Assembly (NCBI RefSeq): GCF_022846255.1
Contig: NZ_AP025682.1
DNA from: Escherichia coli
GTDB lineage: Bacteria; Pseudomonadota; Gammaproteobacteria; Enterobacterales; Enterobacteriaceae
Reading direction: 5' to 3' (one strand)
Length of the DNA: 64,000 nt
The number at the start of each line of letters is the position of its first letter. Within the stretch, counting starts at the first letter, position 1. Made by a program: the position numbers and the translations under genes. This document shows positions 1 to 64,000 of this stretch, one piece after another. The notes beneath the pieces are model-generated. The model did not search any database, was not told where the DNA came from, and saw nothing but the letters and a program-made list of their open reading frames with translations.

Positions 1-1173
1 TTGTCCCCCTTGCAGATAAGCGTTCGCCAGGTTGAGCTGCAACACCGGATTGGTGCGCAAATCGCGGGCATTTTTCAGGCGATTGATAGCGTCATTGGCT
101 TTGTTTTGCCCAAGATCGATATCGGTAGCCAGATCGAGATACCATGCGTTGCCAGGTTCTGCCGCCAGTAACGGTTGCAGCGTTTTACGCGCCTCGTCGT
201 ATTTATTGGCTTCCATCGCCTGTAAAGCACGACCATATTGCGCCGCTCGTTGCTGACGAACGTTTCCTTTCGCCCATTCATCCAGCAAATCACTGGTGAG
301 TTGGTTACGCCCTGAATTGTACATCCCCAGTGTGCGCACTTTTGCCAGATAGAAATCTTCTGACGATTGCACCACTATCGGGCGCATCTGATTGGCACGG
401 TTACGGGCATCAGCCAGACGGCTTTCCGGTAGTGGGTGAGTGAGCAGAATTTCTGGCGGGCGCGAAGAGTAACGCGCCTGATCGAGTAATTTTTCGAGGA
501 AGGTCGGCATCGCCTGCGGATCGAATCCCGAGCGTTGCAGCACCTGAATACCAATGCGGTCCGCTTCCTGTTCATTTTGCTGGGTGAAACTGATCATCCC
601 CTGGCGCGTTCCCGCCAGTGTACCGGTCAGCGCCGCCATCCCCGCCTGCGGACTGGCCATCGCCAGTAAAATAGAACCTAACGCGCCGACCCAGGTCAGC
701 GGCGCGCTGCGCTGCTGATCTTCCATCGCTCGCGCCAGGTGACGTTGGGTGACGTGGGAGATTTCGTGCGCCATAACTGAAGCCAGTTGACTTTCGTTAT
801 CGGAATAACGGAACAGGGCAGAGTGCAGCACCACGTTGCCGCCAAAGAAAGCAAAGGCGTTAATTTCGTCGTTGTTGATCAGAAAGAAATGAAACGGTGT
901 CTTAACCGAATTGGCATGCGAAACCAGACGCATTCCTAGCGAATTAATGTATTGCGTTAACAGCGGATCATTAATTAACGGCGCGCTGCCGCGTAACTGG
1001 CGGACATAATAGTCGCCCATCTGCATTTCCTGACCAATGGAAAGTGTGCTTCCTGCGGAGGTTCCCATATCCGGCAAGGTGTCTGCGCTGTCGGCAAACG
1101 CCGGGGCTACCTGACCAATGGTCATAGCAGCAATGAGGGTTGCAACCAGGTTTTTTTTCAACTGCCTGAACAT
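1..1173 (-). CDS. bepA: BepA (YfgC) periplasmic M48 zinc metalloprotease with C-terminal TPR domain; N-terminal ~391 codons present, 3' end runs beyond window start
   Basis: Reverse-strand translation from ATG near 1173 gives signal peptide [27 protein letters not shown] and HEISH zinc motif; frame stays open to position 1. Confidence 0.85.
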
Positions 1174-1385
1174 AACCTCTATCCTGTATTTCTGGAGATA
1201 GTCATTTGACCGATACTGTGAAATATCGTTCCCACCGCGCCGCCTTTGAGTGTAACGGCGAAGATTAGCCCACTCAAATGACTTTTCAGTTTCCTGAATC
1301 CGTCATAAAAAGCGAAGTCTTTTTTGTGACATTTCGATACAATTGCGGATCGCAATCCCGCTCTTGAGGTTCAGGGAAGGTCTGT

Positions 1386-2447
1386 ATGCTCGAAATGTTG
1401 ATGCAATGGTATCGCCGCCGTTTTAGCGACCCGGAAGCGATTGCCTTGCTGGTTATTTTGGTTGCTGGTTTTGGCATTATCTTTTTCTTTAGCGGCCTAC
1501 TCGCGCCGTTGCTGGTGGCTATTGTGCTGGCCTATTTACTGGAATGGCCGACTGTCCGCCTGCAGTCTATTGGCTGTTCCCGCCCTTGGGCGACATCTAT
1601 CGTGCTGATCCTGTTTGTGGGCATCCTGCTACTGATGGCGTTCGTGGTACTGCCTATCGCCTGGCAGCAGGGCATCTACTTAATCCGCGATATGCCAGGG
1701 ATGCTTAATAAACTTTCTGATTTTGCTGCCACGTTACCGCGCCGGTATCCGGCATTAATGGATGCGGGGATTATTGATGCAATGGCTGAAAATATGCGTA
1801 GCCGGATGCTGACCATGGGCGATTCGGTGGTGAAAATTTCCCTCGCCTCGTTGGTCGGTTTGCTGACCATTGCCGTCTATCTGGTGCTGGTGCCATTGAT
1901 GGTCTTCTTCCTGCTGAAAGACAAAGAGCAGATGCTGAACGCCGTTCGCCGGGTGCTGCCGCGCAACCGTGGACTGGCAGGACAGGTGTGGAAGGAGATG
2001 AATCAACAAATCACCAACTATATCCGCGGCAAAGTGCTGGAGATGATCGTGGTAGGGATCGCCACCTGGCTGGGGTTCTTGCTCTTTGGGCTGAACTATT
2101 CGCTGCTGCTGGCGGTGCTGGTCGGCTTCTCGGTACTTATTCCGTACATTGGCGCATTTGTGGTGACCATTCCGGTGGTTGGCGTGGCGCTATTCCAGTT
2201 TGGTGCTGGCACGGAATTCTGGAGCTGCTTCGCGGTGTATCTGATTATTCAGGCGCTGGACGGCAACCTGTTAGTACCGGTGTTGTTTTCCGAAGCGGTT
2301 AACCTGCATCCTCTGGTGATTATTTTATCGGTGGTGATCTTCGGTGGTTTGTGGGGATTCTGGGGCGTATTCTTCGCTATTCCATTGGCGACGCTGATCA
2401 AAGCCGTGATTCACGCCTGGCCTGATGGGCAAATCGCGCAAGACTGA
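1386..2447 (+). CDS. perM: AI-2E/PerM-family inner membrane transporter (353 aa)
   Basis: ORF track 1386..2447; strongly hydrophobic multi-TM protein; divergent from bepA as in E. coli. Confidence 0.85.
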   Translation: MLEMLMQWYRRRFSDPEAIALLVILVAGFGIIFFFSGLLAPLLVAIVLAYLLEWPTVRLQSIGCSRPWATSIVLILFVGILLLMAFVVLPIAWQQGIYLIRDMPGMLNKLSDFAATLPRRYPALMDAGIIDAMAENMRSRMLTMGDSVVKISLASLVGLLTIAVYLVLVPLMVFFLLKDKEQMLNAVRRVLPRNRGLAGQVWKEMNQQITNYIRGKVLEMIVVGIATWLGFLLFGLNYSLLLAVLVGFSVLIPYIGAFVVTIPVVGVALFQFGAGTEFWSCFAVYLIIQALDGNLLVPVLFSEAVNLHPLVIILSVVIFGGLWGFWGVFFAIPLATLIKAVIHAWPDGQIAQD

Positions 2448-2545
2448 CCTTCAGCGAAAAAATTTGAAACGAGTGTTGCAGGGCAGTGAGACGATTTGAG
2501 ATGTGCTGGCCGCAAGCGCAGCCAGCACGGAATGGAGCAAAGTAA

Positions 2546-3016
2546 TCAGGCGTGTTCTTTCAGCCAGTTCAGCACAACGTCGTGGTGATTGCTGGTTTTG
2601 AAATCGTCAAAAACATGTTCGATTTTGCCATCAGCGTCAATCAGGAAGCTGATGCGATGAATACCATTGTAGGTTTTGCCCATGAAGGACTTTTCACCCC
2701 AGACGCCGAATTGTTCGCACACCTGGTGGTCCTCATCAGACAGGAGCGTAAAGTTAAGCAGCTCTTTTTCCGCAAAACGGGAGAGTTTTTCGGGTTTATC
2801 GGTGCTGATACCCAGCACATCAACGCCCGCTTTTTTCAACTCATCCATGTTATCGCGTAAGCCGCAGGCCTGTACGGTACAGCCGGGGGTCATGGCTTTC
2901 GGGTAGAAATAAACCAGAACACGCTGTCCCTGGAAGTCGGTCAAATTAACTTGTTCTCCGTCTTGATCCGGCAAGCTAAATTTCGGTGCGATATCACCGG
3001 CTTTCAGTGGATTCAT
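2546..3016 (-). CDS. bcp: thiol peroxidase Bcp (peroxiredoxin, 156 aa)
   Basis: ORF track; peroxidatic cysteine motif KAMTPGCTVQACG. Confidence 0.95.
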   Translation of the reverse strand: MNPLKAGDIAPKFSLPDQDGEQVNLTDFQGQRVLVYFYPKAMTPGCTVQACGLRDNMDELKKAGVDVLGISTDKPEKLSRFAEKELLNFTLLSDEDHQVCEQFGVWGEKSFMGKTYNGIHRISFLIDADGKIEHVFDDFKTSNHHDVVLNWLKEHA

Positions 3017-3588
3017 TACTTAACTCCATCCTGTTCATCATGTTGGGAATAATTGACGACGTTAATACTGCCTTGTGCATTGAGTTCTGTACATAGGGCT
3101 TTGAACGCTTGCTCAATATTTGCTGCGTCCGCAGATGCGGGGCTGTGGGCAGTAATTTGAATATGCAACTGCGCAGCCCGTTCATTTTCAGCAGGTTGCG
3201 TGCGTGACACCAGCTCCGCAATGTTCATATGATGCGCGTCGAAAAGTGCTGTGAAGCGTTCAATTAAATGCGGGGAGTCTGCCACATCGACCTGAACCCA
3301 GACAGATGCTGGCATTGGCGGACGCGGACGCGCCGTAGTGCGCTTCATCACGATTAAAAGATCCAGCTCGGCACCTTTCAACGGTAACGTTGATTCAATC
3401 AGAGTAATGGCATTCCATGAACCGGAAAGCAGCATGATAAACGTGAACTCTTCTCCCAGCATCGCCAGGCGACTGTCTTCAATATTACAGCCGCAACTAC
3501 TGACATGACGGGTGATGGTGTTCACAATTCCAGGGCGATCGGCACCCAACGCAGTGATCACCAGATAATGTTGCGATGACAGTGTCAA
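3016..3588 (-). CDS. gcvR: glycine cleavage system transcriptional repressor GcvR (190 aa)
   Basis: ORF-track frame 3016..3654; recognised protein begins MTLSSQHYLVITALGADRPGIV at a TTG codon; the upstream ATG at 3654 would add 22 residues. Confidence 0.85.
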   Translation of the reverse strand: MTLSSQHYLVITALGADRPGIVNTITRHVSSCGCNIEDSRLAMLGEEFTFIMLLSGSWNAITLIESTLPLKGAELDLLIVMKRTTARPRPPMPASVWVQVDVADSPHLIERFTALFDAHHMNIAELVSRTQPAENERAAQLHIQITAHSPASADAANIEQAFKALCTELNAQGSINVVNYSQHDEQDGVK

Positions 3589-3733
3589 ACTGGTTATTCC
3601 TTCAAGGGGTGAGTTGTTCTTAAGGAAAGCATAAAAAAAACATGCATACAACAATCAGAACGGTTCTGTCTGCTTGCTTTTAATACCATACCAAACGTAC
3701 CATTGAGACACTTGTTTGCACAGAGGATGGCCC

Positions 3734-4612
3734 ATGTTCACGGGAAGTATTGTCGCGATTGTTACTCCGATGGATGAAAAAGGTAATGTCTGTCGGGCTA
3801 GCTTGAAAAAACTGATTGATTATCATGTCGCCAGCGGTACTTCGGCGATCGTTTCTGTTGGCACCACTGGCGAGTCCGCTACCTTAAATCATGACGAACA
3901 TGCTGATGTGGTGATGATGACGCTGGAGCTGGCTGACGGGCGCATTCCGGTGATTGCCGGGACCGGCGCTAACGCTACTGCGGAAGCCATTAGCCTGACG
4001 CAGCGCTTCAATGACAGTGGTATCGTCGGCTGCCTGACGGTAACCCCTTACTACAATCGTCCGTCGCAAGAAGGTTTGTATCAGCATTTCAAAGCCATCG
4101 CTGAACATACTGACCTGCCGCAAATTCTGTATAATGTGCCGTCCCGTACTGGCTGCGATCTGCTCCCGGAAACGGTGGGCCGTCTGGCGAAAGTAAAAAA
4201 TATTATCGGAATCAAAGAGGCAACAGGGAACTTAACGCGTGTAAACCAGATCAAAGAGCTGGTTTCAGATGATTTTGTTCTGCTGAGCGGCGATGATGCG
4301 AGCGCGCTGGACTTCATGCAATTAGGCGGTCATGGGGTTATTTCCGTTACGGCTAACGTCGCAGCGCGTGATATGGCCCAGATGTGCAAACTGGCAGCAG
4401 AAGGGCATTTTGCCGAGGCACGCGTTATTAATCAGCGTCTGATGCCATTACACAACAAACTATTTGTCGAACCCAATCCAATCCCGGTGAAATGGGCATG
4501 TAAGGAACTGGGTCTTGTGGCGACCGATACGCTGCGCCTGCCAATGACACCAATCACCGACAGTGGTCGTGAGACGGTCAGAGCGGCGCTTAAGCATGCC
4601 GGTTTGCTGTAA
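3734..4612 (+). CDS. dapA: 4-hydroxy-tetrahydrodipicolinate synthase DapA (292 aa)
   Basis: N-terminus [20 protein letters not shown]-track ORF begins 6 codons upstream at 3716. Confidence 0.95.
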
Positions 4613-4628
4613 AGTTTAGGGAGATTTG

Positions 4629-5663
4629 ATGGCTTACTCTGTTCAAAAGTCGCGCCTGGCAAAGGTTGCGGGTGTTTCGCTTGTTTTATTACTCGCTGCC
4701 TGTAGTTCTGACTCACGCTATAAGCGTCAGGTCAGTGGTGATGAAGCCTACCTGGAAGCGGCACCGCTTGCGGAGCTTCATGCCCCGGCTGGAATGATTT
4801 TGCCGGTGACCTCCGGTGATTATGCAATCCCGGTGACCAACGGTAGTGGTGCTGTCGGTAAGGCGCTGGACATTCGTCCACCAGCCCAGCCGTTGGCACT
4901 GGTTTCTGGCGCGCGTACCCAGTTCACGGGCGATACCGCTTCATTGCTGGTGGAAAATGGTCGTGGCAATACTCTGTGGCCGCAGGTGGTTAGCGTGCTG
5001 CAGGCGAAAAACTACACCATCACCCAACGTGATGATGCTGGTCAGACACTGACCACCGATTGGGTACAATGGAACCGTCTGGACGAAGACGAGCAGTATC
5101 GTGGTCGTTATCAAATCTCTGTTAAGCCGCAGGGTTATCAGCAGGCGGTTACGGTTAAACTGCTGAACCTGGAACAGGCGGGCAAACCGGTCGCAGACGC
5201 GGCTTCCATGCAGCGTTACAGCACGGAGATGATGAACGTTATTTCCGCCGGTCTGGATAAATCTGCCACTGACGCCGCGAACGCTGCGCAAAATCGTGCC
5301 TCCACCACTATGGACGTACAAAGTGCAGCTGATGACACCGGTTTACCAATGCTGGTCGTACGCGGGCCGTTCAATGTGGTTTGGCAACGTCTGCCAGCTG
5401 CGCTGGAAAAAGTGGGCATGAAAGTGACTGACAGCACCCGTTCGCAGGGCAACATGGCCGTAACTTATAAGCCGCTGTCTGACAGCGAATGGCACGAACT
5501 GGGCGCGAGCGATCCAGGTCTGGCATCCGGTGACTATAAACTGCAGGTTGGCGATTTAGATAACCGCAGCAGCCTACAGTTCATCGATCCGAAAGGTCAT
5601 ACTCTGACTCAGAGTCAGAACGACGCGCTGGTAGCTGTCTTCCAGGCTGCGTTTAGCAAGTAA
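4629..5663 (+). CDS. bamC: outer membrane protein assembly factor BamC (NlpB) lipoprotein (344 aa)
   Basis: Signal peptide with lipobox LLLAAC; full-length match to recalled BamC. Confidence 0.95.
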
Positions 5664-5670
5664 AAATACA

Positions 5671-5696
5671 GGGCTGGAGTCATCCGGCCCTTTTTT
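5671..5696 (+). terminator. intrinsic terminator after bamC
   Basis: gggctggagtcatccggccc hairpin followed by tttttt. Confidence 0.6.
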
Positions 5697-5706
5697 CTGA
5701 TATGAT

Positions 5707-5722
5707 ACGCAAACGTGTGCGT
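5707..5722. promoter_or_regulatory. PurR operator (pur box) upstream of purC
   Basis: acgcaaacgtgtgcgt is 15/16 to the PurR box consensus ACGCAAACGTTTGCGT. Confidence 0.6.
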
Positions 5723-5764
5723 CGACAGAAAAACGCGATTTTAGCGGTAATTCGCACGAAATTT

Positions 5765-5820
5765 GTCTGTCGGACGTAGGTCGGATAAGGCGTTTACGCC
5801 GCATCCGACAAAACATCCGG
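5765..5820. repeat. REP (repetitive extragenic palindromic) element in purC leader
   Basis: gtaggtcggataaggcgtttacgccgcatccgacaa matches the canonical E. coli REP pattern. Confidence 0.75.
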
Positions 5821-5875
5821 CACACCAGACAGCAAAAGATTTTAAAACGTTAATTCACACCCAGGAGTGATAAAG

Positions 5876-6589
5876 ATGCAAAAGCAAGCTGAGTTGTATC
5901 GTGGTAAAGCGAAAACCGTATACAGCACGGAAAACCCGGACCTGTTGGTGCTCGAATTCCGCAATGATACGTCAGCAGGGGATGGCGCGCGCATTGAGCA
6001 GTTTGATCGCAAAGGTATGGTGAACAACAAGTTCAACTACTTCATTATGAGCAAACTGGCTGAAGCGGGTATCCCGACTCAAATGGAGCGTCTGCTCTCC
6101 GATACCGAATGTCTGGTGAAAAAGCTGGATATGGTGCCGGTTGAGTGTGTCGTGCGTAACCGTGCTGCTGGCTCTCTGGTGAAACGTCTTGGAATCGAAG
6201 AAGGTATTGAGCTGAACCCGCCACTGTTCGATCTGTTCCTGAAAAACGACGCCATGCACGATCCGATGGTCAACGAATCTTACTGCGAAACCTTTGGCTG
6301 GGTGAGCAAAGAGAATCTGGCGCGTATGAAAGAGCTGACCTACAAAGCGAACGACGTGCTGAAAAAACTGTTCGATGATGCAGGTCTGATTCTGGTCGAC
6401 TTCAAGCTGGAGTTTGGTCTGTACAAAGGCGAAGTGGTTCTGGGCGATGAGTTCTCCCCGGACGGCAGCCGCCTGTGGGACAAAGAAACGCTGGAGAAAA
6501 TGGATAAAGACCGTTTCCGCCAGAGCCTCGGTGGCCTGATCGAAGCCTATGAAGCCGTTGCCCGCCGCCTGGGTGTACAGCTGGACTGA
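5876..6589 (+). CDS. purC: phosphoribosylaminoimidazole-succinocarboxamide synthase PurC (237 aa)
   Basis: N-terminus [34 protein letters not shown]-track ORF begins 3 codons upstream. Confidence 0.95.
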
Positions 6590-6756
6590 TTTTTCTATTC
6601 ATCATCTTGCCGTGCTACTGGCACGGCAAGACAACCGCTCTCATAAGATGTGCATTGAACGCTCATTCCTCCGCCATTTCATCCCGCTTTCCTGTGGTAA
6701 TCTTCCTCTGAACCACCTACGATCATTTCTATAATGAATATAATGTTGAGGTATCT

Positions 6757-7620
6757 ATGCGTTGGCAAGGGCGACGTGAAAGTGACAATGTTGAAGACAG
6801 GCGCAACAGCTCTGGTGGTCCGTCTATGGGCGGTCCCGGTTTTCGCCTGCCAAGCGGTAAAGGCGGGCTGATTTTACTGATAGTCGTGCTGGTTGCAGGC
6901 TACTATGGCGTTGATTTAACCGGGTTGATGACCGGACAGCCGGTTTCCCAACAGCAATCAACGCGGTCAATTAGCCCTAATGAAGACGAAGCCGCAAAAT
7001 TCACCTCGGTGATTCTGGCAACCACGGAAGACACCTGGGGACAGCAATTCGAGAAGATGGGTAAAACCTATCAGCAACCGAAGCTGGTCATGTACCGTGG
7101 AATGACGCGTACCGGCTGCGGGGCGGGCCAGTCCATAATGGGGCCATTCTATTGCCCGGCGGATGGCACAGTTTATATCGATCTCTCCTTCTATGATGAC
7201 ATGAAAGACAAACTTGGCGCGGATGGCGATTTTGCCCAGGGGTACGTTATCGCTCATGAAGTCGGTCATCATGTGCAGAAACTGTTAGGCATCGAGCCGA
7301 AAGTTCGTCAACTGCAACAAAACGCGACGCAGGCGGAAGTAAACCGCTTATCTGTGCGTATGGAACTCCAGGCCGACTGTTTTGCCGGTGTATGGGGGCA
7401 TAGTATGCAGCAGCAAGGTGTTCTGGAAACTGGCGATCTGGAAGAGGCGCTGAACGCGGCGCAGGCCATCGGCGATGACCGTTTACAACAGCAAAGTCAG
7501 GGGCGAGTAGTACCAGACAGTTTCACTCATGGCACTTCTCAGCAACGCTACAGCTGGTTTAAACGTGGTTTCGACAGCGGCGATCCGGCACAATGCAATA
7601 CTTTTGGTAAAAGCATTTAA
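6757..7620 (+). CDS. ypfJ: YpfJ, putative zinc metallopeptidase (287 aa)
   Basis: HEVGHH zinc-binding motif; N-terminal TM segment; position between purC and tmcA. Confidence 0.85.
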
Positions 7621-7634
7621 CTTCCGGGGCAGGG

Positions 7635-9650
7635 ATGGCTGAACTGACTGCGCTTCACACATTAACAGCGCAAATGAAACGTGAAGGGATCCGCCGCTTG
7701 CTGGTGTTGAGCGGGGAAGAGCGTTGGTGTTTTGATCATGCGCTTAAGTTGCGTGATGCCTTACCTGGCGACTGGCTGTGGATTTCGCCGCAGCCAGATG
7801 CTGAAAACCACTGTTCTCCCTCGGCACTACAAACTTTACTTGGGCGCGAGTTCCGGCATGCGGTATTCGACGCCCGCCACGGCTTTGATGCCGCTGCCTT
7901 TGCGGCACTTAGCGGAACGTTGAAAGCGGGAAGCTGGCTGGTGTTGTTACTCCCTGTATGGGATGAGTGGGAAAACCAACCTGATGCCGACTCGCTGCGC
8001 TGGAGTGATTGCCCTGACCCTATTGCGACGCCGCATTTTGTCCTGCACCTCAAACGTGTACTTACGGCGAATAACGACGCCATCCTCTGGCGGCAAAACC
8101 AGCCGTTCTCGTTGGCGCATTTTACTCCCCGTACTGACTGGCACTCCGCTACCGGCGCACCACAACCAGAACAACAGCAACTCTTACAGCAGCTACTGAC
8201 CATGCCGCCGGGCGTGGCAGCGGTAACTGCTGCGCGTGGGCGCGGTAAGTCGGCGTTGGCAGGGCAACTCATTTCTCGTATTGCGGGCAGTGCGATTGTC
8301 ACCGCGCCCGCAAAAGCGGCAACGGATGTACTGGCACAATTTGCGGGCGAGAAGTTTCGCTTTATTGCACCGGATGCCTTGTTAGCCAGCGATGAGCAAG
8401 CCGATTGGCTGGTGGTCGATGAAGCCGCAGCTATACCTGCGCCGTTGTTGCATCAACTGGTATCGCGTTTTCCTCGAACGTTGTTAACCACTACGGTGCA
8501 GGGCTACGAAGGCACCGGACGTGGTTTTTTGCTGAAATTTTGCGCTCGCTTTCCGCATTTACACCGTTTTGAACTACAACAGCCGATCCGTTGGGCGCAG
8601 GGATGCCCGCTGGAAAAAATGGTTAGTGAGGCACTGGTGTTTGACGATGAAAACTTCACCCATACACCACAAGGCAATATCGTTATTTCCGCATTTGAAC
8701 AGACGTTATGGCGAAGCGAGCCAGAAACGCCGTTAAAGGTTTATCAATTATTGTCTGGTGCGCACTACCGGACTTCGCCGCTGGATTTACGCCGCATGAT
8801 GGATGCACCAGGTCAACATTTTTTACAGGCGGCTGGCGAAAACGAGATTGCCGGAGCGCTGTGGCTGGTGGATGAGGGTGGATTATCTCAAGAACTCAGT
8901 CAGGCGGTATGGGCGGGTTATCGTCGTCCACGGGGCAATCTGGTGGCTCAATCGCTGGCGGCGCACGGCAGCAATCCACTGGCGGCGACATTGCGCGGAC
9001 GGCGGGTCAGCCGGATAGCAGTTCATCCGGCGCGTCAGCGGGAAGGCACAGGGCGGCAACTTATTGCTGGTGCTTTGCAATATACGCAGGACCTCGACTA
9101 TCTTTCGGTGAGTTTTGGTTACACCGGGGAATTATGGCGTTTCTGGCAACGCTGCGGTTTTGTGCTGGTGCGAATGGGTAATCATCGTGAAGCCAGCAGC
9201 GGTTGCTATACGGCGATGGCGCTGTTACCGATGAGTGATGCGGGTAAACAACTGGCTGAACGTGAGCATTACCGTTTACGTCGCGATGCGCAAGCTCTCG
9301 CGCAGTGGAATGGCGAAATGCTTCCTGTTGATCCACTAAACGATGCCGTCCTTTCTGACGACGACTGGCTTGAACTGGCCGGTTTTGCTTTCACTCATCG
9401 TCCGCTATTAACATCGTTAGGTTGCTTATTGCGTTTGCTACAAACCAGCGAACTGGCATTACCGGCGCTGCGTGGGCGTTTACAGAAAAACGCCAGTGAC
9501 GCGCAGTTATGTACCACACTTAAACTTTCAGGCCGTAAGCTGTTACTGGTTCGCCAGCGGGAAGAGGCCGCGCAGGCGCTATTCGCACTTGATGATGTTC
9601 GCACTGAGCGTCTGCGCGATCGCATAACGCAATGGCAATTTTTTCACTGA
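7635..9650 (+). CDS. tmcA: tRNA(Met) cytidine acetyltransferase TmcA (671 aa)
   Basis: ATPase/helicase-like region with GRGKS Walker A plus C-terminal acetyltransferase region; length matches TmcA. Confidence 0.9.
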   Translation: MAELTALHTLTAQMKREGIRRLLVLSGEERWCFDHALKLRDALPGDWLWISPQPDAENHCSPSALQTLLGREFRHAVFDARHGFDAAAFAALSGTLKAGSWLVLLLPVWDEWENQPDADSLRWSDCPDPIATPHFVLHLKRVLTANNDAILWRQNQPFSLAHFTPRTDWHSATGAPQPEQQQLLQQLLTMPPGVAAVTAARGRGKSALAGQLISRIAGSAIVTAPAKAATDVLAQFAGEKFRFIAPDALLASDEQADWLVVDEAAAIPAPLLHQLVSRFPRTLLTTTVQGYEGTGRGFLLKFCARFPHLHRFELQQPIRWAQGCPLEKMVSEALVFDDENFTHTPQGNIVISAFEQTLWRSEPETPLKVYQLLSGAHYRTSPLDLRRMMDAPGQHFLQAAGENEIAGALWLVDEGGLSQELSQAVWAGYRRPRGNLVAQSLAAHGSNPLAATLRGRRVSRIAVHPARQREGTGRQLIAGALQYTQDLDYLSVSFGYTGELWRFWQRCGFVLVRMGNHREASSGCYTAMALLPMSDAGKQLAEREHYRLRRDAQALAQWNGEMLPVDPLNDAVLSDDDWLELAGFAFTHRPLLTSLGCLLRLLQTSELALPALRGRLQKNASDAQLCTTLKLSGRKLLLVRQREEAAQALFALDDVRTERLRDRITQWQFFH

Positions 9651-9723
9651 CTCCTTCAATTTTCTCCCATGGTCATTGTGAGTCAGCGGCGTAAAATTAA
9701 TGACATCAGTTAAGGAGTTCGCC

Positions 9724-10422
9724 ATGAAACATGACCATTTTGTTGTTCAAAGCCCGGATAAACCAGCACAACAGTTGTTACTGCTTTTCCACGGTGTCGG
9801 GGATAACCCGGTGGCAATGGGGGAAATAGGTAGCTGGTTTGCGCCGCTGTTTCCTGATGCGCTGGTGGTGAGTGTCGGTGGCGCGGAGCCGAGCGGTAAT
9901 CCGGCGGGGCGTCAGTGGTTTTCGGTGCAGGGTATTACGGAAGATAATCGCCAGGCGCGTGTGAATGCCATCATGCCGACGTTTATTGAGACGGTGCGCT
10001 ACTGGCAGAAACAAAGCGGAGTAGGGGCTAATGCCACGGCGCTAATCGGTTTCTCACAAGGCGCGATTATGGCGCTGGAGAGCATTAAAGCCGAACCGGG
10101 CCTTGCTTCGCGCGTCATTGCCTTCAACGGACGCTACGCGAGCCTGCCGGAAACCGCGTCTACAGCCACAACAATTCACTTGATTCATGGCGGTGAAGAT
10201 CCGGTTATCGATCTGGCGCATGCGGTTGCGGCGCAGGAAGCGTTAATCAGTGCCGGTGGCGATGTGACGCTGGATATCGTGGAGGATTTAGGCCATGCGA
10301 TCGACAATCGCAGTATGCAATTAGCCCTGGATCACTTGCGTTATACCATTCCGAAACATTATTTCGACGAAGCGCTAAGCGGCGGTAAGCCTGGCGATGA
10401 TGATGTGATTGAAATGATGTAA
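9724..10422 (+). CDS. ypfH: YpfH esterase, phospholipase/carboxylesterase family (232 aa)
   Basis: Serine hydrolase motif GFSQGA; start at MKHDHFVVQSPDK within ORF-track ORF 9700..10422. Confidence 0.85.
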   Translation: MKHDHFVVQSPDKPAQQLLLLFHGVGDNPVAMGEIGSWFAPLFPDALVVSVGGAEPSGNPAGRQWFSVQGITEDNRQARVNAIMPTFIETVRYWQKQSGVGANATALIGFSQGAIMALESIKAEPGLASRVIAFNGRYASLPETASTATTIHLIHGGEDPVIDLAHAVAAQEALISAGGDVTLDIVEDLGHAIDNRSMQLALDHLRYTIPKHYFDEALSGGKPGDDDVIEMM

Positions 10423-10427
10423 TAATA

Positions 10428-10498
10428 GCCGGGTAGGTCTGATAAGACTGTATCAGGCATCATGGCCGGATGCGGCGTTAACGCCTTATCCGGCCACT
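10428..10498. repeat. tandem REP units (BIME-like) between ypfH and ypfN
   Basis: gggtaggtctgataagactgtatcaggcatc followed by ggccggatgcggcgttaacgccttatccggcc. Confidence 0.75.
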
Positions 10499-10502
10499 TA
10501 GC

Positions 10503-10703
10503 TTACTTCTTCGGTTGATCCTTTTTCGGCCAGTCGTCGTCATCGTCCCACTTATCGTTGAAATCACGATGCGGGGGAAGCTCCGGCTTGTTGGCGAGAA
10601 ATTTCTTATGGTCGACGCGCTTGAGATCTTTAATCACGTTCAGCAGGACGCCTACCAAAAAGACAATCACCAGAATCCACCAATATTTAGCCAGCCAGTC
10701 CAT
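10503..10703 (-). CDS. ypfN: small membrane protein YpfN (66 aa) with acidic C-terminus
   Basis: [27 protein letters not shown]... single TM helix; start at internal Met of ORF-track ORF. Confidence 0.8.
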
Positions 10704-10730
10704 GCTTATTTCCTCTTGCAGAACCACTCA

Positions 10731-11858
10731 TCAGGCGACGAGCTGTTCCATGATACGTTGATACATACGGGCAAGTAGCTGCAGGTCGGCAGCGTTCACA
10801 CATTCATTAATTTTATGAATTGTGGCATTGACCGGCCCGAGTTCCACCACCTGCGCCCCCATGCGGGCAATAAAGCGCCCGTCGGACGTTCCGCCTGTGG
10901 TCAGTAGCTGCGGTTTAATTTCATTATAGTGCTCAACCGCGTTAACGACCGCATCCACCAGTTTACCGCGCGCGGTCAAAAATGGCTGCCCGGAAAGCCA
11001 CCAATCCACCGTATAGCGCAGTTGATGTTTTTCAAGCAGGGCAAGCACCTGCGCTTTGATCATCTCATCCGTCAGTTCGGTGCTAAAGCGGAAGTTAAAC
11101 TGCACAAACAGTTCACCTGGAATAACGTTGTTACTGCCCGTTCCCGCCTGAATATTGGCAATCTGCATACTGGTCGCCGGGAAGAATTCATTACCCTGAT
11201 CCCACTCAATAGCCACTAATTCATTAATGAAAGGTGCTGCGCGATGTACCGGATTGTCAGCCAGATGTGGGTAGGCAACATGCCCCTGAACGCCATGAAT
11301 GGTAAGGTTGCAGGTTAACGATCCGCGACGACCATTTTTCACCACATCACCTACCACTTCGATACTCGACGGTTCGCCAACCAGACAGTAATCGAGACGC
11401 TCATTACGCGCCATTAACGCTTCGACGACTTTTACCGTACCATTGTGGGCACTAGCTTCTTCATCAGAGGTGATCAGAAATGCCAGTCGCCCCGTATGGT
11501 TGGGATGTTGTGCGACAAAGCGTTCTGCCGCTACTACCATCGCCGCCAGCGAGCCTTTCATATCTGCCGCACCGCGCCCGAATAACATGCCGTCACGAAT
11601 GGTTGGTTCAAACGGCGGATTGATCCAACGATCGGCGTCGCCAGGCGGCACCACGTCGGTATGCCCGGCAAAGGCCAATGTTTCACCTTGCCCACGCCAT
11701 GCCCAAAAATTCTGCGTATCGGCAAAGTCCATGCGTTCAACGGTAAAACCGATCGCCTGCAAACGTTCAATCAACAAAGCCTGGCATCCTGCGTCATCAG
11801 GACTCAGGGAAGGGCGGCGAATAAGCTGTTGTGTCAGCTCAATAACCGGGCACGACAT
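10731..11858 (-). CDS. dapE: succinyl-diaminopimelate desuccinylase DapE (375 aa)
   Basis: ORF track; M20 peptidase family; [27 protein letters not shown]-terminus. Confidence 0.95.
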
Positions 11859-11861
11859 AGA

Positions 11862-12236
<375 letters not shown>

Positions 12237-12598
12237 TTATGAGAATAAATACTCATTTAAAGGTGAAAACATTTTGCCTGCAAATGATTATCAGGAAATA
12301 TAACATTATCGAAGTATTCAAATTAACAACCATTAAATAACATTAAACATTTTTAACGTAAACATTAAGAATATTCATCTTGTTATCTGTCTGTATTTTA
12401 ACCAGAATTAAATCAGTATTAGATGCCGTATGAATATCTCGAAATGTTGCGGTGCATCACATACAAATCATCACCGCAGGACCATAGTATTTACATAAGG
12501 TTTGTCCCCCGGAGGTAGTCATCACAGCAATCGAGTAAATTAGCTTCACCACGGTATATTGTTTCCGTAGAATACCCATAATTATAAGAGAGGTTGTT

Positions 12599-12658
12599 AT
12601 GATTGAACGTGAACTGGGGAACTGGAAAGACTTTATCGAAGTTATGCTTCGTAAGTAA
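12599..12658 (+). CDS. ypfM: small protein YpfM (19 aa, MIERELGNWKDFIEVMLRK)
   Basis: Short ORF with GAGAGG Shine-Dalgarno about 7 nt upstream, in the AT-rich yffB-acrD intergenic region; below the ORF-track length cutoff. Confidence 0.6.
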   Translation: MIERELGNWKDFIEVMLRK

Positions 12659-12722
12659 TTCCTGAGACAAAGTACAAACAGCAAGAACCCGCTGAGCAGG
12701 TTCTTAATCGGAAAGTTGAAAA

Positions 12723-12752
12723 GGGCGACACATTGGCATGTCGCCTTTTTTA
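12723..12752. terminator. bidirectional intrinsic terminator (ypfM / acrD)
   Basis: ggcgacacattggcatgtcgcc hairpin flanked by T-run on plus strand and adjacent to acrD stop. Confidence 0.6.
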
Positions 12753-12756
12753 TTGC

Positions 12757-15700
12757 TTATTCCGGGCGCGGCTTCAGCGGGAAGCGGCGGCGCACCAGCA
12801 CAAAGAACAGCGGCACGAAGTAAATAGCCAGAATAGTGGCCGAAATCATCCCGCCCATTACGCCAGTACCCACCGCATGCTGACCACCGGAACCGGCACC
12901 TGTGCTGGTTGCCATTGGCAATACGCCGAAGATAAATGCCAGCGAGGTCATCAGAATCGGGCGTAAACGCTGACGGCAGGCGTGGAGCGTCGCTTCAAAC
13001 AGGTCGTGGCCTTTTTGGTTCATCTCGTTAGCAAACTCGACGATCAGGATAGCGTTTTTCGCCGATAAACCAATGACCGTTAACAGACCCACCTGGAAGT
13101 AAACATCGTTTTCCAGCCCGCGCATCCAGGTTGCCAGCAGCGCGCCGATAACCCCCAGCGGCACGACCAGCATTACCGAGAACGGCACCGACCAGCTTTC
13201 ATACAATGCCGCCAGACACAGGAATACCACCAGCAAGGAAATGGCGTACAGCGCCGGAGCCTGCGCGCCGGAAAGCCGCTCCTGATACGACATCGCCGTC
13301 CACTCCAGACCAAAGCCGTTTGGCAACTGCTTCACTAACGATTCCATAATATCCATCGCCGTACCGGTACTGACCCCCGGTGCGGCTTCCCCAACAATCT
13401 CAACCGCAGAATAACCATTATAGCGTTCCAGACGCGGCGAGCCTGTCTCCCAGCGTGAGGTCGCGAAAGCAGAGAAGGGCACCATGCCGCCATCTTTATT
13501 TCGGACATACCAGAGATTGATGTCATCTGGCAGCATGCGATACGGCGCAGCTGCCTGCACATAGACTTTCTTCACGCGACCGCGATCCATAAAGTCATTC
13601 ACATAGCTAGAACCCCAGGCGGTTTGCAGTGTGTCGTTAATATCGTCGATAGCAACGCCCAGCGCCTGAGCTTTACGCTGGTCGATATCAATCTGCAACT
13701 GCGGACTGTCGTCGAGGCCGTTATGGCGCACACGGGTTAGCTCCGGGTTTTCCGCTGCCAGCGCCAGCAACTGGTTTCGTGCTGCCATCAGCGCATCGTG
13801 ACCCGCTCCAGCGTGGTCCTGCAACTCCATATCAAAACCCGCAGAACTACCAAGACCGCTAATTGCTGGCGGGCTGCTGGCGATAACGCGAGCTTCTTTA
13901 ATCTTGTTAAACGCCTTCGTTGCACGCTCGATAATGGCAAACGAGGTGCCGGTCTTACTGTCGCGTTCGCTCCAGTCTTTCAGGCGGATAAACATTCGCG
14001 CCACGTTTTGCCCGTTACCCCCAGGGCCAGAACCCACGGTGGCAAACACCGACATGATGTTGTCTTTTTCATGGGTGAAGTAATATTTCTCGATTTGCTC
14101 AACGACTTTCAGGGTCTGTTGCTGGGTTGAACCGCTGGGCAACTGTACCGAGGTAGTAAACATGCCACGGTCTTCCAGCGGTAAGAACGACGTCGGCAAA
14201 CGCAGGAACAGGAACACCATGCCGCCAAGCAGCAGGACATAAATCACAATCCAGCGCAGGCTACGGTGGAGAATTTTCGCCACCCCTTTTTCGTAGCGTT
14301 CGGCGTTGCGGTTAAACATCTGGTTAAACCAGGCAAAAAAGCCTTTTTGCCCGTGATGCTCACCTTTTTTCAGTGGCTTAAGTAGCGTGGCACACAGAGC
14401 AGGAGTGAGGATCATCGCTACCAGTACTGACAGCACCATCGCCGCAACAATGGTAATAGAGAACTGGCGATAGATGGCACCGGTGGTGCCGCCGAAGAAG
14501 GCCATTGGCACAAATACCGCCGAAAGCACCATCGCAATCCCGACCAGTGCCCCCTGGATCTGCCCCATCGATTTACGTGTGGCTTCGCGAGGAGTGAGTC
14601 CTTCCTCACTCATAATACGTTCGACGTTTTCCACCACCACGATGGCATCATCCACCAGCAGACCGATCGCCAGCACCATCGCGAACATGGTTAAGGTGTT
14701 GACACTGTAACCGAAGGCGTAAAGCACGGAGAAGGTTCCCATCAACACCACTGGCACGGCGATAGTGGGTATCAGCGTGGCGCGGAAGTTTTGCAGGAAC
14801 AGATACATAACGAGGAAAACCAGGGCGATAGCTTCCAGAAGCGTTTTCACCACGTCTTCAATGGAGGCTTTAACAAACGAGGTGGTTTCATACGCCACCT
14901 TGTATTCCAGTCCGTGTGGAAAATACTGCGCCAGCTCGTCGAGACGATTGAGCACCAGCTCCGCTGTCGCCATTTCGTTCGCGCCGGAGGCCAGTTTAAC
15001 CCCCAGCCCGGAGGCTGGCTTACCATTGAAGCGGCTAAGATAATCGTATTTCTCCGCCCCCATTTCGACGGTGGCGACATCGCCCAGCCTTACCTCTGAG
15101 CCGTCCTGATTCACCCGCAAGGTGATATCGCGGAACTGTTCTGGTGTTTGCAGCAGTGACTGGGCGTTAATGGTGGCGTTGAGCGCCTGCTTATCGACGG
15201 AAGGCGTACCACCAAGTTGCCCAACCGCAATCTGCGCGTTCTGTGATTCAATGGCATCGGTGACATCTTTAGCCGTCATCTGGAAACTGTTGAGTTTCGC
15301 CGGGTCCAGCCAGATACGCATGGAATATTGCGAACCATAGGCATCGATATCCCCGACGCCATTCACGCGGCTTAACGGGTCCTGAATATTACTGGCAACA
15401 TAATCGGCAATATCCTGCTTATCCATCGAACCATCGGTAGAGACGAAGGCAATGGTCAGAATGTTGGTATCGCCGGTTTTACGCACCGTCACGCCCTGAT
15501 TTTGCACCGCCTGCGGTAACTTTCGCATGGCTGATTGCAGCTGGTTTTGTACTTGCTGCACGGCTTCGTCCGGATCGGTGCCTGCTTTAAAACTTAACGT
15601 GACAGATGCCTGACCGGTGCCGCTGCTCTGAGATGACATATACATCAGATTATCGAGGCCCGTCATATTTTGCTCGATAACCTGGGTCACGGTGTTTTCC

Positions 15701-15870
15701 AGCGTCTGGGCCGATGCGCCGGGATAGTTAGCGGTCACTCGCACATTCGGTGGCGCGAGATCGGGGTATTGTTCAACGGGCAATGAAAAAATCGCCAGGG
15801 TACCTGTCAGACACAACAGGATTGCCAGCACCCAGGCAAAAATGGGGCGATCAATAAAGAAATTCGCCAT
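12757..15870 (-). CDS. acrD: RND-family aminoglycoside efflux pump AcrD (1037 aa)
   Basis: ORF track; full-length 12-TM RND transporter beginning [18 protein letters not shown]. Confidence 0.97.
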
Positions 15871-16033
15871 TAAAAGAGGACCTCGTGTTTCTGCGTATCG
15901 TTGTAGGCTTGGCTTGCTTCACTGTAGCGGCAAGGTACGAGCCAATCGTGGAGAAAAAAAGGAGTTAATGTAAATTATCATGCCCTTTTATACTGAACCT
16001 TAAGTGCCACTATTCTTTGGTCAATAAGAGGCA

Positions 16034-17749
16034 TTACATCAGCTGACTTTCCTCACCCTCCGCAGAGCGAAAGCTAATACTCACTAACGTGCCGCCGCCG
16101 GAAGGTTGTGAAAAAGTCAGCGTCCCACCCAATCTTTCCGCGCGTTCGCGCATGATATTCAGACCATAATGACCTTCGGGTTCTTTCGGTTCACCGATGC
16201 CAATCCCGTTATCACGGATATAAACCGTGTGATTGCCGTCCGGCGCAGTGACGCAGCTAACGGCGATTTCGCTGGCGTTGGCGTGCTTCATCGCATTCAG
16301 CACCGCTTCGCGAATAATTTGCAACAAATGCACCTGCATTTGCGCATCCAGCGCCAGGGTTGGCAGACGGCAGTCGAGGGTCAGTTTGGCGCTGGTTTGA
16401 TTTTGTAACGTATCCAGCATTTCACGTAGCGCAGAGGGGAGATCCGCCTGCTGTAGCGTCAGGCGGAAAGTAGTTAACAGCTCGCGTAACTGCCGATAAG
16501 CATCATTCAGCGCCTGGGAGAAATCGGCCATGATACTTTGTGCGGTGGCGTTATCTTCCGGTATCGAACGCTTCAGTAACGTCAACTGGATACGTAAGTA
16601 AGAAAGTACCTGAGCCAGCGAGTCGTGCAATTCGCGGGCGATGGTCGCACGTTCTTCCATCAACAATAACTGCTGAAAATGCTTCTGCGCCTGATTAAAG
16701 TACAAACCGCGTCCCAGCATCGACGAAACGCTGTTAAGCAGCGGTTCTGATGATGAAACGTGACTATTTTGCCAGTGCAGTTCGCCGTAAACCGTCTCTT
16801 GCATTGTCACCGGTAAAATCTGCATCGGCAATTCCGGGTTTGGCTGCCCTTCGCTAATCCGCCAGTTGTCACCGACATTTAACTCCAGATATTCAGCCGC
16901 TTCATTGTCGCGAACAATCTGCAAAATATGGCGGAAACAATGCACATCAATCTGGCTGGTGTTCAGCGCCTGCGAACACTGATACAACACCTCCAGACGA
17001 CGCTTGGCCTCGTGGAGATCGCGGGTCTTTTCTTCTACTGACGCCTCCAGCGAACGGTACAATTTATGCAGCTCGCTCGACATCTGGTTAAAGGTTTTTG
17101 CAAGCAGGCCAAGCTCATTCGGCAGGCTGGTATCCAGCGGCGGCGAGTCGAACTGTCCGTGTTCAATACGCTGACTGGCGGTAACCAGCTGATTCAGCGG
17201 GGCAACCACCTGATGGCGTATGCGGCGCAAAGTAAAAAAGACCAGCGTGAAAATACCGATGCCGCCAGCCAGGGAAATCGCCACCACCAGCAGCATTTTG
17301 CGTTCAGCGTAGTGCTGTAAAGCCAGTACGAACAGGTCTATCTGATTAACATAATTATTAATATTGGCCTGATACCACGGCAAGTCGCCCTTGCTGAGCC
17401 GATTATTCATCTCCAGCCAGTTGGCATTCAGATGCGCATAGCGGGTTTTTACTGCCTCTGGCACATACCAGACGTTGAGATTGGTTAATACCGGTGAATG
17501 CAGTGCCTGCTGAAATAACTGGCGATGTGCATTGAGTTGTGGACTGCCACTTTGCAAGTCGTAGCCCAGGCGGTAACTCTGCATACGCAGCGATCCGGCA
17601 ATATTGATAGCCTCAGCGTCGCGTAAACTGCTCGCCAGCGTTAGCAGAGCGATACCCGTGGAAAGAATCGACAGCAGCACAATGTAAAAAAAGGCCCGGG
17701 CCAGACTGGCCGAGACGGGTCGTTTAACAATCACACGCGTCTTCTCCAC
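16034..17749 (-). CDS. narQ: nitrate/nitrite sensor histidine kinase NarQ
   Basis: Two TM segments, H-box ELHDSLAQ, C-terminal HATPase; the recognised 566-aa protein begins MIVKRPV, probably at a GTG 5 codons inside the ORF-track ORF. Confidence 0.92.
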   Translation of the reverse strand: MEKTRVIVKRPVSASLARAFFYIVLLSILSTGIALLTLASSLRDAEAINIAGSLRMQSYRLGYDLQSGSPQLNAHRQLFQQALHSPVLTNLNVWYVPEAVKTRYAHLNANWLEMNNRLSKGDLPWYQANINNYVNQIDLFVLALQHYAERKMLLVVAISLAGGIGIFTLVFFTLRRIRHQVVAPLNQLVTASQRIEHGQFDSPPLDTSLPNELGLLAKTFNQMSSELHKLYRSLEASVEEKTRDLHEAKRRLEVLYQCSQALNTSQIDVHCFRHILQIVRDNEAAEYLELNVGDNWRISEGQPNPELPMQILPVTMQETVYGELHWQNSHVSSSEPLLNSVSSMLGRGLYFNQAQKHFQQLLLMEERATIARELHDSLAQVLSYLRIQLTLLKRSIPEDNATAQSIMADFSQALNDAYRQLRELLTTFRLTLQQADLPSALREMLDTLQNQTSAKLTLDCRLPTLALDAQMQVHLLQIIREAVLNAMKHANASEIAVSCVTAPDGNHTVYIRDNGIGIGEPKEPEGHYGLNIMRERAERLGGTLTFSQPSGGGTLVSISFRSAEGEESQLM

Positions 17750-17939
17750 AAAAAATCATTAATGTTCCAGTTCGCTGAAACGAAATTTAGTCAGTGATGG
17801 GATTATTTGATCTGCCACAGTTTATAGCGAAATAGTTACTTATTCTGGGCACATGAACATTGCCGATTCCCCTGTAAGTCGGGTAATAACAACACTCATA
17901 TAAAGAATAAGGTTTTTACAACCAAAAAAGAAGGTCGTT

Positions 17940-19919
17940 ATGAATCGTTTTATTATGGCCAACAGTCAGCAATGTCTGGGTTGTCATGCTTGTGAAATCG
18001 CCTGTGTCATGGCTCACAATGACGAGCAACATGTCCTGAGCCAACACCATTTTCATCCCCGAATTACGGTTATCAAACATCAGCAGCAACGTAGTGCAGT
18101 GACCTGTCACCATTGTGAAGATGCGCCCTGCGCCCGTAGCTGCCCTAATGGCGCAATCAGCCACGTTGATGACAGCATTCAGGTCAATCAGCAAAAGTGT
18201 ATTGGCTGTAAATCCTGCGTGGTGGCCTGTCCATTTGGTACGATGCAAATCGTTCTGACACCCGTTGCGGTAGGAAAAGTAAAAGCCACGGCGCATAAAT
18301 GCGACCTTTGTGCAGGGCGCGAAAACGGTCCTGCCTGTGTCGAAAATTGCCCGGCGGACGCGCTGCAACTGGTCACTGACGCCGCACTCTCCGGCATGGC
18401 GAAATCCCGCCGCTTGCGCACCGCACGTCAGGAACAACAACCGTGGCATGCCAGTACCGCGGCGCAAGAAATGCCGGTAATGAGTAAAGTCGAGCAAATG
18501 CAGGCAACGCCCGCGCGTGGCGAGCCAGATAAACTGGCGATTGAAGCGCGCAAAACCGGTTTTGATGAAATTTATCTGCCATTCCGTGCCGATCAGGCAC
18601 AACGGGAAGCCTCGCGCTGCCTTAAGTGCGGCGAGCACAGCGTTTGTGAATGGACCTGCCCGCTGCATAACCATATACCGCAGTGGATTGAACTGGTGAA
18701 AGCCGGAAACATCGACGCCGCCGTCGAGCTTTCTCACCAGACCAACACCCTGCCGGAAATTACCGGACGCGTTTGCCCGCAAGACCGTTTGTGTGAAGGT
18801 GCCTGTACTATTCGCGATGAGCACGGCGCAGTAACTATCGGTAACATTGAACGCTACATTTCAGATCAGGCGTTGGCGAAAGGTTGGCGTCCTGACTTAA
18901 GCCATGTCACCAAAGTGGACAAGCGGGTGGCGATTATCGGTGCGGGTCCGGCAGGGCTGGCCTGTGCAGATGTTCTGACCCGCAATGGCGTGGCGGTGAC
19001 GGTGTACGATCGCCATCCAGAAATCGGTGGCTTGCTCACTTTCGGCATTCCTTCTTTCAAACTGGATAAATCCCTGCTGGCACGCCGTCGGGAAATCTTC
19101 AGCGCGATGGGGATTCACTTCGAACTCAATTGTGAAGTGGGTAAAGATGTTTCTTTGAATTCGCTTTTGGAACAATACGACGCGGTCTTCGTTGGCGTAG
19201 GCACTTACCGTTCCATGAAAGCGGGTTTACCCAATGAAGATGCGCCGGGCGTTTATGACGCGCTGCCGTTCCTCATCGCCAACACTAAACAGGTGATGGG
19301 ACTCGAAGAGCTACCGGAAGAGCCGTTTATCAATACCGCCGGACTTAACGTCGTGGTACTGGGCGGCGGCGACACCGCGATGGACTGTGTGCGTACCGCG
19401 CTGCGCCACGGCGCGAGTAATGTCACCTGCGCTTATCGTCGTGATGAAGCTAACATGCCAGGCTCGAAGAAAGAGGTGAAGAACGCCCGTGAAGAGGGGG
19501 CTAACTTCGAATTTAACGTCCAGCCGGTGGCGCTTGAGCTGAATGAACAAGGTCACGTCTGCGGGATTCGTTTCCTGCGCACGCGTCTTGGCGAGCCGGA
19601 TGCCCAGGGGCGTCGGCGTCCAGTGCCGGTGGAAGGCAGTGAATTTGTCATGCCAGCCGATGCGGTGATTATGGCGTTTGGCTTCAATCCGCACGGGATG
19701 CCGTGGCTGGAGTCGCACGGTGTAACGGTAGACAAATGGGGCCGCATCATCGCGGATGTGGAAAGCCAGTACCGTTACCAGACCACGAATCCGAAAATCT
19801 TCGCCGGTGGTGACGCCGTGCGTGGTGCGGATCTGGTGGTTACCGCAATGGCAGAAGGACGTCATGCGGCACAGGGGATCATTGACTGGCTGGGCGTAAA
19901 ATCAGTCAAATCTCACTGA
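17940..19919 (+). CDS. aegA: AegA, Fe-S cluster and FAD/NAD(P)-binding oxidoreductase (659 aa)
   Basis: N-terminal 4Fe-4S ferredoxin cysteine clusters (CxxCxxCxxxCP) followed by dinucleotide-binding motifs GAGPAG and GGGDTA. Confidence 0.9.
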   Translation: MNRFIMANSQQCLGCHACEIACVMAHNDEQHVLSQHHFHPRITVIKHQQQRSAVTCHHCEDAPCARSCPNGAISHVDDSIQVNQQKCIGCKSCVVACPFGTMQIVLTPVAVGKVKATAHKCDLCAGRENGPACVENCPADALQLVTDAALSGMAKSRRLRTARQEQQPWHASTAAQEMPVMSKVEQMQATPARGEPDKLAIEARKTGFDEIYLPFRADQAQREASRCLKCGEHSVCEWTCPLHNHIPQWIELVKAGNIDAAVELSHQTNTLPEITGRVCPQDRLCEGACTIRDEHGAVTIGNIERYISDQALAKGWRPDLSHVTKVDKRVAIIGAGPAGLACADVLTRNGVAVTVYDRHPEIGGLLTFGIPSFKLDKSLLARRREIFSAMGIHFELNCEVGKDVSLNSLLEQYDAVFVGVGTYRSMKAGLPNEDAPGVYDALPFLIANTKQVMGLEELPEEPFINTAGLNVVVLGGGDTAMDCVRTALRHGASNVTCAYRRDEANMPGSKKEVKNAREEGANFEFNVQPVALELNEQGHVCGIRFLRTRLGEPDAQGRRRPVPVEGSEFVMPADAVIMAFGFNPHGMPWLESHGVTVDKWGRIIADVESQYRYQTTNPKIFAGGDAVRGADLVVTAMAEGRHAAQGIIDWLGVKSVKSH

Positions 19920-19986
19920 TAGCCTGCGCAGACAAACCCGACTTCACAGCGTAAGATAATTGTTCATTTCGCGCTGTGGAGTCGGT

Positions 19987-20562
19987 ATGACGCAACAAAT
20001 CACCCTCGTTAAAGACAAAATTCTCTCCGATAACTATTTCACCCTGCACAACATTACTTACGATCTCACGCGCAAAGATGGCGAAGTTATCCGCCATAAA
20101 CGTGAAGTTTACGATCGCGGTAATGGTGCGACGATCCTCCTGTACAACGCGAAGAAAAAGACCGTGGTTCTGATTCGCCAGTTCCGCGTCGCTACCTGGG
20201 TTAATGGCAATGAAAGCGGGCAACTGATTGAAACCTGCGCCGGGCTGCTGGATAACGACGAACCGGAAGTGTGCATTCGCAAGGAAGCGATTGAAGAGAC
20301 GGGCTATGAAGTTGGCGAAGTCCGCAAATTATTTGAACTGTATATGTCGCCAGGCGGTGTGACTGAGCTAATCCACTTTTTTATCGCCGAATACAGTGAC
20401 AGCCAGCGCGCTAACGCCGGTGGTGGTGTCGAAGATGAAGATATTGAAGTGCTTGAGCTGCCGTTCAGCCAGGCGCTGGAGATGATTAAAACCGGCGAGA
20501 TACGTGACGGTAAGACGGTGTTATTGCTTAACTATTTGCAAATGTCACATTTAATGGACTGA
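19987..20562 (+). CDS. nudK: GDP-mannose pyrophosphatase NudK (Nudix hydrolase, 191 aa)
   Basis: Nudix box [22 protein letters not shown]; start at [11 protein letters not shown] within ORF-track ORF. Confidence 0.9.
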
Positions 20563-20687
20563 AAAATAACAATAATATTTCGTTGTTTATTATTGGCTCA
20601 ATCCGACAAATCCGATTGAGCCGCGCTACCTGCGCAACGAAGATACGACTTGTGCTGTTTGTTTGAACTTCTGGGGTCGTACCGTCC

Positions 20688-21731
20688 ATGCGATATCGCA
20701 TTTTCCTTCTCTTTTTTTTCGTTTTGTTGCCGATGTCTTTGGTGTGGGCGGCACCAGCGCAACGGGCGTTTTCCGACTGGCAGGTCACCTGTAATAATCA
20801 AAATTTCTGTGTAGCGCGCAATACGGGCGATCATAATGGACTGGTGATGACCCTGAGCCGCAGCGCCGGGGCGCATACCGATGCCGTTTTACGTATTGAG
20901 CGCGGCGGGTTGAAGTCGCCGGATGCGTCAGAAGGGGAGATAGCGCCACGGCTGCTGTTAGATGGTGAGCCGTTGGCGTTAAGTGGTGACAAGTGGCGGA
21001 TTTCACCATGGTTATTAGTAACCGATGATACGGCAACCATCACCGCGTTTTTGCAGATGATTCAGGAAGGGAGGGCGATCACCTTACGCGACGGCAATCA
21101 GACTATTTCTCTGAGTGGCTTAAAAGCGGCGTTGTTGTTTATTGATGCCCAGCAAAAGCGCGTTGGCAGTGAGACCGCGTGGATAAAGAAAGGGGACGAA
21201 CCGCCGCTCAGCGTACCGCCAGCGCCTGCGCTGAAAGAGGTCGCGGTGGTTAACCCAACGCCGACGCCACTCTCACGCGAAGAACGTAACGATTTGCTGG
21301 ATTATGGAAACTGGCGGATGAATGGTCTGCGCTGTTCGCTTGATCCGTTACGTCGTGAGGTGAATGTCACTGCGCTGACCGATGATAAAGCGCTGATGAT
21401 GATTAGCTGTGAGGCAGGGGCCTATAACACCATTGATTTGGCATGGATTGTGTCGCGTAAAAAGCCGCTGGCCTCGCGCCCGGTACGGTTGCGTTTGCCG
21501 TTCAACAACGGTCAGGAGACCAATGAACTGGAACTGATGAACGCAACATTCGATGAAAAATCGCGTGAACTGGTGACCTTAGCAAAAGGGCGCGGATTAA
21601 GCGATTGTGGCATTCAGGCGCGCTGGCGCTTTGACGGTCAGCGTTTTCGCCTGGTGCGTTACGCCGCAGAACCCACCTGCGATAACTGGCATGGGCCAGA
21701 CGCCTGGCCCACGTTGTGGATCACCCGTTAA
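20688..21731 (+). CDS. ypfG: DUF1176 periplasmic protein YpfG (347 aa)
   Basis: ORF track; N-terminal signal peptide; position between nudK and tktB. Confidence 0.8.
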   Translation: MRYRIFLLFFFVLLPMSLVWAAPAQRAFSDWQVTCNNQNFCVARNTGDHNGLVMTLSRSAGAHTDAVLRIERGGLKSPDASEGEIAPRLLLDGEPLALSGDKWRISPWLLVTDDTATITAFLQMIQEGRAITLRDGNQTISLSGLKAALLFIDAQQKRVGSETAWIKKGDEPPLSVPPAPALKEVAVVNPTPTPLSREERNDLLDYGNWRMNGLRCSLDPLRREVNVTALTDDKALMMISCEAGAYNTIDLAWIVSRKKPLASRPVRLRLPFNNGQETNELELMNATFDEKSRELVTLAKGRGLSDCGIQARWRFDGQRFRLVRYAAEPTCDNWHGPDAWPTLWITR

Positions 21732-21744
21732 ACAAAATGGCGGG

Positions 21745-21800
21745 GACATGTAGACCGGATAAGACGCACCAGCGTCACATCCGACAATCAGCATCCGGCG
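21745..21800. repeat. REP-like element between ypfG and tktB
   Basis: tgtagaccggataagacgcaccagcgtcacatccgacaatcagcatccggcg. Confidence 0.65.
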
Positions 21801-21807
21801 ATCACCA

Positions 21808-23811
21808 TCAGGCACCTTTCACTCCCAGTACCTTATGCGCTTTTGCCACAATATTCTCGGCGGTAAAGCCAAAGAACGGGAACAGCTTATCCGCCGGAGC
21901 AGATTCCCCATAACCTGTCATCCCGACAATTGTCCCTTTCAGACCAACATATTTGTACCAGTAATCGGCAATACCCGCTTCTACTGCCACGCGGGCAGAA
22001 ACATTTGAAGGCAGTACCGACTCGCGATATTCCTCATCCTGGGCATCGAAAATATCGGTCGAGGGCAGGGAAACCACGCGAACATTGCGACCTTCTCCCG
22101 CTAATTTCTCTGCCGCTTGCAGGGTGATTTCCATCTCTGAACCGGTGGCAATCAGAATAATATCTGGCTTACCGCCGCTGTCTTTCAGCACATAACCGCC
22201 ACGAGCAATCTCTTTAACCTGATCCGGTGTTCGTTCTACCTGTGCCAGATTCTGCCTTGAGAGGATCAGTGCTGTCGGTCCGTTGTGGCGCTCAACCGCC
22301 AGCTTCCAGCCAACCGCCGCTTCCACCTGATCGCACGGTCGCCAGGTGCTGAAATTTGGCGTTAAGCGCAGACTAGCCAGTTGCTCAACAGCCTGGTGCG
22401 TCGGACCATCTTCGCCCAGACCAATTGAGTCGTGGGTATAAACCATAATCTGCCGCGCTTTCATCAGTGCCGCCATCCGCGCGGCGTTACGGGCGTATTC
22501 AACAAACATCAGGAACGTCGCGGTATACGGCACAAAGCCGCCGTGGTGCGCGATGCCGTTGGCGATAGCGGTCATACCAAATTCACGCACCCCGTAGTGA
22601 ATGTAGTTGCCCGCCGGATCTTCCTTCAGCGAAACAGAACCTTTCCAGATGGTCAGGTTGCTGGGAGCCAGATCCGCCGAACCGCCGAGCAACTCAGGCA
22701 GCATCGGCCCGTAAGCGTTAAGCGTATTTTGCGAAGCCTTACGGGTAGCGATTTTCGCCGGATTCGCCTGCAACTCATTGATATATTTCTGAGTCGTTTT
22801 CTCCCAGTCCTTCGGCAAACCGCCGCTCATTCGACGGGTAAACTCTTCTGCCAGTTGCGGATGAGCCTTTTTATAGGCGGCAAACTTCTCATTCCAGCTC
22901 TGCTGCGCTTTTTCGCCTTTTTCACGGGCATCCCAGGCGTGATAAATCTCTTTAGGGATCTCAAATGGCGGATGGTGCCAGCCCAGTTTTTGCCGTGCCA
23001 GAGCTACTTCTTCTTCCCCCAGCGGTGCGCCGTGCGCCTCTTCCTTACCTGCTTTATTCGGCGAACCAAAGCCAATCACCGTACGGCAGATAATCAGCGA
23101 CGGCTTATCTTTCACGCTTTGCGCTTCAAGGATCGCTTCCTTCACCGCCTGCGGATCGTGGCCGTCGATCTCGTGGACCACATGCCAGTGATAGGCTTCA
23201 AAACGTTTTGCCGTATCGTCGGTAAACCAGCCTTCGGTTTCACCGTCGATGGAAATACCGTTGTGATCGTAAAAACCAATCAGCTTGCCCAGCCCCAGCG
23301 TGCCCGCCAGCGAACAGACTTCGTGAGAGATACCTTCCATCAGGCAGCCGTCGCCCATAAACACATAGGTGAAGTGATCGACAATTTCATGATCCGGCTG
23401 ATTAAACTGCGCCGCCAGCGTACGCTCTGCTATCGCCAGCCCGACGGCGTTCGCCAAACCTTGTCCAAGAGGACCGGTGGTGGTTTCAACACCTGGCGTA
23501 TAGCCGATTTCCGGGTGACCAGGGGTTTTCGAATGCAACTGACGGAAGTTCTTCAGTTCTTCCAGTGGCAGGTCGTAACCGGTCAGATGCAGCAAACTGT
23601 AGAGCAGCATCGACGCGTGACCGTTGGAAAGAATAAAGCGGTCACGGTCATACCAGGTTGGGTCGGTGGGGTTATGTTTAAGAAAATCGTTCCACAGCAC
23701 TTCGGCAATATCAGCCATGCCCATCGGCGCGCCGGGATGACCAGAATTGGCTTTTTGTACCGCATCCATACTGAGTGCGCGAATCGCATTGGCAAGGTCT
23801 TTTCGGGACAT
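21808..23811 (-). CDS. tktB: transketolase 2 TktB (667 aa)
   Basis: N-terminus [34 protein letters not shown]-track ORF extends 21 codons further upstream to 23874 and would overlap talA. Confidence 0.93.
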
Positions 23812-23830
23812 ATAACACTCCGTGGCTGGT

Positions 23831-24781
23831 TTATAGTTTGGCGGCAAGAAGATCTTCCAGTTTGCGTTGATCAACGGCGAACAGACGAATGCCTTCAGAC
23901 AGTTTTTCTACCGCCATCGCATCCTGATTGTGCTCCCAACGGAATTCCGCTTCGCTCATGGGAGCTGGGCGTGGGAACGTCTGAGAAGGTGGGATTAATT
24001 TACGTACCACTGGCGAAACTTTTTCCTGTAGCTCCTTCAGCAAATTCGGTGCGATAGTCAGTCGGTCGCAGCCGGTTAAGGCGAGGATTTGTTCGGTGCG
24101 ACGGAAGCTCGCGCCCATCACAATGGTTTCATAGTGGTGTTGCTTATAGTAGTCGTAGATATTGCGTACTGATTTAACGCCTGGATCTTCTTCCACCACA
24201 TACGGGTCCATCGGCTTGCGTGCCTGATACCAGTCATAAATACGCCCGACAAACGGCGAAATCAGAAAAACGCCTGCTTCTGCACAGGCCCGCGCCTGTG
24301 CAAAAGAAAACAGCAGCGTCAGGTTGCAGTTGATACCTTCTTTTTCCAGCTCTTCTGCCGCGCGAATTCCTTCCCAGGTCGAAGCCAGCTTGATCAGAAT
24401 GCGCGATTTCTCAACGCCTTGTTGCTGATACAAGTCCACCAGATGGCGCGCCTTCTCAATACTCTTTTCTTTATCAAAAGAGAGGCGTGCATCAACTTCT
24501 GTTGACACGCGACCGGGTACGATTTTGAGAATTTCAGCACCGAAATTGACCGCCAGTTTGTCACACGCTGCGACCACCTGTTGTTCCTGGGTCTTGCCAT
24601 TTTTTTTACCCCAGGCGATAGCATCGTCTATTAAATGCTCATATTGTGATAATCCGGCAGCCTTGAGTAACAGCGAAGGATTGGTGGTGGCATCCTGGGG
24701 ATGATAATGGCGAATGGACTCAATATCGCCGCTGTCTGCCACGACAGTGGTGAACTGTTTGATGCCGTCTAACTCGTTCAT
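23831..24781 (-). CDS. talA: transaldolase A (316 aa)
   Basis: ORF track; full-length transaldolase; forms talA-tktB operon. Confidence 0.95.
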
Positions 24782-25069
24782 AGGAAATACTCCTTGAAAA
24801 GTAAAGTGTTAGATGAGTGCGTTAATTCACACTTCTGAGGAATTTCGCTAAACGCATCAAAAAAGCATAGCAGACAGGCATGGTATTGCTGGATTAAGCA
24901 GGTAACATCAGTGTTATAGGATTATTACCAAAACATTATATTAATGGTGAGAGTTTGGACTTGCTCAAAGTCTGTAGACTCCGGCAGGGTAATAATGTGC
25001 GCCACGTTGTGGACAGGGGCTGTTGCCCACACACTTTATTTGTGAACGTTACGTGAAAGGAACAACCAA

Positions 25070-27349
25070 ATGGATGACCAGTTAAAACAAAGTGCACTTG
25101 ATTTCCATGAATTTCCAGTTCCAGGGAAAATCCAGGTTTCTCCAACCAAGCCTCTGGCAACGCAGCGCGATCTGGCGCTGGCCTACTCACCAGGCGTTGC
25201 CGCACCTTGTCTTGAAATCGAAAAAGACCCGTTAAAAGCCTACAAATATACCGCGCGCGGTAACCTGGTAGCGGTGATCTCTAACGGTACGGCGGTGCTG
25301 GGGTTAGGCAACATTGGCGCGCTGGCAGGCAAACCGGTGATGGAAGGCAAGGGCGTTCTGTTTAAGAAATTCGCCGGGATTGATGTATTTGACATTGAAG
25401 TTGATGAACTCGACCCGGACAAATTTATTGAAGTCGTCGCTGCGCTCGAACCGACCTTCGGCGGCATCAACCTCGAAGACATTAAAGCGCCAGAATGTTT
25501 CTATATTGAACAGAAACTGCGCGAGCGGATGAATATTCCGGTATTCCACGACGATCAGCACGGCACGGCAATTATCAGCACTGCCGCCATCCTCAACGGC
25601 TTGCGCGTGGTGGAGAAAAACATCTCCGACGTGCGGATGGTGGTTTCTGGCGCGGGTGCCGCAGCAATTGCCTGTATGAACCTGCTGGTAGCGCTGGGTC
25701 TGCAAAAACATAACATCGTGGTTTGCGATTCAAAAGGCGTTATCTATCAGGGCCGTGAGCCAAACATGGCGGAAACCAAAGCCGCATACGCGGTGGTGGA
25801 TGACGGTAAACGTACCCTCGATGATGTGATTGAAGGCGCGGATATTTTCCTCGGCTGTTCCGGCCCGAAAGTGCTGACCCAGGAAATGGTGAAGAAAATG
25901 GCCCGTGCGCCAATGATCCTGGCGCTGGCGAATCCGGAACCGGAAATTCTGCCGCCGCTGGCGAAAGAAGTGCGTCCGGATGCCATCATCTGTACCGGCC
26001 GTTCCGACTACCCGAACCAGGTGAACAACGTTCTTTGCTTCCCGTTCATCTTCCGTGGCGCGCTGGACGTTGGCGCAACCGCCATCAACGAAGAGATGAA
26101 ACTGGCGGCGGTACGCGCAATTGCAGAACTGGCCCATGCGGAACAGAGTGAAGTGGTGGCTTCAGCGTATGGCGATCAGGATCTGAGCTTTGGTCCGGAA
26201 TACATCATTCCAAAACCGTTTGATCCGCGCTTGATCGTTAAGATCGCTCCTGCGGTCGCTAAAGCCGCGATGGAGTCGGGCGTGGCGACGCGTCCGATTG
26301 CTGATTTCGACGTCTACATCGACAAGCTGACGGAGTTCGTTTACAAAACCAACCTGTTTATGAAGCCGATTTTCTCCCAGGCTCGCAAAGCGCCGAAGCG
26401 CGTCGTTCTGCCGGAAGGGGAAGAGGCGCGCGTTCTGCATGCCACTCAGGAACTGGTAACGCTGGGGCTGGCGAAACCGATCCTTATCGGTCGTCCGAAT
26501 GTGATCGAAATGCGCATTCAGAAACTGGGCTTGCAGATCAAAGCGGGCGTTGATTTTGAGATCGTCAATAACGAATCCGATCCGCGCTTTAAAGAGTACT
26601 GGACCGAATACTTCCAGATCATGAAGCGTCGCGGTGTCACTCAGGAACAGGCGCAGCGTGCATTGATCAGTAACCCGACAGTGATTGGCGCGATCATGGT
26701 TCAGCGTGGCGAAGCCGATGCAATGATTTGCGGTACGGTGGGTGATTATCATGAACATTTTAGCGTGGTGAAAAATGTCTTTGGTTATCGCGATGGCGTT
26801 CACACCGCAGGTGCAATGAACGCGCTGCTGTTGCCGAGTGGTAACACCTTTATTGCCGATACCTACGTCAATGATGAGCCTGATGCAGAAGAGCTGGCGG
26901 AGATCACCTTGATGGCGGCAGAAACTGTTCGTCGTTTTGGTATTGAGCCGCGTGTGGCTCTGTTGTCGCACTCCAACTTTGGTTCTTCTGACTGCCCGTC
27001 GTCGAGCAAAATGCGTCAGGCGCTGGAACTGGTCAGGGAACGTGCACCAGAACTGATGATTGATGGTGAAATGCACGGCGATGCAGCGCTGGTGGAAGCG
27101 ATTCGCAACGACCGTATGCCGGACAGCCCTTTGAAAGGTTCCGCTAATATTCTGGTGATGCCGAACATGGAAGCTGCCCGCATTAGTTACAACTTACTGC
27201 GCGTTTCCAGCTCGGAAGGTGTGACTGTCGGTCCGGTGCTGATGGGCGTGGCGAAACCGGTTCACGTGTTAACGCCGATCGCATCTGTACGTCGTATCGT
27301 CAACATGGTGGCGCTGGCCGTGGTTGAAGCGCAAACCCAACCGCTGTAA
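25070..27349 (+). CDS. maeB: NADP-dependent malic enzyme MaeB with C-terminal phosphotransacetylase-like domain (759 aa)
   Basis: ORF track; malic enzyme N-terminal half plus Pta-like C-terminal half. Confidence 0.95.
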
Positions 27350-27393
27350 TTCTTTTTTAACTCTCACGCTTACCCTGAATATTCAGGGTAAGC

Positions 27394-27641
27394 GGTTTAG
27401 CTGCAATATATTAGTAAAGTTTATTACTGAGTTTGCGAATAATAAAAAAATCAGTATATAAAATATCTCGATATTATTTTATTTATATTCATGCGTTGCA
27501 TATGAAAGTTTATGCACCACATCAAATATCTCTCCATTCTTAGTGATCTACCTCACCTTTTAAACGCGCTTGCCGAATTTTGTTATTTACTCTGACGAAA
27601 AATTGTCACGATACACGAAAGTTTTTCACAGGCGGCGACTC
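27394..27641 (+). promoter_or_regulatory. AT-rich eut operon upstream region (expected main promoter and EutR target)
   Basis: About 250 bp strongly AT-rich between the maeB terminator palindrome and eutS; exact -35/-10 not assigned. Confidence 0.4.
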
Positions 27642-27977
27642 ATGGATAAAGAACGCATCATTCAGGAATTTGTGCCCGGTAAACAGGTCACACTGGCGCA
27701 TCTCATCGCGCATCCCGGCGAGGAACTGGCGAAGAAAATCGGCGTTCCGGATGCGGGCGCAATCGGCATTATGACGCTAACTCCCGGAGAAACGGCGATG
27801 ATCGCCGGTGATTTAGCGTTGAAAGCCGCCGATGTGCATATCGGTTTTCTCGACCGTTTTAGCGGCGCGCTGGTGATTTATGGCTCGGTGGGCGCAGTAG
27901 AAGAAGCGTTATCACAAACCGTCAGTGGTTTAGGACGCTTATTAAATTATACGCTTTGTGAAATGACCAAAAGTTAA
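27642..27977 (+). CDS. eutS: EutS bacterial microcompartment shell protein (111 aa)
   Basis: Start at [15 protein letters not shown] inside ORF-track ORF 27570..27977; first gene of eut operon. Confidence 0.9.
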
Positions 27978-27989
27978 TACGAGGCATTC

Positions 27990-28469
27990 ATGAAACGAAT
28001 TGCGTTTGTGGGTACCGTCGGGGCAGGAAAAACAACGTTATTTAATGCGTTGCAGGGGAATTATACCCTCGCAAGAAAAACACAGGCCGTGGAATTTAAT
28101 GATAATGGCGATATCGATACGCCGGGTGAATATTTTAGCCATCCCCGCTGGTATCACGCCTTAATTACCACGCTACAGGATGTGGACATGCTGATCTATG
28201 TCCACGGCGCGAATGACCCGGAAAGTCGGTTGCCTGCCGGGTTGCTGGATATTGGCGTCAGCAAACGGCAAATCGCCGTCATCAGTAAAACGGACATGCC
28301 AGATGCTGACGTCGCCGCAACGCGAAAGTTATTGCTTGAGACGGGCTTCGAAGAGCCGATTTTCGAGCTAAACAGCCACGACCCGCAAAGCGTGCAGCAA
28401 CTGGTGGATTATCTGGCATCTCTCACCAAACAGGAGGAAGCAGGTGAAAAAACTCATCACAGCGAATGA
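27990..28469 (+). CDS. eutP: EutP, EutP/PduV-family P-loop protein (159 aa)
   Basis: Walker A GTVGAGKTT; overlaps eutQ start. Confidence 0.9.
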   Translation: MKRIAFVGTVGAGKTTLFNALQGNYTLARKTQAVEFNDNGDIDTPGEYFSHPRWYHALITTLQDVDMLIYVHGANDPESRLPAGLLDIGVSKRQIAVISKTDMPDADVAATRKLLLETGFEEPIFELNSHDPQSVQQLVDYLASLTKQEEAGEKTHHSE

Positions 28470-29145
28470 TATTCGTGAAGCACACGCGCGCGGCGAACTG
28501 GCAATGTCCGTGGTTCTGCGCGCCAGCATTATTACCCCGGAAGCTCGTGAAGTGGCTGATCTGTTGGGTTTTACCATCACCGAATGTGATGAATCGATCC
28601 CGGTAACGGCGTCTGTTCCCGCCAGCGCATCAGCCGATAAAACCGAAAGCCAGCGCATCCGTGAAACCATTATCGCCCAACTGCCGGAAGGTCAGTTTAC
28701 CGAAAGCCTGGTCGCGCAGCTGATGGAAAAAGTGATGAAGGAAAAACAGTCGCTGGAACAGGGTGCACTGCAGCCGAGCTTTAAATCGGTGACCGGCAAA
28801 GGCGGCATCAAAGTTATTGATGGCAGCAGCGTCAAGTTTGGTCGTTTCGACGGCGCACAGCCGCACTGTGTAGGCTTGACTGATCTCGTGACCGGAGACG
28901 ACGGCAGCAGTATGGCCGCTGGTTTCATGCAGTGGGAGAACGCATTCTTCCCGTGGACTCTGAACTACGACGAAATCGACATGGTGCTGGAAGGGGAGCT
29001 GCATGTTCGCCACGAAGGCGAAACTATGATCGCCAAAGCGGGCGATGTGATGTTTATCCCGAAAGGCTCCAGCATCGAATTTGGTACGACATCCAGCGTG
29101 AAATTTCTGTATGTCGCCTGGCCGGCTAACTGGCAATCCCTATGA
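28444..29145 (+). CDS. eutQ: EutQ cupin-fold microcompartment-associated protein (233 aa)
   Basis: ORF track; position and length match EutQ. Confidence 0.9.
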   Translation: MKKLITANDIREAHARGELAMSVVLRASIITPEAREVADLLGFTITECDESIPVTASVPASASADKTESQRIRETIIAQLPEGQFTESLVAQLMEKVMKEKQSLEQGALQPSFKSVTGKGGIKVIDGSSVKFGRFDGAQPHCVGLTDLVTGDDGSSMAAGFMQWENAFFPWTLNYDEIDMVLEGELHVRHEGETMIAKAGDVMFIPKGSSIEFGTTSSVKFLYVAWPANWQSL

Positions 29146-29945
29146 AAGATTTCATCACCGAAGCATGGCTAAGAGCGAACCATACGCTCAGCGAAGGCGC
29201 AGAGATCCATCTCCCTGCGGACAGTCGCCTGACGCCCTCTGCCCGGGAGTTACTGGAAAGCCGCCATCTGCGCATCAAGTTTATTGACGAGCAGGGCCGC
29301 CTGTTTGTTGACGATGAACAGCAGCAGCCGCAGCCCGTTCACGGGCTGACCAGTAGCGATGAACATCCGCAGGCGTGCTGCGAACTGTGCCGCCAGCCGG
29401 TGGCAAAAAAGCCGGATACGCTGACTCACCTGTCGGCGGAAAAAATAGTTGCCAAAAGCGATCCGCGCCTGGCTTTTCGCGCTGTTCTCGACAGCACCAT
29501 TGCGCTGGCAGTGTGGCTGCAAATTGAACTGGCGGAACCGTGGCAGCCGTGGCTGGCGGATATCCGTTCGCGTCTTGGCAACATTATGCGCGCTGATGCG
29601 CTGGGGGAACCGCTGGCCTGCCAGGCGATTGTCGGGCTTTCTGACGAAGATCTGCATCGGCTTTCTCATCAACCGCTGCGCTATCTTGGTCACGATCATC
29701 TGGTGCCGGAAGCCAGCCACGGACGCGATGCGGCGTTGCTCAATCTGCTACGCACCAAAGTGCGGGAAACCGAAACCGTAGCAGCGCAGGTATTTATCAC
29801 CCGCAGCTTTGAAGTATTACGCCCGGACATCTTGCAGGCGCTGAACCGCCTTTCCAGCACGGTTTACGTGATGATGATCCTGAGCGTAGCGAAACAACCG
29901 CTAACGGTGAAGCAGATCCAACAACGACTGGGGGAAACGCAATGA
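29142..29945 (+). CDS. eutT: EutT corrinoid adenosyltransferase (267 aa)
   Basis: ORF track; 4-bp overlap with eutQ stop. Confidence 0.9.
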
Positions 29946-30958
29946 TTATTGAACGTTGTCGTGAACTGGCGTTGCGAGCGCCCGCCAGAGTAGTTTTTCC
30001 GGATGCGTTAGATCAACGTGTGCTGAAAGCTGCGCAATATTTACATCAACAAGGTCTGGCAACGCCCATTCTGGTCGCCAATCCGTTTGAACTTCGTCAG
30101 TTTGCGCTCAGTCACGGCGTGGCGATGGACGGGCTACAGGTGATAGATCCGCATGGCAACCTCGCAATGCGGGAAGAATTTGCTCATCGCTGGCTGGCCC
30201 GCGCGGGCGAAAAAACGCCGCCGGATGCGCTGGAAAAACTTACCGATCCGCTGATGTTCGCCGCCGCAATGGTCAGCGCCGGTAAAGCGGATGTCTGTAT
30301 CGCGGGCAACCTCTCTTCCACGGCGAATGTGCTGCGTGCCGGATTACGCATTATCGGCTTGCAGCCAGGCTGTAAAACGCTCTCATCCATTTTCCTGATG
30401 CTGCCACAGTACAGCGGTCCGGCGTTGGGTTTTGCCGATTGCAGCGTGGTGCCACAGCCGACGGCGGCACAACTGGCGGATATCGCGCTTGCCAGCGCCG
30501 AAACCTGGCGCGCCATCACCGGAGAAGAACCGCGCGTGGCGATGCTGTCGTTTTCCAGCAACGGTAGTGCCCGTCACCCCTGCGTTGCCAACGTCCAGCA
30601 GGCGACAGAAATCGTCCGTGAGCGCGCACCAAAGCTGGTTGTCGATGGCGAGTTGCAGTTTGACGCCGCCTTCGTGCCGGAAGTGGCGGCGCAAAAAGCG
30701 CCTGCCAGCCCGTTACAGGGCAAAGCCAATGTGATGGTTTTTCCGTCGCTGGAGGCAGGAAATATTGGCTACAAAATCGCACAACGACTTGGCGGATATC
30801 GTGCCGTCGGGCCATTGATACAAGGACTTGCCGCGCCGATGCACGATCTCTCTCGTGGTTGTAGCGTGCAGGAAATTATCGAACTGGCGCTGGTGGCAGC
30901 TGTGCCGCGTCAGACAGAAGTGAACCGCGAAAGCAGTTTACAAACACTGGTTGAATGA
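29942..30958 (+). CDS. eutD: EutD phosphotransacetylase (338 aa)
   Basis: ORF track; Pta-family protein, 4-bp overlap with eutT. Confidence 0.92.
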
Positions 30959-30996
30959 ACGGTCCCGTTCTGGACCCTGATAAAGAGGAAAGCACA

Positions 30997-31290
30997 ATGG
31001 AAGCATTAGGAATGATCGAAACCCGGGGCCTGGTTGCACTGATTGAGGCTTCTGACGCGATGGTTAAAGCTGCGCGCGTCAAGCTGGTTGGTGTTAAGCA
31101 GATTGGCGGCGGCCTGTGTACTGCCATGGTTCGTGGTGATGTTGCAGCCTGTAAAGCCGCGACCGATGCCGGTGCCGCAGCGGCACAGCGTATCGGCGAG
31201 CTGGTATCTGTACACGTTATCCCGCGTCCGCACGGCGACCTGGAAGAAGTCTTCCCGATCGGCCTGAAAGGCGATAGCAGCAACCTGTAA
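30997..31290 (+). CDS. eutM: EutM BMC-H major shell protein (97 aa)
   Basis: [31 protein letters not shown]-domain N-terminus; GAGGAAAG Shine-Dalgarno upstream. Confidence 0.92.
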
Positions 31291-31396
31291 TCACCCTGTG
31301 TGACGTCGATTCGGGCGTCACGCTCTCTCCTTTTTCATTTTACCTTCTGCGGAGGGTAGGGGGAGCTTTTACCTGAAATACGCCACGGAGGCGGGT

Positions 31397-31684
31397 ATGA
31401 AACTGGCAGTCGTCACTGGACAAATTGTTTGTACCGTACGCCATCACGGACTGGCGCATGACAAATTGCTGATGGTGGAAATGATTGATCCACAAGGTAA
31501 TCCTGACGGGCAATGCGCCGTCGCCATCGACAATATTGGCGCGGGAACCGGGGAGTGGGTGTTACTGGTGAGTGGCAGTTCCGCCCGCCAGGCGCATAAA
31601 AGCGAAACGTCACCGGTCGATCTGTGCGTGATTGGCATTGTCGATGAGGTGGTGTCTGGCGGTCAGGTCATTTTCCACAAATAA
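31397..31684 (+). CDS. eutN: EutN microcompartment vertex protein (95 aa)
   Basis: ORF track; EutN/CcmL-type small protein. Confidence 0.9.
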   Translation: MKLAVVTGQIVCTVRHHGLAHDKLLMVEMIDPQGNPDGQCAVAIDNIGAGTGEWVLLVSGSSARQAHKSETSPVDLCVIGIVDEVVSGGQVIFHK

Positions 31685-31695
31685 GGCAGAACATC

Positions 31696-33099
31696 ATGAA
31701 TCAACAGGATATTGAACAGGTGGTGAAAGCGGTACTGCTGAAAATGCAAAGCAGTGACACGCCGCCCGCCGCCGTTCATGAGATGGGCGTTTTCGCGTCC
31801 CTGGATGACGCCGTTGCGGCAGCCAAAGTCGCCCAGCAAGGGTTAAAAAGCGTGGCAATGCGCCAGTTAGCCATTGCTGCCATTCGTGAGGCAGGCGAAA
31901 AACACGCCAGAGATTTAGCGGAACTTGCCGTCAGTGAAACCGGCATGGGGCGCGTTGAAGATAAATTTGCCAAAAACGTCGCTCAGGCGCGCGGCACACC
32001 AGGCGTTGAGTGCCTCTCACCACAGGTGCTGACCGGTGACAACGGCCTGACCCTGATTGAAAACGCGCCCTGGGGCGTGGTGGCTTCGGTAACTCCGTCC
32101 ACCAACCCGGCGGCAACCGTAATTAATAACGCCATCAGCCTGATTGCCGCGGGCAACAGCGTCATTTTTGCCCCGCATCCGGCGGCGAAAAAAGTCTCCC
32201 AGCGGGCGATTACGCTGCTCAACCAGGCGATTGTTGCCGCAGGCGGGCCGGAAAACTTACTGGTTACTGTGGCCAATCCGGATATCGAAACCGCGCAACG
32301 TTTGTTCAAGTTCCCGGGTATCGGCCTGCTGGTGGTGACCGGCGGCGAAGCGGTAGTGGAAGCGGCGCGTAAACACACCAATAAACGTCTGATTGCCGCA
32401 GGCGCTGGCAACCCGCCGGTAGTTGTGGATGAAACCGCTGACCTCGCCCGTGCTGCTCAGTCCATCGTCAAAGGCGCGTCTTTCGATAACAACATCATTT
32501 GTGCCGACGAAAAGGTACTGATTGTTGTTGATAGCGTAGCCGATGAACTGATGCGTCTGATGGAAGGCCAGCATGCGGTGAAACTGACCGCAGAGCAGGC
32601 GCAGCAACTGCAATCGGTGTTGCTGAAAAATATCGACGAGTGCGGAAAAGGCACCGTCAGCCGTGACTGGGTTGGTCGCGATGCGGCGAAAATCGCGGCG
32701 GCAATCGGCCTTAAAGTTCCGGAACAAACGCGACTGCTGTTTGTAGAAACCTCCGCAGAACATCCGTTTGCTGTGACTGAACTGATGATGCCGGTGCTGC
32801 CCGTCGTGCGCGTCGCCAACGTGGCGGATGCCATTGCGCTGGCGGTGAAACTGGAAGGCGGTTGCCACCACACGGCGGCAATGCACTCGCGCAACATCGA
32901 AAACATGAACCAGATGGCGAACGCCATTGATACCAGCATTTTCGTTAAGAACGGACCGTGCATTGCCGGGCTGGGGCTGGGCGGGGAAGGCTGGACCACC
33001 ATGACCATCACCACGCCAACCGGTGAAGGGGTAACCAGCGCGCGGACGTTTGTCCGTCTGCGTCGCTGTGTATTAGTCGATGCGTTTCGCATTGTTTAA
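31696..33099 (+). CDS. eutE: EutE CoA-acylating acetaldehyde dehydrogenase (467 aa)
   Basis: ORF track; aldehyde dehydrogenase family; N-terminal encapsulation-peptide-like helix. Confidence 0.93.
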   Translation: MNQQDIEQVVKAVLLKMQSSDTPPAAVHEMGVFASLDDAVAAAKVAQQGLKSVAMRQLAIAAIREAGEKHARDLAELAVSETGMGRVEDKFAKNVAQARGTPGVECLSPQVLTGDNGLTLIENAPWGVVASVTPSTNPAATVINNAISLIAAGNSVIFAPHPAAKKVSQRAITLLNQAIVAAGGPENLLVTVANPDIETAQRLFKFPGIGLLVVTGGEAVVEAARKHTNKRLIAAGAGNPPVVVDETADLARAAQSIVKGASFDNNIICADEKVLIVVDSVADELMRLMEGQHAVKLTAEQAQQLQSVLLKNIDECGKGTVSRDWVGRDAAKIAAAIGLKVPEQTRLLFVETSAEHPFAVTELMMPVLPVVRVANVADAIALAVKLEGGCHHTAAMHSRNIENMNQMANAIDTSIFVKNGPCIAGLGLGGEGWTTMTITTPTGEGVTSARTFVRLRRCVLVDAFRIV

Positions 33100-33109
33100 G
33101 GAGTAACAG

Positions 33110-33946
33110 ATGGCGCACGACGAACAATGGCTCACCCCACGTCTGCAAACGGCGGCAACGCTGTGTAACCAGACGCCCGCCGCGACGGAATCTCCGCTGT
33201 GGCTGGGGGTGGATCTGGGCACCTGCGATGTGGTGTCGATGATTGTTGACTGCGACGGTCAGCCGGTGGCGGTATGCCTCGACTGGGCCGATGTGGTCCG
33301 CGACGGCATCGTCTGGGATTTCTTCGGTGCGGTCACCATTGTTCGTCGCCATCTCGACACCCTCGAGCAGCAATTCGGTCGCCGTTTTAGCCATGCGGCG
33401 ACCTCTTTTCCTCCAGGCACGGACCCGCGTATTTCCATCAACGTGCTGGAGTCTGCCGGACTGGAAGTGAGCCATGTGCTGGATGAGCCAACCGCAGTTG
33501 CGGATCTGCTGCAACTGGACAACGCCGGTGTAGTGGATATCGGCGGCGGCACTACCGGCATTGCCATCGTGAAAAAAGGCAAAGTGACGTACTCGGCGGA
33601 TGAAGCCACCGGCGGACATCACATCTCTCTGACTCTCGCCGGAAATCGTCGTATTTCGCTGGAAGAGGCAGAGCAGTACAAGCGCGGTCACGGTGAAGAG
33701 ATTTGGCCCGCGGTGAAACCGGTGTACGAAAAAATGGCGGACATTGTCGCCCGGCATATTGAAGGGCAGGGCATTACGGATTTATGGCTGGCGGGCGGCT
33801 CTTGTATGCAACCGGGCGTGGCGGAACTGTTTCGCAAACAATTCCCGGCGTTACAGGTGCATTTACCGCAGCACAGTTTGTTTATGACCCCGCTGGCGAT
33901 CGCCAGTAGCGGGCGAGAGAAAGCGGAGGGGCTATATGCAAAATGA
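33110..33946 (+). CDS. eutJ: EutJ actin/Hsp70-fold chaperone-like protein (278 aa)
   Basis: ORF track; DLGTCD and GGGTTG ATPase-fold motifs. Confidence 0.9.
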   Translation: MAHDEQWLTPRLQTAATLCNQTPAATESPLWLGVDLGTCDVVSMIVDCDGQPVAVCLDWADVVRDGIVWDFFGAVTIVRRHLDTLEQQFGRRFSHAATSFPPGTDPRISINVLESAGLEVSHVLDEPTAVADLLQLDNAGVVDIGGGTTGIAIVKKGKVTYSADEATGGHHISLTLAGNRRISLEEAEQYKRGHGEEIWPAVKPVYEKMADIVARHIEGQGITDLWLAGGSCMQPGVAELFRKQFPALQVHLPQHSLFMTPLAIASSGREKAEGLYAK

Positions 33947-35123
33947 ATTGCAGACCGCGCTCTTTCAGGCGTTCGATACCCTGAATCTGCAACGGGTAAA
34001 AACATTTAGCGTTCCACCGGTGACGCTTTGCGGTCCGGGCGCGGTGAGCAGTTGTGGGCAGCAAGCGCAAACGCGTGGGCTGAAACATCTGTTCGTGATG
34101 GCAGACAGCTTTTTGCATCAGACCGGGATGACCGCCGGGCTGACGCGTAGCCTGGCCGTTAAAGGTATCGCCATGACGCTCTGGCCATGTCCGGTGGGCG
34201 AACCATGCATCACCGACGTGTGTGCAGCCGTGGCGCAGTTGCGTGAATCAGGTTGTGACGGGGTGATCGCGTTTGGCGGCGGCTCGGTGCTGGATGCGGC
34301 GAAAGCCGTGGCGTTGCTGGTGACGAACCCGGATAGCACGCTGGCAGAAATGTCAGAAACCAGCGTTCTGCAACCGCGCCTGCCGTTGATTGCCATTCCA
34401 ACGACCGCCGGAACCGGCTCTGAAACGACTAACGTGACGGTGATTATCGATGCGGTAAGCGGGCGCAAACAGGTGTTAGCCCATGCCTCGCTGATGCCGG
34501 ATGTGGCGATCCTCGACGCCGCATTGACCGAAGGTGTGCCGTCGCATGTCACGGCGATGACTGGCATTGATGCGTTAACCCATGCCATTGAAGCGTACAG
34601 CGCGCTGAACGCCACACCGTTTACCGACAGTCTGGCGATTGGTGCCATTGCGATGATTGGCAAATCGCTGCCGAAAGCGGTGGGCTACGGTCATGACCTT
34701 GCCGCGCGCGAGAGCATGTTGCTGGCTTCATGTATGGCGGGAATGGCGTTTTCCAGTGCCGGACTTGGGTTGTGCCACGCGATGGCGCATCAGCCAGGGG
34801 CGGCGCTGCATATTCCGCACGGTCTGGCGAACGCCATGTTGTTGCCAACGGTGATGGAATTTAACCGGATGGTTTGTCGTGATCGGTTTAGTCAGATTGG
34901 TCGGGCGCTGCGAACTAAAAAATCCGACGATCGTGACGCTATTAACGCGGTAAGTGAGCTGATTGCGGAAGTCGGGATTGGTAAACGACTGGGCGATGTT
35001 GGTGCGACATCTGCGCATTACGGTGCATGGGCGCAGGCCGCGCTGGAAGATATTTGTCTGCGCAGTAACCCGCGTACCGCCAGCCTGGAGCAGATTATTG
35101 GTCTGTATGCTGCGGCGCTATAA
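33936..35123 (+). CDS. eutG: EutG iron-containing alcohol dehydrogenase (395 aa)
   Basis: ORF track; Fe-ADH family; overlaps eutJ by 11 bp. Confidence 0.92.
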   Translation: MQNELQTALFQAFDTLNLQRVKTFSVPPVTLCGPGAVSSCGQQAQTRGLKHLFVMADSFLHQTGMTAGLTRSLAVKGIAMTLWPCPVGEPCITDVCAAVAQLRESGCDGVIAFGGGSVLDAAKAVALLVTNPDSTLAEMSETSVLQPRLPLIAIPTTAGTGSETTNVTVIIDAVSGRKQVLAHASLMPDVAILDAALTEGVPSHVTAMTGIDALTHAIEAYSALNATPFTDSLAIGAIAMIGKSLPKAVGYGHDLAARESMLLASCMAGMAFSSAGLGLCHAMAHQPGAALHIPHGLANAMLLPTVMEFNRMVCRDRFSQIGRALRTKKSDDRDAINAVSELIAEVGIGKRLGDVGATSAHYGAWAQAALEDICLRSNPRTASLEQIIGLYAAAL

Positions 35124-35135
35124 AAGTGTACGGAC

Positions 35136-35240
35136 AGTCCCCTCGCCCCTTTGGGGAGAGGGTTAGGGTGAGGGGAACAGAGTCGCGCCGGTGCAAACAA
35201 TTACCCTCACCCCGGCCCCTCGGCTTCCAGAGTGAGGGAA
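35136..35240. repeat. GC-rich imperfect palindromic repeat in the eutG-eutH spacer
   Basis: cccctcgcccctttggggagaggg and gggtgagggg...ccctcacccc inverted repeats; family not assigned with confidence. Confidence 0.55.
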
Positions 35241-48568: not shown

Positions 48569-49465
48569 TTATTCCTTTTCCAGAGCCTTGCGAATAAAAC
48601 CGCCGTGTTGATCCAGGCATTTTTTAGCTTCATCGGCATCGAGATTTTTCAGTACCATCACAATGGCCGTTTTACAGTTGCGCTCGCAAGCAATTAACGC
48701 CGCTTCCGCTTGTTCGGCATTACATCCGGTAGCGTTTTTGACGATATTGACCTGGCGCACATGCAGTTTTTCGTTGGTGGCGACCACATCGACCATCAGG
48801 TTGCCGAACACTTTGCCGGATTTAATCATCAGCCCGGTGGAGAGCATGTTGAGCACCAGTTTCTGCGCCGTGCCTGCTTTCATTCGCGAAGAACCGGTAA
48901 CAACTTCGGCACCAACTACCGGCGTAATAGCAAACTCTGCGGTGGATGAAACGGCACTCCCCGGATTACAGGAAATGCCCACTGTACGGCAGCCGAGTTG
49001 GCGCGCGTATTCCAGCCCGGCAATCACATACGGCGTGCGTCCGCTGGCCGCAATACCAACCACCACATCCTGCGCGGTTAAGCCGATATTTTTCAGATCA
49101 TTAACACCACCTTCCCGGCTATCTTCTGCGCCTTCCACCGCGTGCTGAATGGCATATTCGCCGCCAGCAATCAAACCAACTACCAGGCCCGGTTTCACGC
49201 CGTAGGTCGGCGGACATTCGCTGGCATCCAGAATCCCCAGACGACCGGATGTTCCCGCACCGAGATAAATCAGACGGCCGCCGCCGCTTACCTGGGGGTG
49301 GATAACATCGATCGCCGCGGCGATATCCGGCAGTACGCGCTCAACGGCGAGTGGTACGGTTTTATCTTCATCGTTGATAATCCGGCACATTTCCAGCGTT
49401 GATACGCGGTCAATTTCAGCCGAGGCGGCGTTCGAGCCTTCGGTAATCATCTTTTCAAGTTGCAT
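48569..49465 (-). CDS. murQ: N-acetylmuramic acid 6-phosphate etherase MurQ (298 aa)
   Basis: ORF track; SIS-domain protein; 3 bp upstream of murP. Confidence 0.93.
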
Positions 49466-49744
49466 CGGTGGTGACCTTAATATTTGCGATCAAATAATTG
49501 CAGATAAATGGGATCATATATCCCGATTTGATAGACACAAAGGAATCATTAAGTCCGAATATTACTCATGTGATGTCACTGAAAATGATTGCGCGCTGAC
49601 GTAACGCTTGAGGTGCTGCATAAAGCAGCGACTAAATTGAGATTTTCCTGAATTAGTGAGCTGATCCGCAGCAATATTTTGTTTATCCTGTATTTTCAGA
49701 GGGAATGGAGTGTAACGCTCTGTATTAACAAGGAGAGCATTAAA

Positions 49745-50536
49745 ATGGGTAAACTCACGGGCAAGACAGCACTGATTACGGGCGCATTGCAGGGAATTGG
49801 CGAAGGAATTGCCAGAACTTTTGCGCGTCATGGCGCAAACCTAATCTTGCTGGATATCTCCCCTGAGATCGAAAAGCTGGCGGACGAACTGTGTGGCCGT
49901 GGTCATCGCTGTACGGCGGTTGTCGCCGATGTGCGTGACCCGGCGTCGGTAGCCGCAGCTATTAAGCGCGCTAAGGAAAAAGAAGGGCGCATTGATATTC
50001 TGGTGAATAACGCAGGCGTTTGTCGTCTGGGCAGTTTCCTTGATATGAGCGATGAAGATCGCGATTTCCATATTGATATCAATATAAAAGGCGTATGGAA
50101 CGTCACGAAGGCGGTGCTGCCGGAGATGATTGCCCGCAAAGATGGCCGGATTGTGATGATGTCTTCAGTCACTGGCGATATGGTGGCAGACCCGGGCGAA
50201 ACGGCGTACGCCTTAACGAAAGCGGCGATTGTTGGCCTGACTAAATCGCTGGCGGTGGAGTACGCGCAGTCTGGTATTCGCGTTAACGCCATCTGCCCTG
50301 GATACGTTCGCACGCCAATGGCGGAAAGCATTGCCCGCCAGTCGAACCCGGAAGATCCAGAATCGGTGCTGACTGAAATGGCGAAAGCAATCCCGATGCG
50401 TCGCCTCGCCGATCCGCTGGAAGTCGGCGAACTGGCGGCCTTCCTCGCATCGGATGAATCCAGCTATTTAACCGGTACACAGAATGTGATTGATGGCGGC
50501 AGCACACTGCCGGAGACGGTTAGCGTCGGCATCTGA
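49745..50536 (+). CDS. ucpA: short-chain dehydrogenase/reductase UcpA (263 aa)
   Basis: Start at MGKLTGKTALITGALQGIG (Rossmann motif) inside ORF-track ORF 49679..50536. Confidence 0.9.
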   Translation: MGKLTGKTALITGALQGIGEGIARTFARHGANLILLDISPEIEKLADELCGRGHRCTAVVADVRDPASVAAAIKRAKEKEGRIDILVNNAGVCRLGSFLDMSDEDRDFHIDINIKGVWNVTKAVLPEMIARKDGRIVMMSSVTGDMVADPGETAYALTKAAIVGLTKSLAVEYAQSGIRVNAICPGYVRTPMAESIARQSNPEDPESVLTEMAKAIPMRRLADPLEVGELAAFLASDESSYLTGTQNVIDGGSTLPETVSVGI

Positions 50537-50548
50537 TTCACCTCTGTT

Positions 50549-50580
50549 TCCTCCCTGCATTTGTGGGGAGGATTTCGTCT
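50549..50580 (+). terminator. terminator after ucpA
   Basis: tcctccc-tgcatttgtg-gggagga hairpin followed by T-rich tract. Confidence 0.5.
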
Positions 50581-50693
50581 TATTCCCTTTTCAACTTCCA
50601 AATCACCAAACGGTATATAAAACCGTTACTCCTTTCACGTCCGTTATAAATATGATGGCTATTAGAAAGTCATTAAATTTATAAGGGTGCGCA

Positions 50694-51710
50694 ATGGCCG
50701 TTAACTTACTGAAAAAGAACTCACTCGTGCTGGTTGCTTCTCTGCTACTGGCGGGCCATGTACAGGCAACGGAACTGCTGAACAGTTCTTATGACGTCTC
50801 CCGCGAGCTGTTTGCCGCCCTGAACCCGCCGTTTGAGCAACAATGGGCAAAAGATAACGGTGGCGACAAACTGACGATTAAACAATCTCATGCCGGATCA
50901 TCAAAACAGGCGCTGGCAATTTTGCAGGGTTTAAAAGCCGACGTTGTCACTTATAACCAGGTGACCGACGTACAAATCCTGCACGATAAAGGCAAGCTGA
51001 TCCCAGCGGACTGGCAGTCGCGCCTGCCGAATAATAGCTCGCCGTTCTACTCCACCATGGGCTTCCTGGTGCGTAAGGGCAACCCGAAGAATATCCACGA
51101 CTGGAACGACCTGGTACGCTCTGACGTGAAGCTGATTTTCCCGAACCCGAAAACGTCGGGTAACGCGCGTTATACCTACCTTGCGGCATGGGGCGCAGCA
51201 GACAAAGCCGACGGTGGTGATAAAGCCAAAACCGAACAGTTTATGACCCAGTTCCTGAAAAACGTTGAAGTGTTCGATACTGGCGGTCGTGGCGCGACCA
51301 CCACTTTTGCCGAGCGCGGCCTGGGCGATGTGCTGATCAGCTTCGAGTCGGAAGTGAACAACATCCGTAAACAGTATGAAGCGCAGGGCTTTGAAGTGGT
51401 GATTCCGAAAACCAACATTCTGGCGGAATTCCCGGTGGCGTGGGTCGATAAAAATGTGCAGGCCAACGGCACGGAAAAAGCGGCAAAAGCCTACCTGAAC
51501 TGGCTCTACAGCCCGCAGGCGCAAACCATCATCACCGACTATTACTACCGCGTAAATAACCCGGAAGTCATGGACAAACTGAAAGATAAATTCCCGCAGA
51601 CCGAGCTGTTCCGCGTGGAAGACAAATTTGGCTCCTGGCCGGAAGTGATGAAAACCCACTTCACCAGCGGCGGCGAGTTAGACAAGCTGTTAGCGGCGGG
51701 GCGTAAGTAA
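50694..51710 (+). CDS. cysP: thiosulfate/sulfate ABC transporter periplasmic binding protein CysP (338 aa)
   Basis: ORF track; signal peptide. Confidence 0.95.
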
Positions 51711-52543
51711 TGTTTGCCGTTTCTTCAAGACGCGTGCTGCCGGGCTTTACCTTAAGCCTCGGCACCAGTCTGCTGTTTGTGTGCCTGATTTTGCTGCTGC
51801 CGCTCTCCGCGCTGGTGATGCAACTGGCCCAGATGAGCTGGGCGCAGTACTGGGAGGTGATCACCAACCCGCAGGTGGTCGCAGCCTATAAAGTGACGCT
51901 GCTGTCGGCGTTTGTGGCATCGATTTTTAACGGCGTTTTCGGTCTGCTGATGGCGTGGATCTTAACCCGCTATCGCTTTCCGGGTCGCACGCTGCTTGAT
52001 GCGCTGATGGATTTACCCTTTGCGCTGCCAACGGCAGTCGCCGGTTTAACGCTGGCCTCGCTCTTTTCCGTGAACGGTTTTTACGGTGAATGGCTGGCGA
52101 AGTTTGATATCAAAGTCACCTATACCTGGCTGGGGATTGCGGTGGCGATGGCCTTTACCAGCATTCCGTTTGTGGTGCGCACCGTGCAGCCGGTGCTGGA
52201 AGAGTTAGGCCCGGAATATGAAGAGGCGGCAGAAACGCTCGGCGCAACACGCTGGCAGAGTTTTCGCAAAGTGGTGCTGCCGGAACTATCTCCGGCGCTG
52301 GTGGCGGGTGTGGCGCTGTCGTTTACCCGCAGCCTCGGTGAGTTTGGCGCGGTGATTTTTATCGCCGGGAATATCGCCTGGAAAACAGAAGTGACGTCGC
52401 TGATGATCTTTGTTCGCTTACAGGAGTTTGATTACCCGGCGGCGAGCGCGATTGCCTCGGTGATCCTCGCGGCATCGCTGCTGTTGCTGTTCTCAATTAA
52501 CACTCTGCAAAGTCGCTTTGGTCGGCGTGTGGTAGGTCATTAA
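51710..52543 (+). CDS. cysU: sulfate/thiosulfate ABC transporter permease CysU (CysT) (277 aa)
   Basis: ORF track; start overlaps cysP stop. Confidence 0.95.
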   Translation: MFAVSSRRVLPGFTLSLGTSLLFVCLILLLPLSALVMQLAQMSWAQYWEVITNPQVVAAYKVTLLSAFVASIFNGVFGLLMAWILTRYRFPGRTLLDALMDLPFALPTAVAGLTLASLFSVNGFYGEWLAKFDIKVTYTWLGIAVAMAFTSIPFVVRTVQPVLEELGPEYEEAAETLGATRWQSFRKVVLPELSPALVAGVALSFTRSLGEFGAVIFIAGNIAWKTEVTSLMIFVRLQEFDYPAASAIASVILAASLLLLFSINTLQSRFGRRVVGH

Positions 52544-53418
52544 TGGCGGAAGTGACACAATTGAAGCGTTATGACGCGCGCCCGATTAACTGGGGCAAAT
52601 GGTTTCTGATTGGCATCGGGATGCTGGTATCGGCGTTCATCCTGCTGGTACCGATGATTTATATCTTCGTACAGGCGTTCAGCAAAGGACTGATGCCGGT
52701 GTTACAAAATCTGGCCGATCCGGACATGCTGCACGCCATCTGGCTGACGGTGATGATCGCGCTGATTGCCGTACCGGTAAACCTGGTGTTCGGTATTCTG
52801 CTGGCCTGGCTGGTGACGCGCTTTAACTTCCCCGGACGCCAGCTATTGCTGACGCTGTTGGACATTCCGTTTGCCGTGTCGCCGGTGGTTGCTGGTCTGG
52901 TGTATCTGCTGTTCTACGGCTCTAACGGCCCGCTGGGCGGCTGGCTGGATGAACATAATCTGCAAATTATGTTCTCCTGGCCGGGTATGGTACTGGTCAC
53001 CATCTTCGTGACGTGTCCGTTTGTGGTGCGCGAGCTGGTGCCGGTAATGTTAAGTCAGGGCAGCCAGGAAGACGAAGCGGCTATTTTGCTTGGCGCGTCC
53101 GGCTGGCAGATGTTCCGTCGCGTCACGCTGCCGAACATCCGCTGGGCGCTGCTTTACGGCGTGGTGCTGACCAACGCCCGCGCGATTGGCGAGTTTGGCG
53201 CGGTGTCGGTGGTTTCTGGCTCGATTCGCGGCGAAACACTTTCGCTGCCGTTACAGATTGAATTGCTGGAGCAGGACTACAACACCGTCGGCTCCTTTAC
53301 CGCCGCGGCGCTGTTGACGCTGATGGCGATTATCACCCTGTTTTTAAAGAGTATGTTGCAGTGGCGCCTGGAGAACCAGGAAAAACGCGCGCAGCAGGAG
53401 GAGCATCATGAGCATTGA
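52543..53418 (+). CDS. cysW: sulfate/thiosulfate ABC transporter permease CysW (291 aa)
   Basis: ORF track; start overlaps cysU stop. Confidence 0.95.
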
Positions 53419-54505
53419 GATTGCCAATATTAAGAAGTCGTTTGGTCGCACCCAGGTGCTGAACGATATCTCACTGGATATTCCTTCTGGTCAGATGGTC
53501 GCGTTGCTTGGGCCGTCCGGTTCCGGGAAAACCACGCTGCTGCGCATTATCGCCGGGCTGGAGCATCAAACCAGTGGGCATATTCGCTTTCACGGTACCG
53601 ACGTGAGCCGTCTGCACGCGCGGGACCGTAAAGTCGGTTTCGTGTTCCAGCATTACGCGCTGTTTCGCCATATGACGGTGTTTGACAATATCGCTTTTGG
53701 CCTGACGGTGTTGCCACGGCGTGAACGCCCGAATGCGGTGGCGATCAAAGCGAAAGTGACAAAATTGCTGGAGATGGTGCAGCTTGCTCATCTGGCAGAC
53801 CGCTATCCTGCGCAGCTTTCCGGCGGCCAGAAACAGCGTGTGGCGCTGGCGCGCGCGCTTGCTGTAGAACCGCAAATTCTGCTGCTTGATGAACCGTTTG
53901 GCGCGCTGGATGCGCAGGTGCGTAAAGAGTTGCGTCGCTGGCTGCGTCAGTTACATGAAGAGCTGAAATTCACCAGCGTGTTTGTGACCCATGACCAGGA
54001 AGAAGCGACCGAAGTAGCCGATCGTGTAGTGGTGATGAGCCAGGGCAATATCGAGCAGGCTGATGCACCGGACCAGGTATGGCGCGAACCAGCGACCCGT
54101 TTTGTACTCGAATTTATGGGCGAAGTTAACCGCCTGCAGGGAACCATTCGCGGCGGGCAGTTCCATGTTGGCGCACATCGCTGGCCGCTGGGCTATACAC
54201 CTGCGTATCAGGGGCCAGTGGATCTCTTCCTGCGTCCGTGGGAAGTGGATATCAGCCGCCGTACCAGCCTCGATTCGCCGCTGCCGGTACAGGTACTGGA
54301 AGCCAGCCCGAAAGGCCACTACACCCAATTAGTCGTGCAGCCGCTGGGGTGGTACAACGAAGCGCTGACGGTCGTGATGCACGGCGACGACGCCCCGCAA
54401 CGTGGCGAGCGTTTATTCGTTGGTCTGCAACATGCGCGGCTGTATAACGGCGACGAGCGTATTGAAACCCGCGATGAGGAACTTGCTCTCGCACAAAGCG
54501 CCTGA
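53408..54505 (+). CDS. cysA: sulfate/thiosulfate ABC transporter ATP-binding protein CysA (365 aa)
   Basis: Walker [10 protein letters not shown] and ABC signature [15 protein letters not shown]. Confidence 0.96.
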
Positions 54506-54526
54506 TAGGTTGAGTGAATGTTAAAC

Positions 54527-54559
54527 GCCCGGAGGCGCTTCCCGCGATCCGGGCTTTTT
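54527..54559 (+). terminator. terminator after cysA
   Basis: gcccgg...ccgggc hairpin followed by ttttt. Confidence 0.55.
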
Positions 54560-54577
54560 AATGGCAAGGTTTGTAAC

Positions 54578-54625
54578 CTGTAGGTCTGATAAGACGCGCA
54601 AGCGTCGCATCAGGCAACACCACGT
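54578..54625. repeat. REP element between cysA and cysM
   Basis: ctgtaggtctgataagacgcgcaagcgtcgcatcaggca. Confidence 0.75.
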
Positions 54626-54638
54626 ATGGACAGAGATC

Positions 54639-55550
54639 GTGAGTACATTAGAACAAACAATAGGCAATACGCCTCTGGTGAAGTTGCAGCGAATGGGGCC
54701 GGATAACGGCAGTGAAGTGTGGTTAAAGCTGGAAGGCAATAATCCGGCCGGTTCGGTGAAAGATCGTGCGGCGCTTTCGATGATCGTCGAGGCGGAAAAG
54801 CGCGGGGAAATTAAACCGGGTGATGTGTTAATCGAAGCCACCAGTGGTAACACCGGGATTGCGCTGGCAATGATTGCCGCGCTAAAAGGCTATCGCATGA
54901 AATTGCTGATGCCCGACAACATGAGCCAGGAACGCCGTGCGGCGATGCTGGCATACGGTGCGGAACTGATTCTTGTCACCAAAGAGCAGGGCATGGAAGG
55001 TGCGCGCGATCTGGCGCTGGAGATGGCCAATCGTGGTGAAGGAAAGCTGCTCGATCAGTTCAACAATCCCGATAACCCTTACGCCCATTACACCACTACC
55101 GGGCCGGAAATCTGGCAGCAAACCGGCGGGCGCATTACCCATTTTGTCTCCAGCATGGGAACAACCGGCACTATCACCGGCGTTTCACGCTTTATGCGCG
55201 AACAATCCAAACCGGTGACCATTGTTGGCCTGCAGCCGGAAGAAGGCAGCAGCATTCCGGGCATTCGCCGCTGGCCTGCGGAATATCTACCGGGGATTTT
55301 CAACGCTTCGCTGGTGGATGAGGTGCTGGATATTCATCAGCGCGATGCGGAAAACACCATGCGCGAACTGGCTGTGCGGGAAGGGATTTTCTGCGGCGTA
55401 AGCTCCGGCGGCGCGGTTGCCGGAGCACTGCGCGTGGCAAAAGCTAACCCCGGCGCGGTGGTTGTGGCGATCATCTGCGATCGCGGCGATCGTTACCTTT
55501 CTACCGGGGTATTCGGGGAAGAGCATTTTAGTCAGGGGGCGGGCATTTAA
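54639..55550 (+). CDS. cysM: cysteine synthase B CysM (303 aa)
   Basis: Recognised protein begins (M)STLEQTIGNTPLVKLQRMG at a GTG codon within ORF-track ORF 54561..55550. Confidence 0.92.
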   Translation: MSTLEQTIGNTPLVKLQRMGPDNGSEVWLKLEGNNPAGSVKDRAALSMIVEAEKRGEIKPGDVLIEATSGNTGIALAMIAALKGYRMKLLMPDNMSQERRAAMLAYGAELILVTKEQGMEGARDLALEMANRGEGKLLDQFNNPDNPYAHYTTTGPEIWQQTGGRITHFVSSMGTTGTITGVSRFMREQSKPVTIVGLQPEEGSSIPGIRRWPAEYLPGIFNASLVDEVLDIHQRDAENTMRELAVREGIFCGVSSGGAVAGALRVAKANPGAVVVAIICDRGDRYLSTGVFGEEHFSQGAGI

Positions 55551-55552
55551 GA

Positions 55553-56012
<460 letters not shown>

Positions 56013-56025
56013 GAGAAAAAATTAA

Positions 56026-56877
56026 ATGAGTAGTTTGTTGTTGTTTAACGATAAGAGCAGGGCACTGCAGGCGGATATCGTTGCCGTGCAGTCGCAGGTA
56101 GTGTACGGCAGCGTAGGCAACAGCATTGCGGTGCCTGCTATCAAACAGAACGGCCTGAATGTCTTTGCCGTGCCGACGGTATTGCTGAGCAATACGCCGC
56201 ATTATGACACTTTCTACGGTGGTGCGATTCCGGATGAATGGTTTAGCGGTTATTTGCGTGCGCTTCAGGAGCGTGATGCGCTGCGCCAACTTCGTGCTGT
56301 AACCACGGGCTATATGGGAACGGCATCGCAAATCAAAATCCTTGCCGAGTGGCTGACTGCGCTACGCAAAGACCATCCTGACCTATTGATCATGGTCGAT
56401 CCGGTGATTGGCGATATTGATAGCGGAATTTATGTCAAACCTAACCTTCCCGAGGCGTATCGACAATATTTACTGCCGCTGGCGCAGGGAATTACCCCCA
56501 ATATCTTTGAGCTGGAAATCCTGACCGGTAAAAATTGCCGCGATCTCGACAGTGTCATTGCTGCCGCAAAAAGTCTGCTTTCAGACACATTAAAATGGGT
56601 GGTGGTTACCAGCGCCTCCGGTAACGAAGAAAATCAGGAGATGCAGGTGGTGGTGGTGAGTGCCGACAGCGTGAATGTCATTTCCCATTCACGGGTAAAA
56701 ACCGATCTGAAAGGGACTGGCGACCTGTTTTGTGCTCAGCTTATCAGTGGTTTGCTGAAAGGGAAGGCGTTAAACGATGCGGTGCACCGCGCGGGGTTGC
56801 GCGTACTGGAAGTGATGCGCTATACCCAGCAGCATGAGAGCGATGAATTGATTTTGCCGCCTCTGGCTGAAGCATAA
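56026..56877 (+). CDS. pdxK: pyridoxal/pyridoxine/pyridoxamine kinase PdxK (283 aa)
   Basis: ORF track; ribokinase-like fold. Confidence 0.92.
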
Positions 56878-56906
56878 AAAAATGGCGCCGATGGGCGCCA
56901 TTTTTC
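56876..56906. terminator. bidirectional terminator between convergent pdxK and crr
   Basis: aaaaa-atggcgcc-gatg-ggcgccat-ttttt. Confidence 0.7.
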
Positions 56907-56919
56907 ACTGCGGCAAGAA

Positions 56920-57429
56920 TTACTTCTTGATGCGGATAACCGGGGTTTCGCCCACAGTCACGCTACCGGACAGTTTGATCAGTTCTTTGATTTCGTCCAT
57001 GTTGGAGATAACAACCGGAGTCAGGGTTGACTTGGCTTTCTCTTCCAGCAGCGGCAGATCAAATTCAATGACAGTATCACCAACTTTCACGCGCTGACCT
57101 TCTTCAGCAATACGCTTGAAGCCTTCGCCTTTCAGTTCAACGGTGTCGATACCGAAGTGGACGAACAGCTCAACGCCGCTATCAGATTCGATAGAGAACG
57201 CGTGGTTGGTTTCAAAGATTTTACCAATGGTGCCGTCTACAGGCGCGACCATTTTGTTACCCGTTGGTTTGATAGCAATGCCATCACCAACGATTTTTTC
57301 CGCAAAAACGACATCCGGCACGTCTTCGATATTGACGATCTCGCCAGAGAGCGGAGCAATGATCTCAATAGTTCCGGTATCCTTCTTGTCGTCGGAAACC
57401 AGAGATTTCAGTTTATCGAACAAACCCAT
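56920..57429 (-). CDS. crr: PTS glucose-specific EIIA component Crr (169 aa)
   Basis: ORF track; [39 protein letters not shown]. Confidence 0.97.
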
Positions 57430-57469
57430 GATCTTCTCCTAAGCAGTAAATTGGGCCGCATCTCGTGGA

Positions 57470-59197
57470 TTAGCAGATTGTTTTTTCTTCAATGAACTTG
57501 TTAACCAGCGTCATTAACTCGTCCGTTGTCGGTTGAGCAAGAGCCTGCTCTGCTAACACCTTCGCATCTTCGAAGTTCGTGTTACGGATAATCTTCTTAA
57601 TGCGCGGGATAGAAATGGCGCTCATAGAGAATTCGTCCAGACCCATCCCCAGCAACAGAAGTGTAGCACGTTCATCGCCTGCAAGCTCACCACACATGCC
57701 AGTCCATTTGCCTTCAGCATGAGAAGCATCAATAACTTGCTTGATCAAGTTCAGCACGGACGGTGACATTGGCTGGTAAAGGTGTGAAATCATATCATTA
57801 CCACGGTCAACTGCCAGAGTGTACTGCGTTAAATCATTGGTGCCGATACTAAAGAAATCAACTTCTTTGGCTAAATGACGTGCAATTGTTGCGGCAGCCG
57901 GTGTTTCCACCATTACGCCGATTTCAATTGACTCGTCAAACGCTTTACCTTCGTCGCGCAGTTCCTGTTTGTAGATTTCGATCTCTTTGCGCAGTGCACG
58001 TACTTCTTCAACAGAGATGATCATCGGGAACATAATGCGCAATTTACCGAAAGCCGAGGCACGCAGGATAGCGCGGAGCTGATCGCGCAGGATCTCTTTA
58101 CGATCCATCGCGATACGGATAGCGCGCCAGCCGAGGAACGGGTTCTCTTCTTTCGGGAAGTTCATGTATGGCAGCTCTTTGTCGCCGCCGATGTCCATGG
58201 TACGAACGATAACCGCCTGCGAGCCACACGCTTCAGCCACTGCTTTGTAAGCAGCAAACTGTTCTTCTTCAGTGGGCAGCGCGTCGCGGTCCATGAACAG
58301 GAACTCAGTACGATACAGACCAACGCCTTCAGCGCCGTTACGCTCTGCACCTTCAACGTCACGAACCGTACCAATGTTAGCGCACACTTCTACCTGGTGA
58401 CCGTCCAGCGTAATAGCTGGCAGATCTTTCAGTTTAGCAAGCTCTGCTTTTTCAGAAGCCACTTGCTCCTGAACAGCGCGCATTTTATCAATAACTTCGT
58501 TGGTTGGATTGACGTAAACCTGATTATTTACGGCATCCAGAATCAGATAGTCGTCATTTTTCACCTGAGAGGTGACGCTACCGGTACCCACGATAGCAGG
58601 CAGTTCCAGAGAACGCGCCATGATAGAGGTGTGGGAAGTACGGCCACCCGCGTCGGTGATGAAACCCAGCACCTTCTTCAGGTTCAGCTGTGCGGTTTCG
58701 GACGGCGTCAGGTCAGCGGCAACCAGAATGACTTCATCCTGAATGGCGCTCAGGTCGATAATCTTCAGGCCCAGGATGTTGCGCAGCAGGCGCTTACCGA
58801 TATCACGTACGTCAGCCGCACGTTCTTTCAGGTATTCATCATCCAGCTCTTCCAGGGCAGAAGCCTGACCTTCGATAACTTCATGAGCAGCTGCGTCAGC
58901 TGTCATGTGCTTATCTTTAATCAGGGCTATGATTTCCTGCTCCAGCTCCTCATCTTCGAGCAGCATAATATGCCCTTCAAAGATGGCTTCTTTTTCTTCA
59001 CCGAACGTTTCACCAGCTTTCGTTTTGATCGTTTCCAGCTGGGCTGATGCCTTGGCACGACCGCTCAGAAAACGTTCAACTTCCTGATCAACCTGGTCGG
59101 CAGAAATTTTTTTCCGGTCAATGACAATTTCGTCTTCTTTCAGAAGCAGAGCTTTACCGAAAGCGATACCCGGGGATGCTAAAATGCCTGAAATCAT
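57470..59197 (-). CDS. ptsI: PTS enzyme I (PtsI, 575 aa)
   Basis: ORF track; [23 protein letters not shown]. Confidence 0.97.
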
Positions 59198-59241
59198 AAC
59201 CCTACCTTACTTGTGACTGATTTTTAAAAGAACCCGGGAAA

Positions 59242-59499
59242 TTACTCGAGTTCCGCCATCAGTTTAACCAGATGTTCAACCGCTTTCTGCTCGTCTTCGC
59301 CTTCTGCGGAGATAGTCACAACGGTACCTTGAGTCAGGCCCAGAGTCTGCAGTTTAAACAGGCTTTTCGCGCTGGCGCTTTTGCCGTTGGAAGTCACAGT
59401 AATTTCAGAAGTGAAGCCCTTAGCTTCTTTTACAAACTGGGCAGCAGGGCGGGTGTGCAGACCGTTCGGAGCGGTAATGGTAACTTCTTGCTGGAACAT
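59242..59499 (-). CDS. ptsH: PTS phosphocarrier protein HPr (85 aa)
   Basis: ORF track; [27 protein letters not shown] with active-site His15. Confidence 0.97.
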
Positions 59500-59832
59500 T
59501 GTATTTCCCCAACTTATAGGTTTAGTGTTGTGGAACTAAAGTCTAGCCTGGCGGTTCGACTTTAGCCTGTATTGTTAGCGCCAGTTTTTAACAGACGCGA
59601 CACACGAAGAGCGCAATACAGTCCATTGCTGGCGGGTGTTGACCGCTGACGTTTCGTACGTCATTAAACATTATGCCGCTAAAGGAAGAATTGAACCAAA
59701 TCATAAAATCGATTCAGCTTTGGCTTTTCCTGTAACGATTAATTTCGCGCATCAAAATAATTAGTCTGGTTAAATACCAGTTCCGACAGGCTGAATCAAT
59801 GCCAGGAGGGGCGAAAGTTTGAAGCAGGCCAC

Positions 59833-59860
59833 AAAAAAGCACCTGAAAAGGTGCTTTTTT
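59833..59860 (-). terminator. terminator after cysK
   Basis: aaaaaagcacctgaaaaggtgctttttt; hairpin with flanking A and T runs about 23 nt past the cysK stop. Confidence 0.7.
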
Positions 59861-59882
59861 ACGCATTTTTAACAAGCTGGCA

Positions 59883-60854
59883 TTACTGTTGCAGTTCTTT
59901 CTCAGTGAAGAGATCGGCAAACAATGCGGTGCTTAAATAACGCTCACCCGATGACGGCAGAATAACCACAATATTCTTATTGGTAAAGCTTTCATCTTCT
60001 TGTAGTTTCAACGCCGCAGCAACAGCTGCTCCAGAAGAGATACCAGCAAGAATACCTTCTTCTTCCATCAGACGACGTGCGGTAGAAATGGCTTCTTCAT
60101 TGGTGATGCCAATGACTTTGTCGACCAGCTTGAGATCAAGGTTAGCCGGGATAAAACCAGCGCCAATACCCTGAATTTTATGCGGACCAGGTTTAATCTC
60201 TTCACCTGCCAGCGCCTGGGCGATAACTGGAGAATCGGTTGGCTCAACGGCGACAGAGATAAGATCGGTCTTGCCTTTGGTGCCTTTAATGTAGCGGCTG
60301 ACGCCAGTCAGCGTACCGCCAGTCCCAACGCCAGCAATAAATACATCAACCTGACCGTCGGTATCTTCCCAGATCTCCGGACCGGTGGTTTTTTCGTGAA
60401 TTTCAGGGTTTGCCGGATTGCTGAATTGTTGCAGCAGCAGGTATTTCTCTGGATTGCTGGCGACAATTTCTTCTGCTTTTTGGATTGCGCCTTTCATGCC
60501 TTTAGCACCTTCGGTCAGCACCAGGTTTGCACCTAACGCTTTCAGCAGCTTGCGGCGTTCAATACTCATGGTTTCTGGCATAGTCAGGGTGAGTTTGTAA
60601 CCGCGAGCGGCAGCGACATAGGCCAGTGCAATCCCGGTATTACCGCTGGTTGGTTCAACCAGTTCAACGCCTGGTTTCAGCACGCCGCGCTTCTCGGCAT
60701 CCCAAATCATGTTGGCACCGATACGGCACTTAACGCTGAAGCTGGGGTTACGAGATTCCACCTTCGCCAGAATGCGTCCGTTACCGATGCGATTCAGGCG
60801 AACCAGCGGCGTGTGACCGATAGTCAGCGAGTTATCTTCAAAAATCTTACTCAT
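59883..60854 (-). CDS. cysK: cysteine synthase A CysK (323 aa)
   Basis: ORF track; PLP-binding lysine context [11 protein letters not shown]. Confidence 0.97.
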
Positions 60855-61038
60855 GGCCTGTCCTTAACTGTATGAAATTGGGATACAACAGGTAGCATAC
60901 CCGCTCAGAGAATATGCGGAAGTAAGGATTTAGCATATCTATATGCAGAAGGGAAATAATGACATGCAAGATGGAATAAGGGGCGGCATAAGCCACCCCT
61001 GTTTCACACAAACGGTTTACAAAATAACCGGTAGATTG

Positions 61039-61800
61039 TTACCGCCACATGGCGTGTTTATCGCGATAGCAATCGACCCACATCGCCGTCGCGCCACAAA
61101 CGGCAACGGGCATAATGAACAGATTAAGCAGCGGGATCATCGTAAACAGGCTGGTTAAAGCACCAAACTGCATATTGGTGATTTTGCGTGTGCGCAGGGC
61201 GGTGCGCATCTCTTTAAACGGCACTTTGTGGTTATCGAAGGGGTAATCACAATACTGGATGGCTAACATCCAGGCGCTAAACAGGAACCACAGTACCGGC
61301 GCGACGGTTTGCCCAATGCCAGGGATGAAGTAAAGAATTAGCAATACAATTGCGCGCGGCAGATACCAGGCAAATTTTTGCCATTCGCGTTTCATGATTC
61401 GCGGCACATCTTTCATGATACCGAAAATTCCGGTATCTGGCGGTGTAGCGCCAGTCAGTCTTGCTTCCAGTTGTTCAGCCAATAAACCGTTGAACGGAGC
61501 GGCAATCCAGTTAGCAATCGTTGAAAAGAAATAGCCAAATACTAACAGCACAGAGATGACAGCCAGGGGCCACAACAGATAGCTCAGCCATTGTAACCAG
61601 TCCGGAACATAACTCATGAGAGTCGGGATCCAGACATCGAGTTGCGTAAAGAGCCACCAGAATGCGCCCCCCATCAACAAAATATTGACCAGCAGCGGTA
61701 AAATAACGAAACGCCGAATCCCAGGTTGCGAGACGAGCTTCCAGCCTTGCGCAAAATAGTAAAAACCGCTGCGTGGGGCAGATGTGAATGATGAAACCAT
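61039..61800 (-). CDS. cysZ: sulfate transporter CysZ (253 aa)
   Basis: ORF track; polytopic membrane protein. Confidence 0.9.
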
Positions 61801-62029
61801 AATCAGGATGAGCTCCTTTTGACCAATCCCAGGAAAATTCTGCGTATTTTACCGGGTAATTGCGCAATGGACAGTTAGGATATGTTCGAAAAAACAGCAA
61901 AAAGCACGATTTCATCTATCTTTGTGCTGTGAAAGTTAATAGTGCACTTGCACTTGAGGTAATCGGCAAATACTCTTAGTGAGTAAATGTTTGCCGTGGT
62001 GGCAAGGTGTTAGAACAACAGAGAATATA

Positions 62030-63028
62030 ATGATGCAGGATTTGCGTCTGATATTAATCATTGTTGGCGCGATCGCCATAATCGCTTTACTGGTACATGG
62101 TTTCTGGACCAGCCGTAAAGAACGATCTTCTATGTTCCGCGATCGGCCATTAAAACGAATGAAGTCAAAACGTGACGACGATTCTTATGACGAGGATGTC
62201 GAAGATGATGAGGGCGTTGGTGAGGTTCGTGTTCACCGCGTGAATCATGCCCCGGCTAACGCCCAGGAGCATGAGGCTGCTCGTCCGTCGCCGCAACACC
62301 AGTACCAACCGCCTTATGCGTCTGCGCAGCCGCGTCAACCGGTCCAGCAGCCGCCTGAAGCGCAGGTACCGCCGCAACATGCTCCGCGTCCAACGCAGCC
62401 GGTGCAGCAACCCGTGCAGCAGCCTGCCTATCAGCCGCAGCCTGAACAGCCGTTGCAGCAGCCAGTTTCGCCACAGGTCGCGTCAGCGCCGCAGCCAGTG
62501 CATTCAGCACCGCAACCGGCACAACAGGCTTTTCAGCCTGCAGAACCCGTAGCGGCACCACAGCCTGAGCCTGTAGCGGAACCGGCTCCAGTTACGGATA
62601 AACCGAAGCGCAAAGAAGCGGTGATTATCATGAACGTCGCGGCGCATCACGGTAGCGAGTTAAACGGTGAACTGCTTCTTAACAGCATTCAACAAGCGGG
62701 CTTCATTTTTGGCGATATGAACATTTACCATCGTCATCTTAGCCCGGATGGCAGCGGCCCGGCGTTATTCAGCCTGGCGAATATGGTGAAACCGGGAACC
62801 TTTGATCCTGAAATGAAGGATTTCACTACTCCGGGTGTCACTATCTTTATGCAGGTACCGTCTTACGGTGACGAGCTGCAGAACTTTAAGCTGATGCTGC
62901 AATCTGCGCAGCATATTGCCGATGAAGTGGGCGGTGTAGTGCTTGACGATCAGCGCCGTATGATGACTCCGCAGAAATTGCGCGAGTACCAGGACATCAT
63001 CCGCGAAGTCAAAGACGCCAACGCCTGA
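62030..63028 (+). CDS. zipA: cell division protein ZipA (332 aa here) with N-terminal TM anchor and P/Q-rich linker
   Basis: Start at [26 protein letters not shown] inside ORF-track ORF 61979..63028. Confidence 0.9.
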
Positions 63029-63057
63029 TACACTTAAGGCAAATTAACTCCTCTTCG

Positions 63058-63083
63058 AACCCCCGCTTGTCGGGGGTTTTTAG
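63058..63083 (+). terminator. terminator after zipA
   Basis: aacccccgcttgtcgggggtt hairpin followed by ttt. Confidence 0.65.
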
Positions 63084-63089
63084 CATTGA

Positions 63090-64000
<911 letters not shown>

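Follow-up and report, generated by a model that had tools for sequence, protein, structure and literature searches.

A probable Mlc operator at the pts P0 promoter in the cysK–ptsH gap of Escherichia coli and its conservation across Enterobacterales

Expression of ptsHI is repressed by Mlc together with that of ptsG and manXYZ (PMC8085971, PMC4393010, PMC10100716), and Mlc is itself sequestered by dephosphorylated EIIB-Glc during glucose transport (PMC10100716, PMC4393010). CRP sites have also been reported in the ptsHI promoter (PMC8085971), such that the regulation by Mlc and CRP that was stated in a first-pass annotation of the DNA analyzed here is documented in the literature. In addition, Cra represses ptsHI (PMC8085971, PMC4393010), and a P1a/P1b promoter pair has been named (PMC9995076). 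The operators of Mlc and NagC are 23-bp quasi-palindromes with nearly identical logos, in which the only invariant positions are TT at -6/-5 and AA at +5/+6, whose mutation abolishes repression; positions +/-11 are A/T in Mlc sites versus mostly C/G in high-affinity NagC sites (PMC4288165). Finally, a FITBAR scan of E. coli K-12 with a NagC matrix placed the 23-mer attattttgatgcgcgaaattaa at ptsH, at rank 15 genome-wide (PMC3098098).

Here, we analyzed the corresponding region in a stretch of 64,000 nucleotides of E. coli DNA (hereafter the window), which carries cysK-ptsH-ptsI, all on the minus strand. The promoters P0 and P1 of this locus are ~100 bp apart. Mlc has reportedly been footprinted on pts P0 by Kim et al. 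(1999, J Biol Chem 274:25398), Plumbridge (1999, Mol Microbiol 33:260) and Tanaka et al. (1999, Genes Cells 4:391). In the first of these studies, the footprint is said to extend from ~+1 to +25 of P0, with RNA polymerase binding being blocked and P1 being unaffected. Ryu and Garges 1994 are said to have found that CRP switches P1 between two starts.

The operator within the cysK–ptsH gap

Based on open reading frames and annotation, ptsH (HPr, 85 aa), the first gene of ptsH-ptsI-crr, occupies positions 59242-59499, and its upstream neighbour cysK (cysteine synthase A, 323 aa, as annotated in E. coli genomes) occupies positions 59883-60854; the ptsI coding sequence lies at 57470-59197 (all minus strand). 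The gap between cysK and ptsH hence corresponds exactly to positions 59500-59882 (383 bp). Compared to K-12 MG1655, 381 of the 383 bases are identical, and the two substitutions, of which one affects the cysK terminator loop and the other a poorly conserved part of the 5' UTR, are both located outside the operator, so that findings established for K-12 transfer to the window. A 551-nt query across the gap matched 5,425 of 5,426 complete E. coli genomes, with annotated ptsH and cysK, and this 551-nt region was at least 99% identical in 4,381 of 5,428 E. coli records. For the 76-nt segment containing P0 plus the operator, the same level of identity (at least 99%) was observed in 5,402 of 5,427 records.

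The gap had initially been described as unusually long. It is indeed long, ranking second in length among the ~43 gaps that separate adjacent features within 50 kb of annotated K-12 sequence around the locus (compare alaC-pyrS, 375 bp, and lpxP-ypdK, 355 bp), but it is not extreme, as frc-yfdX reaches 512 bp. Across more than 100 Enterobacterales loci, the gap length ranged from 317 to 630 bp, and this conserved length fits a region packed with control signals. Expanded gaps of 480-630 bp were encountered in Photorhabdus (four loci), Yersinia pestis and Y. similis. In these species, the operator is located 340-410 nt from the ATG, versus ~250 nt in most genera, indicating that the extra DNA was inserted in the leader.

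A terminator scan identified an intrinsic terminator at 59833-59860 (minus strand), consisting of A6, GCACC, the loop UUUUCA, GGUGC and U6. Its stem and U-tract were at least 95% conserved in an alignment of 101 distinct Enterobacterales gaps, and the hairpin presumably serves as the terminator of cysK in particular.

Two database entries related to this region deserve mention. The cysK-ptsH promoter segment is found with 98.7% identity at positions 8300-8374 of NZ_CP098226.1 (E. coli Z0117EC0005, 50,485 bp), which could be either a piece of the chromosome that was deposited as a plasmid or a genuinely mobilised copy; two to three plasmid matches to the segment were counted by the search. Furthermore, an entry labelled Chryseobacterium sp. 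18061 (CACSKA010000009.1) carries an enterobacterial ptsH leader that is identical to the one of Pluralibacter gergoviae over 132 aligned bases, except for the first aligned position, and the assembly looks like a case of contamination or mislabelling.

The motif singled out in the first-pass annotation, ttaatttcgcgcatcaaaataatt, is present on the plus strand at 59739-59762, a few bases away from the approximate position originally given for it (59735 to 59760). In gene orientation, the operator reads ATTATTTTGATGCGCGAAATTAA (59761-59739) or, in an alternative register shifted rightwards by one base, TTATTTTGATGCGCGAAATTAAT (59760-59738). TT-N9-AA is satisfied by both readings, leaving the register ambiguous by 1 bp, and the feature is therefore given here as 59738-59762 (minus strand), the equivalent of 2,533,501-2,533,525 in K-12. 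In either register, the ptsH site satisfies all published sequence rules, namely a 23-bp quasi-palindrome with TT at -6/-5 and AA at +5/+6, and the residues at +/-11 are A/A or T/T, depending on the register, which corresponds to the Mlc signature. TT-N9-AA is satisfied by only 308 of the 63,978 23-mers in the window. As this is the defining feature, the earlier wording of the motif as TT-N-CGCG-N-AA was a loose description, in which the central CGCG is common, though not required.

The window was scored with two matrices. The NagC matrix was built from the 10 published NagC operators of FITBAR Table 1 (PMC3098098), a set from which ptsH is absent. With this matrix, positions 59739-59761 scored 17.0 bits and ranked first among 63,978 positions, the leave-one-out scores of the 10 training sites being 11.0-21.9 bits. 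Scores of at least 17.0 bits were reached at 6 positions of a 5 Mb first-order Markov sequence (1.2e-6 per position), which amounts to 0.0004 expected per 383 bp. The Mlc matrix was built from the ptsG1, ptsG2, manX proximal, malT and mlc operators (four loci), whose registers were hand-checked against the TT/AA rule; these five comparison operators were located in this analysis in K-12 promoters known as Mlc-regulated and do not stem from a published table. Here, the two ptsH registers scored 15.2 and 15.0 bits and ranked first and second in the window, within the leave-one-out range of the five sites (11.6-18.9 bits) and against a background of ~4e-6 per position. Considering both matrices, the chance expectation of an operator match is ~0.0004-0.0015 per 383 bp.

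The matrix scan that had been proposed as a check hence returned the same site as top match in the 64-kb window with the NagC and the Mlc matrices alike, and the ptsH 23-mer listed by FITBAR is identical to the window site. No comparable second operator was found in the matrix scans of 59500-59882. The first-pass annotation had allowed for an Mlc operator mapping elsewhere in this region; however, the gap holds no rival candidate site. A weaker NagC-matrix match at 59756-59778 (11.7 bits) overlaps the operator by 6 bp and includes the -10, and we regard it as AT-rich promoter DNA and not as a second operator. The second-best NagC-matrix match in the window (42889-42911, GTTTATCCGCGTTACAAAAAATG, 14.6 bits) lies inside a 300-aa open reading frame (42486-43388) and is probably due to chance.

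Apart from the pts locus, we observed a further 23-mer at 27582-27604 (GTTATTTACTCTGACGAAAAATT), which the NagC and Mlc matrices scored at 10.9-13.2 bits and which equals the one listed near eutS at rank 19 in K-12 (FITBAR, PMC3098098). From its sequence, it is possibly a weak NagC/Mlc-type site of the eut region.

Operator conservation and alternative readings

To compare the operator across Enterobacterales, ptsH loci were retrieved by means of a degenerate pattern for the first 16 HPr codons, which yielded 120 loci (one genome per species). Enough upstream DNA was available in 115 of them, covering 43 genera that span Escherichia to Photorhabdus, Xenorhabdus, Providencia, Arsenophonus, Edwardsiella, Yersinia, Erwinia and Pantoea. 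All of these ptsH loci (115/115) had a site scoring at least 15 bits. The genus-weighted information content was 2.0 bits at positions -10 to -5 (TTATTT), -3, +5 to +8 and +10, dropped to ~0.7-0.8 bits for -1 and +2, and was close to 0 outside -12 to +13/+14. As judged from the alignment, the combination of two invariant arms (TTATTT and AAATTAA), a variable centre and sharp edges at -12/+13 has the form of a site for a dimeric protein. This order-wide conservation of the operator in 43 genera is added by the present analysis, as is the placement of a P0 CRP site with support of the same kind (see below).

The similarity of the two operator types raises the question of whether the site might be a NagC operator, which would link ptsHI to N-acetylglucosamine-6-phosphate instead of to glucose transport via Mlc. 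The logos of Mlc and NagC can hardly be told apart (PMC4288165), it was the NagC matrix that detected the ptsH site first in our analysis, and FITBAR has ptsH among its NagC-matrix matches, at the rank indicated above. However, both +/-11 residues are A or T, in the window as well as in all 115 orthologous sites, which is the signature of Mlc, high-affinity NagC sites having mostly C/G at these positions. Moreover, cross-regulation is absent according to published work, and it is Mlc that is named as the ptsHI repressor (PMC8085971, PMC4393010, PMC10100716). We consequently consider a NagC operator at this position to be improbable. More improbable still is an accidental match of AT-rich DNA, in which case the conserved block would belong to the P0 core promoter or to the first transcribed stretch, or would form an RNA hairpin at the 5' end of the P0 transcript: although the site is rich in A and T and adjoins the -10, although the overlapping match at 59756-59778 illustrates that AT-rich promoter DNA can score moderately, and although the quasi-palindrome could form a weak AU-rich hairpin, the low chance expectation and the conservation profile described above both speak against an accident, and an RNA helix is disfavored by changes at -4/+4 that do not preserve pairing (Rouxiella and several Serratia, for instance, combine C at -4 with A at +4).

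Taken together, the published sequence rules, the first rank in the window, the FITBAR 23-mer and the conservation in 43 genera support the initial proposal of an Mlc/NagC-type operator upstream of ptsH. Judging from sequence, we assign a probability of roughly 0.93 to the reading that the ROK-family protein Mlc represses P0 of ptsH-ptsI-crr by way of an operator at 59738-59762 (minus strand). This operator is already known, nothing new follows from finding the Mlc site again, and no novel interpretation is left for the operator itself. It can, however, serve as a positive control for sequence-only reading, as a true 23-bp operator was picked from 64 kb, and matrices together with phylogenetic footprinting recover the site unambiguously.

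Promoter elements and a hairpin in the ptsH leader

A stringent scan of 59400-59950 identified no sigma-70 promoter, which fits with P0 and P1 being weak, activator-dependent promoters; their elements were placed here by weak hexamers, conservation and spacing. The putative extended -10 of P0, TGgTATTTA (59771-59779, minus strand; TATTTA, 3/6 matches), is conserved in the alignment, and the putative -35, TTGATT (59794-59799, minus strand; 4/6 matches), located 17 nt upstream of the -10, is partly conserved. In 104/115 loci, the pattern TAT[TA][TA]A preceded the operator centre by 24-27 nt. From these weak -10/-35 elements, the P0 start would be expected at ~59762-59765. The operator begins 9-10 bp past the -10-like element and would accordingly extend from ~+1/+4 to +24/+27 relative to the inferred P0 start. 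In sequence terms, such a position just downstream of the -10 is consistent with repression of P0 by blocking RNA polymerase.

The CRP site, which had been left unplaced in the first-pass annotation, is now predicted at 59833-59818 (core TGTGGCCTGCTTCAAA, no strand assigned) on the basis of its consensus match, its conservation and a near-constant spacing. It has 8/10 matches to TGTGA-N6-TCACA, with 0.14 such sites expected per 383 bp, and its core is conserved at 0.95 versus 0.49 for the spacer. In 43/43 genera, TGTGN-N6-TCA(A/T/C)A was the best of the CRP-like sites preceding the operator, and in 113/115 loci the distance from this upstream site to the operator centre was 72.5-75.5 nt. The centre of the predicted P0 site (59825.5) is at ~-61.5 from the inferred P0 start (taken at ~59764), a start that would place the operator at ~+4 to +26. 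The left half of the CRP site (TGTGG) extends into the U-tract of the cysK terminator by one base, the last U, an arrangement which is conserved in the 43 genera, so that cysK termination and ptsH P0 activation would share DNA.

Further downstream, a candidate Cra (FruR) site, GCTGAATCGATTTTAT, is located at 59718-59703 (no strand assigned). It shows 12/16 matches to GCTGAATCGATTCAGC, which we take to be the imperfectly palindromic Cra consensus; its left 12 positions match perfectly, 0.01 such sites are expected per 383 bp, and its mean conservation is 0.80. A candidate second CRP site, TATGATTTGGTTCAAT (59705-59690, no strand assigned), upstream of and overlapping P1, is a weaker consensus match with 7/10 positions, which alone is at chance level, ~1.2 sites with at least 7 matches being expected per 383 bp, and the conservation of its core is only 0.56. 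It would be centred at ~-41.5 from one P1 start and at ~-33.5 from the other, with P1 transcripts expected to begin at ~59656-59664. Two overlapping -10-like hexamers of P1, 7 nt apart (CATAAT, 59675-59670, and TTTAAT, 59668-59663; minus strand), are moderately conserved, and we infer that they represent the published P1a/P1b pair (PMC9995076).

At the inferred P1 start, we also noticed a 17-bp palindrome, TGACGTACGAAACGTCA (59662-59646, minus strand), in which TGACGT and ACGTCA form a perfect 6-bp inverted repeat around ACGAA. The palindrome shows poor conservation beyond close relatives and may represent a 5'-terminal hairpin of the E. coli P1 transcript only.

Downstream of these elements, the 84-nt leader is predicted to fold, in its minimum-free-energy structure (-19.2 kcal/mol, z = -2.85), into a hairpin at 59567-59534 (minus strand), formed by GGCUAAAGUC (59567-59558), a 14-nt loop and GACUUUAGUU (59543-59534). 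The hairpin is followed on its 3' side by an invariant CA-rich stretch, CCACAACAC, and then by the ptsH Shine-Dalgarno region GGGGAAA (59504-59510, minus strand), which is invariant in 33/33 aligned sequences. We tested the hairpin as a named structure on 33 sequences from ~30 genera, the structure being derived from these same, mutually related sequences: 83.7% of the hairpin cells were pairing, versus 74.4 +/- 1.2% in shuffles and 20-61% in slid controls, 9/10 pairs changed on both sides, and the covariation score was 0.422 versus 0.256, with 0/500 shuffles reaching the former value. The stem is kept with different sequences in Arsenophonus (AAUCCAAA/UUUGGAUU), Providencia (ACCUAG/CUGGGU) and Photorhabdus (AAGUUAAGA/UCUUAGCUU), and its variable loop length argues against the hairpin being a DNA-binding site.

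RNAalifold predicted no structure on the 33 leaders, a result which we attribute to MAFFT misalignment of the divergent genera. No Rfam family was matched in the ptsH leader at E <= 1 inside 59500-59830, the only Rfam matches being sub-threshold ones, RNAI-like on the cysK terminator and Leu_leader-like inside ptsH. An anti-Shine-Dalgarno helix (UCC.CAAC with GUUG.GGA) was also considered; it was 89.8% paired, but its covariation was not beyond that of shuffles, and this helix is not supported.

From the sequence comparison, we very tentatively suggest that the hairpin, the CA-rich stretch and the Shine-Dalgarno region form an undescribed post-transcriptional control or stability element, a reading which we hold to be rather doubtful at present. 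The observation of the hairpin may be new. If the suggestion is true, the hairpin would be carried by the P0 and P1 transcripts and could set HPr output independently of Mlc, CRP and Cra. A covarying ptsH-leader hairpin without an Rfam family may merit a small follow-up.

Proposed mechanism and relation to known systems

In the mechanism that we propose, Mlc would bind the 23-bp quasi-palindrome with its helix-turn-helix contacting TT/AA at +/-5, 6 and its linker contacting A/T at +/-11. Bound Mlc, covering ~+1/+4 to +24/+27, would prevent RNA polymerase from binding to or clearing P0. During glucose transport, dephosphorylated EIICB-Glc (PtsG) would hold Mlc at the membrane and leave P0 free, and the general PTS proteins would then rise along with ptsG and manXYZ. 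CRP-cAMP would activate P0 from the predicted class-I-type site ~61.5 bp upstream of the start (59833-59818), while P1, ~100 bp downstream of P0, would have its own weaker CRP-like site as well as a Cra site and would be outside Mlc control. The operator would belong to the textbook circuit that increases the general PTS proteins of enteric bacteria while glucose is transported. We take 59738-59762 to be the exact site of the 1999 Mlc footprints, and the anatomy found here agrees with each point given above on P0/P1, Mlc and CRP.

With regard to activation, ptsH P0 resembles class I CRP promoters such as lac P1 (CRP at -61.5), having TGTGN-N6-TCANA ~61.5 bp upstream of its inferred start, on which the value of -61.5 rests. 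It differs from them in that the left CRP half-site overlaps the last U of the cysK terminator.

The NagC operators (nagE-nagB, chbB, chiP, glmU, fimB and galP) have the same core logo, and the 17 bits of the ptsH site are within their range of 11.0-21.9 bits. In contrast to the high-affinity NagC sites, which have C/G at +/-11, the ptsH site has A/A or T/T, and whereas nagE-nagB has a second operator for DNA looping, the ptsH gap is without one.

The operators of ptsG P1/P2, manX proximal, malT and mlc have the 23-bp quasi-palindrome, TT-N9-AA and A/T at +/-11 in common with ptsH. The left arm of the ptsH site, TTATTT, is common to ptsG1 and mlc, and its right arm, AATTAAT, is common to ptsG2. 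Its centre, GATGCGCG, is unlike that of every other Mlc site, the centre not being conserved among sites, and ptsH has one operator whereas ptsG has two.

The closest likeness is to the Mlc operator of E. coli K-12 pts P0, which has the same locus and the same 23-mer as given by FITBAR, with no difference detectable. Likewise, the footprint said to extend from ~+1 to +25 of P0 agrees with the position of the window site just downstream of the P0 -10.

Follow-up and report, generated by a model that had tools for sequence, protein, structure and literature searches.

Does the length of ZipA encoded in the analysed window (a 64-kb stretch of Escherichia coli DNA, positions 1-64000) represent a peculiarity of one strain or ordinary variation of the species? 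An earlier note had counted 332 aa from the start MMQDLR against a length of 328 aa given for K-12, and had placed the difference at 62250-62600, in a low-complexity linker composed of PVQQP and QPxxQP repeats. The length given for K-12 is correct, since zipA of K-12 MG1655 (b2412, NC_000913.3 2530247-2531233) is 987 bp long and encodes 328 aa. The pairwise alignment that the note had proposed was run; lengths and sequences differ, and the gap falls inside the range given in the note (Table 1).

Comparison with known families and with K-12 demonstrated that the window gene product is ZipA by every criterion testable on its sequence: (i) the gene order cysZ-zipA-ligA reproduces the K-12 synteny, (ii) the TIGR02205 septum_zipA equivalog profile is matched over its whole length (positions 1-284) with 416.3 bits, the cut-off being 119.65, (iii) the Pfam domain ZipA_C (PF04354) is matched by aa 198-321 with 156.8 bits (cut-off 23), and (iv) the protein has an N-terminal anchor, whose hydrophobic stretch is read directly from the sequence, a charged region, and a P/Q linker. 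Residues 1-119 are identical to K-12 and the first difference is at residue 120; aa 190-332 are identical to the K-12 C-terminal structures 1F47 and 1F7W. Given this identity of the binding domain to that of K-12, the window ZipA would be expected to bind the FtsZ C-terminal peptide and to be essential for division.

In the list of open reading frames, the zipA frame opens upstream at GTG 61979, which gives 349 aa. The MMQDLR start corresponds to ATG 62030, which is the RefSeq zipA start in the four other E. coli records compared; the 332 coding codons thus occupy 62030..63025, and the stop codon ends at 63028. The 101-aa open reading frames found inside the linker on both strands were set aside as incidental to the CAG/CCG-rich coding sequence; RefSeq annotates none of them. 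An Rfam scan of the entire window (1-64000) at gathering thresholds reported no RNA family, hence no RNA element overlaps the indel site.

Table 1. Positions of zipA, its neighbours, and the linker features in the window
Feature	Position	Strand	Description
cysZ	61039..61800	-	upstream neighbour of zipA
zipA CDS	62030..63028	+	332 aa and stop; between cysZ and ligA; from the list of open reading frames and RefSeq annotation
P/Q-rich domain	62285..62596	+	aa 86-189 (K-12 aa 86-185); from composition, limits from PMC6904479
Extra unit GTGCAGCAACCC	62402..62413	+	V125 Q126 Q127 P128; absent from K-12; from DNA alignment, codon view
Second, kept unit GTGCAGCAGCCT	62414..62425	+	V129 Q130 Q131 P132; 10 of 12 positions shared with the first unit
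Thr189 codon ACG	62594..62596	+	ATG (Met185 in K-12 numbering) in K-12 and four other E. coli alleles compared
ligA	starts at about 63099	+	downstream neighbour of zipA

The linker has the composition and the repeats that the earlier note had attributed to it. The P/Q domain contains 31 Pro and 26 Gln among 104 residues, that is, 55% P+Q (30% P and 25% Q, vs 4% and 5% elsewhere in ZipA), with PVQQP occurring three times in addition to several QPxxQP units. A repeat search showed that the domain is built of short degenerate direct repeats. Tandem Repeats Finder called no array in 62000-63050, because the site offers only about 2.6 imperfect 12-nt units; the linker repeats were resolved instead by a direct-repeat search combined with a codon-level view. 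According to PMC6904479, with reference to Ohashi et al. 2002, the Pro/Gln-rich residues 86-185 of K-12 ZipA are intrinsically unstructured and form a flexible tether that links the membrane anchor to the FtsZ-binding domain.

The entire length difference between the window ZipA and K-12 ZipA is one 12-nt in-frame indel. Both the protein and the DNA alignments, as well as comparison with the full-length K-12 chain in PDB 9iue, contain a single gap of 4 aa (12 nt). Codons 123-134 of the window (62396-62431) read CAG CCG GTG CAG CAA CCC GTG CAG CAG CCT GCC TAT, whereas K-12 has CAG CCG GTG CAG CAG CCT GCC TAT at the same site, encoding QPVQQPAY with one unit. The two units of the window differ from each other by two synonymous changes, CAA/CAG and CCC/CCT. 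The 8-nt direct repeat GTGCAGCA, which bounds the indel, occurs twice (62402-62409 and 62414-62421), so that the placement of the indel is ambiguous by up to 8 nt; its register may lie anywhere over 62402-62421, and all 12-nt frames with a start at 62402-62410 are equivalent.

Length is not the sole difference in the linker, and in this respect the reading of the earlier note had to be refined: the length difference stands, and four linker substitutions accompany it. The zipA DNA of the window is 97.6% identical to that of K-12 (999 columns, 12 gaps), with 12 nucleotide substitutions besides the indel, of which four alter the protein. Compared with K-12 ZipA (b2412, NP_416907.1; PDB 9iue, and 1F46/1F47/1F7W for the C-terminal domain), the window protein has the identical anchor, charged domain, and sequence from aa 190 onward, but carries four additional residues (one PVQQ unit) and the residues R120, T122, S152, and T189 in place of H, A, P (P148 in K-12), and M (M185), respectively. 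The protein-level differences, including the indel, are thus confined to the P/Q domain.

The substitution at position 189 is located at the junction of the linker and the globular domain. Thr189 replaces K-12 Met185, with which the classic 185-328 FtsZ-binding-domain constructs begin. In the related enterobacteria, the equivalent position is occupied by M, V, or A. Of 5426 complete E. coli genomes, 251 contain a 50-mer diagnostic for Thr189. The zipA gene nearest to that of the window among complete genomes differs from it by one base, in the Thr189 codon. The same length allele is represented in RefSeq by WP_001305210.1 (332 aa; in strains such as FHI_NMBU_03 and SCU-485), whose gene shows a single-nucleotide difference in 999 nt from that of the window and which has Met189 where the window has Thr189, the sole difference between the two proteins.

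The frequencies of both length forms were determined in complete E. coli genomes, 5425 of which (out of 5426) match zipA; the RefSeq zipA annotation underlies these matches. In an even-step sample of 60 full-length matches, 25 genes have a length of 999 bp and 33 a length of 987 bp, with single genes of 1011 bp and 888 bp. The alleles were then counted by 50-mers centred on each junction, for which a 28-nt exact-word seed is possible only on the own allele. The two-unit junction was found in 2026 of the 5426 genomes (37%), including O157:H7 strains, an O18:H1 strain, and UM146, and the one-unit junction of K-12 in 3044 (56%), including K-12 derivatives and an O103:H2 strain. About 356 genomes were matched by neither 50-mer, presumably due to single-nucleotide polymorphisms in the seed or to other alleles. 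The split between two-unit and one-unit carriers may correspond to that between phylogroups B2/E and A/B1.

These counts bear on the origin of the difference in the data themselves. Short repeats can mislead assembly, and each of two further length alleles is known from one genome, yet an error of sequencing or assembly in this repetitive, GC-rich stretch has next to no probability as an explanation: the two-unit junction recurs in 2026 independent complete genomes, the exact window protein (P0002, named ZipA [Escherichia coli]) is found on at least 1000 contigs of the protein collection, and the indel is in frame. Such an error as the source of the 332-aa allele is refuted by the allele frequency. 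The 332-aa allele is already catalogued and ordinary, and there is nothing new in the feature. We consider it very probable that the window zipA is one of the two main length variants of this gene in natural E. coli, which interconvert by a 12-nt in-frame indel, likely through slippage or short-homology recombination; the two-unit form is probably the older one, and no functional effect of the difference is expected.

The two further length alleles lie at other repeats of the P/Q domain, each in a single complete genome. The 336-aa allele (1011 bp) of E. coli 2017-02-2CC (L002:301-1311) has gained 12 nt encoding an extra QPQP from CAGCCT units and contains a perfect extra CAGCCTCAGCCT. The 295-aa allele (888 bp) of E. 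coli EM10-18-28 (L003:301-1188) has lost 37 aa through a 111-nt deletion between CAGCAGCC repeats. These singletons could be assembly errors and are presented here as illustrations rather than as established polymorphisms. If the 295-aa allele is real, a third of the linker would be dispensable in a natural isolate.

Slippage, which the earlier note had proposed as the source of the difference, agrees with the structure of the site. The indel comprises one imperfect tandem unit, out of about 2.6 units of period 12, and is bounded by the 8-nt direct repeats, while the +12-nt and -111-nt alleles are likewise indels at repeats of the same tract. Short degenerate repeats with the pattern CAR-CCN-GTG-CAG encode the P/Q domain. 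We propose that the one-unit form (QPVQ-QPA, K-12 type) and the two-unit form (62396-62428) interconvert by 12-nt in-frame insertion or deletion between the GTGCAGCA repeats, the likely mechanism being replication slippage or short-homology recombination.

To place the two forms in a wider context, we analyzed the zipA genes of related species. A scan with a degenerate pattern, in which each species was represented by one genome, yielded 26 enterobacterial zipA loci, a set outside of which fall the E. coli representative and E. fergusonii. The stretch of P/Q sequence between conserved flanking motifs varies from 72 to 106 aa in these 26 species. ZipA proteins of E. albertii, Salmonella, Citrobacter, Enterobacter, and Lelliottia share the architecture of the window protein, in that the anchor, the charged region, and the C-terminal domain are conserved and the P/Q linker consists of QPVQQP-like units. 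Unlike these conserved parts, the linker drifts freely in sequence and length among other Enterobacteriaceae, the whole protein being 317-350 aa long.

The direction of the change was judged from the four non-coli Escherichia loci only, which carry 1, 2, or 3 copies at the indel site. QPVQQP is present in 2-3 copies in E. albertii (L006) and in the divergent Escherichia lineages L007 and L027; the latter two resemble the window in having CAG-CAA/CAA in the first copy and CAG-CAG in the last one. Among the outgroups recovered, Escherichia sp. MOD1-EC7003 (L028) is the closest, at 94% nucleotide identity; it has the one-unit form QPGQQPPY, with CAA in its single unit rather than the CAG of K-12. 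Deletion of any one 12-nt frame from the window sequence reproduces K-12 exactly; the opposite change, from K-12 to the window, would need a duplication and two further substitutions. The two synonymous differences between the units, together with the CAA-first and CAG-last arrays of distant Escherichia, make a deletion in K-12 more likely than an insertion here. Thus, from the compared sequences we favour, with some reserve, the two-unit form as the older one and the K-12 form as derived by deletion; it is probably K-12, and not the window strain, that has changed.

The opposite course, in which the extra unit arose by slippage duplication in the lineage leading to the window strain and the 328-aa form of K-12 is ancestral, seems rather unlikely. 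It would accord with the one-unit state of L028, which has the K-12 length in this segment, and with the expansion known in this domain from the perfect extra CAGCCTCAGCCT of the 336-aa allele. However, with 2 of 12 positions differing between the units, such a duplication must either be old or have been succeeded by two synonymous changes, and the more distant Escherichia are already multi-copy, with the order of CAA and CAG seen in the window preserved in L007 and L027. The CAA retained in L028 points to a separate deletion, and the single unit of this lineage may accordingly be suggested to have originated independently of that in K-12. Because of this one-unit form, simple outgroup comparison does not settle the direction, and recurrent indels at the site must be assumed; the site is clearly unstable in a recurrent manner.

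Returning to the preferred reading, in which K-12 carries a deletion of one unit, we considered what the difference may mean for the protein. Four additional residues in a disordered tether of about 100 residues would not be expected to have a functional effect, and the best-supported interpretation, as the earlier note had supposed, is that the 332-aa and 328-aa linkers represent neutral standing variation. Neutrality is favoured because each allele is frequent (37% and 56%), linkers of close relatives measure anything between 72 and 106 aa, and the domain is described as an unstructured flexible tether. A cryo-EM/SAXS study (PMC6904479) argues that the PQ domain may be less extended than a free tether, and an effect of linker length thus retains some plausibility. 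A literature search for natural ZipA linker length alleles or for effects of linker length found no study of either.

It is highly improbable, in our estimation, that the length alleles differ in function, for instance in how far from the membrane the FtsZ-binding domain can reach, and that selection maintains them in different lineages. The persistence of two alleles at high frequency is compatible with such selection, as is the fact that R120H, T122A, and S152P separate the K-12 allele from the four other E. coli alleles compared; but deep population structure alone would bring both alleles to high frequency, no effect of length is reported in the literature found, and the four residues constitute about 4% of a disordered domain whose length differs by over 30 residues between close relatives that share the division machinery. 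We assign a slightly smaller chance still to the possibility that the 328-aa and 332-aa alleles, taken with their linked substitutions, are not equivalent, have slightly different reaches, and are favoured in different lineages.

Several features of the window outside zipA were also recorded. The segment 53000-57000 (cysA, cysM, yfeK, and pdxK) has a best identity of 97.6% to any of the 5426 complete E. coli genomes and matches SCU-485, the closest genome elsewhere in 40000-64000, at 96.1% identity; the kilobases beside this patch mostly differ by 0.1-0.7%. Judged by its sequence, the patch seems to be a divergent haplotype acquired by recombination, with no representative among the complete genomes. 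Import from a cryptic Escherichia clade was considered and rejected, as the patch shows no greater similarity to either of the overlapping clade loci, L007 (92%) and L028 (95%). At the other end of the window (1-3016), bcp (2546..3016, minus strand) adjoins yfgO/perM (1386..2447, plus strand) and bepA, and the hyf-focB hydrogenase-4 operon of about 13 kb that separates bcp and yfgO/perM in K-12 is absent from the window. This arrangement is common to the closest genomes among the matches listed, with identity of up to 99.7%. Also in comparison with K-12, the window lacks the cryptic prophage CPZ-55 (located between eutB and eutA), yfeW (PBP4B), murR, and yfeS, the corresponding sites being at about 37897-37919, 47015-47056, 49555-49603, and 55555-55561. 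The absences of yfeW, murR, and yfeS are shared with SCU-485, the closest complete genome.

The allele of the window shows that the length of K-12 ZipA is not the standard of the species: the 332-aa form, which is possibly the older one, accounts for about 37% of complete E. coli genomes. Caution is thus required in transferring K-12 numbering, such as M185 or the boundaries of 185-328 constructs, to other strains, since positions after residue 124 shift by four. The two alleles are a modest natural example of the weak constraint on the length of the P/Q tether of ZipA.
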